DNA of 64,000 nucleotides from Trueperaceae bacterium (GTDB lineage Bacteria > Deinococcota > Deinococci > Deinococcales > Trueperaceae): NCBI GenBank assembly GCA_965213925.1, contig OZ243927.1:2880001-2944000 (forward strand), written 5' to 3'. Positions 1 to 64,000 of the stretch are shown here, piece after piece. Under the pieces are notes generated by a model that was not told the origin of the DNA, made no database searches, and saw only the letters and a list, made by a program, of their open reading frames with translations. A program made the position numbers and the translations under genes. Position 1 is the stretch's first letter. Every line of letters starts with the position of its first letter.

Positions 1-2148
1 GGTAACGACACGCTCACTAACGACGTCAACGTCAACAGAATAACTGACACCACCACGCTTCAAAACCTCACTGAGCTGACCGAGCTTGAACTTGATAGCA
101 ACCAGATTAGCGATATCAGTGCGCTTACGAACCTCACGAACCTCGCCGACCTCGACCTCAACGACAACGAGGTTAGCGACATAGAACCGCTCGTCGCGAA
201 CGCAGGTCTGTCTGCAGGCGACCGCGTCCGCCTGTTCTTCAATCCGCTCGAGACCTGCCCCGGCGACGAGGACAGAGCGGACATCGAAACACTGCAAGAA
301 CGTGGTGTAGAGGTCTTCTTTGACGAGTCTGAGAACTGCGATAATGAGGGGGAGCCTGAGCCGCAGCCTGGGACTTGCACAGACCCAGTGGAAATTCAAG
401 ATATCGATCTAGAAGAAGCTATACGTGACGCGCTCGACAAACCTAGGTCTGAAGGCGAATTGACATGTGAAGACTTGGCTGGATTAAAGGAAGCGTCTGT
501 CTCTTACGCTTCTGTTGCGAGTCTAGAGGGGCTTCAGTATGCGACGAACCTCGAATTACTAAGCCTCACCATCAATGAGAGTGATCAGCAGCACTTCGTA
601 AGCGACCTGTCCCCTTTAACCGGGCTCGAGAAGCTCAACACAGTCATCCTCATCAACGAAGAGATAGAAGACTTGACGCCTCTCGCAAGCCTCAGCAGCT
701 TAGAGACGCTGACCTTGGCAGTCGATAGTTCGGACAACTTCGACCAACTCGCAGGGCTCGCAAACACAAATCTTAAATCGCTGAGCTTACCTGCGAATAA
801 CATTACTGACCTTAGCTTCTTACAAGGGCTCACGAGCTTGACCGACCTCTCTCTCAGCGAGAACAACATCAGCGACCTTACGCCGCTGCGAAACCTCAAT
901 AACTTGGAGTCCCTAAGCCTCATACGTAACCAAGTAGATGACCTCTCAGCGCTCCAGAGCCTAACTGACCTTATAGAGCTCTACCTTACTGGAAACAGTA
1001 TCGGTGATATAACGCCGCTACAAAACCTGACTAACCTCGCCAGGCTTGACTTTACCAACAACGAGGTCAGTGACATTGCGCCACTGCAAAACCTTACTAA
1101 GCTCACCGAACTTAGTTTTAGTAGCAATAAAGTCAGCGACATTATGCCGCTGCAAAACCTTACTAAGCTCACCGAGCTTAGTTTTTCCCGCAATGAGGTT
1201 AGCGACATTGCGCCACTGCAAAACTTGACTAACCTCGCCGAGCTTAGGTTTGTAAATAATGAGGTCAGCGACATTACACCTCTAATCAAAAATGAAGGAT
1301 TGGGCGAAGGCGACATCATTTACCTTCCCGACGATTCGCTCGACCTTAGTTGTGGTACCGAAAACCGAGCAGCGGTCGATGCGCTTATCGAGCGAGGTGT
1401 GATCGTAGATATCAATGCGCTCGTGGACTGTAGCGACGTCGTAGACTTCGCGGACAACATCCTGGAAGATTTAGTGCGCGAAGCACTGCGTCAACCACGA
1501 GGCGAGCTTACCGAGAACGATTTGGAGTCTCTACGTGAACTCAAGTACGAGCCTGAGTCTAGCTCCTCGAGCGTCGAAAGCTTAGAGGGCTTGCAGTTCG
1601 CGGTCAACCTCGAGAGCCTAGGCTTGCCCGACAACAGCGTCAGCGACCTCTCGCCCCTTAGCGCACTTGTACAACTGAGAAACCTCGACTTAGCAAAAAA
1701 CGATAATATTACCGACATCAGTGTGCTCCAGAATCTCGTCAACTTAGAGACGATCGACTTGTCCGCCAACAATATAAGCGACCTCAGCCCACTTCAAGAC
1801 TTGGGCGCTCTAAGAGAACTGCGTATGAGTTTTAATACCGTTTCCGACCTTAGCCCTCTTCAAGGCCTTACGGAGCTGCGCGTGCTCCTACTCACTGGAA
1901 ATCTCATCGAAGAGGTCGACGCGCTTGCCAACCTCACTAACTTGAGGAGACTCCTCCTGAGTCGAAATCCAATTGTCGATATCTCGGGGCTTGCTGAGAA
2001 TGAAGGCTTAGCAGCAGGTGACCCAGTAGAACTCTTAGACACCTTTCTCGACACCTGCCCTGGCACGGACGACCGAGAAGACATCGACACCTTGATTGAA
2101 CGCGGCGCAGTGGTCCGCTTCGACGAACCTGAGGATTGCGGCGGATAG
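1..2148 (+). CDS. Internalin-like leucine-rich-repeat surface/secreted protein, 5'-truncated by the window edge
   Basis: Frame 1 is open from base 1 into the 388..2148 ORF; many 22-aa LxxLxLxxNxISDLxPL repeats with recurring N-cap (DxxLExxxRxAL) and Cys-containing C-cap (GLxxGD...C...ERG) modules. Confidence 0.9.
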   Translation, partial: GNDTLTNDVNVNRITDTTTLQNLTELTELELDSNQISDISALTNLTNLADLDLNDNEVSDIEPLVANAGLSAGDRVRLFFNPLETCPGDEDRADIETLQERGVEVFFDESENCDNEGEPEPQPGTCTDPVEIQDIDLEEAIRDALDKPRSEGELTCEDLAGLKEASVSYASVASLEGLQYATNLELLSLTINESDQQHFVSDLSPLTGLEKLNTVILINEEIEDLTPLASLSSLETLTLAVDSSDNFDQLAGLANTNLKSLSLPANNITDLSFLQGLTSLTDLSLSENNISDLTPLRNLNNLESLSLIRNQVDDLSALQSLTDLIELYLTGNSIGDITPLQNLTNLARLDFTNNEVSDIAPLQNLTKLTELSFSSNKVSDIMPLQNLTKLTELSFSRNEVSDIAPLQNLTNLAELRFVNNEVSDITPLIKNEGLGEGDIIYLPDDSLDLSCGTENRAAVDALIERGVIVDINALVDCSDVVDFADNILEDLVREALRQPRGELTENDLESLRELKYEPESSSSSVESLEGLQFAVNLESLGLPDNSVSDLSPLSALVQLRNLDLAKNDNITDISVLQNLVNLETIDLSANNISDLSPLQDLGALRELRMSFNTVSDLSPLQGLTELRVLLLTGNLIEEVDALANLTNLRRLLLSRNPIVDISGLAENEGLAAGDPVELLDTFLDTCPGTDDREDIDTLIERGAVVRFDEPEDCGG

Positions 2149-2363
2149 GGTCGCGGTGGTTTGTGTCACTACCCCTGGGAAAGTTTCATAGCAGAAGCGC
2201 GTCTAGCTGTGTCCGCAAGGCGAAGCGTGCGACATCGGTGCATTTGAGTTAGAGCAGTAGACAAACACCTCAACCTCTCAGGGTCGCCTTCACTGGCGAC
2301 CCTTTTTAGTGTCTCTAGCTCGCACCTAGCATTCCTCATACCATTTAGGCGACAATAGAAAGA

Positions 2364-3512
2364 ATGACTCAACCAAAAAAACGCATCGCCATTCTAGGCT
2401 CCACCGGCTCCATCGGCACCCAAACCCTAGACGTCGCCCGCTGGCGCGGCTACGAGGTCGTCGGGCTCGCCGCTGGGCGCAGCACCGATATGCTCATCAA
2501 ACAAGCGGACGAATTCAGACCCAAGCTCGTCTCGTGTCACCCCGAGGTCGCCGCGCAGGTGGAGCCGCACTTGCCGAGCGGCACGAAACTCGTAACAGGC
2601 GGCGCGGGCGCGGAAGCGGTCGCGACTTTGGAGGTCGACACGGTCGTCGCGGCGATTTCGGGCGTCGCTGGGCTTAAACCGACGCTCGCGGCGCTGAGGG
2701 CAGGGCGGCACGTCGCCCTGGCGAACAAAGAGGCGATGGTGGTCGCAGGACCGCTCGTCTGGGAGGCGGCGAGGGCGTGTGGAGGGTCGATCACGCCCGT
2801 AGACTCGGAGCATTCGGCGCTCTTCCAGTGCTTGGTGGGCGAGCGACAAGAGGACGTGGCCTCTCTTATCCTGACCGCCTCGGGTGGACCCTTTCGCACG
2901 GAGCCCGCCGACCTTACTGGTGTAACACCGGAGCAAGCCCTGAAGCACCCTAACTGGTCGATGGGCGCGAAGGTGACGGTGGACTCGGCGACGTTGTTCA
3001 ACAAAGGATTAGAGGTTTTAGAGGCGCACTTTCTCTTCGAGATGCCGCTGGAGAAGATCGAGGTCATCGTCCACCCGCAATCGCTGGTCCACAGCTTCGT
3101 GCGTTTCAAGGACGGCAACCTCAAGGCGCAAGTCGGCCCGCACGACATGAGGTTGCCGATTCAGTATGGGATCGAGTACCCCGAGCGCCCCGACATCCCT
3201 TTAGACCCGCTGCCGCTAAGGGGCACATGGGAATTTTACGAACCTGACGCCGCGCGTTTCCCGAGCTTGGGCTTGGCGTACGAGGCAGGTCGACGTGGAG
3301 GCACCGCCCCGGCGGTCCTCAACGCAGCGGATGAACTCGCGGTCGAGGCGTTTTTGCGCGGCGAGGTGGGTTTTACGGATATCCCGAAGATTCTCGAGCA
3401 CGCCCTTCAACAGACCTCTATAACCGAGTTGCGTTGGGACGCGATCGGCGCGGCAGACAGAGAAGCGAGGGAGGTCGTCAGCACATACGTGCAGCGCTTA
3501 GGCTTTTCCTAA
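2364..3512 (+). CDS. dxr: 1-deoxy-D-xylulose 5-phosphate reductoisomerase
   Basis: [43 protein letters not shown] motifs. Confidence 0.97.
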
Positions 3513-3585
3513 GCAGGTGTTCATAAAGATGGCGTATGCTTAGGGGTATAAGTAAGAACTGTTCTTTCATCTCATACCCTCCTTT

Positions 3586-5085
3586 ATGGCGCGTCCTATG
3601 CAGACACCCAAACAGACATCCAGACGCACGTTCCTCAAGCTCAGCGGCGCGGCGCTCGCCGCGAGCCTCGTGTCGCCTGGGCTCGCTAGGGCAAGTAGAG
3701 CGGCGCAGCGCGTAGACGCTGAATTGCACTTTTTGAACCGCATCACTTGGGGACCGCGCCCCCAAGAGGTCGGGCATATTCGCAAGATTGGGGTGGAGCG
3801 GTATCTCGAGCGTCAACTCCGCCCCGAACGCATCGACGACAGCGCGGTGGACGCCAGGCTCCGCGAACTGCCCATCCTCACGATGGACCGCCGCACCGCG
3901 CACCGCCTGAGCAACTACCGCAACCGCTGCCGCGAGGCGCTCGTCACCGGCACCGTGCTCCGCGCCGCGCACAGCAAGCGGCAACTCTTAGAGCGCATGG
4001 TCGACTTCTGGACGGACCACTTCAACGTGCCGAGCCGCGACTTAGAGCCCGAAGTGATCGTGTTTCAGCGTGAGGTGATTCGTAAGCACGCGCTGGGCAA
4101 CTTCCGCGACTTGCTCTTTGGCGTCGCGCAGAGTCCCGCCATGCTCATCTATCTGGACAACAGGAGCAACGAGGCGGGAAGCCCGAACGAGAACTACGCC
4201 CGCGAGCTTCTGGAGCTGCACACGTTGGGCGTGGACGGCGGCTACAGCGAGCGCGACGTGAAGGAGGCGGCGCGGGCGCTCACGGGTTGGACGGTGGATG
4301 AGCGCACCGCGTCCGGCTTCTACTTTCGCTCGGACACGCACGACACGGGCGAAAAGTACCTCTTAGGACACACCTTGCCTGCGGATAGAGGTATCGAAGA
4401 CGGGCTGCACCTTTTAGACATCGCGGCGAACCACCCCTCCACCGCCCGCTTCCTCTGCACGAAGCTCTGCACGAAGTTCGTCTCCGACGAGCCGCCGCAC
4501 AACCTGATCGAGAGCGCGGCGCGCGTGTGGACGCGCACGAACGGCGACATCGAAGAGGTCTTGCGCCACATCTTCTTGTCCGAGGACTTTAGCGCCTCAG
4601 CCGGGCAGAAGCTGCGCCGCCCACTGGAGTTTTTCGTCGGCGCACTCCGCGCGACCGGCACCGAGATTCATAGTGCCCACGAGATGAAGAAGCTCCTAGA
4701 GGACCTCGCGCACGTCCCCTACGGCTGGGAGCCGCCCGATGGCTACCCGGACAGGGCGGTGTCGTGGGTCTCGAGCAGCAACCTTTTGGCCCGCTGGAAC
4801 GTCGCCTCGGCGCTGACACACCAGGCGTACAGCGTTCAGGATTCAAAGTTGAGCACCCAGCTTTTTGGGCGCGCAGGACACTCAAAGAACGTTTCAGAAC
4901 TCGTGGACAACGTCGCGAACGAGGTCTTCGCAAGACGTTTGACGGACGACGAACGCGCTCCTTTTATCGCCTTTGTCTCCGATGATGAGGGCAGCGACAT
5001 CCCCATCTCGCCGCACCTCTTAGCCCGCAAGCTCGCCCCCTTGTACGGTCTCATGCTCGCTTCGCCCGCTTATCAGTGGTGTTGA
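3586..5085 (+). CDS. DUF1800 family protein with Tat signal
   Basis: SRRTFLK signal; FWTDHFNV, PAMLIYLDN, PNENYARELLELHTLG motifs. Confidence 0.9.
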   Translation: MARPMQTPKQTSRRTFLKLSGAALAASLVSPGLARASRAAQRVDAELHFLNRITWGPRPQEVGHIRKIGVERYLERQLRPERIDDSAVDARLRELPILTMDRRTAHRLSNYRNRCREALVTGTVLRAAHSKRQLLERMVDFWTDHFNVPSRDLEPEVIVFQREVIRKHALGNFRDLLFGVAQSPAMLIYLDNRSNEAGSPNENYARELLELHTLGVDGGYSERDVKEAARALTGWTVDERTASGFYFRSDTHDTGEKYLLGHTLPADRGIEDGLHLLDIAANHPSTARFLCTKLCTKFVSDEPPHNLIESAARVWTRTNGDIEEVLRHIFLSEDFSASAGQKLRRPLEFFVGALRATGTEIHSAHEMKKLLEDLAHVPYGWEPPDGYPDRAVSWVSSSNLLARWNVASALTHQAYSVQDSKLSTQLFGRAGHSKNVSELVDNVANEVFARRLTDDERAPFIAFVSDDEGSDIPISPHLLARKLAPLYGLMLASPAYQWC

Positions 5086-5209
5086 TGAGGGCGTGAGGTG
5101 GTGCGAGACTTCTCTTCGGGGCTTTTAGCGGTTAGCTTCTAGCTAAAAGCCCTCTATAGGTAACTCCGTTCAAGGCGGCATCCAGCGCTGCGAGTGAAAG
5201 GAACAAACC

Positions 5210-6511
5210 GTGAACAGGCGCGACCTCCTAACAAACCTAGGCTACTGCGGTACGCTCGGCGTGAGCCGCGCCCTCTTGCCTCACTGGAGACCGCAACTCG
5301 CCTTCCGCTCTTTAGAAACCGTCGGCGCAACGAATAACGGCGTGCCCGGTGACACGCTAATCTGCATCTTTTTGCGCGGCGGCATGGACGGCCTTAGCGC
5401 GGTCGTTCCTTACGGCGAAGGCGGCAACCTCTACGACGCGAGAGCGACGCAGCGCGTCAGGGAGCCGGGCAAGTCCGCTGGCGCTGCGCTCGACTTAGAC
5501 GGTTTTTTCGGCTTTCATCCGGCCCTGGAGCCCCTAGCCGATATCTACCGCAGCGGCGACCTCGGCGTCGTGCACGCCGTGGGCAGCACGGACCCCTCGA
5601 GATCGCACTTCGACGCGATGCAGTTTATGGAGAACGGCACGCCCGGCACCAAGATGACCAGCACGGGTTGGCTCGGGCGGCACCTCAAGAGCGCGACGTG
5701 GCAGAACAGCTCGCCCTTTCGCGCTGTAGGCATGGGCGCGATGCTGCCCGCCTCGCTGCGCGGCGGCACCCCCCTCTCGCTGCGCTCGATCGCGGACTTT
5801 CACCTGCGCGGACGCCACGGCGAGGTGCAGCGCATGGAGCGGATGCTCGCCGACCTCTACACGCTCCATACGCCCGACGAGATGCTCCAGCCGCAAGCGG
5901 ACCTCGTCTTCGAAACGGTGGGGATGTTAGACGCGCTAGAAACGCACACCTACCAGCCTGCGGGCGGCGCGTCCTACCCGGACGACGGGCACGGCTTCAG
6001 CAAGGGACTTTCGCAAATCGCGCAGCTGATTAAAGCGGAGGTCGGTTTAGAGGTCGCGTGCTTAGACCTCGGCGGCTGGGACACGCACGAGGAGCAAGGC
6101 ACCTTAGACGGCACCTTCAACTATCTTTTAGACACGCTAGGGCGCGGCTTAGAGGCGCTCTACACCGACCTGGGCGACAAGATGCAGCGCGTCACCGTCG
6201 TGACGATGAGCGAGTTCGGGCGGCGCGTGCGCGAGAACGCGAGCGCGGGCACCGACCACGGGCACGGCAACCTGATGATGCTTATGGGCGGTGGCGTGAG
6301 AGGAGGGCAGGTCTACGGACGGTGGCCCACCTTAGCCGAAGACGCGCTCAGTGACGGCGACTTAGCCATCACCACGGACTACCGCGACGTGCTGGCGGAT
6401 ATCGTTTCGCAACGTTTAGGTAACAGCAAGTTGGACGAGATTTTTCCGGGGCACAGCGTGACCTCGCTCGGGCTCGTTGACCCGCTCCAAAGGGAAGAAG
6501 CTCGTGCTTAG
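5210..6511 (+). CDS. DUF1501 family protein (Tat-like N-terminus)
   Basis: NRRDLL, FLRGGMDGLS, RSHFDAM, GGWDTH, SEFGRR, GTDHG motifs; adjacent to DUF1800. Confidence 0.9.
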   Translation: MNRRDLLTNLGYCGTLGVSRALLPHWRPQLAFRSLETVGATNNGVPGDTLICIFLRGGMDGLSAVVPYGEGGNLYDARATQRVREPGKSAGAALDLDGFFGFHPALEPLADIYRSGDLGVVHAVGSTDPSRSHFDAMQFMENGTPGTKMTSTGWLGRHLKSATWQNSSPFRAVGMGAMLPASLRGGTPLSLRSIADFHLRGRHGEVQRMERMLADLYTLHTPDEMLQPQADLVFETVGMLDALETHTYQPAGGASYPDDGHGFSKGLSQIAQLIKAEVGLEVACLDLGGWDTHEEQGTLDGTFNYLLDTLGRGLEALYTDLGDKMQRVTVVTMSEFGRRVRENASAGTDHGHGNLMMLMGGGVRGGQVYGRWPTLAEDALSDGDLAITTDYRDVLADIVSQRLGNSKLDEIFPGHSVTSLGLVDPLQREEARA

Positions 6512-7304
6512 AGCCAGCTATAACTACAAGGTGTGGCAGTGCGTACTCGTCCTCGCCCTCTTATCGTTCAAGGTATCAGCACAGTCTGGCGAAGCGTCGG
6601 GCAGAAGCGCTGAATCCTACGACGAGCGGAAAGCGCGGCTCATCGCACTGGTCGCTGAAACCGAAGACTTCGCCCGTTGGCTCGAGACCTACGAAGGCTG
6701 GCAGGGCAAAGCGTGGCCCAAGGAAGAGGACGACGAAAACGGGCTCTGGTACGTCGAATTCAAGGATGAGAACGACGAGGAGTGGCTCGGCTACGCCGAC
6801 GTGGACATAGAAGGCAATATCGAGAACACCTTTATTCCGCGACCTTTGCCGGACGACGAACTCACTGAGGGCAAGGCGCGCGTCCGCGAACTCGTCCTAG
6901 CCGACCCCGAGGTCGCCGCGCGCATCACCGACCCGCTCCTCTGGGAGGTCGACGTGGGCTATGACCGTTTCGATGTGAACTGGGACGTGAACTTCTACCG
7001 CGGTTTAGAACACCTGCGCGTCATCGCGACGCTCGAGGAGGACGAGTTCTACATCGAGGATATCCGCAACGAGCGCACGCTCAGCGAAGAGGACGCTGTA
7101 AAGCACGCGAAAGACGAGGCGATTCGCTTGGCGTACGAAGAGGTCGGTGACGCTTTGGAGGGGTTGGATGACTGGCACACCTACGTGGAGCATCAGGGCG
7201 GGGCGCAGTGGAGCGTGTCGTTCGTGGCGGGCGAGCAGGAGCGATTTTACGCGCTGGTAGACGTCGAGGGAGAACAGGTGTTGGAGAGTTACGCGCGGGA
7301 TTAG
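6477..7304 (+). CDS. Hypothetical acidic secreted protein
   Basis: 275-aa ORF with a signal-like segment and repeated W-x-V-x-F motifs; start uncertain. Confidence 0.6.
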   Translation: MTRSKGKKLVLRASYNYKVWQCVLVLALLSFKVSAQSGEASGRSAESYDERKARLIALVAETEDFARWLETYEGWQGKAWPKEEDDENGLWYVEFKDENDEEWLGYADVDIEGNIENTFIPRPLPDDELTEGKARVRELVLADPEVAARITDPLLWEVDVGYDRFDVNWDVNFYRGLEHLRVIATLEEDEFYIEDIRNERTLSEEDAVKHAKDEAIRLAYEEVGDALEGLDDWHTYVEHQGGAQWSVSFVAGEQERFYALVDVEGEQVLESYARD

Positions 7305-7500
7305 CGCCGCTTAGACGCTAGTCTCACCTCGAGGGTAGACCAAGCATATTCGCCACCCTTATAGCCGGAGTCAGCCTCGAAGACCGTCCTTTCTGCTTCA
7401 GCCGGGATTGGCGTTTTATAGCGGGCTACGGCTTGATCGCCCGCGCTGCAGAGCCGCAAATGAAGCGCTAGCCGCTTTGCGCGTCTGGTCGTTCTTCGCA

Positions 7501-7530
7501 TTGACATAGAGCACCTTCGCCTTGTATACT
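7501..7530 (+). promoter_or_regulatory. Sigma70-type promoter of the tRNA cluster
   Basis: TTGACA (7501) - 18 nt - TATACT (7525), 17 nt upstream of tRNA-Ser. Confidence 0.75.
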
Positions 7531-7547
7531 CGCTAACGCTGGCGCAC

Positions 7548-7637
7548 GGAGGGCTGGCAGAGCGGTTGAATGCGACGGTCTTGAAAACCGTTATAGGGGC
7601 GACCCTATCGGGGGTTCGAATCCCTCGCCCTCCGCCA
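7548..7637 (+). tRNA. tRNA-Ser (TGA)
   Basis: GGAGGGC/GCCCTCC acceptor, anticodon loop ctTGAaa, long variable arm, GTTCGAATC, CCA end. Confidence 0.97.
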
Positions 7638-7732
7638 ACACGGAGGCGTCATTTTCGAGCAAATCCTCCTGTTTAAGAATGTCAGCAGCGCATAGGAGCA
7701 TCTACAAGGTATAGATGTTACCTATAAAACTT

Positions 7733-7824
<92 letters not shown>

Positions 7825-7908
7825 GAATGGAGGTATCATCTTCACTTAGGAGATGATATTCTGTAAAAAGGTTCATCCGATAAACTGTAGATGATACCTC
7901 CAAAACGT

Positions 7909-7985
<77 letters not shown>

Positions 7986-7990
7986 AAACA

Positions 7991-8020
7991 AACCCCGTCG
8001 CTGACGGGGTTCTTTCTTTT
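7991..8020 (+). terminator. Intrinsic terminator after the tRNA cluster
   Basis: AACCCCGTC-gct-GACGGGGTT followed by a T-rich tract. Confidence 0.8.
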
Positions 8021-8037
8021 GCTTGTGAGCTGTGATT

Positions 8038-9318
8038 TCACGGGTTTGGGTCGTTTCCCCCCGCATCTCCCCCCGCCACAGAGCCTAACAAATCCGAGAG
8101 GCTCATCGCCCCCTCGAAGCGGCGGTGTGACAGCACGTGCGTGTACTTGTCGGCGGTCGTAGATTTGCGGCTGTGTCGGAGCCTTTCTGAGACCACGCCT
8201 AGCTCGACACCACGCGCCTGCAGGAGGCTCGAGTGATGATCTCGAAGGTCGTGGAAGCTGAGGTCAGGAACCTTAGCCCTAGCGATGAGCTTTTTATACT
8301 CGCGCAGCAGCGCCCTCGGGTTCTGGGGGGTGCCGCCCCAGCCTGGGAAGACGAGGCCGAACTCGTACCAGCGGTTGCCGAGCTTGTGTTTATGCCGCTC
8401 TTGCCCTTCTCTGTGATTCTCGAGTACGCGCAGGGTGTCCTCGCCCACCGTGATTGACCCCATGCTCTTCTTCGTCTTCGGCGTGTCGAAGAAGTAGCGC
8501 CCGTGCACGTGCTCCATCTTGCGATGCGCCGTTTCATGAAAGCGTTTCGGCACCGCCACTAGGCCGCGGCGCACGTGAATGACGAGGTAACGCTTTTTGT
8601 TGGCGGTCACGGGCTCTAGGTCCGACCATTTGAGCCCGCAGAGTTCGCCCTCGCGCAGCCCGGAGGTCAGCGCGGTGTAGATGATCGGGCAATAGCGAGT
8701 GTGACGTGCGACCGCCAGTAACCTTAATAGCTGATAGCGAGACCAAGGGACAATCTCTTTGGTGTACTCGGAGGGCAGCTCGATCTTAAAGCAGGGGTTG
8801 GCGCGGTCCTCGGGCAATAGCTCATTATGGATAGCATCGCTGATCGCTTTGCGTAAACCGGCGAGCGCGTTTCTCGTGGTGGCCCTGCCGTCGTTGCCCC
8901 GGCCCATCTGCTCGCGGTAGATGTCGTTCACCATCGCCTGCACGTGGACGCGGCGCAGCTTGTCGAGCGGCGTGTGGCCGATTCTCGGGATGACGTAAGT
9001 CCTCAGGCTGTAGTAGTAGTTGCGGTACGCCCCGAACTTCTTGGACAAGGCCGCCTGCTCGAGCCAGCCCTCGAGGTAGTCGCCGAGCCGCTGTTTCGCT
9101 AATGTCTCGAGCGTGCCTTTGGCTTGTAGCTTTTGAAGCCGCAATAGGTCACCCTTAGCCTCCTCCTTCTTGACGCGCAGAGGACCGTCCTTGCTCCTCT
9201 TGCTGTGGCCGTCCCACGAAACGGTGACCCGCGCGTAGTAGCGCACGTAGGAGCTGCCGTCCTCGCGCTTAAAGGCGCGCTTCTTGATGGTCCCTTCCCC
9301 GTTCGCTCGGCGAGCCAC
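8038..9318 (-). CDS. Phage-type tyrosine recombinase/integrase
   Basis: N-terminal RRANGEGTI arm-binding start; GLREGE, FHDLRD, RHS and DKYTH catalytic motifs; converges on the tRNA-Arg 3' end. Confidence 0.93.
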   Translation of the reverse strand: MARRANGEGTIKKRAFKREDGSSYVRYYARVTVSWDGHSKRSKDGPLRVKKEEAKGDLLRLQKLQAKGTLETLAKQRLGDYLEGWLEQAALSKKFGAYRNYYYSLRTYVIPRIGHTPLDKLRRVHVQAMVNDIYREQMGRGNDGRATTRNALAGLRKAISDAIHNELLPEDRANPCFKIELPSEYTKEIVPWSRYQLLRLLAVARHTRYCPIIYTALTSGLREGELCGLKWSDLEPVTANKKRYLVIHVRRGLVAVPKRFHETAHRKMEHVHGRYFFDTPKTKKSMGSITVGEDTLRVLENHREGQERHKHKLGNRWYEFGLVFPGWGGTPQNPRALLREYKKLIARAKVPDLSFHDLRDHHSSLLQARGVELGVVSERLRHSRKSTTADKYTHVLSHRRFEGAMSLSDLLGSVAGGDAGGNDPNP

Positions 9319-10368
9319 GCTAGAAAACCTCCGGGTAGCTGTAAGGCTTAGGCAAGACGGCGTCGTTCTGCCTGTTCAATGAGAATGAAAGGATAAAGCT
9401 GCCACACTGAAGCTGCTCAGCTTTTTGAGTAGGCATAGAGGTCCACGATTGTGATATCCGTTTTCTCCAAACTTACTGAACACTGTCTTTCGTTGGCAGA
9501 CCACGGACGTTCTACGTCGTCATAAAAGCACATAAAATTACGTACAGTCAGCCCTATAGCGTTTCTAAAAACGACAGGGGTTGACGTGCGCATTGCTGTG
9601 CCTTGAATGCTAATTCTTAGTTGTTTTTGCAAGCAGGAGCCTTTTCGATTCTACCGCGCTAAAGCTAGAAAAGGGGCGTCTGTCTGACGAACCTCTTAAC
9701 GGGCTACCGCGAAAGACTCTCAGTCGCCTGAGGTGTTGCGCCAAACTTCTACTTTGAAAAGTTCTAAGAGTCTTAGTGTCACCGAATAGACGTCTAGAAC
9801 GGGATTGGAACTGACAGTTCCTAAACTGATGTCGGAAGCCAGATCGCCAAAGAAAAATTAGAACCGTCAGTTCCTTCTCAAGCTATAACCGAGTCGGCTA
9901 AAGTCCATGCCAACACGCGCCGGGTTTCGGCTCTATCTCGCCAAAGCCTTGCATCTTGAGCTTCACTTGGACTTTAGGAAAGGAGACTTGGCTATGTCCG
10001 ACAACACGATGGAACCCATCGTCAAACAGGCAGCGTCTCTTCTGGAACTCGTCTTCGACGAGGCGATGCGCCGCGCCAGCGAAAGACACGGGCAGGGCAG
10101 CTCGAGGCTCTCACCGTAGGCGAATCTCTTTGGGTCGAGGGTAGCGAGGCTGTAAAAATTATGGGTGCTGGCTATACCCTGTCTCGCCTCAAGCAGCTCG
10201 GTCACCAATGCGTCATCGTCATGGACAGAAAGGACCCCAACAAGCCCAACAGCCCTTACATCTTCTTGCGTTCGTCGCTCCACGATTACTCGGTGAAACG
10301 CGTCTTCGAACTCGACGAGAGACAAGCACGCTGAGCGTGCAGACGAAAGCGAGAGAGCGAGGTGCAGG

Positions 10369-11532
10369 GTGATTGACTTGAAAACGTTAAAGACGCGAGT
10401 CGACCTAAGAGCAATAGTTCAAGAAACGCATCTGCTAACGAAGAGTTCGAAGACCTGCTGCCTCTGGCATAATGACACCAACCCGTCGCTCCACATCTAC
10501 CCAGACGGCTATTTCTGTTTTGCCTGTGGTGCTTCGGGTGACCACCTGGACTGGTTGACGGCTACTCGAGCCCTGTCGTTTTCGGAAGCGGTCGAGGTCT
10601 TAGCTCATCACGCCACTACCGTTACTTCCCACTACCCAGTTATACAGGCGGCAAGCCTGGCCGTAACGAAAACAACGTCGTATGAACTTTCCCTAGGAAT
10701 ACCAACTTTTGAGTGGCGCTTACCCTTAAGGCAGCATCAACTCGAGACCCACCAGCGCCGAGTAACTAAACTGACCGAAGTCCCCGAAGCTCTAGCAGGC
10801 CGAGGCTTCACGCTGTCTGATTGCAAACGCCTGGACATCGTCAACGAGAACGGTAACGCCATCTTTCCGGTCATCGGGCCTAGTGGTTTGGCTTTAACTC
10901 TCAAGTGCCGCTACGCGGTTCCAAATCCGCACCGGTACGAATACGTAACACCAGGGCGTGGCACCCCTGCCTGGTGCTCACCCGGCATCCGCCGATCGGA
11001 GACTGTCTTCGTCGTTGAAGGCGAACTTAACGGCATGATGTGCTGGCTGGCCTTGCGAGGTCAGGGTAATCGAATCGGCGTTATGGGCACGGCGGGTACT
11101 AACGGCCTACTTCACCTCGATGTTCTCGAAAACAAAACGTTTTACATCTACGCGGACGGTGATGAAGCAGGTGAAGGAGCGCGGCAACGCTGGGCGAGGC
11201 AGGCGTTTGGTGCGGGTGCAAAAGAGGTGTATGTGCTCGAGCCCTGGCCGATAGACGCTTGCGACATCGCCGGGACCTTCAGCAAAGCAACCTTGCGAAA
11301 ACGTCTAACTTGGAGCCAGAAACAGCGCTTTATTCCCACAGAGTCATTTGGTGCAGTTGGAGCATCCGGTGCAGGAAGGACTGCACTAAAACAAATCCCT
11401 TCCTCATCGGCAAAACCCGATTTGGTGCAGTGGTGCAGTCATAGTAAGGGCGCGCGGCTTTCGAGCGTCCCGAAGCTCCTCCCTAGCTCTCCTCCAACCC
11501 TCACTTTGCAAAGCCGTCATGATGCCGCTTAG
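10369..11532 (+). CDS. Primase-like protein (CHC2 zinc finger + Toprim)
   Basis: CLWHNDTNPSL...CFAC zinc finger; VVEGE and ADGDEAG Toprim motifs. Confidence 0.85.
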   Translation: MIDLKTLKTRVDLRAIVQETHLLTKSSKTCCLWHNDTNPSLHIYPDGYFCFACGASGDHLDWLTATRALSFSEAVEVLAHHATTVTSHYPVIQAASLAVTKTTSYELSLGIPTFEWRLPLRQHQLETHQRRVTKLTEVPEALAGRGFTLSDCKRLDIVNENGNAIFPVIGPSGLALTLKCRYAVPNPHRYEYVTPGRGTPAWCSPGIRRSETVFVVEGELNGMMCWLALRGQGNRIGVMGTAGTNGLLHLDVLENKTFYIYADGDEAGEGARQRWARQAFGAGAKEVYVLEPWPIDACDIAGTFSKATLRKRLTWSQKQRFIPTESFGAVGASGAGRTALKQIPSSSAKPDLVQWCSHSKGARLSSVPKLLPSSPPTLTLQSRHDAA

Positions 11533-12583
11533 CCAAATCAACCTTGAGAGGACCCTGCCCCCGCTCAGGTGGGCAGTCGGTGGGCTCATTTTGCAAGGCT
11601 ACATCAACACGATTGCCAGCTTGCCGGGCGAGGGTAAAACGGCACTTCTAACAGGGCTCGCTTGGCAAGCGTCACGTGAGACTGGGATGTTTCTGAATCG
11701 CCGCGTAGCGCACGGCACGACCCTCTACGTCGACTTCGATGCCCCCGGCGACGGGCGCACCGTGCGCTACTGGCTGGACAAGCACAAGCGCGCCTTTGAC
11801 GATGGTGATATCGGAAAGATAGTGGTGCTCGAGCCCGACCCCAATACTTATGGACTGGCTGAAGGTGAACTCCAAGAACTTACTAAGGTAGCGAAAGAGA
11901 CAGAGGCAAAACTCATCCTCATCGACTCATTCAGCTCGGCTTTCCCGAATGTCGACCCCATCAAGCTCGTTCAGGTTCAAAGCCCGCTCTGGTACCTGCG
12001 CCGTTTGGCAAACGAGACAGGGGCGGCCGTGGTCATCATTGACCACTTACCTAAACCTATCTCGGGTGAGAAGGCGGGAGCGAGGGGCATCATCGGCTCG
12101 GTGGCAAAGTCAGCCCAAGCAAGAGCGGTACACATCTTGTCTCGAGTTCCGCCTAAAGAAGTGGGGGACAGCAACGTCCTCAGGTGGGACACCACCAAGA
12201 TGAGCTACAGCGCCCGGCCGGAACCGATAGGGGTTGAGCTTAAGTTTGATGATGGAGCTGTCTCCATTGAGGTTGTCGACTTACCAGAAGGACAAGGGGA
12301 AACGCGTACCGAGCGGGCTATCCGGGCGATGCAGGATTATCTGGAGACCCATCGTGGGACGGTCGTGCCACATCAAACTCTGATGGAGATAGCGGTCGAA
12401 GAGGCCAACCTGCGCAGGCGCGCCTCGCTAGACGCCACCGGGTTACTCAAAGAGCGCTACGGCGATGAGCTTGTTACCACCTCCTTACCCGGTCGTGGTA
12501 AGCCGCAGGGCTACCGGCTAAAGCTCGAGGACGAGACCACCCCTTCTCTATGTAGTAGACCTCTTGCAAAAGTAGCCTTATAG
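11519..12583 (+). CDS. AAA_25/RepA-like helicase ATPase; C-terminus probably cut by the IS
   Basis: Walker A SLPGEGKT, Walker B ILIDS, IIDH motif; the last codons run into the IS end. Confidence 0.8.
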   Translation: MMPLSQINLERTLPPLRWAVGGLILQGYINTIASLPGEGKTALLTGLAWQASRETGMFLNRRVAHGTTLYVDFDAPGDGRTVRYWLDKHKRAFDDGDIGKIVVLEPDPNTYGLAEGELQELTKVAKETEAKLILIDSFSSAFPNVDPIKLVQVQSPLWYLRRLANETGAAVVIIDHLPKPISGEKAGARGIIGSVAKSAQARAVHILSRVPPKEVGDSNVLRWDTTKMSYSARPEPIGVELKFDDGAVSIEVVDLPEGQGETRTERAIRAMQDYLETHRGTVVPHQTLMEIAVEEANLRRRASLDATGLLKERYGDELVTTSLPGRGKPQGYRLKLEDETTPSLCSRPLAKVAL

Positions 12584-13215
12584 CTTCAAAGTAAGGCTAT
12601 GCGATATGAAGAAGTCAAAGGACTAGCACCGGAAGGGTTCAAACGCTTGACAGGGGTAAAGCCGCAGGTGTTTGGCGACATGCTCACAGTGCTGCGAGAG
12701 GCTGAGCAGAGGAAGAAGAAAGCGGGACGCAGCAGCAAGCTCAGCTTGGAGGACAAGTTGCTTTTGGCATTGTCGTATTGGCGTGAGTACCAAACGCAGT
12801 TTCATATAGCGGCGAGTTACGGACTTCACGAGTCCACAGCAAACCGGATTATCGCCAAAGTCGAAGACGTTCTCATTGCTTCAGGCAAGTTTAGCTTACC
12901 TAAACGGCGCGAGGTGGAAGAAACCGAGTGGACCGTCGTGCTTGTGGACGTAACCGAGACACCGATAGAAAAGCCGAAAAAAAGGAGCGACGCTACTTCA
13001 GTGGAAAAAAGCAGCGCCACACTCTGAAGAGTCAAGTGCTTGTGGACGCAAGTGACACGAGGATTCTCTCAACGGCTCACGCGAAAGGTCCCAAACACGA
13101 CTACACGCTGTTCAAAAAGTCTGCGCCGCGCTGTAAGCCCGAAGTCTGGTTCCGTAGGCTTCCGCCAAGGGCGGGAGACGTCGCTGACAGCGGCTACCAG
13201 GGTCTCGCCTCGAGA
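12556..13215 (+). mobile_element. Truncated IS5-family (IS702/ISL2-like) element; transposase split by a -1 frameshift signal
   Basis: End sequence AGACCTCTTGCAAAAGT; OrfA 12599..13027 (FKRLTGVK, YWREY, VDVTETPIE); A7G at 12977; OrfB YFSGKKQRHTLK...ADSGYQG, then homology stops. Confidence 0.85.
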
Positions 13216-14055
13216 CACCTCGGCGGTCACTTCAGCACCTGGGGTGGGAGCGTGCTGACCGATGAGGCGATCGGCTCGAGACCCCTACGCTTTTTCGAGA
13301 CGCTGCTCGTGTACGGGCTGGGTGGTGGCGCATCGCCTCTGCGTATCGCCGTCTCGCTGTGCTGGTTCTCACTTTCGGTTTTAGGGCTGGTAAGTCTACT
13401 CCGAGGGAAGTCCTTTCTTCCTTTAGCTGTGTCGTTTGTCTGGCTCGTACCTTACGCGCTATGGATGTACCTGGGGCATGATGTCGACCTCGCCCGCTAT
13501 CACTTTCCTCTCGTCGCGGGTGCCGTCCTCCTCGCCGGGCTCGGGCTGCCCAAGCAGATGCGAGTGGCGCTACCCGTCATAGGCGTAAGTATCCTCCTCG
13601 TCGGCGTAGTCAGTCTACCCTTAGCGTACCGCCACAGCGTGACGCCCTCGCTGCATCAGCAGGTCGCCAGCTATATCGACCAAAACATGGGCAAAGAGAC
13701 GAGCGCCCTGCTGACGAGCAGTACCGAGCTGCTGCGCTACGCCAAGACCTACGCCAAAGGGCTCTACATCGCGCCTATCGGGGCAGACGCCAAGCTTATC
13801 GAGAGTCGCCTTAGGAGCGTGCAGGGCTGGAAGCCGACTGTGCTCAGCACCTCGTACACGTTGGGGCAGCTGGAGGCGTCAGCAACCGAGGACTGGGTGC
13901 CTATCGCCCGCTTCTGTCAGGACCCTTATTTGCGCTCGCGGGGCGCGTCAGAGTTCGTGCTCTATCAGCATCAGCCAGATGCGCCCGATGTGCCGCTGCC
14001 GGGCTGTGAGTCTCTTTCGGGGCAGCAGGGGGAAATAGCGGCGGGTAAGCGATGA
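13216..14055 (+). pseudogene. C-terminal part of a multi-TM GT-C/ArnT-like membrane protein fused behind the transposase remnant
   Basis: Several hydrophobic helices and an ARYHFPL motif in frame with transposase OrfB; no native N-terminus. Confidence 0.5.
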
Positions 14056-14801
14056 CGCTCTACCTCATGATCCCTTGCTACAACGAAGCAGCGACACTCG
14101 AGGGCGTTCTCCTCGAGCTACCTAGCACAATCCCCGATATCCTACAGCTAAAGGTGCTCGTCGTTGATGACGGTTCTACAGATGAAAGTGCGACTATCGC
14201 TGCGCAGTGTGGGGCAGAGGTGCTGAGACTCGAGCACGTCGGTCTGGCTCAGGCTTACTATGCTGGATTAAGAACAGCCGTGGCTCGAGGGGCGGACTTC
14301 GTCGTCACCCTCGATGCAGATGGGCAATACGACCCAGAAGCGATAGGGAGGATGCTCGAGCCCCTTCTGCAAAACGAGGCGGACATCATCCTAGGCGAGC
14401 GAGGCGAAACCTTCTACAGGCGGCTGAAGCCACGCCGCCGTTTACTGCACCGCTTCGGCGCTTGGGGCGTTCGGCGCGTGACAGGGTTACCTGTTGAGGA
14501 CCCCGTCACAGGCTACCGGGCGTATACGCGAGATGCGATTCAGCGGTTACAGGTCCGCTCACGCTTCACCTACACTCTGGAGATGCTCGTGCAGGTACCC
14601 TTACTCGGGTTACGCCTCGCTTGCATCACGGCTGAGCCGAGACTCCCGACGCGCCCTTCGAAAGTGGTCAAGCATCCGCTCATCTATAGCGCCCGCCAAC
14701 TCCAGACGCTCCTCTGGGCTGCTGTGTACTACCGTTCGACATTACGAGGTATTGAGAACCCTGTAGAGGAACAAGACGAACTCTCGGCGGACTTCGCCTG
14801 A
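14052..14801 (+). CDS. Glycosyltransferase family 2 (polyprenol-phosphate GT-like)
   Basis: IPCYNEA, VVDDGSTD, TLDADGQYDP, DPVTGYRAY motifs. Confidence 0.9.
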   Translation: MTLYLMIPCYNEAATLEGVLLELPSTIPDILQLKVLVVDDGSTDESATIAAQCGAEVLRLEHVGLAQAYYAGLRTAVARGADFVVTLDADGQYDPEAIGRMLEPLLQNEADIILGERGETFYRRLKPRRRLLHRFGAWGVRRVTGLPVEDPVTGYRAYTRDAIQRLQVRSRFTYTLEMLVQVPLLGLRLACITAEPRLPTRPSKVVKHPLIYSARQLQTLLWAAVYYRSTLRGIENPVEEQDELSADFA

Positions 14802-14802
14802 G

Positions 14803-15468
14803 GTGAAGCGTAGCCTTCCCTGTGTGCGCTTCGGTTTAGCGCTGCTCTTCAGTGCAGCGCTCGCCTTGCTCCTTTGGCATCAAGCGGCGCTACGGGAAGG
14901 CGTCGCGGAGGTGCTCGAGGCGGAGGCGGCAGGTGTCTACGGACCGCTGCTCTTTATCGGACTCTACGCTTGTCGCCCCGTGCTGCTCTTGCCTGCGAGC
15001 TCGCTTACCCTCTCGGCAGGGCTGCTGTTCGGGCTCGGGTGGGGGATTTGTTACACGGTTATCGGCAGCAATTTAGCCGCAGCGGTTGCCTATCTGCTCG
15101 GACGCTACGGCAGTGATCTTTTACCCCGACCCAGAACTCTACCCGAACGCTTGGAGCAGGCGAAAGCGCAGATGCTAACGCGAGGCTTTGTCACCGTACT
15201 TTCCCTACGTCTACTCTTCGTGCCGCACGACCTGGTGAGCTATCTGGCGGGGGGGCTTAAACTACCCTACCTAACCTTCGCGCTGGCGACGCTTTTTGGG
15301 ACGCTACCCGTGACGGTCATCATCGTTTCGATTGGCGTGGCGACGGACACGTTGGTGCTCCGGTATCTTGAAGGCGCGAAGTGGTTGCTTATAGGACTGA
15401 TCGTTGTGACGCTCGGCTTTCTCGCGCTAAAGCGTGTCTCTGGCTTGAAAAGGGTCCAGCGGAGCTAA
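14803..15468 (+). CDS. TVP38/TMEM64 (DedA/VTT) membrane protein
   Basis: LPASSLTLSAGLLFG, AYLLGR, LRLLFVPHDLVSY, ATLFGTLP pattern. Confidence 0.88.
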   Translation: MKRSLPCVRFGLALLFSAALALLLWHQAALREGVAEVLEAEAAGVYGPLLFIGLYACRPVLLLPASSLTLSAGLLFGLGWGICYTVIGSNLAAAVAYLLGRYGSDLLPRPRTLPERLEQAKAQMLTRGFVTVLSLRLLFVPHDLVSYLAGGLKLPYLTFALATLFGTLPVTVIIVSIGVATDTLVLRYLEGAKWLLIGLIVVTLGFLALKRVSGLKRVQRS

Positions 15469-15568
15469 GGCGTTCGAGCTGGCTCACGCAAAAAATTTAA
15501 GCCTTCAGAGAAGGCATGAGCTTGCAAAGGCAGCACGCTTTTGTTAGATGTTTGTCGGAATCATAGAC

Positions 15569-16288
15569 TCACCGCTGAGCATCCGCCAGAAGCTTAACTA
15601 CACCCATGTAAAAGAGCAGCGCCCTTACCGCTTCTCGCTTGGAGTTGAACCCTACCCCACCGTGCGCCACATGATTGCGCGTGACGTGAGGCGAATCCGA
15701 GCGTCCCGACAGGAGAGCGAAGCAAGCACTGGTCGCCTCAGCCTTGGCGTCACGCACTCTCGGCAAAATGTTGGTTTCACCTTCACGCATCGCAGTAATC
15801 AGTTTGTTCCGGGCGGACACTTCTCCTGCACGCCGGGAATAGGTATTCTTGCCCGTATAGCCCTCGAGACTCCCTATGATGCCCTCTATTTGGGTATAGA
15901 GCGTCGGCGCAACGAGACCATAGCATCCGTGGCAGTAAGCCTTGAGCGCTTGCTCGAAGAGCGCAACCCGCTCCTCTCCGGTTGGCAACTCAAGTGATGT
16001 TAGGTCACGCCGACACCTCTCACTGAGCGGGTTACGCAGCGTGTCGAACCATTCTAAGAGGATCAGCTCCGCACGTTCATGTACTCCCGGCAACTCAGAG
16101 GCGGGCGCGGTGAGCAGCTTCTCTGCGTTATTAATATTGGTGTAGGGCAGGAGTGGTAGGACGAGCCAGCCGTGCGCAGCCCAGTCCCCCACAGCTCTAG
16201 CCGTCAGAAGGTCAATGCCCTCGTATGTAGCTGCGAGCACCGTTCTCAGGATGACAAGACTTTTCTCAGCAACAACCTGCCACTGCAC
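15569..16288 (-). CDS. Hypothetical protein, possibly HEPN-like
   Basis: 239-aa ORF with RNHVAHG (Rx4H) near the C-terminus. Confidence 0.5.
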   Translation of the reverse strand: MQWQVVAEKSLVILRTVLAATYEGIDLLTARAVGDWAAHGWLVLPLLPYTNINNAEKLLTAPASELPGVHERAELILLEWFDTLRNPLSERCRRDLTSLELPTGEERVALFEQALKAYCHGCYGLVAPTLYTQIEGIIGSLEGYTGKNTYSRRAGEVSARNKLITAMREGETNILPRVRDAKAEATSACFALLSGRSDSPHVTRNHVAHGGVGFNSKREAVRALLFYMGVVKLLADAQR

Positions 16289-16595
16289 AGTTCACCTCGA
16301 GGCTAAGTTTAGATGGAGCCGTCTGGTGAGGCGAGTAAATTTTGCACTGCGGACAGTGGGAACCGCTTGTGCTCAGTGAGGGTTTATGCGTGAGATGCGC
16401 GCGTGTCTTGCATAATGGTTCATCCAGCAAGTTCGTTGCAAATCATCTGACGCGCTTTTTTCGTCGCTAGCGAGATTAAGCAATTGGAGAGTGGTGAAGG
16501 ATTAACTGGATGACCCAATAAGCGCCGCCTAAAGCAACCGTTTCTAATGCCAAAGACGCCCTTCAGGGCGACGCTTCCCGTGGTATACTCGCCAT

Positions 16596-16799
16596 ATGGC
16601 CGTCAAGACATCGATGCTCAGCCCAGCCGAGCTAGAACGCCGCCGTGAGGTTGCTCGCTCTGCTGCTGCCCACCTGCGCCTGGAGGGGCTGGCCCCTTCT
16701 GACGCGGCACAGGTGCTGAAAGCGAAGTGGGTCAGCGGAGAGATAGACAAAAAAACCTGGCTCGTCGAACTCAGAGCCTTGCATAATCTGAGTGAGTGA
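16596..16799 (+). CDS. VbhA/FicA-type antitoxin
   Basis: Small protein with HLRLEG inhibitory-type motif, overlapping the Fic start; leaderless TATACT-6nt-ATG. Confidence 0.85.
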   Translation: MAVKTSMLSPAELERRREVARSAAAHLRLEGLAPSDAAQVLKAKWVSGEIDKKTWLVELRALHNLSE

Positions 16800-17613
16800 C
16801 CCCTACCTTCAGCCGAACGGCACCCTCAAGAACAACCTAGGCGTCACCGATCCGCAAGTGCTCAGCCAGCTCGAAGCGGACTTTACCGACTACCGGCTCG
16901 CAACGGTCGAGGAAGACGGTCCCCAAGGTCTTTTCACCTACGCGCGCTTCAAGGCGACGCATCACTACCTCTTCCAAGATGTCTATGCGTGGGCGGGCGA
17001 GCCGCGCATCACCGAACTTTACAAAGCCGCTCAGATAGGCGGGCCGCTGCACCAGTTCACGCCCATCGCTGAACTCGAGGATGAAGCCGAGCGCATCTTC
17101 ACCTCTCTAGCGGAGGTTGACGAGTACCGAGGCTTAGACCGCCCAACCTTCTCTGTACGAGCCGCCAACCTCCTCAGCGACATCAACCAACTCCACCCCT
17201 TTAGAGAGGGAAACGGGCGCACCCAGCGGTTGTTCGTCGAAGCGCTGGCGAAAGCGGCGGGTCACACCCTCGCCTTCGACGTTGTGAGCCGCGAGCGGAT
17301 GATTCTAGCGAGCATCGAAGCCTCGCGAGGGCAGCGCGACATGATGCGGCGGCTCGTGAACGAGATCAGCGACCCCAAGCGTGTCGCTCCGATGCGAGAG
17401 GCGATCTCCTTTCTCGAGTCCGAGTCCTTTAACTGGAACGAGCGCTACCTCGCCACGACCGAGCCGGGGCGACTCTACGAAGGCACCTTTGTAGGACAGG
17501 GCGGCGAACACTTCATGATGCATGACGGGGAGAAGCTTCTCGTGGGCAAGGTGAGTGACCTCAACACGGTGCCTGAGAGCGGGGCGGCAGTTCGGTTTCG
17601 GTCTAGCAGCTAG
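16792..17613 (+). CDS. Fic-domain toxin (VbhT/FicT-like adenylyltransferase)
   Basis: DPY...LKNNLG N-terminus, HHYLFQDVYAWAG, canonical HPFREGNGRTQR. Confidence 0.93.
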   Translation: MSDPYLQPNGTLKNNLGVTDPQVLSQLEADFTDYRLATVEEDGPQGLFTYARFKATHHYLFQDVYAWAGEPRITELYKAAQIGGPLHQFTPIAELEDEAERIFTSLAEVDEYRGLDRPTFSVRAANLLSDINQLHPFREGNGRTQRLFVEALAKAAGHTLAFDVVSRERMILASIEASRGQRDMMRRLVNEISDPKRVAPMREAISFLESESFNWNERYLATTEPGRLYEGTFVGQGGEHFMMHDGEKLLVGKVSDLNTVPESGAAVRFRSSS

Positions 17614-17658
17614 AGCGTTGTATAGAGCAAAAAACTCTGAGCTTTCTTGGTTCGTCCA

Positions 17659-18480
17659 TTAAAAAGCGCTCACGGTAGGGAGGGCGGCGACGCCAAACTT
17701 ACGCGGCGTGCGGTGGCGTCTTCTTCTGCCCCAAACGTAAGGGTGCTTGTGGTCATTCCAGTAGGCAGTGGCTCTTCGAATGGGCTCAACCATCTCGGTC
17801 CAGACCTCGAAGCGCCTGCCTTTGAGAGCTAAAGAGCGTAACGTCTTCCACCAGGGCTCGGTGAGGTTGAGATACCCCTAGGTGATCGCCGCTAGGCGAA
17901 TCCGGTCCTGTGCCCTGCGAAGCGGGTATTGTCGGTAACCTAGCGTACTTGGGCTGGAAGACGAACTCCCACCTGGGGTGAGCCAGACTAAAAAGGAGCA
18001 CGTCGTAAGAGCTGTGCATGTAGAGATTGTCGATGATGGCGTAGATGTGCTTGACCTCGGGCGGGACCCACTGCTCGACCTTTCCCAGAAACTCGGTATA
18101 GTGCCCGCCGATGCGGCGCGGGACCATCTCAGTGAATACTGCGCCTGAGGCGGGTTCTAATGCGCCGAAGACGAAACCACCTTTCGGGCGATGTGTATAG
18201 TCAAGCGCGACTTTCGCGCGTCCGGCGGGGGGTCCACGAATTTTGGTCAGCTCCTTACCTTCATATGTTCTTGAGGCGAGCGGTCCCATCTCGTCTATGC
18301 AGAGGACGACGCTGTTCTCTGGTGGGTCGGTGTAGAGCTGTAGGGTGGCACCCTTTTTTCAGCGAACTCGGGGTCCACCTTTTGTCCATACCACCCTCCT
18401 TGTTGTCGCCAAAGGTTACCGCCAACGGCGGCTAGCGGGAGCGGGACCACGCGACTTCGCTTTACGCGATCACCTGTCTC
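17659..18480 (-). mobile_element. Degraded IS630-family transposase
   Basis: VDPEFAEKR with A6G slip site at ~18354, DEMGP, IIDNL, FQPKYA..YLNLTEPWW; interrupted by short insertions. Confidence 0.8.
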
Positions 18481-18743
18481 GCACTTGAGCTTGCGCCGAA
18501 CTAGCCCCAACGGGCCGCTAGCGGGAACGCGCCACGCGTGACGCTTTGCCCGTTCTAGACTTTGCTTACGCCCATCGTCCGTGAGCGTTCCCAACGCTTG
18601 AGTTCCTATACTCTTCCTCGGTTAGCTGACGAACACGGGCGCAAGGACGCATCACCGACCTCAAAGTGAGGTCCTCAGCTTAGTCCTGAGTCGAATTAAC
18701 TGGATGAGCCAATAACGGTCCGAGTTCAGGAGCGCTGAGAGGG

Positions 18744-19718
18744 TCAGATGTCGATGACAACTTTTCCCCGAGCGTGCCCTTTTTCGAGATATCTGATAGC
18801 TTCAGCCGTCTCACTTAACGGGTAGGTCCTGTCTATGACGGGGGCGACTTTGCCGACCTCGAGAAGTTCTTTGATGAAAACCAGGTCCGTCTGGTTCGGT
18901 TTCGCCGCTCCCATAACACCGATCTTCTTCCGCCCCCTCCTAGATACCCACGCCCCCAACAAGGCAACCTGGAGCAGATGAGTTAGGGTGGTAAAGCCGA
19001 CGATGACACATCTTCCTTGGGGACCTAAGGCACGCTCGTAGTCCGAGACCGAACAGTTCCCCACCGCGTCGAGGATCAGGTCGTACGGCTGCCCGCTTTT
19101 GGTGAAGTCCTCTCTCGTGTAGTCGACTACTCTGTCCGCCCCGATGGAGCGCACCAGCTCCAGATTCCGCGTGCTGCACACGCCGGTGACCTCGGCCCCG
19201 AAATGTTTGGCGAGCTGCACCACAAAGGTGCCCACCCCGCCCGAGGCGCCGTTGACCAGCACCTGCTGCCCGGACCGAATCTGTCCCTTGTCGCGAAGCC
19301 CCTGTAGCGCGGTGATAGCTGCCACTGGGACCGCCGCCGCCTCTTCAAAGGATAAGGTACTCGGCTTCAGGGCTAAGGTCTCTTCGCGGGCACAGACGTA
19401 CTCGGCAAAGCCGCCCAACCCGCTGCCGCTCACGTCACCGAACACCTCATCACCGGGCTGAAACTGTGTCGCCCCGCTGCCAACCGCTTCGACGTGCCCC
19501 GCGATGTCCGCCCCGAGAAACGTGTTCTTCGGTCTGCGGAATCCAAAAACAAGGCGGAACGGGAGCGGCGTACCCCTCATGAAGTGCCAGTCGAGCGGAT
19601 TCGCAGCCGCCGCGTGAACCTTGACCAGAACTTCGTCGTCTTTAGGGGCGGGTTTTTCTACCTCCTCGAGCCGGAGCACTTCGGGGGGTCCGTAGTCTGT
19701 GTACACCACCGCTTTCAT
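18744..19718 (-). CDS. NAD(P)-dependent alcohol dehydrogenase / quinone oxidoreductase (MDR family)
   Basis: MKAVVYTDYGPPEVL, ANPLD, NGASGGVG, GHARGKVV. Confidence 0.92.
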   Translation of the reverse strand: MKAVVYTDYGPPEVLRLEEVEKPAPKDDEVLVKVHAAAANPLDWHFMRGTPLPFRLVFGFRRPKNTFLGADIAGHVEAVGSGATQFQPGDEVFGDVSGSGLGGFAEYVCAREETLALKPSTLSFEEAAAVPVAAITALQGLRDKGQIRSGQQVLVNGASGGVGTFVVQLAKHFGAEVTGVCSTRNLELVRSIGADRVVDYTREDFTKSGQPYDLILDAVGNCSVSDYERALGPQGRCVIVGFTTLTHLLQVALLGAWVSRRGRKKIGVMGAAKPNQTDLVFIKELLEVGKVAPVIDRTYPLSETAEAIRYLEKGHARGKVVIDI

Positions 19719-19992
19719 GGCTTCCCTCCGGAATCATGTACGAGTCGTTGTACGCCTATTCGCCGCACTATAGCGCACAGCGTGACCTGAGCTGTGAGGA
19801 GAGGGGCTGGGAGCCTTTTGGCAGCTGACGCATGCGTTCGTCGCAGAAGCCTCTTCTAGTGAAAGCAGATACTTTGGTGGCCGAAGCTCATAAGATTAGA
19901 GTTAGTGTTCTACATACCTGTCTTCTTGAAGCTGGTGAGTCGCCGCGTGCTTTCAGATAGGCTGACCTACAAGAGGCACATGGCGTTCTCTT

Positions 19993-21303
19993 TTAAGTCA
20001 GCTTTTTCATAGGACGTTTCTGCCCGTGCTGGAGTAAGACGAGCTGGCTGACGCTGCCGTCCTCCTCGAGAATGAAGCTTATGTCGGCATCGATTTCTTC
20101 GGGGAAGAAGGTCGTTTCGGAGGAGGCTAGCAGCGCGAGTTCACGCTGCCCAGTGGCTTGAGCAAAGAGGCGTCCATTCCTCTCCCTGATCGTGAGCTTG
20201 AAGTCTGGCGTCAGCTCGTAGACGCTCGCGTAGCGCGCCAGAATATCCGGCGCGACCGCTATAGCGCCGCGCGGCGTGGGCGGCTCGACCTCTTGTCCCG
20301 AGGCGATGAGCGCCAGCTCTTGGGCGATGAGCGGCGCGCCGTTCGCCTCGACGTTGCTTAGCACGACCACGTGAAGGTCGTTGTCAGGGCGGTGCAGGGC
20401 CGACGTTCTGAACCCTTCGATGCCGCCGCTGTGACCTACGAGGGAACGCCCTTGTAGGCTGCGAGTCGCAAGCCCGTACCCGTAGAAGCTCTCGTCCTCA
20501 TCACTACCTATCTTCGCTGACGGACGTCGCATCTGCTCGAGACTTCCCTCGCTCAGGACCTCACCTCTGTAGAGCGCCTTCTGCCACTTGTGGAGGTCTT
20601 CGGCGGATGAGTAGAGGCTGCCTGCGCCCGTGTCGAGCCGCGTATCAATATAGTCGCAGGGCTTAAAGTCACCTCGAGCCCAAACGTACCCAGACGCGCG
20701 ACCCGCGATAAGACGGCCCGGCGTCTCCTCTCCTGAGTTATTCATACCGAGCGGGTTGAATATATGCTCGCTTAAAAAGTCCGCGTATCGCTGACCCGAA
20801 ACGTGCTCGACGACGTAAGCGAGCAGCGCGTAGCCCGAGTTGCTGTAGCGAAACTGCGTGCCGGGCTCGAACTCGGGCGGCAAGAACTTAAAGCGCCTGA
20901 CGTTTTTCGCCAGCGTGGCCGGTTGCCTCTTGAACGTCTCGTAATTCTCGAACCCTGTGTAGCTCGGGATGCCCGCGCGGTGTGTGAGGACCTGGTGGAG
21001 CGTGAAGGTGTTGCCCCTCGGGTAGTCGGGCAGGCAAGTCGAGATGGGCGCGTCGAGGTCGAGTAGACCCTGCTCTCGCAGCTTCAGGATGGCGGCGGCG
21101 GTGAACTGTTTGCTGACGGAACCGATACGAAACGCTGTTTTCGGCGTGTTTGGGGCGTTGTGCTCGAGGTTCGCCGTCCCGTAGCCCTCGGCAAGCAGAA
21201 CGTTATCACCCTGCGCAACCAGAGCCGCGCCCATGAACGACCGAGTGTCTCGGTAAGCCTCGAGGTGTGCGCCGAGTTTTCGTGCGATATCTGAGCCTTC
21301 CAT
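19993..21303 (-). CDS. Serine hydrolase (class C beta-lactamase-like) with C-terminal DUF3471-like domain
   Basis: SVSK, YSN and HSG motifs; start probably the ATG at 21303 (ORF open to 21372). Confidence 0.88.
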   Translation of the reverse strand: MEGSDIARKLGAHLEAYRDTRSFMGAALVAQGDNVLLAEGYGTANLEHNAPNTPKTAFRIGSVSKQFTAAAILKLREQGLLDLDAPISTCLPDYPRGNTFTLHQVLTHRAGIPSYTGFENYETFKRQPATLAKNVRRFKFLPPEFEPGTQFRYSNSGYALLAYVVEHVSGQRYADFLSEHIFNPLGMNNSGEETPGRLIAGRASGYVWARGDFKPCDYIDTRLDTGAGSLYSSAEDLHKWQKALYRGEVLSEGSLEQMRRPSAKIGSDEDESFYGYGLATRSLQGRSLVGHSGGIEGFRTSALHRPDNDLHVVVLSNVEANGAPLIAQELALIASGQEVEPPTPRGAIAVAPDILARYASVYELTPDFKLTIRERNGRLFAQATGQRELALLASSETTFFPEEIDADISFILEEDGSVSQLVLLQHGQKRPMKKLT

Positions 21304-21644
21304 AACTTTTGTCACTATAGACCACAAGAGGTGGGAGCATGCTCGAGTCCCAAGTTGCGAAACCTCGGGCACGGTCCTACCTCCGTATTTACCTGCGGCT
21401 GCTTCTGTGCTCGAGCAAGATATTTAACATGAGACGACATTGAAAGGACGCCCAACGCGCTTTAGTGACTTGTGAAATCTTCTTTGTGAGAGCGTGCTCG
21501 TATAATGATTCACAGAAACGCAAACCGCCCCATCTCTGATGCTGCGAGAGTTCAGGCTCTGGGCGGGTTCAGTACGCGACCAAGAGGTCATGACGCAACG
21601 CTCATGAAAGGCTTTGCATCACGTCATCTCGCGGGAGGAGTTTT

Positions 21645-23471
21645 ATGAGACTATCGGCTTTTTTCGTTCTGTTGCTACTCGTGGGCGGCGCGTCGGCGCA
21701 AGACGCGACCGGTGTTCAGGAGGCACACGCGCTGACCCTCTTGGACGAGGTCAAGTACGGTCCTGACTTCGAGCACTTCGACTACGTCAACCCGGATGCG
21801 CCTAAAGGCGGCGAAGTGCGGCTCGCGACGGTCGGCACGGGCTTCGATACGCTCAATCCCTTTATCCTTAAAGGGGTTAAGGCCTCGGGGCTGGGAAACA
21901 CGTACGATACGCTCCTCAAACAGTCGTTCGACGAACCATCTAGCTCTTACGGTCTCCTCGCCGAGTCGGTCCGCGTAGCAGAGGACAACGCCTGGGTCGA
22001 ATTCGACCTGCGCGAGGGCGCACGTTGGCACGACGGTACGCCCCTTACGGTGGACGATGTCATCTTCTCTTTTGAGACGCTGATGGCAGAGGGGCATCCC
22101 TTCTACCAGAGCTACTTTGCGAGCGTCGCAGACGTCGAGGCCGTCGGCGAGCGCACGGTGCGCTTCACCTTTCAGGGCGACCTCAACCGCGAACTCGCCT
22201 TTATCGTTGGTGATGACTTGCCTATCCTTCCTCAGCACTACTGGGAAGGTCGCGACTTCGACCAGACGACCCTCGAGCCCCCCTTGGGCAGCGGTCCTTA
22301 CCGAATCGCTAACGTGGACCCAGGTCGCTCCATCACCTACGAGCGCGTGCCTGACTACTGGGGTACGGATTTGCCTGTGAATGTTGGACAGAATAACTTC
22401 GGCACTGTCACCTACGACTACTACCGCGACAATACAGTGGCCATTGAAGCGCTCAAAGCCTACGAGTACGACTTTCGCGCTGAGAACTCCTCTAAGGAGT
22501 GGGCGACCTCGTACAACCTCCCGGTGGTGGACGAGGGATTACTCGTCAAAGAACTCGTGCCCGACGCCAACGGCAGGGGGATGCAGGCGTTCTGGCTGAA
22601 TACCCGGCGCGACAAGTTCGCCGACCCGAGGGTGCGCGAGGCGCTCGGTTACGCCTTCGACTTCGAGTGGTCGAACGAGAACCTCTTCTTCGGTCAATAT
22701 ACCCGCACGGACAGCTTTTTCGAGAACAGCGAGCTGGCCTCATCAGGTATACCTGAAGGGCAGGAGCTAGAACTTTTGGAGCCTTACCGCGACCAACTTC
22801 CTGAAGAGGTCTTCAGCGAGCCCTTCGCGCTTCCCGTTTCGGACGGCTCGGGTAACCTCCGCAGCAACCTGCGCGCGGCGCGGCAACTGCTCCAGGAAGC
22901 GGGCTGGGAGATTCGGAACGGTCAGCTCACGAACATGGAGACGGGTGAGGTTATGACGATAGAATTTCTTCTCAATTCTCCTACTTATGAACGCATTGTC
23001 GCCCCGATGATTCAAAACCTCGAGCGCTTAGGTGTTCAGGCTAACTTGCGTACTGTCGACTCAGCGCAGTACCAGAATCTCGTACAGGACTTTAACTATG
23101 ATGTTATCTTGGAGGTGGTAGCTCAGTCGCTCAGCCCCGGCAACGAGCAGCGAGAGTTTTTTGGGTCGGAGGCCGCCGCCACGCCTGGTACCCGCAACTA
23201 TGCGGGCATTCAAGACCCAACAATAGATGCGCTGACCGAGAAGGTTATCGCTGCTCCTGACCGCGAGACTTTAGTTGCCGCTACGCACGCGCTAGACCGC
23301 GTGCTCCTCTGGAATTACTACGTGATTCCTAACTGGTATCTTCCGGAAACCCGAATCATCTACTGGGACAAGTTCGGTCAGCCAGAAATCGCGCCGACCT
23401 ATGCGCTCGGCTTCCCGAGCACGTGGTGGCTTGACGAGTCGGAGCTAGCGGAACTCGAGGCCGCCCGTTAG
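21645..23471 (+). CDS. yejA: ABC oligopeptide/microcin C substrate-binding protein
   Basis: HFDYVNPDAPKGG, FDTLNPFILKG, PPLGSGPY, SLSPGNEQR. Confidence 0.9.
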   Translation: MRLSAFFVLLLLVGGASAQDATGVQEAHALTLLDEVKYGPDFEHFDYVNPDAPKGGEVRLATVGTGFDTLNPFILKGVKASGLGNTYDTLLKQSFDEPSSSYGLLAESVRVAEDNAWVEFDLREGARWHDGTPLTVDDVIFSFETLMAEGHPFYQSYFASVADVEAVGERTVRFTFQGDLNRELAFIVGDDLPILPQHYWEGRDFDQTTLEPPLGSGPYRIANVDPGRSITYERVPDYWGTDLPVNVGQNNFGTVTYDYYRDNTVAIEALKAYEYDFRAENSSKEWATSYNLPVVDEGLLVKELVPDANGRGMQAFWLNTRRDKFADPRVREALGYAFDFEWSNENLFFGQYTRTDSFFENSELASSGIPEGQELELLEPYRDQLPEEVFSEPFALPVSDGSGNLRSNLRAARQLLQEAGWEIRNGQLTNMETGEVMTIEFLLNSPTYERIVAPMIQNLERLGVQANLRTVDSAQYQNLVQDFNYDVILEVVAQSLSPGNEQREFFGSEAAATPGTRNYAGIQDPTIDALTEKVIAAPDRETLVAATHALDRVLLWNYYVIPNWYLPETRIIYWDKFGQPEIAPTYALGFPSTWWLDESELAELEAAR

Positions 23472-23483
23472 GGCGCAGCTTCC

Positions 23484-24581
23484 ATGCTCGCCTACATCGT
23501 CCGCAGACTTCTACTTATTATCCCGACACTCTTCGGCATCATGCTCATCAATTTCGCGCTCATTCAGGCCGCTCCCGGCGGTCCGGTTGAGCAGGCCTTA
23601 GCGCAACTCCAGGGGGGTGCGGTCGAGGCGACTGCCCGCATTACGGGCAATGATCAGCGAGAAGCTAGTGGACCGGGCAGCTCTGGCAACGCCCCTACGG
23701 GCCGCTATCACGGAGCCCAGGGGCTCGACCCGGACTTCGTTCTGGAGCTAGAGCAGATGTACGGCTTCGACAAGCCCGCGCATGTGCGCTTTTTCGACAT
23801 GATCGGCGACTATCTCCGCTTCGACTTCGGTGAGAGCTTCTTTCGCGACCGGAGTGTGGTGGCGCTCGTCATGGACAAGCTGCCCGTCTCCATCTCGCTC
23901 GGGCTCTGGACAACACTCATCGTCTACCTCGTCTCGATCCCTTTGGGTATCGCCAAGGCAGTTCGAGACGGCTCCAAGTTCGACGTCTGGACGTCCAGCC
24001 TCATCATCATCGGCAACGCTATCCCCGGCCTCCTCTTCGCGATTCTCCTTATTGTGCTCTTTGCAGGCGGGAGCTACTTCGACCTCTTTCCGCTGCGCGG
24101 GCTCACCTCGCCGAACTTCGAAAGTCTGTCGCCTCTCGGCAAGGCCGCCGACTACGCCTGGCACCTCGCACTGCCCGTCCTCTCGATGGTTATCGGCGGC
24201 TTCGCGGGTCTCACGCTCTTGACCAAGAACTCCTTTTTAGACGAAGTCAATAAGCAGTACGTGCTGACGGCGCGGGCGAAGGGCCTGACCGAGCGCCGCG
24301 TGCTCTACGGACACGTTTTCCGCAACGCCATGCTGATCGTTATCGCGGGCTTCCCGGCGGCCTTCGTCGGCGTCCTCTTCACGGGCTCGCTCATAACCGA
24401 GGTGATCTTCTCGCTCGACGGGCTTGGGCTTTTAGGGTATGAAGCGGCCATCAACCGCGACTACCCGGTGATGTTCGGCACGCTCTACTTCTTCACGCTC
24501 TTGGGCCTCGTGATGCAGCTTATCGGCGACCTGAGCTACACCGTCATCGACCCGCGCATCGACTTCGAAGGGCAGGGCTGA
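23484..24581 (+). CDS. yejB: ABC permease YejB
   Basis: [38 protein letters not shown]. Confidence 0.92.
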
Positions 24582-24582
24582 G

Positions 24583-25716
24583 GTGGAGGGGAACCTGCGG
24601 AGCGTCGGGGACGCCGTCACAGACCCAGCCCACCCTGCCACCTCTCCAGCCTCACCTCCTTTAAGCCACGAGCGGCTCTTTGGCTTGCCAGTCTCCAAGC
24701 TCACTAAGCGGCGCTGGGCACAGTTTAAGGCGAACCGGCGGGCTTACTGGAGCCTATGGATTTTCTTAGCACTTTTCCTAGTGACGCTGCCCGCTGAACT
24801 TATCGCTAACGACAAGCCACTCCTGGTGTCCTTCGAGGGATCGCTCTACTTTCCCGTTCTCCAAGCCTACCCCGAGACCGCTTTTGGCGGCGACTTCGAC
24901 ACCGAAGCCGAGTACCGCGACCCCTTCGTGAAGGAGCTTATCGAAGAGAACGGCTGGACGCTCTGGCCGCCCGTGCGCTTCTCTTACGACACAGTCAACT
25001 ACGATCTCAGCGTGCCCTCGCCCGCGCCGCCCTCGAGCGAAAACCTCTTAGGCACCGACGACCAGGCACGCGACGTGCTGGCCCGCGCCATCTACGGCTT
25101 TCGGGTCTCTATCTTATTCAGCCTCATCCTGACGCTGTTAAGCTCGGTGGTGGGCATTGCGGCGGGCGCGGTACAGGGTTATTTCGGCGGCTGGGTGGAC
25201 CTCATATTCCAGCGGGTGATGGAGGTTTGGGGCGGCGTCCCGACGCTCTATCTGCTCATCATCCTAGCGAGCGTGGTGCAGACGACCTTCTGGGTACTTT
25301 TGGGCTTTTTGCTGCTCTTTAGCTGGATGGGACTCGTCGGGGTGGTCCGCGCTGAGGTGCTGCGGGCGCGTAACTTCGACTTTGTGCGCTCAGCCAAGGC
25401 GTTGGGCGTGAGTGACCTGGGCATTATGCTCCGTCACGTGCTTCCGAACGCGATGGTCGCGACCTTCACCTTTTTACCCTTTATCCTTGTAGGCGCGGTC
25501 GGTACGCTCGCTACACTCGACTTCTTAGGCTTCGGCTTTCCGCCGGGGTCGCCCTCTTTGGGCGAACTCCTCAACCAGGGCAAGCGCAACTTGCAAGCGC
25601 CCTGGCTCGGACTCACTGGCTTTTTTGTCCTCGCCACCATGCTCTCGCTCCTAGTCTTCATCGGCGAGGGAGTGCGCGACGCCTTCGACGTGCGCAAGAC
25701 CTTGGGACGTAAATGA
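24583..25716 (+). CDS. yejE: ABC permease YejE
   Basis: AELIANDKP, LGTDDQARDV, FIGEGVRDAFD. Confidence 0.92.
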   Translation: MEGNLRSVGDAVTDPAHPATSPASPPLSHERLFGLPVSKLTKRRWAQFKANRRAYWSLWIFLALFLVTLPAELIANDKPLLVSFEGSLYFPVLQAYPETAFGGDFDTEAEYRDPFVKELIEENGWTLWPPVRFSYDTVNYDLSVPSPAPPSSENLLGTDDQARDVLARAIYGFRVSILFSLILTLLSSVVGIAAGAVQGYFGGWVDLIFQRVMEVWGGVPTLYLLIILASVVQTTFWVLLGFLLLFSWMGLVGVVRAEVLRARNFDFVRSAKALGVSDLGIMLRHVLPNAMVATFTFLPFILVGAVGTLATLDFLGFGFPPGSPSLGELLNQGKRNLQAPWLGLTGFFVLATMLSLLVFIGEGVRDAFDVRKTLGRK

Positions 25717-25726
25717 GGGGACGCAG

Positions 25727-27328
25727 ATGAGCCTTCTGGAGATCGAAAATTTAGGCGTCCGCTTCGACTTAGAGAGCGAGACCGTCGAGGCGGTACGGGG
25801 CGTGGACCTAAAGGTTGAGCAGGGTGAGACCGTCGCCGTCGTGGGCGAATCGGGCTCAGGCAAATCAGTTACAGCGCTCTCCGTGCTACAACTCCTACCT
25901 TATCCCAGAGCCTCGCACCCGCATGGCAGCGTCCGCTTCGGCGGCGAAGAACTGCTAGGGGCGACCGAGCACACGCTTCGCGGCGTCCGGGGCAACCGCA
26001 TCTCGATGATCTTTCAAGAGCCTATGACCTCTTTGAACCCGCTTCATACGGTGGAGAAGCAGGTCAGTGAGGTGCTCACGCTGCACCAGGGGCTGAGCCG
26101 CAAAGGGGCGCGGGAGCGGACCTTAGAGCTTCTCGCGCGCGTCGGGCTGCCCGACCCGGAGAAGCGCCTCAACGCTTACCCGCACCAACTCTCGGGCGGG
26201 CAGCGGCAGCGCGTGATGATCGCGATGGCTTTAGCCAACGAGCCCGACCTGCTCATCGCCGACGAGCCCACCACTGCCCTCGACGTAACTATCCAGGCGC
26301 AGATTTTAGAACTCCTCGAGGAGCTGCAAAAGGAGTTCGGCATGGCGATCATGCTCATCACCCACGACTTGAGCATTGTGCGGCACATCGCCGACCGCGT
26401 CTACGTCATGACCCAAGGTAAGGTCGTCGAGAAGGGAAGGACGAAAGACCTCTTCGTCGACCCGCAGCACGCTTACACCCGCAAGCTCCTGGACGCTGAA
26501 CCCAAAGGGCAGCCGCGCCCCGCTGACGAGAACGCGCCCTCTCTCCTAAACGCGGACGACCTCAAGGTCTGGTTTCCCATCCAGCGCGGCGTCTTACGGC
26601 GCACCGTGGACCACGTCAAGGCGGTGGACGGTATCACCGTGAACTTGCGCGAGGGGCAGACGTTAGGCGTCGTAGGTGAATCCGGCTCGGGTAAGACGAC
26701 GCTTGGGCTAGCGCTCTTAAAGCTCGTCTCGAGTCGCGGTCCTATCCAGTTTGGCGGGCGCGACCTGCAAAGCCTGCGGCGTCACCAGATGAGAGCGTTG
26801 CGTGGCGAGTTACAAGTCGTTTTCCAGGACCCTTTCAGCTCCTTGAGTCCCAGACTCTCCGTATTCCAGATCATCGAGGAGGGTCTCCTCGTCCACAAGG
26901 TCGGTACGACCTTACAGGAGCGGCGGCAAATCGTCGCCCAGGCGCTCTTCGAGGTCGGGCTCGACCCGCTCTCAATGGACCGTTTCCCGCATGAGTTTTC
27001 AGGCGGGCAGCGGCAGCGCGTCGCTATCGCTCGGGCAATGGTCCTTAAGCCGCGCCTGGTCGTGCTCGACGAGCCCACCAGTGCACTCGACATGACCGTT
27101 CAGGCGCAGATTATCGCGCTCCTTCAGGACTTGCAAGCTAAGCACAACCTCACCTACCTCTTCATCAGCCACGACTTGCGAGTGGTGCGGGCGCTTGCTA
27201 ACGATATCATCGTGATGAAAGACGGCCGGGTAGTTGAGTACGGTTTAGCTGAGCAGATTTTTGGAGACCCGCAGCACCCCTACACGAAGGCGCTGCTCGC
27301 GGCGGCCTTTGATGTAGAAACAGCTTGA
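25727..27328 (+). CDS. yejF: Double-domain ABC ATPase YejF
   Basis: Two GESGSGK Walker A and two SGGQRQR signatures. Confidence 0.9.
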
Positions 27329-27688
27329 TCAGTCGAAAGAGTAAGCAGGGTGCAGCTACGGAAAAAGTCCGAAAGATGCAGAACCGAGCAAACGCTTCTG
27401 CGCGAGACGCGCGCGTTAACCGCAGAAGACTGCTACCCCACGAAAGCGTATTGCGCTTACGCACGCCTCGACCCGTACTGCAACCTAAAACTGGCGAATC
27501 ACTTCATTGCTTATCCTATTGCTATCTTTTTACTTCTTGAAAAAGGACGTTTACCATAGCAGTTCTCGCCGTCGCAGCACCAAACCATGCCGCGGCACGT
27601 GCCGAACAGCACTTACGTCTGTAACTTCGCGCTGTCTATGATGCCCTTGTGACGCTGCCATCAACACGTCACCTGAAAGGAAGGCGTC

Positions 27689-29209
27689 ATGTTGAACCCA
27701 CCCTGGTCAAGGCGTAAACCGCAGAAAGGTGTCAAGGTGAAGGTCGGCCAGGCTGAAAGGTGGCTGACGTTGGCTACCGGTTTCGCGTTGCTCACCTTGT
27801 CAAACGGACGCTTTGCCGTACCGATAGCTGCTTGGCTCGCCCCTATTTTTCTCCTGCGCTTCATGCGTGGCGGCGGGGCAAGGCGGGGTTTGCTTGTCTA
27901 CGGCGCGCTGTTCGCCAGCTTTATGGTGATGTGGCCCGGCTGGATTCCCGTACCCCCTGCCATGTTTCTAGTCATGGCAGCCAGCCTCAGTCTTTTTCAA
28001 CTTTTACCGTTTCTCGTTGATAGCTGGCTCAGCCATAGACTACCCGCTTTTGCGGCCACCTTTGGTTTGCCGACAGCTACTGTTGCCTTTAACTACACCA
28101 TGTCCACATTTTCACCCTATGGTACAAACGCAGATATCGCCTATTCGCAGGCGGGTGTGCTCGAGCTGACCCAACTGCTCTCTGTTACAGGTATTCATGG
28201 CGTGACCTTTTTACTGTACTGGTTTGCCGCCACGGTAGCCGGTGTCTGGGCGGACGGCTTGAGCCGCCCTTGTTACCCCCGCATGCTGACGATGCTCGGG
28301 TGTCTCGCCGCCCTTTTTATCGCGGGCGGCTTGCGTAGCGAGCTACCGGCACCAACTAAAACGGTCCGTGTCGCGGCTGTCGTGAGCGACCAGGGCGCGC
28401 TTTACGAAGCTATCGGCACAACCGGCTTCGACCTTCACGCGGCTACGCCGACGCCGCCGGAGGTGCGTTTACTGATCGAGGCGCATCACGACGACCTGTT
28501 CGAGCGTAGCGAACGAGAGGCCAGGGCAGGCGCGAAGATCATCGCCTGGGCTGAGGGGGACGCTCTCGTACGCCGAGGGGAAGAAGCGGCGATGTTTGGG
28601 CGTGCCGCCGCACTCTCTAAGCGCTATGAGATTTACTTGATCGTCGCCGCTGCAACCGTCGTTCCCGGTCAACCGCTGGTCGAAAACAAACTGGTGACGT
28701 TTGGTCCTAGCGGCGCGCAAATCGGTGAGTACTTTAAGACGAAGATCGTTCCAGGAGATACGAATGTGGTAGGCGACGGCAACATGCTCGTGCTAGACAC
28801 CGCGTACGGCCGTATTGCCCAAGCTATCTGTTTCGACCTGGACTTTCCCGCGTTTGCCCGTCAAGCAGGAGCTGCGGACGCCGATATAATTATTGCGCCC
28901 TCGAGCGATTGGCAGGCCATCAACCCGTACCACAGCTTGATGGCTTCTTTTCGCGGCGTCGAAAACGGCACTTCGGTCGTGAGGCCCACCCACCGTGGCC
29001 GCTCGCTCGCCAGCGATTATCAGGGCCGCGTTTTAGCGCAAACCGACTACTTTCAGACCACACCGCCCACGATGGTCGCCGACGTTCCTATCCAGGGAGT
29101 AAAGACCCTTTATGCCCGCTTCGGTGACTGGTTTGCCTGGCTCAGTATAATCGTCTTAGCCGGATTGACCCTTTGGGCGCGCCAAACACCTGTTGCCATG
29201 ACAAGGTGA
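27689..29209 (+). CDS. Apolipoprotein N-acyltransferase-like membrane CN hydrolase
   Basis: TM N-terminus; nitrilase triad WAE, K, ICFD; RGVENG. Confidence 0.8.
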   Translation: MLNPPWSRRKPQKGVKVKVGQAERWLTLATGFALLTLSNGRFAVPIAAWLAPIFLLRFMRGGGARRGLLVYGALFASFMVMWPGWIPVPPAMFLVMAASLSLFQLLPFLVDSWLSHRLPAFAATFGLPTATVAFNYTMSTFSPYGTNADIAYSQAGVLELTQLLSVTGIHGVTFLLYWFAATVAGVWADGLSRPCYPRMLTMLGCLAALFIAGGLRSELPAPTKTVRVAAVVSDQGALYEAIGTTGFDLHAATPTPPEVRLLIEAHHDDLFERSEREARAGAKIIAWAEGDALVRRGEEAAMFGRAAALSKRYEIYLIVAAATVVPGQPLVENKLVTFGPSGAQIGEYFKTKIVPGDTNVVGDGNMLVLDTAYGRIAQAICFDLDFPAFARQAGAADADIIIAPSSDWQAINPYHSLMASFRGVENGTSVVRPTHRGRSLASDYQGRVLAQTDYFQTTPPTMVADVPIQGVKTLYARFGDWFAWLSIIVLAGLTLWARQTPVAMTR

Positions 29210-29289
29210 GGGCTCGAGCCTTCAACCTGAACCGCTAATCGCGGCGTCGCGATAGGTTCACTAGACCACTCGGAGAGGCTGACAGTCTG

Positions 29290-30534
29290 ATGATCAAACC
29301 ACCCTTGCTTGCGCGCGCCGTGCTCAACGCCCGCACGCTGGCCTTTCTGCTCGTCGGCGCAGGGATTTTCGGCATTGTGGCGAGTATGGTGCCGACGCTT
29401 TTTACAGCGTCACTTGCGCCTGCAACCCTTTACGCAGCGGTTTTGCTGAGCGCCTGCTTGTGCTGGGCGCTTATACTCGCCGTTTTGTCGCAACACCGGG
29501 CTCTGCGGCTGCACCTGACGCTTTTAGGGGGCGCGGCTTGCATCATAGCGATGTTTTGGCTTCAACCCGAACAGTTCGGTAACGTGTTCATCTTCTTTTT
29601 TATGTTGGGGGGCGTTGCCGCCGTGCTATTGCCGTTACCGCAAGCGTTGCCCTGGGAAGTCCTTTTTTACCTACTGACCCTGCTCAATGCTTGGCTGGCT
29701 TTTGGGCTCGGCGGTTTGTCGGGTTGGTACGGAGCAGTTGGGGCGTATATATTTTTCGGGATTTTTGGTTTCATCCTTCAGCAAGCGGATAGCAACTTTA
29801 GGCGCAATGTGGAACTGTATGACGAATTGCAAAGCGCACATGAGCAGCTGCGGCGCTACGCGCAGCAAGAGCAGCAGCTCGCCGTCGCCGAGGAACGCAA
29901 CCGTTTAGCGCGTGAGATGCACGATTCGTTGGGGCACCAGTTGACCGTCGTGATGATGCAACTGGAGGGGGCGCAGCGCCTCGCACAGAGCGACCCGGCG
30001 CACGCAGCCCAGCTCACCGCCAGCGCACGTCGGCAGCTTAAAGAGGCGATGAACGAACTGCGCAACCTGCTCAACACCTTGCGCACTACCCCCGAGGACG
30101 ACGGGAGTAACGCCTCGCTACCAAAAAAGGATACAGCAGCAAGTCTCGAGCACCTCATCGACACGTTCGCCCTGGCGACAGGTTTGCATATCTCCTTTCA
30201 AGCGTCGGCGTTGCCAACACTACCTGCTGCCGTTGCACAAGCCATCTACCGAACGGTACAAGAAGGTCTGACCAACGTCCACCGACATGCGTCCGCAGAG
30301 CGTGCGTGGGTGACTCTGGAAACTTCGGGCGATATGCTCAGGGTGCGCATAGATGATGACGGTGTGGGATTTGGATCGAGCGAGAAAGACGGCTCGTTTG
30401 GTCTTATCGGCTTGCAAGAGAGAGCGGCGGCGGTAGGGGGCAACTTAACTCTTACAGCGCGTGCGGGGGGCGGAACCACCCTCCGTTTTGACATCGAAGA
30501 CGTACGGGAAGATGTGCGGGGCAAGCGTGAATAA
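29290..30534 (+). CDS. Membrane sensor histidine kinase (HisKA_3)
   Basis: ERNRLAREMHDSLGH, EGLTNVHRH, DDGVGF, GLIGLQER. Confidence 0.93.
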   Translation: MIKPPLLARAVLNARTLAFLLVGAGIFGIVASMVPTLFTASLAPATLYAAVLLSACLCWALILAVLSQHRALRLHLTLLGGAACIIAMFWLQPEQFGNVFIFFFMLGGVAAVLLPLPQALPWEVLFYLLTLLNAWLAFGLGGLSGWYGAVGAYIFFGIFGFILQQADSNFRRNVELYDELQSAHEQLRRYAQQEQQLAVAEERNRLAREMHDSLGHQLTVVMMQLEGAQRLAQSDPAHAAQLTASARRQLKEAMNELRNLLNTLRTTPEDDGSNASLPKKDTAASLEHLIDTFALATGLHISFQASALPTLPAAVAQAIYRTVQEGLTNVHRHASAERAWVTLETSGDMLRVRIDDDGVGFGSSEKDGSFGLIGLQERAAAVGGNLTLTARAGGGTTLRFDIEDVREDVRGKRE

Positions 30535-31180
30535 AACCATCCGGGTCATGATTGTCGACGACCAGAGACTGATTCGCCAAGGTCTAAAGCTGCTTCTCGA
30601 ACTCGAGCCTGACATCACCGTTGTCGCTGAAGCTGAAAATGGACAGGACGCCCTTGACCTGTTCTCCCAGACCCATCCTGATGTCGTTCTGATGGACGTG
30701 CAGATGCCCATCTTAGACGGAGTGAAAGCGACGCGCGTACTCACAGAACGTTTCACTGATACAAATGTTATTGTGCTGACCACCTTTAACAAAGACCACT
30801 ACGTGATAGAGGCGGTGCAAGCAGGTGCCAAAGGCTTTTTACTCAAAGACAGTTCCGGTGAAGAGATCGCCGCAGCTGTTCGCGCTGTCAGGCAAGGTAA
30901 AGCGATGATCGACCCAGCCGCCGCCAACGCCCTTTTTGAGGCTGTCTCTCACGCCCCACCACCCTCACAACCCTCGCAACCGATGACAGAACCTCTTTCA
31001 GGTCGAGAAATAGCCGTTTTGCGGCTGGTTGCTGGCGGTATGACCAACGCTCAGATTGCGGCTGAACTCAGGCTTGCCGACGGGACAGTTAAAAATTACG
31101 TCAGCGCCATTATCCAGAAAACAGCAAGCCGAGACCGCACCGAAGCTGCTGTCAAAGCGCGCACGTTGGGGTTGATTTGA
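30527..31180 (+). CDS. NarL/LuxR response regulator
   Basis: IVDDQ, LMDVQMP, LLKD, LuxR HTH; GTG start overlapping the kinase end. Confidence 0.93.
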   Translation: MNKTIRVMIVDDQRLIRQGLKLLLELEPDITVVAEAENGQDALDLFSQTHPDVVLMDVQMPILDGVKATRVLTERFTDTNVIVLTTFNKDHYVIEAVQAGAKGFLLKDSSGEEIAAAVRAVRQGKAMIDPAAANALFEAVSHAPPPSQPSQPMTEPLSGREIAVLRLVAGGMTNAQIAAELRLADGTVKNYVSAIIQKTASRDRTEAAVKARTLGLI

Positions 31181-31360
31181 TAGGCAAGCATTCACCCCTA
31201 AGGTTCCCCTAGTTCTGTCTGACCGCGTGTGCTTAGCGATGATTTTAATCGCCAATCCTTGTGCGGTAGATGCGCACGTCTGTGGCACAATATCCTACCT
31301 GCACCTGGCGCTGGTCGAGCTGGACCTCTATAGTGAGGCAGGGGCGACGAGGAGATTATA

Positions 31361-32014
31361 GTGCAACATGCCTACGGTCTGGACATCCCGCAAACCCTCG
31401 AAGAGACGCTCTCCCCACAACGCACCGCCCTTATCGTTTACGATATGCAACGAGGTATCTTGCAGCAGCTCCCACACGGCGCTGAGGTCCTTGAAAAGGT
31501 ACGTCAAGTGCTAGACGCCGCCCGCGCATCCTCCATGCGCGTCTTTTTTATGCGGCACCTGTCGCTGCCTAAAGAAGCCACCGGCGTGTTCGGGCTCCAC
31601 ATGGCGATGCGCTGGCAGCGCGTTACCAAGGTCGAGGACGTGCAGCCTTGGTTTCTGCGCGACTCACCGGGGTTCCCTATCACACCTGAACTCGAGCCCC
31701 GCGCCAGCGAAGTTATCTTCGATAAGATCACCATGTCAGCCTTTGAGGGGACACCTCTTAACATCGCTCTGCGCGACTGCGACATCAACAGCTTCGTCAT
31801 CGTTGGTGTGGCGACAGAAATAGGCATCGACCCAACCGTGCGGCACGGCGCGGACCTGGGCTTTTTACCTGTCATCGTGCGCGACGCTTGTGGCGCGGGG
31901 CACCACGAGGCGGGCGAGCGCGCCTTGGAAAGTCTCGCCTTCGCGGGGGACGCGATCTTCACGGATACCCTTACCATAACCGACCTACTCGCCAAGTACC
32001 GAACCGCGTCTTGA
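31361..32014 (+). CDS. Isochorismatase-family hydrolase
   Basis: TALIVYDMQ, DKITMSAF, GVATEIG. Confidence 0.88.
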   Translation: MQHAYGLDIPQTLEETLSPQRTALIVYDMQRGILQQLPHGAEVLEKVRQVLDAARASSMRVFFMRHLSLPKEATGVFGLHMAMRWQRVTKVEDVQPWFLRDSPGFPITPELEPRASEVIFDKITMSAFEGTPLNIALRDCDINSFVIVGVATEIGIDPTVRHGADLGFLPVIVRDACGAGHHEAGERALESLAFAGDAIFTDTLTITDLLAKYRTAS

Positions 32015-32197
32015 ACTTCTTCTGAAGTGAGGCACCTGCTGCAATAGACGCGCGCGTCAGCCACACGGCAAAGCCTCCATCAGCAACGGTTCAAAGTTAG
32101 GCGAGGAAGACCGACAGGCTGAGCACCTTGCACGGCGGCAACAGAAGTGCACCCCGGTTGTAAGAACGCTGTGACACCCATTGAGATAAGCTTTTAG

Positions 32198-33355
32198 ATG
32201 ATGAAGACGTCTCGCGACAAGGTCACTAGGCTGCCTGAGGAGGCGCAGATACGCCGCCGCTTCTACCTGATCGCAATGGCGCTAGGGCTCGCTTCAGCCG
32301 CTCTCCCAACGTTGTTGGGCGACTTCGCCTGGTTCGGCAGTCCTTACGAGACGCTGGTGCCGCTGACGCTCGGCGCGACTGCCTTCCTCGCGCTCCTGCT
32401 GTGGATACGCCCCGGCAGCCTGCAGGCAGTTGAGGTGGGCGTGTTCGGCGTGATAGTCACTTACAACCTGAGCGTGCTCGCGCTGGTCTTTTACCTTCAC
32501 CCTAACCCTTACGCTGAGGAATACATCTACGCCTATAAGATGTTCTCCCCGCTGCTGTACATGTGGGCGTTTTTGACCTTCGGACGGCGTGATGGGCTCT
32601 TAGCCTCGCTCCTCTTCGTGATGAGCGCTTTTCTGCTCGCCGCCCCCTACCTGCTCCGGCTGGTCCCTACCCAGGTCGATCACGAGGGCGTCATCTTCTT
32701 CTTTCTCGTCACGTCCGCTGTCAGTAGCGTCTATACCGCCATGCTCTACGCCCTCGCCTACTTTTTGGAGGCGAGCAACCAAGCGCACGCCCGCGCCGAG
32801 GTGCTCGCCGAGCTCGCCTACACGGACCCACTCACCGGGCTGCCCAACCGCCTATGCTTCGACGCGCACCTGGTCCAGGCGGTCGACGCCGCCCGCACCG
32901 GGAGCAGCTTCGCCCTGGCGTTCATCGACCTCGACGACTTCAAGAGAGTGAATGACACGCTCGGTCATCAGGCGGGTGACGTGCTCCTCAAAGCGGTAGC
33001 GGCGCGCCTGCAGGAACCGCTGCGCACCTCGGACCTGCTCGCGCGCGTGAGCGGGGACGAGTTCGCGCTAATTCTGCCAGGTGTCGAGACGGCTGCAGAG
33101 GTCAAGCGTGTGGCTGCCAAGCTGCTCGGCGCGCTCGAGACGCCGTTCGACCTAGGAGAAGCCTGCCATCAAGCGAGTATCAGCATCGGCTTCGCGCTCT
33201 GTACGCAGCAAGCTGCCACCCCTGAAACGTTGCTCGTCCAGGCGGATCAGGCGATGTACGCCGTCAAGCGGCGGGGCAAGGGCGGCTTCCACTTGGGCAG
33301 CCTTAGAGAAGAGACGACGGTAACAGCGGTGTACCTTGACACACCACCTGCCTAG
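32198..33355 (+). CDS. Membrane-bound diguanylate cyclase
   Basis: TM N-terminus; TDPLTGLPNR, DLDDFKRVND, SGDEF. Confidence 0.9.
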   Translation: MMKTSRDKVTRLPEEAQIRRRFYLIAMALGLASAALPTLLGDFAWFGSPYETLVPLTLGATAFLALLLWIRPGSLQAVEVGVFGVIVTYNLSVLALVFYLHPNPYAEEYIYAYKMFSPLLYMWAFLTFGRRDGLLASLLFVMSAFLLAAPYLLRLVPTQVDHEGVIFFFLVTSAVSSVYTAMLYALAYFLEASNQAHARAEVLAELAYTDPLTGLPNRLCFDAHLVQAVDAARTGSSFALAFIDLDDFKRVNDTLGHQAGDVLLKAVAARLQEPLRTSDLLARVSGDEFALILPGVETAAEVKRVAAKLLGALETPFDLGEACHQASISIGFALCTQQAATPETLLVQADQAMYAVKRRGKGGFHLGSLREETTVTAVYLDTPPA

Positions 33356-33694
33356 CGCGGCAGGTGGTATGAGCTGCTACGGGCATGATGCTGTCTATTC
33401 CTGAGGGGTGAGCACTTCTGTAGGAGTTGCGCGCGTTCGCTGCACAAACCTGTCTTGCCGCAACATGGAGCGTCAGGTCACCTATCTAGCTCAGGCGCAG
33501 TGGGCCCGACAGGTAACGCGACCGACACGTCGCCAGCCCTGGAGCGCCCGAGAATTGGCTTGCGAGTTGATATCTCGCGTACGGATAACGGTCGAGCTAA
33601 GCCGCAACGGGCTTAGAGCACAACCTTCGTACGCAGCAACGTAGCCACCATCTACTTGGAGTTGGTAAGGGATGAACGGACAGAAAAGTTCAAC

Positions 33695-34150
33695 TTACGC
33701 CGCTAACCTTTCCAAGCTCTGGGTTCCGAAATCGTTAGGACACTGATAGCCGAGACTGCTGTGCAGTCGCCAACTGTTGTAGTACATGTTGATAAATTCG
33801 CTTACGGCTGATCGAACCTTTTCTCTCGTCTCGAAATTGATCTGATAGACGAGTTCTTTAAGGTGGCGAAGAAGCTCTCGGTCCAGTCGAGCTGGTGGCT
33901 TTAGCTTCCGCAGGAACGAACGGTGTAAGCGTTGTCCAGGCACGCGCCGGTGCCAGTAAAACTGGGGCGCATCCCCTGAGCGGCTAGCTCGCGCCCATAG
34001 GCGTAGGAGGTGTACTGGCTACCCTTATCGCTGTGATGAATAAGACCCTTTTGGCAGTAACGCTGTTTCGTCGCCATGCGCAGCGCCTGAACGACGAGGT
34101 CGGTCTTCATGTTGTCCGCCACTGCGCAGCCGACGACCCGCTTGGAGAGA
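33695..34150 (-). mobile_element. IS3-family transposase C-terminal remnant
   Basis: IHHSDKGSQYTS, CLDNA..ESFFATLK, YNSWRLHSSLGY; interrupted by a 42-bp insertion. Confidence 0.85.
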
Positions 34151-34199
34151 AGTCTTTAACAGCTAGCGGGAGCGGTCCACGCGACGCGTAAGCCTTGCG

Positions 34200-34390
34200 A
34201 ATGCGTAGGGGTCTCGTTTCGCATTCTCAGCAAGAGGAGAAGGCAGATGCAGAGATTCTTTCACTTCGCTGGCGCTACGTTCAGAATGACAACAGCGGCG
34301 GCATGTCACCCTGAGCCTTTAGGCGTGAGGGTCTCGTCTTGCACTCTCGGCTAGTCAAGCACGGAATGACGAGATTCTTTCACTTCACTC
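34200..34390. repeat. Two tandem copies of a ~100-bp palindromic REP/MITE-like element
   Basis: GGGTCTCG...GAGATTCTTTCACTTC... units; homologous to an inverted copy at 46478-46581. Confidence 0.7.
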
Positions 34391-34595
34391 ATTGCTCATT
34401 CCTCATTGCTCATTGCTTTTTTTGCGAACTTCCTTACACCTCGTTTTACATGTGAAATTTGCAAGTTCTTTGTAAGCGTTCAGCGGCTAAACTCTTTTTT
34501 AGCAAGGGAGTAACACTCCCGCGCTACGAACTCTCACCGGAACAGCCGCTTTCATTCATATTCTTTATCGGATGTTCCCAGAAAAGGAGCGCACC

Positions 34596-34967
34596 ATGCG
34601 CAACAACAAGAACAAAGGCTTCACCCTCATCGAACTCCTCATCGTCATCGCCATCATCGGCATCTTAGCAGCGGTTCTCATCCCGAACTTGCTCTCGGCT
34701 CGCAGCCGCGCATACGACACGACTGCTCAGACTTGTGCTAAAGGTCTTGCAACGGCGGCTGAAATCTTTCAGATTGACAACAATACCTATGTTGGTTTTA
34801 CTGATACTTACGCGAAGGCGAACGGTGCCAACGCATGTAACGACGCTAACATTACTGTTGCTGTCGGTACACCCACCGTTGGCAATTACAGCATGACCTC
34901 TACACACGCCAACGGTAGCAAAACCTTTACAGTTACGCCTAGCGGTATCACTTCTGCTGCTAAGTAA
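34596..34967 (+). CDS. Type IV pilin (major pilin-like)
   Basis: Class III signal KG|FTLIELLIVIAIIGILAAVLIPNL, Cys pair, AAGGAG RBS. Confidence 0.93.
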   Translation: MRNNKNKGFTLIELLIVIAIIGILAAVLIPNLLSARSRAYDTTAQTCAKGLATAAEIFQIDNNTYVGFTDTYAKANGANACNDANITVAVGTPTVGNYSMTSTHANGSKTFTVTPSGITSAAK

Positions 34968-34985
34968 GCAGGCAAGATAATGCCC

Positions 34986-35022
34986 AAGAGAGCTGAAGCT
35001 AACTTCAGCTCTCTTTCATTTA
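34986..35022 (+). terminator. Intrinsic terminator between the two pilin genes
   Basis: AAGAGAGCTGAAG-ctaa-CTTCAGCTCTCTT followed by a T-rich tail. Confidence 0.7.
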
Positions 35023-35072
35023 TTCCTATTCCGAATGTCATGAAATGATTGAGAGAAAGGAGGGGGAAAAAG

Positions 35073-35453
35073 ATGCTTGAAAAGCGTACAGAAGGCTTCA
35101 CACTTATCGAGTTGCTTATAGTTATTGCAATTATCGGTATTCTTGCTGCCGTGATGATTCCTAATCTTTTAGCCGCTAGACAGAAAGCTGATGAAAGCGT
35201 CATTCAAGGTTATATACGTTTTGTCGTTTTAGGCGTAGAATCTAAGCGGGATTACGCAAGTTCAACGCTTCCCGACGCCTCTTTGTCTTGTATGCAATTA
35301 GCAGGAAAAGACCCCGAACCTGGTAGCGTTAAGCGTTGTAAGTACGAACCTAATGCGGCAGCCGAAACTTACACCATCACGGCTGAAAGTCCTTCGGGGA
35401 AAGTTTTTCAGTATCAGAGCGATGGCGATATTGTTTCAGTCGCAAGCTACTAA
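35073..35453 (+). CDS. Second type IV pilin
   Basis: EG|FTLIELLIVIAIIGILAAVMIPNL, Cys pair; more AT-rich codons than pilin 1. Confidence 0.92.
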   Translation: MLEKRTEGFTLIELLIVIAIIGILAAVMIPNLLAARQKADESVIQGYIRFVVLGVESKRDYASSTLPDASLSCMQLAGKDPEPGSVKRCKYEPNAAAETYTITAESPSGKVFQYQSDGDIVSVASY

Positions 35454-35538
35454 GTACATCATCACCCTGTCTTCATCCAGGCGGCTTCTTTAGCCGTCTT
35501 TTTCCTTTGCCCCACTTCACGTGCTGTATCATAGAACC

Positions 35539-35742
35539 ATGAGCATCTCTAAGCAAATGATAGAACCTGAATATATCGTTGATCATGAAGGGCGTAAGAC
35601 AAAAGTTGTCTTGCCGATTGAGGCGTATGAAGAACTGTTAGAAGACCTTCACGACTTAGCTGTCGCTTTTGAGAGGCGTGATGAACCTCTTCTTGCTTGG
35701 GAAGATGTGAGGCGTGACTTAGAGGAAGATGGCGCGTTATAA
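35539..35742 (+). CDS. Type II antitoxin (RelB/Phd-like)
   Basis: Small acidic protein, VVLPIEAYEELLEDL, overlaps the RelE start; leaderless TATCAT-6nt-ATG. Confidence 0.8.
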   Translation: MSISKQMIEPEYIVDHEGRKTKVVLPIEAYEELLEDLHDLAVAFERRDEPLLAWEDVRRDLEEDGAL

Positions 35743-35995
35743 GCTGCTTGCTCGTTCGTCCTTTCGGAAAGACCTCAAAAGGTTATCCAAAGACGTTGCC
35801 GAGCGGGTGTCGGCTAAAGTTGAGAGTCTAGCCGACGACCCTTTCCCAGCGGATAGCAAAAAGTTGCAGGGTCATAGAGGGCTTTACCGTGTGCGAGTGG
35901 GCGCGTATCGGGTTGTATATGAGGTAGATCAAGAGGTCAAAATTATCGCCCTAACGTATGCGCGTCACCGGAAAGATGTCTACCGAAACCTCTAA
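35729..35995 (+). CDS. RelE/ParE-family toxin
   Basis: Basic 88 aa, KKLQG..LYRVRVGAYRVVY..HRKDVY. Confidence 0.92.
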   Translation: MARYKLLARSSFRKDLKRLSKDVAERVSAKVESLADDPFPADSKKLQGHRGLYRVRVGAYRVVYEVDQEVKIIALTYARHRKDVYRNL

Positions 35996-36117
35996 ACTTA
36001 GCCTGTGAATCCAGGCGGCTTCTTTAGCCGTCTTTTTCTTTGGCTTTTAGCCGCTACGGGACACACTACCTTGAGCGTATGAGCACCTGTTTGACTTTGT
36101 AGGTGTATCATTGAACC

Positions 36118-36339
36118 ATGAACCTTCATGACGTTGAAAGCGTCGCTCTACGGCTAAACCCCGAAGACCGCGCCGCGCTCGCGCACCGTTTGCTCGTCAG
36201 CTTGGACGACTTGAGCCCGGAAGAGCATGAGCGGGTATGGCTGGAAGCGGCAGAGGAGCGTGTGCGGGAGCTTAGGGAGGGCACAGTACAAGGTGTCCCT
36301 ACAAGTGACGTTCTGAGCGATGTCCGAAGAAAACTTTAG
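36118..36339 (+). CDS. Putative addiction-module antitoxin
   Basis: LNPEDRAALAHRLLVSL...WLEAAEERV pattern, upstream of a ParE-like gene. Confidence 0.85.
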   Translation: MNLHDVESVALRLNPEDRAALAHRLLVSLDDLSPEEHERVWLEAAEERVRELREGTVQGVPTSDVLSDVRRKL

Positions 36340-36655
36340 TGCTTTTGGCAGCCTTTTTCACCCTGCGGCAAGGCCCTGACTACTTGACGCCATAGAGTAC
36401 TACCGGAACAGGTCGCCCCATTTGGCTTCGACATTTTACGAAGATATTGAGCGCTGTCTTGAAGAGCTACTTGAGTTTCCAGAACTGGCTCCCGTTAAGC
36501 ACCCCGCCGGGGTTCGGAGTCAGCCGTTACGCCGTTTTCCGTACAGTGTGCTTTATACGGTAGACCCCGATGTTTTATATATCGTGGCTGTTGCTCATCA
36601 GAAACGCCGCCCCAACTACTGGTTACGCCGCTTAGGGCTCGAGGCGGACTCGTAG
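36320..36655 (+). pseudogene. ParE/RelE-family toxin with an in-frame TGA at 36377-36379
   Basis: FHPAARP*LLDAIEYY...RRFPYSVLY...AVAHQKRRPNYW in one frame. Confidence 0.75.
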
Positions 36656-36795
36656 CATTGACATCCATCATCCTATTTTCATCCAGGCGGCTTCTTTAGC
36701 CGTTCTTTTTCTTTAGCCTTCAGCCGCCACGAGGCGTGCTATCCTAAGCGTATGAGCGCGTTTAAGCGAGCGGTAGAGCCTGAAATACGCTTGTT

Positions 36796-37179
36796 TCAGT
36801 CCAACGATAACTTTTTCCTTGCAAATGCTCTTAGTTTGGTAGCCTCGTTTTGAGCGCGTCTTGCGTCTTGTACGCTCACTTCGGGTAAATCGCCTGGATA
36901 GCGGCGAACGACGCCGAAAAGGGCGAGGAAACTAGCGGCTGTTACGGGGTCGCTGTCTGCTCGTAGCTCTGGTTCTAGTAGACTTAGTAGTCGCAACAGG
37001 TCGTGGGTACGGGGCGGCTCGATACTTTGTTCTAGTAGCGCCGCTTTGAGGTACTTTTCGGCGGCCTGGTGAAAGTCCCAAGTAGCGTTTCGGGGGTAGC
37101 GCGTAAGACCTAACTGGGCGTATTCATAATCTTCTTCAGCGTAGGCGGCCCAGCGTAGCGCCTCGCGCTTAGGCGGCAT
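36796..37179 (-). CDS. HEPN domain protein
   Basis: HQAAEKYLKA, PRTHDL, RYP motifs. Confidence 0.9.
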   Translation of the reverse strand: MPPKREALRWAAYAEEDYEYAQLGLTRYPRNATWDFHQAAEKYLKAALLEQSIEPPRTHDLLRLLSLLEPELRADSDPVTAASFLALFGVVRRYPGDLPEVSVQDARRAQNEATKLRAFARKKLSLD

Positions 37180-37486
37180 AGAGCAAAATACCCTCTTGCG
37201 CTGCGCGTCTTGCTAGCGGTGAGCTTCTTTGGAGCCAGTGGCTTTGGCGCATCGGAACGAGGTCTATAGCGCTTTGCCTAGGCCATAGCGAGCGCTCTGC
37301 ACAGGCAGCTAGAGAGGAGAGGTCGGCGTCGTCGGGAACGATGTACAGCAAATCTACATCGCTACTCTCGTTAGCTTCACCTCGAGCCAGAGAACCGAAC
37401 AGGATAACGGCGTATGCGCCCGTTGCCTGTCCTAAACGTTCGGCAGCGCGGCTAAGCTCTGCGGGAAGGCTCTCTTTAGCTAGCAT
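37169..37486 (-). CDS. Minimal nucleotidyltransferase (MNT) paired with HEPN
   Basis: LFGSLARG...SDVDL. Confidence 0.9.
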   Translation of the reverse strand: MLAKESLPAELSRAAERLGQATGAYAVILFGSLARGEANESSDVDLLYIVPDDADLSSLAACAERSLWPRQSAIDLVPMRQSHWLQRSSPLARRAAQEGILLYAA

Positions 37487-37723
37487 CTAAGTCCATATCT
37501 CCTGCAAATCGTCTTCGCTGTAGAGGGCGTCTTCATCTTCCATATCTCTCATGGCATTGGACAGCGAAAAAGAGGTCCAGTCTGGTCCATCTAGTTTACC
37601 TTCTGCTTTTGGTACGGTCTTTTGAAGTAAGAACTCCGCAAAGTGCTGCTCTTCGCGCTGCTGCTGTGCGTCTAGCTGGGGCAGTAGCTCAACTACGGCT
37701 TCGATGCTCGTTTTATCTTCCAT
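37487..37723 (-). CDS. DUF2281-like small acidic protein (orphan antitoxin-like)
   Basis: LPQL..QQREEQHFAEFLLQK pattern, acidic tail; leaderless TAAACT-6nt-ATG. Confidence 0.6.
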   Translation of the reverse strand: MEDKTSIEAVVELLPQLDAQQQREEQHFAEFLLQKTVPKAEGKLDGPDWTSFSLSNAMRDMEDEDALYSEDDLQEIWT

Positions 37724-37850
37724 AGTTACAGTTTACATCACCCTGTTACTCCAGGCGGCTTCTTTAGCCGCCTTTTTCTTTGGCTTTTAGCCGCTACTAG
37801 CCGTAACTGTTCTAAGCGTATGAGCACGTTTGAGTGAGTGGTAGACTCCT

Positions 37851-38192
37851 CTATTCCACCTCTTCAAGCATCGCCTCAACTTCGAGGCGCAACTCAGGAA
37901 GTTCTTTTTCCACTACGTCCCAGATAATCTCTAGGTCTAAACCGAAATACTGATGTGCAATGACGTTACGCAGCCCTACGATTTGACGCCAGGGAATTTC
38001 TGCGTGAGCGTCGCGGAGGTCTGTAGGGAGTTTCCCGGCAGCTTCACCGATGATGAGCAAATTAAAGGTTACAGCGTCGGCTCTTAGCGGGTCTGCGAGT
38101 AGCGTGTCGAGAGATTGATCTTTGGTGTAGGCTTCAATCTTGAGAATCGCGCCGAGAACATCGTCTAAGTAGAGCTTGACTTCACGCGACAC
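37851..38192 (-). CDS. HepT/DUF86 HEPN ribonuclease toxin
   Basis: IIGEA, IPWRQIVGLRNVIAHQYF (Rx4H); GTG start at 38192 (ORF open to 38204). Confidence 0.92.
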   Translation of the reverse strand: MSREVKLYLDDVLGAILKIEAYTKDQSLDTLLADPLRADAVTFNLLIIGEAAGKLPTDLRDAHAEIPWRQIVGLRNVIAHQYFGLDLEIIWDVVEKELPELRLEVEAMLEEVE

Positions 38193-38472
38193 GCCTTGCC
38201 TCACTGATTACCTTATCGCGTAGGAGCGGTTTTAGACCGTCTTTGGTGATGAGGTCAACGGGACGGCCGAAAAGGTCTTCTAAGAATAGCTTGAGCCCCA
38301 TGTAGTTGCGAAAGGTCTTAGGGTGCAGGTCAACGAGAAAGTCTAGGTCGCTCGTTTCTTCTGCTTCATTCCTAGCTGTTGAGCCAAAAACGGATAGCTG
38401 CACTACACCGAAGTCTTGTAAACGGGTCCGGTATTGCTCTAGTGTTGTGCTCACGCTCTGAAGTTGGTTCAT
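38182..38472 (-). CDS. MntA-like nucleotidyltransferase antitoxin
   Basis: VFGSTARNE...SDLDFLV, LEDLFGRPVDL. Confidence 0.92.
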   Translation of the reverse strand: MNQLQSVSTTLEQYRTRLQDFGVVQLSVFGSTARNEAEETSDLDFLVDLHPKTFRNYMGLKLFLEDLFGRPVDLITKDGLKPLLRDKVISEARRVA

Positions 38473-38571
38473 CCTGCTTCGCAGTGTACCTCATCCTGTT
38501 ACACCAGGCGGCTTCTTCAGCCGTCTTTTTCTTTGGCTTTCAGCCGCTACTAAGCGTGCTATCCTAAGCAT

Positions 38572-38787
38572 ATGAGCACGTTTGAGCGAATCACAGTAGA
38601 CCCTGAAGTGATGTTGGGTCAGGCTGTTATTAGAGGAACACGCTTGCCCGTCTATGTCATTGTTGAAGCTGTAGCTGAGGGAAATACCATTGATGAACTC
38701 GTGCAGGCCTATCCCTTTTTAGGCGCTGAAGATGTCAGGCAGGCGCTGCTATTTGCGGCGCATCTGAGCCACGGCAATATGGCGTGA
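38572..38787 (+). CDS. DUF433 antitoxin-like protein
   Basis: ITVDPEVMLGQAVIRGTR...YPFL..EDVRQAL; the ATG lies inside repeat copy 5. Confidence 0.9.
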   Translation: MSTFERITVDPEVMLGQAVIRGTRLPVYVIVEAVAEGNTIDELVQAYPFLGAEDVRQALLFAAHLSHGNMA

Positions 38788-39131
38788 CCTTTCTGGTTGA
38801 TGAGAATTTACCTTTTGAGTTAGTTCAACTAGCGCAAGGTAGAGGTTTAGACGCGCTTTGGGTTCGTAATGTCATGCCGGGTGCTAAAGACAGTCTCATT
38901 TTGAAGCGTTTGAGCGAACAGCAAGAGGTATTGGTAACGAGAGATATCGGCTTCGCGAATCTAGTCTTTGGGCAGATGGTCGTGGGCGTACCTTTAGTGG
39001 GCGCGGTACTTATTCGTGAGGAGAGGTTAGAGGTCATTCGTCAGGTTTGGCTAACCTTCTTGCTAAATATGCCTACTTTTCGGGGAATTGCGGTGCTTAC
39101 GGCTAAAGGAGTGCGCGTTCGTGAGCCATGA
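38784..39131 (+). CDS. DUF5615 PIN-like toxin
   Basis: FLVDENLP, GAKD, LVTRD motifs, coupled to DUF433. Confidence 0.88.
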   Translation: MTFLVDENLPFELVQLAQGRGLDALWVRNVMPGAKDSLILKRLSEQQEVLVTRDIGFANLVFGQMVVGVPLVGAVLIREERLEVIRQVWLTFLLNMPTFRGIAVLTAKGVRVREP

Positions 39132-39155
39132 TAATTCTATTGCTAAAAGGGGTCA

Positions 39156-39380
39156 ATGATGGCGTGTCCTGGAACGTGTGAACCCAAAATGATCCTCTTT
39201 CGCGGCAAGCAGAAGGGCGAAACGGTTATGATTGATGACGTGCCCGCTTTGGTTTGTCAGGTGTGCGGCGACATGGTTTTAGAACCTGATGTGGTGCGGC
39301 ACATCGAAGCACTGTTGCACTCTGAGGAAGAGCCAAGCAAGCAGTATCCTGTTTTTACGTTTGCGCAAAAAGCTGCTTAG
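39156..39380 (+). CDS. YgiT-type/MqsA-like zinc-finger protein (orphan)
   Basis: CPGTC...IDDVPALVCQVCG. Confidence 0.82.
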   Translation: MMACPGTCEPKMILFRGKQKGETVMIDDVPALVCQVCGDMVLEPDVVRHIEALLHSEEEPSKQYPVFTFAQKAA

Positions 39381-39469
39381 CGCCCCATCGTCCTGTGAAT
39401 TCCAGGCGGCTTCTTTAGCCGTCTTTTTCTTTGGCTTTTAGCCGCCACTAAGCGTGCTATCCTAAGCAC

Positions 39470-39703
39470 ATGAGCACGCCCAAGCGAATCGCGGTAGAGC
39501 CGGAATATATCACGGATCATGAGGGGCACAGAACGAAAGTCGTTTTGCCTATCGAAGCGTATGAAGCCTTGCTTAGAGCGGCGCAGCAGCCTAACAAAAC
39601 GCCGCAGAAGCGCACGTTCAGTTCGTTAGGCGCAGGCGAGGATGCCACTTTGCAGGGGGCGGAGACTCGAGACCTCATCGAGCGGGCTTGGCAGGAGCGT
39701 TGA
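39470..39703 (+). CDS. Antitoxin (VapB-like, chimeric N-terminus)
   Basis: Starts inside repeat copy 6; N-terminus shared with the 35539 antitoxin; C-terminus FSSLGAG; coupled to a PIN toxin. Confidence 0.8.
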   Translation: MSTPKRIAVEPEYITDHEGHRTKVVLPIEAYEALLRAAQQPNKTPQKRTFSSLGAGEDATLQGAETRDLIERAWQER

Positions 39704-40101
39704 GCCTGGTTTTAGATACGAGCGCTGTCCTCGCTTTCCTTAACCGTGCCGACGTAGACCATACACGTGTGCGAGAGGTACTTTTAGAGGAGCGCGAGTT
39801 GCTGGTTGTTCCTGTCGGCATTATGGCTGAGATTGGTTACTTGGTAGAGACGAGGCTGGGGCAGCGTGTTTTAAGCCTCTTTTTGCAAGATATTGCTGAA
39901 GGTCATTTCATGTTGGACTGTGGGCTCGAGGATATGTCGCGGGTACAAGCCCTCGTCGAGCGTTACGCGGACATGTCTTTAGGCTACGCCGACGCGGTTG
40001 TGATCGCTTGCACTGAACGCTCGGGGCTGAGAATTATCAGCTTAGATAGACGGCACCTTAATGTTGTCAACCGGGAGATTCAGTTCGAGCTATTGCCTTG
40101 A
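39700..40101 (+). CDS. VapC/PIN-domain toxin
   Basis: VLDTSA, AE, LGYADAVV, SLDRRH acidic PIN motifs. Confidence 0.9.
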   Translation: MSLVLDTSAVLAFLNRADVDHTRVREVLLEERELLVVPVGIMAEIGYLVETRLGQRVLSLFLQDIAEGHFMLDCGLEDMSRVQALVERYADMSLGYADAVVIACTERSGLRIISLDRRHLNVVNREIQFELLP

Positions 40102-40186
40102 GATTCGCTTATCTTCATCCGGGCGGCTTCTTTAGCCGCCTTTTTCCTCTGCTTTCAGCCGCTACCAGGCGTGCTATCCTAAGCGT

Positions 40187-40330
40187 CTGAGCACGCCCAA
40201 GCGAAGTGCGGTAGAGCCTGAATATATTACGGACCATAAAGGTCGCAAGACCAGGGTCGTTTTGCCTATCGAGGTGTTCGAGGAACTCCTCGAAGACCTG
40301 CTTGACCTCTCAGTTACAGCAGGAGATTTT
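40187..40330 (+). pseudogene. Antitoxin remnant (ATG changed to CTG, no toxin partner)
   Basis: LSTPKRSAVEPEYITDHKGRKTRVVLPIEVFEELLEDLLDL, homologous to the 35539 and 39470 proteins. Confidence 0.75.
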
Positions 40331-40514
40331 GGAGCGAGCACAAGAGGTCAAGGCGCGGTTGGAAAGAGGAGGGCTACAAGCTATTTCGGCTCAGAGCGTT
40401 TGGAACGGCTCGAGCAAAAACTCGCCGCGCTCTATAACTCGAGCCGTATTCCTCAATACGTTTTTTCTTCCTCCCTGACGCTAAGGTACAAAAGACAAAC
40501 TAAAAGGAGGAAGT

Positions 40515-41495
40515 ATGTTTAACACGAAGACAGACGCGAAACGGTCCTTGTCCCGCCGGAAGCTCCTCAAAGGATTAGGCGCAGGTGCCATCGGCGTAAG
40601 CCTCGGTCATTTGAGCGTCGTGCGCGCGCAAGATACGGGCGGCTCGCAGACGGGTGGCGCGGCTGGAACCTCTAGCCCCTCTCTCCCCCTCGCTCTGCAA
40701 CGCTTCGACCTCGGCGACACCCGAGTTACTGTGTTCCAGGAGGCTGTTCTGGAGTTGCAGCCGTCGATGCTGGGTGCAGGCGGCGGCGCGTCCGAAGGTG
40801 CGGTCAGCGACCTCTTGAGTCAGTACAACTTGCCCACCGACGTGGTCCGCGCGACAGCCAACGTGATGCTTCTGGATAGGGGCGGCGAGCGCATCCTCAT
40901 CGATACGGGCACGGGGCAGAACCTCGTCCCGACCTTGGAGGCTATCGGCGTGTCGCCTAGTGACATTAACTATGTAATTATCTCGCACTATCACGGCGAC
41001 CACATCTCGGGCATGTCAAGTGACGGCGCGTTGACTTTCCCGAACGCTATGCACTATATCTCGCAGGCGGAGTGGGATTTTTTGCAGGGCGCACCCGCAG
41101 ATAACGACGGCGCACAAACCGCGTTGGACAAACTACAACCCGCGGTAGACGCGGACCAGCTCTCCCGCTTCGGCGGTGGCGACGAGGTCGTGAGCGGCGT
41201 GCAGGCGGTAGAGGCGTTCGGTCACACGCCGGGGCACATGAATTTCCTCATTAGCTCAGGCGATGAAAGCGTTTTACACATCGCCGACACCGCTGTCCAC
41301 GCGCTCGTGTCGCCCCTACACCCCGACTGGGCGTTCGCCTTCGACGGCGATTCCGAGAGAGCCGCTGAGACACGCCGTGAGATTTTGAACCGAGCCTCGA
41401 GCGAAGGCACGCGCATCTTTGCCTACCACTTCGCCTTTCCCGGTCTGGGCTACATTGCGCAAGAGGGCGAGGAATTCAGGTTCACGCCCGCGTAA
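40515..41495 (+). CDS. Tat-exported metallo-beta-lactamase-fold hydrolase
   Basis: SRRKLLK signal; SHYHGDH, GHTPGH, YHF. Confidence 0.9.
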   Translation: MFNTKTDAKRSLSRRKLLKGLGAGAIGVSLGHLSVVRAQDTGGSQTGGAAGTSSPSLPLALQRFDLGDTRVTVFQEAVLELQPSMLGAGGGASEGAVSDLLSQYNLPTDVVRATANVMLLDRGGERILIDTGTGQNLVPTLEAIGVSPSDINYVIISHYHGDHISGMSSDGALTFPNAMHYISQAEWDFLQGAPADNDGAQTALDKLQPAVDADQLSRFGGGDEVVSGVQAVEAFGHTPGHMNFLISSGDESVLHIADTAVHALVSPLHPDWAFAFDGDSERAAETRREILNRASSEGTRIFAYHFAFPGLGYIAQEGEEFRFTPA

Positions 41496-41506
41496 GGGCG
41501 GTTATC

Positions 41507-41559
41507 AGTAGTCAGAATTCAGTAGTCAGCTCAAAAGACGCTAATGAATTCTGACTACT
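41507..41559. repeat. Intergenic inverted repeat (REP-like/terminator)
   Basis: AGTAGTCAGAATTCA / TGAATTCTGACTACT perfect 15-bp arms. Confidence 0.6.
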
Positions 41560-41631
41560 ATCTACTGACTTCTATTTTCTCAGTGAGCGTTTCACCAGAA
41601 CAATGGCGCTGCCCTGCTACGATAGCCTCTC

Positions 41632-42741
41632 ATGGACGCGCTACGGGCTTTTCTCTCCCTTTCGTTTACCCCTGGTTTGGGTCCACGCAAAATCAAGGTG
41701 CTCACGGAACACTTTGGCGGCGCAGTGGCAGTTTGGGAGGCGGAACCAGAGGCGCTGCGAGAGGTCGAGGGCGTTGGTCCTAAGCTGATTCAGTCACTTT
41801 TGAAGGCGAGAGACTCAGCAAAAATCAGCGAAGAGGTCGAGAAAGAGTTGGAGCGCGCGGAACGCTCGAACGTTGCGCTGCTGCACCTCGAGCACCCCGC
41901 CTACCCCGAACCTTTACGAAACGTCTACGACCCGCCCCCTCTCATCTATGTGCGCGGCACCTTGCCGAAGGTGCTCGCGCAGAATAAAGCCGTCGGTATT
42001 GTCGGCACGAGGAACGCGAGTCAATACGCGCTTCATCTTAGTTTGAACGTTAGCAAAGAGTTGGCCCTGGCAGGCGTCGCCGTCGTCTCCGGCTTAGCGC
42101 TCGGCGTGGACAGCGCCGCGCATAAGGGCGCAGTGCAGACTGAAAACGGGCAGACCGTCGCAGTGCTGGGTTCCGGCGTGGACGTCATCTATCCGCGTCA
42201 AAATCAGCGTTTAGCCGAAGAGATTTTAGAGGGTCACGGCGCAGTGGTGAGCGAATACCGAATCGGCAGCGGTCCGCGTGCCACGAACTTTCCGGCGAGA
42301 AATAGAATTATCAATGGACTTTCAAAAGGTGTTTTGGTTGTAGAGGGCGGGCTTAAATCGGGCGCACTCATTACAGCAGAGTTTGCGCTCGAGGAAGGGC
42401 GCTCGGTTTTCGCCATACCCGGCAGAGTTGGCGACAGTAAAGCCGAGGGAACTTTGGCGCTCCTCAAACAAGGCGCAGTGATGGTGCAGAGCGCCGCCGA
42501 CCTCTTACGAGAGTTCGGCTGGCGCGAAGCGGGTGCGAAAAACGCTGTTTCGCTGACCTCTTTAGAGGAGCCGGGGCGCAGCCTCGTTCAAACGATTCAA
42601 GAGCGCGGTTCTCCCCTACTCGATGATCTAATAAGCGCAACGGGTAAAACGACCGCCGACCTCTTGCCGACGCTGATGCTTTTAGAACTCCAAGGCGTCG
42701 TGAAGCAGCTTCCTGGCGGCAGGTACATCAGCTTGATTTGA
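41632..42741 (+). CDS. dprA: DNA-processing protein DprA
   Basis: DPPP, IVGTR, VSGLALGVD, FPARNRII, SGALITA, C-terminal LELQG. Confidence 0.95.
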   Translation: MDALRAFLSLSFTPGLGPRKIKVLTEHFGGAVAVWEAEPEALREVEGVGPKLIQSLLKARDSAKISEEVEKELERAERSNVALLHLEHPAYPEPLRNVYDPPPLIYVRGTLPKVLAQNKAVGIVGTRNASQYALHLSLNVSKELALAGVAVVSGLALGVDSAAHKGAVQTENGQTVAVLGSGVDVIYPRQNQRLAEEILEGHGAVVSEYRIGSGPRATNFPARNRIINGLSKGVLVVEGGLKSGALITAEFALEEGRSVFAIPGRVGDSKAEGTLALLKQGAVMVQSAADLLREFGWREAGAKNAVSLTSLEEPGRSLVQTIQERGSPLLDDLISATGKTTADLLPTLMLLELQGVVKQLPGGRYISLI

Positions 42742-42857
42742 GGATACGCTACACTAAAGTCACTACAGAAACGCTCTTCGCGACTTGATCTATACTTGCT
42801 AGACCTTTTAATTGAAAGAGACGATGCAGCGTGCGAAGAGGTTGAGAGGCGAACGTT

Positions 42858-42885
42858 GTAGGGGTGGGTTTCAAACCCACCCCAC
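42858..42885. repeat. GTAG-type REP palindrome
   Basis: GTAGGGGTGGGTTT-C-AAACCCACCCC between convergent genes. Confidence 0.6.
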
Positions 42886-42942
42886 CCGTTTTTCATATGT
42901 CGCGCACTCTATCTTGGAAGCACATGACAACACGGTCTAGTC

Positions 42943-44775
42943 TCAAAGAGTGTGAAGGACGAGACTCGAGTATTGAGGTAAGCGTAGCTCGAGCGTTCCT
43001 TTTTCAGTTTCAACCTCTTGCTTATCGAGTAGAGAGGTCAACGTCGCGCTATCCAAACCCAACTTCCACACAGGCAACGCCACCTCGACCTCTTCGCCTC
43101 GGTTCACCGCCGCGATGACGACATCCTCGCCCAAGACCCTCGCAAACGCATACACGTCACCTCTTGCGTAAAGCGTCACCAACGCGCCCTGCTGCAAGAC
43201 TCTATGCTCTTTCCGAAAGGCAATAAGGGTTTGACAGTGACCTCTTAGGTCTTCGTCCCACTGACCTTCATCCCAAGGGAAGGTGCGGCGGCAGTCTGGA
43301 TCACGACCACCCTCGACGCCAACCTCGTCACCATAGTAAACACACGGCACACCGATATAAGTAAAGAGTAGCGTCACCGCCGCTTTCATGAGACCCTTGT
43401 CGCCCTTCACTTGCGTTAAAAAGCGCGGCGTGTCGTGCGAGCCTAAGAGGTTGAACTGCGAGAGCTGAATCTCGAAGGGGAGGCGAGCGCGGGAGCGGGT
43501 CATGACCTTGTCTAATGTCTGCGCGTCGACTTTGACCGGATGACCCTTGTGGTCGGTTTCGGCGAAGAACGCCCAGAGCGGGCGGGCGAAGCCGTCGTAG
43601 TTCATCGCGGCGTCCTCTTGGTCGCCTTGCAGCCACTTCGTCGCTTCGTAGAAGTGTTCACCTAACACGTATGCTTCGGAGTTCTCTTCGCGCAACGTCT
43701 GGCGGAAATGGCGCACGTATTCGGCATTTTTCGCCGCGCCGGAGCCCTCGCCCAACATGTGCAGCACGTCGAAGCGCCAGCCGTCGATTTCGTAAGGCGG
43801 TTTGAGCCAGTAGCGCAACACGGCGTCGTCGGCTTCGTAGATGCGCTCGCGCAGTTCAGGGGCGCTGTAGTCGAGCGTGGGGAGCGTTTTAACGCCGATC
43901 CAACCGTGATACGACTCGGGGTCGTCTTCGTCGTAAAAGGTGTAGAAGTTTCGCGTCTGCGCCTCTTTCGAGCCGTACGCGCCCGCCTCTTCGTATTCGT
44001 CGTAACGGTCGAACCAGGGGTGACGTTCGGAGGTGTGGTTGATGACAGCGTCTAGGATGACGCGCATGTCGCGCTCTTTCAGCTCGGAGCAGAGTTCGGC
44101 AAACTCTTCGTTCGTACCGAAGTGCGGGTCCACGTTGAGATAGTCCACGGTGTCGTACTTGTGTGACGAAGGTGAAACGAAGATAGGGTTCAAGTAGAGC
44201 GCCGTGACGCCCAAATCCTCCAAGTAAGGCAACTTCTGACGAATACCCGCTAGGTCGCCACCATAGAACTCACGCGGTCCCTGTGAACGTTCGGGCAGTT
44301 CGCCCCATTCCTTCGCGACGACGGGCTCGCCTTCGTAGAGGTATTCGCCGTCCGTGACGTTGTTGCTGGGGTCGCCGTCAGAAAAGCGCTCGGGGAAAAT
44401 CTGGTAGAAGACCGACGACCAGACCCAGCGGGCGGGCTCATACGCCGGATTAAGACGAAAGTGCACGTCGCGCTCGGGGAAGTACGGTGAGACGCCATCT
44501 TGCGCGAGCCAGAATTGCCGTCCGTCCACGATGAACTTAAAGGCGTAGAGCGTGAGCTGTTCCGCTGGGTTGAGACGCAGTTCGCCCTCGTAAAAGGTCC
44601 ATGCGCCCTCCTTTTTCTGCAAGTTAAGCGGGCTCAAAAATTCTTCATTGTCGGGCTCGCTGCGTACCCAAGCGGACTCAATGGTGAGGTTGCGCGGAAC
44701 TTGGAGGGTGACGCGCCACTTCTCATTTTGCTCCGTGAGACCTTCGGCGGGGGAGTGAAAGGCGAAAATGTCCAT
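42943..44775 (-). CDS. malZ: Maltodextrin glucosidase (GH13)
   Basis: FYQIFPERF, YGGDLAG, DAVINH, GWRFDV, GEH, LGSHD; start probably the ATG at 44775. Confidence 0.88.
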   Translation of the reverse strand: MDIFAFHSPAEGLTEQNEKWRVTLQVPRNLTIESAWVRSEPDNEEFLSPLNLQKKEGAWTFYEGELRLNPAEQLTLYAFKFIVDGRQFWLAQDGVSPYFPERDVHFRLNPAYEPARWVWSSVFYQIFPERFSDGDPSNNVTDGEYLYEGEPVVAKEWGELPERSQGPREFYGGDLAGIRQKLPYLEDLGVTALYLNPIFVSPSSHKYDTVDYLNVDPHFGTNEEFAELCSELKERDMRVILDAVINHTSERHPWFDRYDEYEEAGAYGSKEAQTRNFYTFYDEDDPESYHGWIGVKTLPTLDYSAPELRERIYEADDAVLRYWLKPPYEIDGWRFDVLHMLGEGSGAAKNAEYVRHFRQTLREENSEAYVLGEHFYEATKWLQGDQEDAAMNYDGFARPLWAFFAETDHKGHPVKVDAQTLDKVMTRSRARLPFEIQLSQFNLLGSHDTPRFLTQVKGDKGLMKAAVTLLFTYIGVPCVYYGDEVGVEGGRDPDCRRTFPWDEGQWDEDLRGHCQTLIAFRKEHRVLQQGALVTLYARGDVYAFARVLGEDVVIAAVNRGEEVEVALPVWKLGLDSATLTSLLDKQEVETEKGTLELRLPQYSSLVLHTL

Positions 44776-45123
44776 GCGGGTTAAGCTAACACACCTAGAA
44801 GCGCGAGCGTGAAAGGGAACTGAAAGAAGTGTGAAGCCGAAGCTTCCCAGCAACCCATGTGAAAGGCTGGACAACCTATCTGGGGCACGGTAAACTGCGC
44901 GTAGCAACACAGCTCGAGAGTCGTCTCAGTACACAGGTTCGCTGATTCGTAGAGCGCTCTGATGTAGCGCTGTAACAGTTTGCGGCTTTTTGAATGGGAC
45001 TCGAGGCAGAAAAACGATTCGTACAGATTTGGATACTTCTTTATACACGAAGTATCGGACCTGTCGGACACAGCTTAAACCAGGTAAACCAAAGAAAGAC
45101 CACGCTTTAAGAAAGGACGTTAG

Positions 45124-46311
45124 ATGAACAAACTTTTAGCACTTCTCCTCACCGCTTCTCTCATGTTGGGCGGAGCGTTCGCGCAGCAGCCCGTCACCGT
45201 CTGGACGCACTTGGGGAACACCGACCTCGAGTGGCTTCAAGGTCAAGCCGCCTCCTTCGAGGAGAATTTCGGCGTGCCCGTGCAGATTACCCGCATCGAC
45301 TTAGGCGAAATTAAACAGAAGATGCTCCTCTCCGCCCCTGAGGGCGAAGCAGCGGACTTGGTCGGACCCATTCCCCATGACCAAATCGGCGAGATGGCGG
45401 CGGGCGGCGTTCTAGCCGACATGAGCCAGTTCTCCACCGAGCAGTACCGCGAAGACCTCTCGGAGCAGGCGCTCTTAGCCTTTACCTTCAACAACCGCCT
45501 CTTCGGGCTGCCCATGTACGTCGAGGGTCCCGCGCTCATCGTCAACACCGACCTCGTCTCGGAGATGCCCCAAAACTTCGAGGACTTCGTCAGCCAAGCG
45601 GAGAGTTTGACGGGTGAGGGTAACTTCGGCTTTCTCTACGACATCGAGGACTTCTACTTCTCGTACGTCTGGATCAACAGCTTAGGCGGCTACGTCTTTG
45701 ACCGCACCGAAGAGGGCGACTTGGAACCCAGCGATTTAGGACTCGCCAACGAAGGCGCAGTCGAAGGCGCGACGCTCATGCGCTCCTTTCAGCATGAGTA
45801 CGGTCTCATTCCTGCCGACACGGAACTCGAGGTTGCCGAAGGTCTCTTTTTCGACGGCAAAGCCGCAATGATTTACGACGGTCCCTGGATGATCTCGAAC
45901 GTCCCCGATAACGTGCCGATTCAGGTCATGCCGATTCCTGCGATGGCGGACGGCACCGAATTCAACGGCTTCATGGGCGTGCAAGGCATCCTGATGAACG
46001 AATTTAGCCAGAACAAAACCACGGCTGCAAATTTCGCCAAGTGGGTTACGCGCCCCGAAGCGCAGATCGACCTCGCGAACCGTAGCGGGCGCATCCCCTC
46101 GTCCCAAGCGGCTGCCGAGCAGGTTTCGGACGACCCCGTGATCGCCGGCTTTGCCGAAGCGCTAGCGAACGCCGTGCCGATGCCCAACATCCCCGAAATG
46201 GGCAACGTCTGGGAGCCGATGGCGTCTGCGCTGTCCGTTATTTTAGAGAGCCCGGACAGCAACGTCGAAGCGGCGCTCAACAACGCGGTTAGCGAAATTC
46301 AGGGGAACTAA
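45124..46311 (+). CDS. malE: Maltose/maltodextrin ABC substrate-binding protein
   Basis: Signal peptide, PHDQIG, GPW, PMPNIPEMGNVW. Confidence 0.88.
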   Translation: MNKLLALLLTASLMLGGAFAQQPVTVWTHLGNTDLEWLQGQAASFEENFGVPVQITRIDLGEIKQKMLLSAPEGEAADLVGPIPHDQIGEMAAGGVLADMSQFSTEQYREDLSEQALLAFTFNNRLFGLPMYVEGPALIVNTDLVSEMPQNFEDFVSQAESLTGEGNFGFLYDIEDFYFSYVWINSLGGYVFDRTEEGDLEPSDLGLANEGAVEGATLMRSFQHEYGLIPADTELEVAEGLFFDGKAAMIYDGPWMISNVPDNVPIQVMPIPAMADGTEFNGFMGVQGILMNEFSQNKTTAANFAKWVTRPEAQIDLANRSGRIPSSQAAAEQVSDDPVIAGFAEALANAVPMPNIPEMGNVWEPMASALSVILESPDSNVEAALNNAVSEIQGN

Positions 46312-46333
46312 AGCTGAAGAGCATCGCTGTTTG

Positions 46334-46361
46334 CGCCAGGAGTTAAACTCCTGGCGTTTTT
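46334..46361 (+). terminator. Terminator/stabilising hairpin after malE
   Basis: CGCCAGGAG-ttaaa-CTCCTGGCG followed by TTTTT. Confidence 0.75.
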
Positions 46362-46477
46362 GTTAGACCTCTAAACGTACGGTATTTCTAAAAGATGAGA
46401 TAGAAGCGTTCCCTATTCTGCCTCGAGCAGTCGTTAGGCAAAACGCTCAACACAGCGTTAAATAAGTAATAAGCCGT

Positions 46478-46581
46478 GTCATTCTGAACGGAGCGATAGC
46501 GGAGTGAAAGAATCTCTGACCTTGCTGACTCCTCTTACTGAGATTGAAAGGCGAGACCCTTCAACAAGCTCAGGGTGACAA
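46478..46581. repeat. Palindromic REP/MITE-like element (inverted copy of the 34200-34390 family)
   Basis: GTCATTCTGAACG...GTGAAAGAATCTC...GAGACCC...CTCAGGGTGAC. Confidence 0.7.
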
Positions 46582-46635
46582 CAGTATTGCAGAGTTTAGC
46601 TGACAGAATACTTCATGCAAAAGAGAGGAGTCTAC

Positions 46636-48255
46636 ATGGATATATCCCGCTCAATCAGCGACTTCTTGCCTAAGAAGTCGAGTAGCGTACAGGCGGGCTT
46701 ATGGCTCTCGCTGGCGCTGCTTACGCTCGCGATTACGGTAGGCATCTTAGGGGGCTTCGCGGGCTACTGGCTCTTGCAGCTTGTCGTGCCGGACGCACCC
46801 GTTTACACAAGCCTCGTTTTTGGCATCGTCACGCTCGTCTTAGCGCTTATCTTTATCGCGCAGCGCTTCGAGTGGATCATGCCTTGGTACTATCTGCTGC
46901 CCGCGATTTTATTTTTGCTGACGTTTACCTTTTTTCCGGTAATTCTCACGGTTGTTTTGGCGTTCACGGACTACGCGGGGGTGCGTAACGGGCAACTCAA
47001 TGTCTCTTCGACGTCAAATATTGCGAATGTCGAGGGCGACACGCTGACGCTCGAGAACCCCCGCGCCTTTAACTGCGGCGCGTTGCGAAACGGCTGTTCG
47101 GACGTGCGGGCAATCGTCTACGCCTCTGGTTCATTAGAGGTCGCGGGCTCGAGCTTAGAGGGCGAGACGCTCAGCCTGGAGTCCGAGATACCCGAAGATC
47201 GAGAAGTCAGAACGGCGACCTTTAGCGTGCAGGGGTTTCCTTTGGAGGTGACGGTGAGTAGCGCCGAGGGCGACACCCTGACCTTACAGGACATCCCTCC
47301 GATTCTCGCTAACGCCTCGCCTGACGCCGTGGACCTCAGCAGTGTGCGCCTCGCGCTCGACCGCACGGGCATCACACGCATGATGACAGGTAACGATGAA
47401 AACTCTGTCACCCTCGCCGAACCGCTGCCCGAGGGTTTAGCGCCCGAGTCCATCGCCCGCTTCAACGACTTCGGTTACGTCGGATGGAGCAACTTTCGTA
47501 CGATTTTAAGGCGAGCGAGCAGCACGCTCCTCCCTGTGTTCACCTGGAACGTCGCCTTCGCAACCTTGACCATGATCATCAACATCGCCGTTGGCGTCTT
47601 TTTGGCGGTACTCTTGAACAATCCCGAATTGCGCTTTCGCAACCTCTACCGCACGCTGCTCATTATTCCCTGGGCGCTGCCGCAAATCATCACGATCCAG
47701 GTGTGGAAGGGCTTTTTGAACACGAACTTTGGCGCAATCAACCGGAGCTTGGCGCTCTTGGATTTGCCCACCTTCAACTGGCTAGACGACCCGTACGGCG
47801 CAAAAGCGGCGATTCTTCTGGTCAACTTGTGGCTCGGCTTTCCCTTCATGATGACGGCGACGCTGGGCGCACTCTCCGCGATTCCCGGCGACCTCTACGA
47901 AGCCGCGAAGATCGACGGCGCGAATGCGTGGCGGCGCTTCACGGGCGTGACTGCGCCGCTTCTGCGCACCGCGCTCGTGCCGATTGCCTTGACGGGTTTC
48001 GCCTTTAACTTCAACAACTTCAACATCATCTACTTGCTCACCGACGGCGGTCCCTTCGTGGAGGGGTACACGTCTACGGCACGCTCTACGGACATCCTTA
48101 TCACTTGGGCGTACAACGAAGCGTTCCGGGCGCAAGGGGGCTACGCTTACGGGCTCGGCTCCGCCATCTCGCTGCTGATTTTCTTTATCACCATCGCGGT
48201 CAGCCTGGTGAATTTCCGCGTGACGGGCGCACTCGACGAGGAGACGAACGCATGA
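46636..48255 (+). CDS. malF: Maltose ABC permease with a large extracytoplasmic loop
   Basis: LLIIPWALP, NLWLGFPF, EAAKIDGA, FAFNFNNF. Confidence 0.85.
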   Translation: MDISRSISDFLPKKSSSVQAGLWLSLALLTLAITVGILGGFAGYWLLQLVVPDAPVYTSLVFGIVTLVLALIFIAQRFEWIMPWYYLLPAILFLLTFTFFPVILTVVLAFTDYAGVRNGQLNVSSTSNIANVEGDTLTLENPRAFNCGALRNGCSDVRAIVYASGSLEVAGSSLEGETLSLESEIPEDREVRTATFSVQGFPLEVTVSSAEGDTLTLQDIPPILANASPDAVDLSSVRLALDRTGITRMMTGNDENSVTLAEPLPEGLAPESIARFNDFGYVGWSNFRTILRRASSTLLPVFTWNVAFATLTMIINIAVGVFLAVLLNNPELRFRNLYRTLLIIPWALPQIITIQVWKGFLNTNFGAINRSLALLDLPTFNWLDDPYGAKAAILLVNLWLGFPFMMTATLGALSAIPGDLYEAAKIDGANAWRRFTGVTAPLLRTALVPIALTGFAFNFNNFNIIYLLTDGGPFVEGYTSTARSTDILITWAYNEAFRAQGGYAYGLGSAISLLIFFITIAVSLVNFRVTGALDEETNA

Positions 48256-49538
48256 CCTATCTAACACGCATTCTTCCCCTACTCAGCCTCTTGATTCTTT
48301 CCGTCGCCTCCGCTCAGGAGCGGCGCGGGCAGTTCTTGGTGATTCCTTACGGCTGGGCGTGGTTTTTGCTCGCGTTCGTGATCATCACAGGCGGCATCGG
48401 CGCGGCGGCGTACTTTTACGGACGCGCCACAAGACCCGCCAAAGCAGGGCAATACGCGTGGACGGCGGCGACACACATGTTCATCTGGGTGGCGCTCGTC
48501 CTGGTGCTCTATCCGGTGATCAATTTAGTCGCTGTGTCCTTTAGCCGCAACGACAACCTCCTCAGTGCGCCGCCAGATGAGGGCAACCTCTTGGTGAGGG
48601 CGGGCATCTTGCCCGACCCGTCGACCTTTTCGCTCGCTCAGTACCGCGATGTTCTGGGCGAAACGCACATCCTCTGGTATCAGTGGATTCTGATTGCGAT
48701 TTTCCTCCTCGCGATCATAGGTTTTATCGTGACGTCGCTCGGCAAGCGGGCGGGAAACGCGAAGCGCTTCGAGAGGCTCGAGACACCCCTTGGCTGGACG
48801 CTCTTCCTCTCGGCGGCGGTGCTCATTTTGAGCGTGACGCCCGAGCAGTTTTATAGCGTCACCGAAGGGGGGCAGCGCCAGCCCTCGGCGAGCAGCAAGA
48901 AGGTGGTGCTCTTTATCCGCAATACGCTGCTGGTCTCAGGCATCACCGGGCTTTTCGCGGTTGTGATTAGCACCACGGCGGGCTACGCCTTCGCTCGCAT
49001 GAAGTTCGAGGGGCGCTACCCGACGCTCTTAACCTTTGTATTCGTGCAGATGTTCCCTGCGTTCATGGCGATCGTCGCGCTCTTTTACCTGATGAATTTC
49101 TTGGGACTCTTAAACACCTTTACCGGCTTGATCTTAGCCTATTCAGGCGGCGCAATCGCCTTCTCCGCGTGGATTTTCAAAGGGTATTTGGAATCCATCA
49201 GTCCGAGTTTGGAAGAAGCGGCGATGGTGGACGGGGCGACGCGCTGGGGTGCGTTCTGGCGCATCATCTTACCTTTAAGCGTGCCGATGCTGCTCTTTAT
49301 CTTCTTGTTGCAGTTCATCAATACGTACAGCGAGTTCGTCATCGCGAATATCCTCCTGACCGGAGATGACCGCTGGACCATCGGCATCGGGCTGCGCAGC
49401 TTCAGCACGAACCAGTTCAACACGCAGTGGGGCAGGTTGGCGGCGAGTGCGGTCTTGGGGAGCTTGCCGATCCTCTTTATCTTCTACTCGTTCCAGGAGG
49501 CGTTTACGGGTCAAACGGAGGGGGGGGTGAAGGGATAA
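48252..49538 (+). CDS. malG: Maltose ABC permease
   Basis: AGYAFAR, QMFP, EEAAMVDGA, GGVKG; ATG overlaps the malF stop. Confidence 0.85.
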   Translation: MTYLTRILPLLSLLILSVASAQERRGQFLVIPYGWAWFLLAFVIITGGIGAAAYFYGRATRPAKAGQYAWTAATHMFIWVALVLVLYPVINLVAVSFSRNDNLLSAPPDEGNLLVRAGILPDPSTFSLAQYRDVLGETHILWYQWILIAIFLLAIIGFIVTSLGKRAGNAKRFERLETPLGWTLFLSAAVLILSVTPEQFYSVTEGGQRQPSASSKKVVLFIRNTLLVSGITGLFAVVISTTAGYAFARMKFEGRYPTLLTFVFVQMFPAFMAIVALFYLMNFLGLLNTFTGLILAYSGGAIAFSAWIFKGYLESISPSLEEAAMVDGATRWGAFWRIILPLSVPMLLFIFLLQFINTYSEFVIANILLTGDDRWTIGIGLRSFSTNQFNTQWGRLAASAVLGSLPILFIFYSFQEAFTGQTEGGVKG

Positions 49539-49553
49539 GCAACTCAGCGCTTC

Positions 49554-49597
49554 AGCCGGTCGGCTCATTAGGTTTTTCCCTAATGAGCCGACCGGCT
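49554..49597. terminator. Long hairpin between convergent genes (probable bidirectional terminator)
   Basis: AGCCGGTCGGCTCATTAGG / CCTAATGAGCCGACCGGCT. Confidence 0.7.
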
Positions 49598-49645
49598 AGC
49601 GAGCTGAAATGCTGAAGACGCTTTTAGCACTTTAGCTCTCTATGC

Positions 49646-50842
49646 TCACCGCCTCGGCCCAGCTCCTAGTGGCGTCAGCGGCGCTTCTGCTGGAATCCGC
49701 CCAAGTTCTTTCGGTAAGGAGAGGGTCTCGAGCCTCGGCAAGACCAGCTCCCCAAAACGTTTACACTCGTCCAGACTCGGATAGCCCGAGAGGATAAAGG
49801 CGCGGATGCCCATTCTGTGGTAGCGCCTCAGCTTCTCGGTGATCTGCTCGGGGCTGCCGACAAGCGCCGCGCCGCAACCCGAACGGGCACGCCCGATGCC
49901 CGTCCAGAGGTGCGGCTCGGCGTAGCCTTCGGCGTCGGACTTTTTCCGCGCTTCGCTCTGAAGAGCGACGCCGAGCGTACGGGCGTCCAAAGCGCGGTTT
50001 TTGATCTCGGAGCCTCTGGCGTCGTCGAGTTTAGACACCAACCGCTGCGCCGCTTCACGCGCCGCCTCCTCGGTCTCTCGTACGATGACGTGGACGCGCA
50101 ACCCGTAGTCGAGGGTGCGCCCGTACGCTTCAGCCCTAGCGCTCAAATCCTCCATGTGCCCGCGCAAGTTCTCCTCGGTGTCGGGCCACATGAGGTACAC
50201 GTCGCAGTGTTCGGCGCAGAGGTCTTTGCCAGCCGGGGAGTAGCCGCCGAAGTAGAGGAGCGGTCCGCCTTGCTGGTAAGGCTTAACGGGCTCTGTCGTA
50301 TCCAGCTTGATTTTATAAAAGTCGCCCGAGAAGTCGATCGCGTCTTGCGTCCAGGCTTGCTTCAGGATTTCGATGACCTCTCGAGAGCGAGCGTACCGCG
50401 ACGCCGAGTCCAAGGTTTCGCCGGGCAAATTCGAAGAGATGATGTTGACGGTCAAACGCCCCTGGAGCATGTGGTCGAGCGTCGCGATCGCCCGCGCTAA
50501 CATCGGCGGATGGACCTCGCCGCAGCGGACGGCGGTGAGCAGGTTGATAGCTTGTGTCCTCGGCGCGACGCCCGAGGCGAAGGTCCAGGTGTCCTGCCCG
50601 ACTTGATACGACGACGGGCACAAGATATTGCGGTAGCCGAGCTTGTCAGCCCTTAGGAGGACGTCCGCGCAGTGCGCGAAGGTTGATTTTAGGCGGTCGT
50701 CGGGCACGCCCAAAAACTCGTAGTCGTCGTCGCATAGGGGGGCGAACCAGGCGACTTCCGCGCCCGTGAGATGCTCGGAGCGGACGTTGACGCGAGGCGG
50801 TTTGGCGTCTTGGGCCGTGACCTCTTGTTTAGATGCCAACAT
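49646..50842 (-). CDS. Luciferase-like (LLM) flavin monooxygenase, SsuD-like
   Basis: [39 protein letters not shown] coupling to the upstream gene. Confidence 0.88.
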
Positions 50843-51816
50843 CAGGGAACGCTCTCCCCTCGCGCCGCTTCTAACAGGCGGTACCACTCTCTGCGCGTGA
50901 GTTCGACCTCATCAGCTTGAGCGCAACTTTCCAAGCGTGAAGTCTTCTCGGTGCCTAAAATTGGCTGGATACCCATCGGATGACGCAAAAGCCACGAGAG
51001 CGCGATAGCCTCTTTGCTCGTTTCCTTTTCTCCAGCGAGTTTGGCGATGAGGTCCGCTGTGTCACGCTCGTTCTGCGGCGCGTCGTCGGAGGGCTTGAAG
51101 AGCCGCCCGCCCGCGACGGGCGACCAGGCTTGAATCATGACGCCCTTCAAGCGGCAATACTCCAGAGTTCCGTCCGTGTGGGCAAAAGGCGCGTCCGTGC
51201 GGTTGACTAAGATACCGTTGCTGATGAGATAAGGGTGCAGGAGGCTCAGCTCGAGCTGATTGACCACCAGCGGATAGTCAATGTGATTTTGGAGCAGTTC
51301 GAGCTGCGCCGCGCTGTGGTTGCTCACCCCGAAGTAGCGCACCATGCCCTCTTTATGCAGGTGCTCCGCCGCCCGCGCCACCTCCTCTAAATCGACGAGC
51401 GGGTCGGGGCGGTGAAAGGCTAAGAGGTCGACGTAATCGGTGCCCAAACGCTGCAAACTCGTCTCCACCGCCTGAACGAGATGGTCGGACGAGAAGTCGT
51501 AGCGCGAGGGCTGCCCGAAGTCGGGGTCGTCACCGATGACGATACCCGCTTTGGCTTGTAGGACGAGCTTGTCGCGCAGGTCGGGGTTTTGTTTGAGGGC
51601 GTAGCCGACCACCTCGTCAGACTTGCCGAGCGTATAGATATCGGCTAAGTCGACGTGGTTGATGCCGAGTTCGTACGCCTTGACGATAAGGTCGTTTGCC
51701 CTCGTCCTTATCTCGTCCGTAGGCGGCGTCTTGTCCCAGGTGCCGCCTAAATGCCAGGTGCCGTAAGCGAGGCGACTGACCTTTAAGTCGGTGTGGGGGA
51801 TGACGTACTGCTTCAT
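50842..51816 (-). CDS. Aldo/keto reductase (YdhF-like)
   Basis: DLADIY, HRPDPL, GVSNH, QAWSP. Confidence 0.92.
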
Positions 51817-52291
51817 AGCGTTCCTTCCTATGCTGGGCTTTTGCTAAGTGTGCGGCACCCCGCTACCCCTTTAACGGCTTCCGCCGCAGAACGTAAAACT
51901 GCAACGTGCGAAGGTACCCGCACCCGCAACCCTGTCATATAACTCGCTATTATGGCGAATTTTTGTACAGGGATGGTGGGGAACCTTAACGTAAGGGTAC
52001 ATCTCGAGCCTAAACGCCCTAAATATGATAGGGGAAACGCACTAAACTGGACCACCTAGGTCAAGCGACTCGAGGAGAAGCGTTGCTTTTTGAAACATTC
52101 TCGAAGGAGTGTTTGCGAAAGAGGTTGAAAGCGTTTCAACCTCTTTTGTTTTGAGCGAAGGAGTCCTCAACCGGGTGTTGCTTCGCAATATTTCGTACAA
52201 TGATGCCGTTATAGACACCCGTTGCACCCATGAGAGGATGCGACCTCCTGCTTGGACGTTGAGGCTGGTAGAGGAATGCCCTAAAACGGTG

Positions 52292-54222
52292 CTACTTGGC
52301 TAGCTCGAGCCCATGTCCCTCAGCTAAAAACCCTTCCGCCTCTTCCTTGTCCATCGGCTTGGAGAAGAAGTAGCCTTGCACGAAGTCGCACTCCAACCCC
52401 TTGAGCTGCGCTAGCTGCGCCGCCGTCTCGACCCCTTCAGCGACGACGTGCATCCCTAGAGCACGCGCCATCGAAAGGATGGTGCTCACCAGCTCTGCGC
52501 CCCCGCTGCTGTCCATCTTTTGAACGAACGAGCGGTCGATCTTGAGCGTATCGGCGGGCAAGTCCTGCAGGTACGACAGGGACGAGTAGCCCGTACCGAA
52601 GTCGTCGATATGGAGTTTTACGCCCAAAGCGCGAAGTTCTTCTAAGGAGGCTTTCGCGGCTGGGCTGCGGTTCATCATGACGCCCTCGGTGATCTCCAAC
52701 TTGAGGTGCTCAGCGCGGAGCCCCGTCTCCTCTAAAACGGAGGCGACGTATGCTACGAGGTCCTCTTGCGCGAACTGCTGTGACGAGAGGTTGACGCTCA
52801 GGGTGAGCGGGCGCTGCGACGGGTAGAGAAGCTGCCACTGCACGACTTGTCTGCACGCTTCGCGCATGACGTAGCGGTCGATGGCGATGATCAGCTCGGA
52901 CTCTTCAGCCACGGGGATGAACTCGGCGGGCGAGATGAGACCGTACTCGGGGTGATGCCAACGCACTAACGCTTCAAAGCCGCTAAGCGAGCCTCTCTGC
53001 GCCGAAACGATCGGCTGATAGTTGACCTGAAGCTCGCAGCACGCCACCGCGAAGCGCAGGTCGGCTTCTAAGGTCATGAGCATAAGCGCCCTTTCGCGCA
53101 TCTCGGCGTCGAACAGGGCGTAACGCGCCTTGCCGAGCGATTTAGCACGGTTTAGAGCGATGTCCGCGTCACGCATGATCTCGTCGACATGGGTATAGCG
53201 CTGCGCCGAGTTCGCGGAGCCCTGCGAAGCGACGACGCCGATGCTCGCGGAGGTATACACCTCATGCTCGCCGAGTTGGATAGGCGTGAGAAGTTCGCGC
53301 TGGATGCGTTCGGCAACCGCCACCGCCTCGTCAACGCTGCCGACGTCCTCTAAGAGAACCGCGAATTCGTCGCCGCCTAACCTCGCGACGGTGTCCGCGG
53401 GACGAATCCAGGTGCTCAGGTTCGCCGCGATCTCCTTGAGGAGCGCGTCCCCTACCGTATGTCCCAAGCTGTCGTTGATGATTTGAAGCGGTCGAAGTCC
53501 AGAGAGAGCACCGCGAAGTGGTGGTCGGGGTTGCGCCGTTCACGCTCTAAAGCGTGCGTCAAACGGTCGTTGAAAAGGGCCCGGTTCGCAATACCCGTGA
53601 GGCTGTCGTGGAAGGCGTCGTGCAGGAGCCTCTCGTTAGCTAGGGCGAGTTCGGCGGTGCGCTCTAAGACGCGCTGCTCCAACTTCTGATTCGCTTCCGC
53701 TAACGCCTCGTTCGCCCTTTCCAGCGCCTCCTCCGCCTCGACACGCGCCGTGATATCTTGCTGCACGCCGATGAAGTGGGTGAGTTCTCCCTCGCCGCTG
53801 TAGACGGGCGAAATGATGAGTTCATTCCAGAAAGCCGCGCCATCTTTGCGGTAGTTCTTGAGCACGACCTTGCAGTGCTCGCCGTAGTGGATGGCGTCGC
53901 GGACGCGCTGTACCGCAGCCGGGTCGGTCTCTGGTCCCTGTAAGAAGCGGCAGCTTCTGCCGAGCACCTCATAGGGCTGATAGCCCGTGATGGCGGTGAA
54001 CGCCTCGTTGCAGTAGATGAGCGGACGCTCGCTACGGCTGGCGTCGGCGATCGTGACGCCGCTGCTCGTCGCAGCTAAAGCGCGCTCTTGCACGCGCATG
54101 ATGTCCTCCAGCCAGTTCGCTTTCTCGGTCAAACTCAGGTCCAGGTCGCAGTGCCATAAGGACTCGAGCGCCGCACGCCCGCTACGCACCATCTCAGCTT
54201 CAACGTTTTCACCCGTCGTCAT
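52292..54222 (-). pseudogene. LOV(PAS)-GGDEF-EAL protein split by a 1-bp frameshift at ~53482
   Basis: GRSCRFLQG LOV motif; DFDRFK in one frame continues as INDSLGH in another; GGDEF, EAL and DDFGTGYSS intact. Confidence 0.85.
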
Positions 54223-54275
54223 GACATCACCTTAAAGTGTACCCTCTTACGAAATTCTTACCGACGCTTAGAAAA

Positions 54276-54332
54276 AACTAAATCACTAGATTTATAGTTG
54301 ACAATGAGTAACACTACCGCTATGCTAAGCGT
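54276..54332 (+). promoter_or_regulatory. Leaderless promoter of arsR with an overlapping palindromic operator
   Basis: AACTAAATCACTAGATTTATAGTT (54276-54299); TTGACA 54298 - 17 nt - TATGCT 54321 - 6 nt - GTG. Confidence 0.7.
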
Positions 54333-54647
54333 GTGGAAGACGTTCGCGCCGCCGCCGCATTAGACGCCCTCGGCAACCCGGTACGCCTCGAGCTTTACCG
54401 CGTTTTGGTCCGCGCGGGCACGCCTGGGCTCAACATCAGCGAGTTGCAGCGTAAGGTGGGCGGCGTCCCTCGCTCGACGCTCGCGCATCACCTGCAAAAG
54501 CTCTCCCTAGCGGGGCTTATCCAGCAAGAGAAGGACGGCGCAAGCGTGCTGAGCCGCGCCAACTACGCTGCGATGAGTGCGCTGGTCAGTTACCTCACCG
54601 AAGAATGTTGCGTCGACGAATGCCGTACACAAGAGGAGGCGGCCTGA
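54333..54647 (+). CDS. ArsR/SmtB regulator with C-terminal CC..C
   Basis: ALGNPVRLELYRVL, STLAHHL, LTEECCVDEC. Confidence 0.9.
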   Translation: MEDVRAAAALDALGNPVRLELYRVLVRAGTPGLNISELQRKVGGVPRSTLAHHLQKLSLAGLIQQEKDGASVLSRANYAAMSALVSYLTEECCVDECRTQEEAA

Positions 54648-54708
54648 CCTTGCTATTTTTTTGACCGTAAACAACTAATAACTTAGTTATTTAGTTAAGG
54701 AGAACAGC

Positions 54709-55257
54709 ATGAACACTCGAGACTTCCTAGATACCCTAGCCCCCCACGAAGAGCACACACTCACCTTCGACTTAGGTCATGGACGCATCCACCCCGGTTA
54801 TCACGTTACGGAGATCAAGGCGGTGAGCGTTCAGGGGATGGACTGCGGTGGACAGGGCGACGCTTGGTCTGAAACGGTCGTGCAACTCTGGACGCCTGGT
54901 GGGTCCACCGAGGAAAACACTAAGGGAAATATGCACGTCAGTAAATTTTTGAGTATCTATCACCGTGTAGCGTCGCAGATTCCGGTTGCGGGAGAGGCGG
55001 AGGTGAGGCTCGAGTATGGGGACAACGGCGAACCTGCTATCAGCTACTTCGTGAGCGAGGTTCAGGTCGAAGGTCGAGAGGTCGTGGTGAGGTTGGAGCC
55101 GCCTTTCGTGGTCTGTAAAGAGCTGGAACGGTGCGGCGGTGACTTTTGCAATCAGTCCGCCAATCTAAACAACCTCTCCGTCATCAGCCCGGCGTCCGAA
55201 TGCTGCACGCCCGCGCCAGCACAGAACTCGGCAGAACAGACCACGTGCTGTGACTAG
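54709..55257 (+). CDS. DUF6428-like protein with a Cys-rich tail
   Basis: GYHVTEIK..MDCGG..WSETVVQLW; ends ECC...TCCD. Confidence 0.75.
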   Translation: MNTRDFLDTLAPHEEHTLTFDLGHGRIHPGYHVTEIKAVSVQGMDCGGQGDAWSETVVQLWTPGGSTEENTKGNMHVSKFLSIYHRVASQIPVAGEAEVRLEYGDNGEPAISYFVSEVQVEGREVVVRLEPPFVVCKELERCGGDFCNQSANLNNLSVISPASECCTPAPAQNSAEQTTCCD

Positions 55258-56359
55258 CTCCACCATCAAGTCCGAGGGCAAACCTATGCGCGTCGGTCTC
55301 TTCATGCAGCCCGTCCACCACCCGAGTGAGAACCCGACTCTCGCTCTCGAGCGGGACTTACAGCTCATCCAACACTTGGACACCCTCGGCTACGACGAGG
55401 CGTGGATAGGCGAGCACCACTCGACGGGTTGGGAGACTATAGCCTCGCCCGATATTTTCATCATGGCGGCGGCGGCGCGTACCCGCTACATCAAATTGGG
55501 CAGCGGCGTCGTGCCGCTCTCCTTACATCACCCGCTGCTCGTCGCGGACAACTACGTCCTTTTAGACCACCTGACGCGGGGTCGCGTGATGCTGGGGATG
55601 GGACCGGGCGGCGGCTTGCCGAGTGACCCACACGTGTTCGGATTAGATACGGAGACGCAGGGGCGTCGCTACACCGCAACGCTCGACGCCGTGGTGCAGC
55701 TTCTCACCACGACCGAGCCGCTGAGTTTGGAGACCGAGTGGTTCACCTTGCGTGACGCTGTGCTGCAACTCAGACCTTACACACGTCCGCACATGCCCTT
55801 AGCGCTCGTCACCGGAACGAACCGAGACACCTTAGAGCGCATCGGGCGCTACGGTACGCGCTGGTTCGTCGGGACGAGCCCGGACACCTTCGACGAGGCC
55901 TGGCGCGTCGTCGAGCGCAGCGCGCGTGAGGTCGGGCGCGAGGCAGAGCGTCATGACGCTTATCTCCCGGTGACGATGCACTTAGCCGAAACTAAGGAAC
56001 GAGCTTTAGACGACATCCGCGAGGGTGCCGCGCGGGAGCGTTACGACTTCTCCGCGCCCGTGACGGGCTCTCCCCTTCCCGATGTGCCGCGTGAGGCGTG
56101 GGCTGAGCATCTCGCTGAGAGACCGACGAGCCTCATCGGAACGCCTGAAGACGCTCTGGCGAAGATTCGCGCGCTGCGGGAGAAAACGGGTGCGGGCGGG
56201 CTGCTCATCACGAGCAAGGAGTGGGCGTCACGCGAGGCAACTTGGGGGAGCTACGAGCGTTTCGCCCGTTACGTGATGCCCGAACTCAAAGGCTCATTGG
56301 AAGGTCTAAAGAAGGCTGAAGCGGTGGCTAAACGGTTTGTGCAGCAGGAGGCTGTCTAG
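55250..56359 (+). CDS. Luciferase-like (LLM) flavin-dependent oxidoreductase
   Basis: EAWIGEHHS, HHPLLVA, LDHLTRGR, IGTPED. Confidence 0.9.
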   Translation: MTSSTIKSEGKPMRVGLFMQPVHHPSENPTLALERDLQLIQHLDTLGYDEAWIGEHHSTGWETIASPDIFIMAAAARTRYIKLGSGVVPLSLHHPLLVADNYVLLDHLTRGRVMLGMGPGGGLPSDPHVFGLDTETQGRRYTATLDAVVQLLTTTEPLSLETEWFTLRDAVLQLRPYTRPHMPLALVTGTNRDTLERIGRYGTRWFVGTSPDTFDEAWRVVERSAREVGREAERHDAYLPVTMHLAETKERALDDIREGAARERYDFSAPVTGSPLPDVPREAWAEHLAERPTSLIGTPEDALAKIRALREKTGAGGLLITSKEWASREATWGSYERFARYVMPELKGSLEGLKKAEAVAKRFVQQEAV

Positions 56360-56363
56360 GTCC

Positions 56364-57563
56364 GTGACGCGCGGCTGGCGTATCGCCTGGGCGCTAGCCG
56401 TGACGCAGACGGTAGGCTACGGCGTCCTTTACTACACCTTTAGCGTGATGATTGCGCCGATGGAGCGCGACCTCGGCTGGTCGCGGGGCGCACTCTCGGG
56501 CGCGTTTTCCCTGGCGCTGCTCCTCTCCGGTCTCGTGGCGGTGCCGGTAGGACGCTGGGTGGATAGGCGCGGCGCGCGGGGAGTGATGACGGTGGGCAGC
56601 GGGCTCGGCGCGCTGCTCTTACTCGCTTGGTCGTTTGTGGATGACCTCGCCGCGTTCTACCTCGTCCAGGCGGGCATCGGGCTGGTGATGGCGGCGGTGC
56701 TTTATGAAGTCGCCTTTACCGTCGTCGCGGCGTGGTTTCAGCGTGAGCGTGCAGACCGGGCGAAAGCCATGCTCCTGATCACGATGATGGCAGGGCTGGC
56801 GAGTACGATCTTCGTTCCGCTCGCCACCTTTTTGGTCGAGGTGATGACCTGGCGCGAGGCGCTTAGGGTGCTGTCGCTCGTCCTGGCAATCGTGACGGTC
56901 CCGCTGCACGCGCTCGCGCTGCGGCGTCCGCGAGCGTTCAGTGGGGACTCGAGCACCTCGAACACACGCCGACGAGACGTAAGCCCCGCCGAAGCCCTGC
57001 GCGCCCCGACGTTCTGGTGGCTCACCTGCGCCTTTGCGCTCGACCGCGCCGCGATCGTGACGATCGCCGCCCACGGCGTTCCCCTCTTGCTCGGCCGCGG
57101 CTACCCGCCCTCGCTCGTCGCGGCGGCAGTGGGGTCGGTCGGGCTCATGCAGGTTCTCGGGCGATTTCTATTCACGCCGCTCACGTCGCACGTTTCCCTC
57201 CGCACCTTGAGCGCTTTCACCTTCTGCCTCCACGCGCTGGCGCTCACCTCTTTGCTCATTCTGTCAGCGACCTGGAGCGTCTGGCTCTTCGCGGCGCTTT
57301 TCGGAATGGCAAACGGCGCGAGCACGTTAGCCCGCGCCGCCCTCATCGCAGAGGTTTACGGCGCGACCCATTACGGCAGCATCAGCGGCAGCATGGCGAC
57401 GGTGATTGCAGTTGCGCAGACCGCCGCGCCCTTGGGTGCAGGCGTGCTCTTTGACCTTATGGGAGACTACAGGGTGGTCCTTTGGGGACTCACGGGCAGC
57501 ACGCTCGTTGCGGCGATGGCGGTGACGCGGGCTCGAGTCGTAATACCAGCCTACGCCGACTAA
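56364..57563 (+). CDS. MFS transporter
   Basis: About 12 TM helices, GRWVDRRGAR motif A, GLASTIFVPL. Confidence 0.9.
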   Translation: MTRGWRIAWALAVTQTVGYGVLYYTFSVMIAPMERDLGWSRGALSGAFSLALLLSGLVAVPVGRWVDRRGARGVMTVGSGLGALLLLAWSFVDDLAAFYLVQAGIGLVMAAVLYEVAFTVVAAWFQRERADRAKAMLLITMMAGLASTIFVPLATFLVEVMTWREALRVLSLVLAIVTVPLHALALRRPRAFSGDSSTSNTRRRDVSPAEALRAPTFWWLTCAFALDRAAIVTIAAHGVPLLLGRGYPPSLVAAAVGSVGLMQVLGRFLFTPLTSHVSLRTLSAFTFCLHALALTSLLILSATWSVWLFAALFGMANGASTLARAALIAEVYGATHYGSISGSMATVIAVAQTAAPLGAGVLFDLMGDYRVVLWGLTGSTLVAAMAVTRARVVIPAYAD

Positions 57564-57608
57564 ACGCTATTCTCGCGTCCCTATGCTCGAGCCCCTACTC
57601 CCGCGCCC

Positions 57609-58763
57609 CTATTCCCTTGCCATCGCCACCGCCACCGGAATCCGCGCCGCCCGCGCCGCCGGCAAGAGCCCCGAGCCCAGCCCCATCACGAGCGCGATCG
57701 CCACCGCGAAGAGCACCAAGCGCAGCGTCAGCGCGGCGACCTCTAAGCCGATGAGGTCATCCGTGATACGGTTGATCGCCAAAATCCCGAGTCGCCCGAG
57801 CAGCACACCGAACGCCGCCCCGACGAAGCTCAGCAGCGTCGATTCGGCGAGGACCAGTCCGAACAGAAAGCGCGGCTTCGCGCCCAACGCCCGCACCACG
57901 CCGAACTCCCGCGTGCGCTCGAAGACGCTCATGAGTACGGTGTTCGCCACCGCGATCGCCCCGACGATAAGCGCAATCGCGCTGATGCCGAGCCGCACCA
58001 CGTCGCTTATCTGGATACCTTTTTCGATCACGCCTAAGACCTCTCCCCTGGTTTGAAAACCCAGCTCGGGATACGCGGCGGAGAGGTCTTGGGCAACCTC
58101 TTCCGCGCGAGCGGGCTCCGCCAAGTCGAGCGCGAAGAAGGTGACGCGGTCGGGGATGCCGATAGCGTTTTGGAGAAGCCCTAAAGGAACGAGGATGGCG
58201 TTGTCAATCAGCCCGCCCCCCGAGCGGGCGATGCCCACAATCTGAAACGTATTCTCGGGGTTGAGACGTAAGGTATCGCCGATGCTCAGCTCGTTGCGCT
58301 CCGCGGTCTGCGTACCTACGATAGCAACTTTGGCGTCGCCGTCATCCGCTGTGAGTCCGCGCCCCTCTACTATCTCGTAATCGTAGTAGATCGCGCCCAC
58401 GTCCGTCCCCGGCGGCAACCCTTGAAAGAGAAAGGAACTGCTGAGGCTAAAACCGCCCCTCGCGTAGAGAAGTAAGGGCGTGAGGTCGGTGATGCCATAG
58501 GTAGGGGCGTCTGCGCGAAGTTCGTCGGCGTAGCGAAGTGGGAGTTCGGGGACAGCCGTTAAAGAGGTCGCGTCGAAAGGACCGAAACTCACCTGCAAAT
58601 CAGGACCGATGTTGCCGATCTCTGTTGTAAAGACCTGCCGCAACCCCTCCCCGAGCGAGAGGAAAATAACGGTTGAGCCTACCGCGACGGCGATGCCTAG
58701 CGCGGTTAAAAAGGTGCGCAAAGGGCGAAGGCGGAGCGAGTTGAGGGCGAGCGACCAGATCAT
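57609..58763 (-). CDS. MacB/FtsX-like ABC permease
   Basis: RTFLTALGIAVAV, SVFERTREFGVVRALGA, PAARAAR. Confidence 0.9.
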   Translation of the reverse strand: MIWSLALNSLRLRPLRTFLTALGIAVAVGSTVIFLSLGEGLRQVFTTEIGNIGPDLQVSFGPFDATSLTAVPELPLRYADELRADAPTYGITDLTPLLLYARGGFSLSSSFLFQGLPPGTDVGAIYYDYEIVEGRGLTADDGDAKVAIVGTQTAERNELSIGDTLRLNPENTFQIVGIARSGGGLIDNAILVPLGLLQNAIGIPDRVTFFALDLAEPARAEEVAQDLSAAYPELGFQTRGEVLGVIEKGIQISDVVRLGISAIALIVGAIAVANTVLMSVFERTREFGVVRALGAKPRFLFGLVLAESTLLSFVGAAFGVLLGRLGILAINRITDDLIGLEVAALTLRLVLFAVAIALVMGLGSGLLPAARAARIPVAVAMARE

Positions 58764-58837
58764 GAAAGGATCACACGTTAGTCTATGGCCTCACCTCTTG
58801 ATCTTTGAGATTCGGCGTTACGGTTATAGAGAGCACT

Positions 58838-58989
58838 TCAGCTCGTCAGCACGTTAGCTAGTAAGGGAAACCTAAAAACCTGAAATCTAGTCGAGCTGGT
58901 TATATAATCCAGTCAAGCTGGTGTACGTCAGTCCTCACGTAGTGAACGAACGGTCTCGCGTAGCGAACGAACGGTGCTGACTAGCTGAC
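58838..58989. repeat. MITE-like element with TCAGCTAGTCAGC inverted ends containing nested micro-elements
   Basis: TCAGCTCGTCAGCAC ... GTGCTGACTAGCTGA; same end family as 62403-62531. Confidence 0.6.
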
Positions 58990-59064
58990 ACAGGTTAGAG
59001 CGAAGCTCAAAGGTCGTTCATCCCCGAAAGGGGGCTCTTAGCCTTCACCTATGCTGAAATGCTT

Positions 59065-60210
59065 TTAAGGCAAGGCGCGCCCCGTCACCTGTCCGTTTGT
59101 ACCTAGCGTTCCCCTATCTTCACCGTCGACGGCGAAATTTACGCCGCCGCCGTTGCCTGTATGGACATAGACGGGCAGATCGAACGTGAGCGTTTCGCCC
59201 GCTTCGGCGGTGCCGTAGTAGAGCCGTTCGCCTTCGCCTCTGGCGGGACCCGCGTAGACCTCGAGCCAAGCCGGAGCGTCTACGATAAAGATCGCCGTGC
59301 CCTCCGCCGAGGTTGCTCCAGACGTCACTTCGTTCGTGCTAGCCGAGTTGCGCGGAGTCGCTTCTCCCGCAGAAACTGCTGTAGAGCCAACGGCAGGGCT
59401 CAGCGAGATATTGAGGTTGCGACTCCGCGTGAGGTCGATGGTTTGCTCCACGCTCCGGTAGCCCGTCATGCTCACCCGTACGGTGCGGTTCGCACCTGCG
59501 CGCACCGGCGCGTCCACTACGGGGCTCAGCGCGTCGAAGGGCAGACCGTCCACGCTCACATTCGCTCCAGGTGGCGTGGTGTTGACCGACAAGAGGATGA
59601 GGTCTGTGGGGGCAACGTCGGCGGAAGGTGCGGCGTCGGGTCTGACCGGGTCGGTGCTAGCTCCCGCGGGCGCAGTCGCCACCAAGGCCTCAGACGGTTC
59701 CGGCACCTCTTGTGCGTAAGGCGTCGGCTGAAAGAGCAGCGCGTTGAAGCCCCACAGCGCCAAGACGACCACGCCGACAACCAGCATGAGCGTCGTCGCG
59801 AAGCGCCCGAACGCGCTCACCCTCGGTCCAAGACGCTTAGAGGTGCGCCCTTGCGCCTCTTCATAGAAGGCAGCCTCGTTCGTTTCGAATTCCGCGAAAG
59901 CGGCGGGCGTCGCCACTTTCGCCGCTTTCGCCTCGGCTTTATGGGCGCGGCGCTGTTCCTGGCGGAAGACGTGCAGCATCCGCGTCACGTCCAAGCCGAC
60001 CGCTTGAGCGTAAAGACGCAGCGCTTTTTTCGCGTAGCTCGCTTCGGACAGTTCGGCGTAGTGTCCCGACTCCAGCGCGATAAGGTAGGAGCGCCTGACG
60101 TCGGTCAGCTCCACCAGGTCGTCCAGGCTCAGCCCCTTCGCCTCGCGCGCCTCAAACAAAATATCACCAAGCTGCCCGTTACCTCTTCTATTCATATTCG
60201 TACCGTCCAC
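59065..60210 (-). CDS. RodZ-like protein (HTH, TM, PEGA-like and C-terminal domains)
   Basis: LFEAREAKGLSL..YLIALESG..YAQAVGLD HTH, single TM, PPGANVSVDG, GNGGGV. Confidence 0.8.
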   Translation of the reverse strand: MDGTNMNRRGNGQLGDILFEAREAKGLSLDDLVELTDVRRSYLIALESGHYAELSEASYAKKALRLYAQAVGLDVTRMLHVFRQEQRRAHKAEAKAAKVATPAAFAEFETNEAAFYEEAQGRTSKRLGPRVSAFGRFATTLMLVVGVVVLALWGFNALLFQPTPYAQEVPEPSEALVATAPAGASTDPVRPDAAPSADVAPTDLILLSVNTTPPGANVSVDGLPFDALSPVVDAPVRAGANRTVRVSMTGYRSVEQTIDLTRSRNLNISLSPAVGSTAVSAGEATPRNSASTNEVTSGATSAEGTAIFIVDAPAWLEVYAGPARGEGERLYYGTAEAGETLTFDLPVYVHTGNGGGVNFAVDGEDRGTLGTNGQVTGRALP

Positions 60211-60315
60211 ACTGTCCGTTATAGTCTCTCGTTGCTTGCGGTTAAGAACTCGAGCTTACCACCTAAACCGCGCAGAGAGAACCCAGAGAGACCCGAGTCG
60301 GGACGATCGAACACA

Positions 60316-61257
60316 CTAAACGAGACGAACGTCGAGCGGCTTCGCTGCGAGCGCCAGCGCTACTTCGGCGGCAAGCTGCGCGTTTTCCGCTAAGAGCCTC
60401 GTGTTGACTTCTGTCGTGCGCCCACCGGAAAGCTCACCGAGCCTGGCGAGCAGATAGGGCGTCACGTCTTTACCGCTCAGCGCGCGCTCGTCCGCCTCGT
60501 CGTTCATCCCCGAAAGGGGGCGCTGCGCCTGAGCGAGCCACGTTTCGACCTCTCGAGGCTCGAGCCCTTCCGACACAGGTTTTGCAACGAGGAGCGAGGA
60601 GAGCAGATTGAGGTCTTTCGTCTCCTTGAAAAGCGCCGCCACCTCTCTCGGACTGTCACAGCGGATAGGAACATCGAAAGAGGTCTCGGGCACATGAAAG
60701 CCTGCAAGTTTATCGGTTTGATACCCCACGAGCGGCACACCCAGGCTCTCCAAACGCTCCTTCGTCGCCGCGAGGTCGAGGATGGACTTTGCCCCCGCAC
60801 AGACGACGACAACGGGATACCGCGCCAACGCTATAAGGTCAGCGGATTCGTCGTGAGGTGCGCCGCCAGCCGTTTTGTGGACGCCGCCGATGCCGCCCGT
60901 TGCGAAGACCTCAATGCCTGCTAACGCTGCCGCGTGAAGTGTCGTCGCAACTGTTGTTCCTGCATCTCGCTTTTGAGCTGAAAGTGCCGCCAAATTCCAC
61001 AAAGACGCTTTATGCGCTTGTGTGGTGGCGAGGTGCTCCAATTCGTCCTTATCCAGCCCAACGACGAGTTCGCCTGAGAGCATCCCAATCGTCGCTGGAA
61101 CCGCGCCCGCGTCACGGATGATGCGCTCCAAACGTTGCGCCAGCGCTAAGTTGTCCGGTCTCGGCAAGCCGTGAGTGATGACGGTGGACTCCAACGCGAC
61201 GACGGCTCTCTTTTCTGCTAACGCCTGTTTAACCTCTTGATGGATGCGCAGTGCCAT
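60316..61257 (-). CDS. psuG: Pseudouridine-5'-phosphate glycosidase
   Basis: VVALESTVITHGLPRPDN, TTVATT, FATGGIGGVH, GKDVTPYLL. Confidence 0.93.
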   Translation of the reverse strand: MALRIHQEVKQALAEKRAVVALESTVITHGLPRPDNLALAQRLERIIRDAGAVPATIGMLSGELVVGLDKDELEHLATTQAHKASLWNLAALSAQKRDAGTTVATTLHAAALAGIEVFATGGIGGVHKTAGGAPHDESADLIALARYPVVVVCAGAKSILDLAATKERLESLGVPLVGYQTDKLAGFHVPETSFDVPIRCDSPREVAALFKETKDLNLLSSLLVAKPVSEGLEPREVETWLAQAQRPLSGMNDEADERALSGKDVTPYLLARLGELSGGRTTEVNTRLLAENAQLAAEVALALAAKPLDVRLV

Positions 61258-61476
61258 AGGCGCATTTTACGCCTTTTCGAAGCGAGAGCGCTTCGCGCCA
61301 GACGTGACCGCACATTTTCACCAGAATCATAATGCGGTAGAGGACGTAGGGAAGACCGGTCCCTCAAATAAAGAAGGTGTATCTATGACGAGCTTCACGA
61401 GTGTTTTTCTCGAGCATTGAGAAGCCTTCGTGACACCCCTTACAGCCCTCAAATAATCCCGTGATACACTCCCTGC

Positions 61477-61824
61477 GTGGCTTCGTCATCCTCCTTTTCT
61501 CTCCCTAGCGTCGAGACCCTCGCGCCCTACGCCAGCCAACTCACCTTCGGCGGCGTGGCGGGCTTCGCGTCCGGTTACGCGCTTAAAAAAGTAGGCAAGC
61601 TCGCCGCCATCGTGCTCGGCTTGCTCTTTATCGGTATTCAGGTACTCGTTTATGTCGGCGTGGCTGAGGTGGACTGGTTGCGCATCCAAGAGAGCGTCAA
61701 CCCGCTGCTCAGCCCTGAAGCGCTCAACAAAGCGTGGCGCAACCTCATCAAACTTCTAACGGGCAATGTACCCTTTGCGGCGGCGTTTGTACCCGGGTTT
61801 CTACTTGGTTTCCAGCGCGGTTAA
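61477..61824 (+). CDS. FUN14-domain membrane protein
   Basis: GGVAGFASGYALKKVGK, VDW, GFLLG; leaderless TACACT-6nt-GTG. Confidence 0.85.
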   Translation: MASSSSFSLPSVETLAPYASQLTFGGVAGFASGYALKKVGKLAAIVLGLLFIGIQVLVYVGVAEVDWLRIQESVNPLLSPEALNKAWRNLIKLLTGNVPFAAAFVPGFLLGFQRG

Positions 61825-61978
61825 ATAGCAGGTATACCCGCTAAAGCAGGGCACAGGTAATCTGGTCACGCACACTCTAAATGGTTTCAGGACTGCTTTA
61901 GCTCGAACGCTCATAAATTAGATTTCACCTGCGCGGCTCAACCGCATCCGCCACCGAACGCTATTCTGGCTCACGGTT

Positions 61979-61999
61979 CTTGAGCGAGCATGACTCAAG
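61979..61999 (+). promoter_or_regulatory. HAIR-like operator (HspR)
   Basis: CTTGAGC-N7-ACTCAAG versus consensus CTTGAGT-N7-ACTCAAG. Confidence 0.8.
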
Positions 62000-62003
62000 G
62001 GAC

Positions 62004-62032
62004 TTGACAAAGAGCTAGATTTTTCATATTAT
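62004..62032 (+). promoter_or_regulatory. groESL promoter
   Basis: TTGACA - 17 nt - TATTAT. Confidence 0.85.
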
Positions 62033-62041
62033 GCGAAGCAG

Positions 62042-62068
62042 TTAGCACTCAGCAGGTGTGAGTGCTAA
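62042..62068 (+). promoter_or_regulatory. CIRCE element (HrcA operator)
   Basis: Perfect TTAGCACTC-N9-GAGTGCTAA. Confidence 0.95.
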
Positions 62069-62113
62069 AAAAATGCCAAAACACACATCAGCAGAAGTAT
62101 TGAGGAGGCCAGA

Positions 62114-62401
62114 ATGACACTCAAACCCTTAGGCGACAAAGTCGTAGTCGAAGTCATCGACGAGCCACAGACCACCGCGAGCGGCATCGTTTTGCCCGAC
62201 ACGGCCAAAGAGAAGAGCCAGCGCGGTAAAGTCGTTGCAGTTGGTAGCGGTAAGCTCCTAGACAGCGGCGAGCGCATCAACCTAGAGGTCAGCGAGGGCG
62301 ACACCGTCGTGTTTGCCAAGTACGGCGGCACCGAGATCAGCTTAGACGGTAAAGACCTCATGATCTTGAGCGAGCGTGACATCCACGCAGTCGTAGCCTA
62401 A
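62114..62401 (+). CDS. groES: Co-chaperonin GroES
   Basis: [30 protein letters not shown]. Confidence 0.98.
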
Positions 62402-62402
62402 A

Positions 62403-62531
62403 AGCATGTCAGCTAGTCAGCGTGTCAGGAAAACCTCAAGTGCTGACACAGGTGATCGCTAAAAGCGACGCGCGTAAGCCTCCGAAGGAACGGTTTTCAA
62501 CCGTAATCTGTTGCTGACTAGCTGACATGCT
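62403..62531. repeat. MITE/REP-like element between groES and groEL
   Basis: Perfect 19-bp inverted ends AGCATGTCAGCTAGTCAGC / GCTGACTAGCTGACATGCT. Confidence 0.65.
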
Positions 62532-62578
62532 CTACCCACCCAACCTCTTAAATTCAATCCTCTCGTTAGAAGGAGTAA

Positions 62579-64000
<1,422 letters not shown>

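Follow-up and report, generated by a model that had tools for sequence, protein, structure and literature searches.

Toxin-antitoxin cassettes separated by a locus-specific repeat behind a type IV pilin gene in Trueperaceae

The window analysed here is a stretch of 64,000 nucleotides from the genome of a Trueperaceae bacterium (G000), and it raises the question of how six different toxin-antitoxin (TA) modules came to be lined up behind a pilin gene with one copy of the same repeat, U, between each pair of neighbours. Seven copies of U, all in the same orientation and about 125 nt each, lie between the major pilin gene, pilA4, and a pair of genes encoding a metallo-beta-lactamase (MBL)-fold protein and DprA. 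The first-pass annotation had described an integron-like array and proposed an undescribed platform for capturing or shuffling cassettes; the observation was confirmed and the interpretation is partly supported. Two type IV pilin genes on the plus strand precede the array, in G000 as in its two congeners, G001 and G002. The first (34572..34967; Pfam N_methyl, E 4e-11), to which a strong terminator-like hairpin at 34986-35015 belongs, shows in its 5' part 92% identity to G001 and 84% to G002, and the second (35049..35453; Pfam PilA4, E 5e-18, and N_methyl) is a PilA4-type gene that forms the array's conserved left-hand anchor. The right flank, assigned by Pfam and also on the plus strand, consists of the MBL-fold gene (40515-41495) and dprA (41632-42741), which are not adjacent to the array in the congeners; G001 and G002 have the orthologues at other places. 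At about 34160-34350 the window holds a dispersed repeat with many copies in G001 and G002.

A repeat search returned one direct-repeat family with seven copies, at 35460, 35994, 36666, 37734, 38487, 39385 and 40102, and reproduced exactly the core positions (35476 to 40118) and the spacings (534, 672, 1068, 753, 898 and 717) given before. The core of about 28 nt that had been taken for the repeat stands as such, but the true unit is of about 125 nt, and six of the seven copies reach at least 90 nt. Their alignment has 45 invariant columns and a mean column identity of 72% over 169 columns, unique flanks included, and both the left and the right limits of homology vary from copy to copy. When the whole genome of 4,745,936 bases was searched on both strands with the 28-nt core, allowing up to five mismatches, all seven matches were in the array; thus U is locus-specific, far beyond chance, and not a genome-wide REP. 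In order, the elements of U are a terminator-like hairpin followed by a T-run, another, small hairpin, a -10 box (TGn-TATCCT) and a gene start. All seven copies score as terminator-like (stem of 8 or 7 bp, 5-nt loop, T-run), and all three G002 copies keep the hairpin, its 3' arm and loop being different there. The start codon is a leaderless ATG that follows the -10 box at a distance of 6 nt within a 7-bp palindrome, and at its 3' end U matches the opening 3-15 codons of a gene for a RelB-like antitoxin. Every copy keeps ATGAGCAC and RelB-like coding sequence of up to 45 nt, even before unrelated or opposite-strand cassettes. Among 3195 ORFs of G000, TANNNT stands 6 nt before the start of 229, against about 40 at background spacings, which makes a spacing peak; leaderless mRNAs are described as common in Deinococcus deserti (PMC4007540).

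The copies, all on the plus strand, differ in detail. U1 (35458..35560) begins 5 nt past the pilA4 stop codon, and its hairpin (35479-35499) with T-run is the putative pilA4 terminator. Its -10 box (35527-35532), a variant reading TATCAT, precedes the ATG at 35539 by 6 nt, and this form of U1 is common to G000, G001 and G002 at the same position. As the promoter half of U1 is unlike that of the internal copies, the latter are not simple duplicates of the present U1. U2 (35997..36095) has a hairpin at 36013-36033, the second hairpin, a degenerate -10 box and ATGAGCAC at 36079, its homology to the other copies stopping about 9 nt past the ATG. U3 (36666..36784; hairpin 36686-36704, -10 box TATCCT, ATG 36752) and U4 (37734..37846; hairpin 37753-37773, ATG 37820) run on into vestigial codons, RelB-like in U3, as far as GCCTGAA and GGTAGAC, respectively. 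In U5 (38487..38607; hairpin 38506-38526) the DUF433 gene takes its ATG (38572) and first 12 or so codons from the repeat. The fullest copy is U6 (39371..39505), with a left arm from 39371, a hairpin at 39404-39424, the second hairpin, a leaderless ATG at 39470 and the palindrome GCGTGCT-N14-AGCACGC around the -10 box TATCCT. The last, U7 (40102..40222; hairpin 40121-40141), has CTG at the start-codon position, 40187.

The TA gene content proposed earlier for each interval agrees with Pfam. Cassette 1 (35539..35995, plus strand) pairs a RelB-like antitoxin gene (35539-35742), which the ORF list started at GTG 35521 instead of ATG 35539, with a ParE/RelE-type toxin gene (35729-35995), and is 81% identical at the nucleotide level to the fourth cassette in the G001 array. 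Cassette 2 (36118..36655, plus strand) contains an Unstab_antitox antitoxin gene (36118-36339) and a ParE toxin gene (36320-36655), with a U1-like promoter stretch of its own at 36104-36121. On the minus strand, cassette 3 (36796..37723) encodes HEPN (36796-37179), the nucleotidyltransferase MNT (37169-37486) and a DUF2281-like antitoxin (37487-37723); NTP_transf_2 and HEPN were matched, and the DUF2281-like match is weak (E 0.006). This antitoxin has PIN as its partner in G001 and a PemK/MazF toxin in that place in G002, so its copy in cassette 3 is probably an orphan. Cassette 4 (37851..38472, minus strand) consists of HepT (37851-38204; Pfam HepT-like, E 6e-28) and an MntA-like nucleotidyltransferase (38182-38472; NTP_transf_2, E 1e-14), and is 72% identical in nucleotides to a G005 cassette. 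Cassette 5 (38572..39380, plus strand) has DUF433 (38572-38787), DUF5615 PIN-like (38784-39131) and YgiT/YokU-like zinc-finger (39156-39380) genes; the Pfam match of the last is weak (E 0.004), and together with the next repeat it shows 90% identity to G001, where it lies behind a DUF4258 toxin gene. Cassette 6 (39470..40101, plus strand) joins a RelB-like antitoxin with a VapC-type C-terminus (39470-39703), recognised by Pfam and by alignment of the RelB-like genes, to a PIN/VapC toxin (39688-40101). That alignment shows the RelB-like genes to be mosaics, in which a common 5' part is joined to one of two types of 3' part. Two corrections concern the genes: the ParE gene of cassette 2 is broken in translation by an in-frame TGA (36377-36379), and after copy seven comes a decayed gene start, the 5' part of a RelB-like antitoxin gene of the RelE type, with CTG replacing ATG and no toxin gene (40187..40330, plus strand). 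By its translation and its alignment with the G001 relB, this remnant is the truncated end of the array.

In both congeners the array again follows the two pilin genes, and its cassettes and their order differ from those of G000, in line with the gain, loss and reordering foreseen in the first-pass annotation. The G001 array has six U copies, with HicBA, PIN/DUF2281, RelBE and DUF4258/zinc-finger cassettes and an 87-aa minus-strand ORF without a Pfam match; the G002 array has three. RelBE is the first cassette in G000 and the fourth in G001. In metagenome contigs from two studies the joints R4-R6, RelE-R5 and R5 back to the HEPN cassette all fall within U; this evidence of rearrangement consists of assembled contigs, which may mislead across repeats at less than 95% likeness. 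Most breakpoints lie within U, and some rearrangements lie outside it, namely the YgiT 5' junction in the window and a VapC::DUF4258 fusion in G002. U identity is 83.5% within G000, 81.3% within G001 and 81.6% between them, which means that most duplications are older than that split or that U is held by selection; intergenic DNA near the array does not align between the two genomes. As a separate observation, CTCGAGCCCC-type units occupy spacers in G005 and G002.

The same design occurs in two further genera of the family, with pilin-anchored TA arrays that each have their own locus-specific linkers, and the g17 and g4 linkers were confined to the pilin locus in all four genomes tested. Linker L2 of G018, a genome of another genus, contains a copy of the region upstream of purA together with the gene's first 12 codons (98% DNA identity over 103 nt; proteins agreeing at 33 of 34 residues), and the native purA is intact after the last linker. 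Since this linker carries the start of the native downstream gene, the linkers are best read as duplicated copies of the insertion target; the vestigial gene start in every U and the 12 codons in this linker fit the earlier claim that each acquisition duplicates the repeat. Among 32 pilin-adjacent sequences screened, such arrays were present in only seven genomes of three genera.

We favour, with somewhat better than even confidence, a recombinase-free cassette array shaped by homology-driven duplication-insertion and deletion, with occasional illegitimate replacement and with TA addiction favouring retention. U would be a copy of the local insertion target, with the terminator hairpin of pilA4, a leaderless promoter containing an operator-like palindrome, and a relB-like gene start, and its codons would derive from a RelB-like antitoxin gene that was the original neighbour of pilA4. 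Circular or terminally redundant DNA already bearing one U and a TA module, whose source could be excision from another array or natural transformation with subsequent circularisation by annealing, would recombine with a resident U to give U-cassette-U. Later deletion, reordering and swapping of toxin modules could proceed through U and through the shared N-terminal coding part of RelB-like antitoxins, and cassette content may sometimes be replaced by illegitimate joins. Each U is predicted to be an insulator, which ends the upstream unit and starts the next. As the toxin is the more stable partner and would be set free when a cassette pops out between its flanking repeats, addictive TA modules should be the inserts that persist; this ratchet is weakened by the non-TA genes (DUF559 and a 483-aa unknown) found in the g17 arrays.

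It is unlikely, in our assessment, that the array had a passive origin, in which tandem duplication of an ancestral RelB-type TA operon downstream of pilA4 was followed by piecemeal replacement of the coding parts, with U kept as a shared terminator and promoter/operator bound by a RelB-like repressor and the rearrangements being incidental, with no role in acquisition. Selection of this kind would fit the palindrome of 7 bp that encloses -10 box and start codon and is whole in every copy, with at least ATGAGCAC retained, as well as the likeness of U cores between G000 and G001, equal to that within genomes, beside unalignable intergenic DNA. The differing homology edges and the presence in another genus of homologous cassettes without U, at 72-74% identity, also suit it. 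However, at least eight independent, neatly bounded coding replacements would be required, and U also flanks the opposite-strand cassettes, for which its promoter is of no use. Nor does it account for the location of strain differences at U, or for the purA fragment in the linkers of another genus, purA not being a TA regulator.

Site-specific capture by a recombinase encoded elsewhere, which would recognise a site in U such as the hairpins and make the array a functional analogue of an integron, seems to us distinctly improbable. The single orientation and locus specificity of U around cassettes of both orientations would be expected of it, as would a linker proper to each genus, attC sites being species-specific in sedentary chromosomal integrons; the variant first copy recalls attI, and the G000 genome encodes ten tyrosine recombinases. 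The nearest of these is about 27 kb from the array, however, and no recombinase gene is linked to it in any of the three congeneric genomes, where the pilins are the sole common flanks. Moreover, both homology limits shift between U copies, which argues against precise site-specific recombination, and no evidence was found for the dedicated machinery supposed earlier. The hairpins are degenerate in two G001 copies. The vestigial gene starts in the linkers are what homologous duplication-insertion predicts, and not a crossover at a short core site.

A reading of U as a non-autonomous mobile element of small size (MITE/REP/BIME-like, or a hairpin element of the IS200/IS605 type), repeatedly inserted between TA modules already in place, is very improbable and largely refuted: the hairpins of U and the existence of other dispersed repeat families (the 34160-34350 and CTCGAGCCCC types) would agree with it, but all seven copies are at one locus with none elsewhere in 4.75 Mb, have a single orientation, include gene-start fragments and lack terminal inverted repeats and target duplications, and Y1 transposase was not found in G000 or G002. 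Least credible is an integron remnant, an attC cluster without integrase (CALIN), which the Vibrio-like layout of TA cassettes would recall, since, as the first-pass annotation had stated, the repeats are not attC and no intI lies nearby: no R''/R' (RYYYAAC...GTTRRRY) pair occurs at any of the seven repeats (one place in the region, within a gene, against 0.77 +/- 1.5 in shuffles), single-strand folds of U show short local hairpins only (z -0.1 to -2.7) and no long bulged one, integron integrase was not found in G000, G001 or G002 (best TIGR02249 score 61.5 bits, cut-off 265), and the cassettes have predicted promoters of their own.

Among known systems, sedentary chromosomal integrons such as the Vibrio superintegron combine homogeneous attC repeats with TA cassettes. 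Like the U array, they hold gene-sized cassettes at one locus between same-orientation, lineage-specific repeats of about 120 nt, with TA cassettes in either orientation and a content that varies among relatives. The U array differs from them in having no IntI, no attC core sites and no attC-type fold, in its imprecise repeat edges, in the predicted promoter proper to each cassette and in a repeat expected to act as terminator and promoter. Defence and TA islands and integration hotspots, a general concept reportedly set out by Makarova and colleagues in 2009, likewise gather type II TA modules and HEPN/MNT modules at a variable site in the chromosome, but ordinary islands do not have a regular locus-specific linker between every module. 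Duplication insertion (Campbell-type integration through one homologous segment) is in laboratory use; the insert ends up between direct copies of the target, truncated gene ends included, as would hold for the U array. In the laboratory it is a procedure and a source of instability, whereas here it would be a natural stacking site, reused and persisting across genera. Direct repeats in Deinococcus are reported to recombine at high frequency (about 6.5e-4 in D. radiodurans for repeats 1.5-10.5 kb apart, RecA not being needed), and divergence lowers this frequency, one to three mismatches cutting it 5- to 19-fold (PMC4627823). Given such a penalty and U cores about 83% identical in G000, present-day exchange between copies may be rare.

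The closest known analogue of the U array is found in T4-type phages, in the regulatory cassettes called PeSL (promoter-early stem-loop; Arbiol et al. 2010, PMC2839356), a close mechanistic precedent in view of which an undescribed kind of platform is too strong a claim. As PeSL are described there, both systems place short promoter/terminator stem-loop repeats between small non-essential genes, and relatives vary by insertion, deletion and replacement at the units. PeSL exchange is attributed to homologous recombination without a dedicated recombinase, a pathway that U would share, and nearby units can release small circles; the latter is a feature of PeSL, the U array being known from assembled contigs. 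PeSL are scattered over hyperplastic regions of phage genomes, whereas the U array occupies one chromosomal locus at pilA4 and is loaded with TA modules. As far as that description goes, the U array is also set apart by its terminator-then-promoter order, by vestigial gene starts that would be copies of the insertion target, and by linkers that each genus has made its own.

A repeat search of positions 34500-41500 gives, behind the pilin gene pilA4, one family of seven direct repeats (U1 to U7, copies of the approximately 125-nt unit U), with cores at 35476, 36010, 36682, 37750, 38503, 39401 and 40118 and spacings of 534, 672, 1068, 753, 898 and 717 nt. A length of at least 90 nt was reached by six of the seven copies in the repeat search, and their alignment has 45 invariant columns. 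When both strands of the 4,745,936-base genome were searched with the 28-nt core of U, allowing up to five mismatches, seven sites were found and all of them lie in the array. Based on the repeat search, the alignment and this genome-wide search, U is a real, non-random and locus-specific element. The seven same-orientation copies reported in the first-pass annotation were thus recovered by the repeat search and its different toxin-antitoxin (TA) type module in each interval by Pfam, and the scattered copies that it had named as the case against a local system were not seen. From comparison of the sequences, we lean slightly towards reading the locus as a homology-driven cassette array whose linkers would be duplicated targets, neither an integron nor a dispersed repeat.

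To the left of the array are two pilin genes, of which the second belongs to the PilA4 type; an MBL-fold gene and dprA lie to its right. Pfam assigns a RelB-like gene and a ParE/RelE-type toxin to interval 1, Unstab_antitox and ParE to interval 2, DUF2281-like (a weak match), nucleotidyltransferase and HEPN genes on the minus strand to interval 3, an MntA-like nucleotidyltransferase and HepT, also on the minus strand, to interval 4, DUF433, DUF5615 and a YokU/YgiT-like zinc-finger protein (a weak match) to interval 5, and a RelB-like gene and PIN to interval 6. As the small genes match toxin and antitoxin families (ParE_toxin, PIN, HEPN, HepT-like, NTP_transf_2, RelB-like, Unstab_antitox, DUF433/DUF5615), the cassette content is predicted to be type II TA modules.

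Some of these modules depart from a complete pair. The ParE gene of cassette 2 (36320-36655) reads MSEENFSAFGSLFHPAARP, with an in-frame TGA at 36377-36379 followed by the remaining ParE domain in the same frame; this probably inactivates the toxin or leaves only a shortened product starting at TTG 36422. Small indels at about 36372-36379 are present in contigs of relatives. Two genes are probably orphan antitoxins: the DUF2281-like gene (37487-37723), whose partner is PIN in the congener G001 and PemK/MazF in the congener G002 and which here adjoins a complete MNT/HEPN pair, and the zinc-finger gene (39156-39380), which is partnered by a DUF4258 toxin in both congeners and here lies behind DUF433/DUF5615. 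The G+C content of the pilin and array region (34000-42000) is 52%, against 58.4% for the chromosome.

From 5' to 3', U comprises a left arm (CATCAYCCTGT...), followed by a first hairpin, AGGCGGCT-TCTTT-AGCCGYCT, and TTTTTC, a terminator-like pattern that the consensus scan found in 7/7 copies. After a second small hairpin (GGCTTTYAGCC), the stretch GCGTGCTATCCTAAGCRTATGAGCACGC carries a TGn-extended -10 box, TATCCT, 6 nt upstream of an ATG; both are enclosed in the fold by the 7-bp inverted repeat GCGTGCT-N14-AGCACGC, and no -35 box was called in U by the promoter scan. Up to about 45 nt at the 3' end code for the N-terminus of a RelB-like antitoxin (MST.KRIAVEPE...). A spacing of 6 nt is usual in this genome. 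Of 3195 long ORFs, 457 have a TANNNT ending 5-7 nt upstream of the first start codon, and the count peaks at 6 nt with 229 ORFs, compared with some 40 at background spacings; leaderless-type starts give a strong signal throughout the genome. This peak fits the leaderless mRNAs of Deinococcus deserti, which make up 60% of its transcripts according to an excerpt of PMC4007540. Since U1 starts 5 nt past the pilA4 stop codon, its hairpin is the predicted pilA4 terminator; the promoter half of U1 is a variant (TGTATCAT) common to G001 and G002 at the same position. By its features, U may act as promoter, operator and terminator.

The recurrence of these predicted signals might be explained by passive regulatory conservation after tandem duplication. 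We consider this unlikely, in view of the differences between relatives at U. The RelB-like gene-start fragment is kept in U3 and U4 although the next cassette is unrelated or on the other strand, in U5 it provides the first codons of the DUF433 gene, and behind U7 there is a decayed RelB-like gene whose start is CTG, with no toxin gene after it.

A query with U against 41 related genomes matched only the window's genome (G000) and G001, and the diverged array of G002 was located via its pilins. In G001, six copies follow immediately on the same two pilins and delimit an 87-aa minus-strand gene, HicB/HicA, PIN and DUF2281 (minus strand), RelB/RelE, DUF4258 with a zinc-finger protein, and a terminal scar. 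Its RelB/RelE cassette, at position four, has 81% identity to window cassette 1; for the zinc-finger gene together with the U that follows it, the identity is 90%. The three copies of G002 all have an altered but still pairing hairpin (GGCGGC-TCATC-GCCGCC), and its array consists of a RelB-like gene, a 70-nt VapC remnant fused to a DUF4258 cassette, a PemK and DUF2281 cassette, and a DUF433-start remnant; the RelB-like gene is a mosaic, its 5' part resembling the antitoxin gene of window cassette 1 and its 3' part that of cassette 6. No within-genome homogenisation of U was seen between G000 and G001. Cassettes have therefore been gained, lost or reordered among the three genomes, as the first-pass annotation had proposed to look for, and these arrays, together with contig joints inside U, show that genes at U are gained, lost or replaced between relatives. 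Adjacency to dprA was rejected as a part of the system, because MBL/dprA lie elsewhere in G001 and G002 and the outer DNA on both sides of pilins and array differs in all three genomes.

The first approximately 300 nt of the pilin region (34572-35453) are 92% identical to G001 and 84% to G002, and the PilA4 proteins share only 51% and 71% identity, respectively, with that of the window. Diversifying pilins typically combine conserved 5' ends with rapidly changing bodies. The G001 array ends (positions 8664-8884 of its pilin-adjacent sequence) at tRNA-Val and tRNA-Cys genes, after which 9249-10263 encode an S24-peptidase repressor and a Cro-like HTH protein; the region past the tRNAs is probably a prophage or integrated element.

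The public-run data consist of assembled contigs of less than 95% likeness, so their joints are support and not proof. In runs of two other studies, contigs join 37736 or 37746 to 39401 or 39405 (U4 to U6) and 35998 to 38504 (RelE end to U5), and one leads from 38592 back to 36770 (U5 to the HEPN cassette), a changed order; one loose contig end passes from U into a HicB cassette, as in G001. Two public runs, X1 and X2, are probably the source sample, and since both also contain a G001-like organism their joints are between-organism and not within-culture rearrangements. The expectation that breakpoints coincide with repeats holds for the public-run contig joints, which fall inside U, and fails for two rearrangements outside it, the 5' junction of the window zinc-finger gene and the VapC::DUF4258 fusion of G002. 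The edges of U also vary. On the right, similarity between copies ends after ATGAGCACC in U2, GGTAGAC in U4 and ..CCTGAA in U3 and U5, and at other points in G001. On the left, the distance from the stop codon of the upstream gene to the U hairpin varies from 8 to about 30 nt. Variable edges and joins outside U are predicted by homologous exchange with occasional illegitimate joining, and not by a fixed crossover site.

We regard a site-specific system as improbable given this variation and the lack of a linked recombinase. CCTG..GAAT, a short direct motif found at either edge of U, was rejected as a crossover site, since only 3/8 non-RelB junctions end there. No recombinase linked to the array was found. 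The nearest tyrosine recombinase, about 27 kb upstream, belongs to a region at 8038-13024 that looks like a small integrated element and encodes, some 22-27 kb upstream of the array, this integrase, a CHC2 zinc-finger primase-like protein, an AAA_25 ATPase and a DDE-transposase HTH protein. No XerC/XerD-type site was seen by eye in U, and the copies are all in direct orientation, unlike Xer/pdif modules, whose 28-bp XerC/XerD sites alternate in orientation.

That U is itself a small mobile element appears highly improbable. Adjoining the pilins there are only IS3 fragments, two pieces of an IS3-family transposase (rve domains, 33695-34119) directly upstream, which may explain the lost left-flank synteny. 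The profile search for the Y1 (HUH) transposase PF01797 was negative in G000 and G002, with one match in G001 and three in G005, of another genus, and scans for U returned only three single matches in unrelated organisms among genome_contigs and two chance matches in coding DNA among metagenome_contigs. A dispersed REP, BIME or MITE family is ruled out, with only the seven array copies in 4.75 Mb at up to five mismatches. Just upstream of the pilins, at about 34160-34350, there is a dispersed repeat of about 85-130 nt with dozens of copies across G001 and G002, which is a true genome-wide family, unlike U.

The closest structural look-alike is a sedentary chromosomal integron with TA cassettes, of which none of the three defining features tested was found here. 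The best score for IntI (TIGR02249) was 61.5 bits against a cut-off of 265, with none of G000, G001 and G002 above it; no attC core pairs (RYYYAAC/GTTRRRY, 50-140 nt apart) occur at the seven copies of U; and DNA folds of three copies on both strands lack the long imperfect hairpin with extrahelical bases of the attC type, giving instead several short local hairpins (z -0.13 to -2.65). By these three tests the array is not an integron, in agreement with the first-pass description of a non-attC repeat with no adjacent intI. A CALIN has a negligible probability. The single attC-like core pair in 35400-40400 (39589-39705) lies inside a gene, and shuffles yield as many (0.77 +/- 1.5). Rfam, at E up to 1, gave no relevant family for U.

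PilA4 homologues were present in 42/61 family genomes searched, and at least three same-orientation repeats in 10 of the 32 pilin-adjacent sequences screened (L037 and L057 were left out as too short). Seven of the ten are TA arrays, in G000, G001 and G002 (genus g1), G005 and G055 (g4), and G064 and G018 (g17). As to the others, L046 was set aside because its repeats are, by coordinates, N-termini of pilin paralogues, and L050 because they are Wzy_C paralogues; L052 is a short contig with pilins, ParE and IS110. The linkers of g17 and g4 have other sequences than U; each starts with a terminator-like hairpin and T-run close behind the pilin gene, and they are confined to the pilin locus in 4/4 genomes tested. 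Linker L2 of G018 contains duplicated purA DNA, namely the upstream region and the first 12 codons (33/34 residues identical; DNA 98% over 103 nt), and an intact purA lies behind the last linker. Linkers are thus copies of the native DNA from pilA4 to the next gene including its start, the same logic as that of the RelB-like start inside U. Cassettes of G005 are homologous to the window's (MNT/HEPN, MntA/HepT, HicAB) at 72-74% nucleotide identity in the coding parts only. Directly after a pilin-like stop codon, the G005 sequence L031 holds a 77-nt fragment (1619-1695) that is 78% identical to the HepT 3' end of the same island and reads as a deletion scar inside the array.

What is seen fits duplication-insertion via one homologous segment, which gives target-insert-target with truncated gene ends, and it also fits subsequent recombination of the copies of U with each other. 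According to an excerpt of PMC4627823, recombination between direct repeats 1.5-10.5 kb apart in D. radiodurans has a frequency of about 6.5e-4 also in the absence of RecA, through single-strand annealing, and mismatches cut this 5- to 19-fold. Non-addictive inserts between such repeats would be lost quickly and TA modules would resist loss, and an old array would be kept stable by the present 83% identity among U cores. The antitoxins of the RelB-like and DUF2281-like kinds have a modular build, in which one N-terminal part recurs with different C-terminal parts and toxins (RelE or VapC for RelB-like; PIN, PemK or none for DUF2281-like), and the shared parts may offer extra internal homology for swapping toxin modules. 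We infer in this way both the recombination pathway and the role of natural transformation. Of the capture or shuffling platform first proposed, in which each acquisition duplicates the repeat, the duplication is favoured by the gene-start fragments in U and the purA start in the G018 linker, while the imprecise edges speak against precise site-specific recombination and no linked recombinase was found. A broader possibility, which we advance only tentatively, is a family-wide, recombinase-free capture platform, in which DNA entering via the adjacent pilus would be stacked behind pilA4 by target duplication and held by a TA-addiction ratchet, with linker promoters and operators under one RelB-like repressor, an integrase-free counterpart of the integron that would write its own linkers.

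If the homology-driven reading is true, cassette arrays would not need an integrase, and a terminator-promoter segment copied at each insertion would be portable homology, insulator and expression signal at once. There would also be a concrete reason why such arrays hold almost only TA modules, since addictive inserts would resist pop-out between flanking repeats. Lying behind pilA4, the locus allows a connection between natural competence and the build-up of TA and defence genes to be tested, and it shows a simple natural way in which insulated expression units can be stacked. As three genera share the design with linkers of their own, it lends itself to comparison and is no lone curiosity. 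The phage PeSL principle would, on the same condition, extend to bacterial chromosomes.

In the open-access literature searched, no pilin-anchored TA array with target-derived linkers was described. As to mechanism, the closest precedent lies in the PeSL cassettes of T4-type phages, in which, according to an excerpt of PMC2839356, repeated units of promoter and terminator stem-loop lie between small genes and recombination shuffles the modules and releases mini-circles. U has a terminator-like hairpin in all seven copies and a predicted -10 box (no -35 being called) at the modal leaderless spacing of the genome, which may correspond to the stem-loop and promoter of PeSL. As with PeSL, relatives of the window array vary in the genes found at the units.
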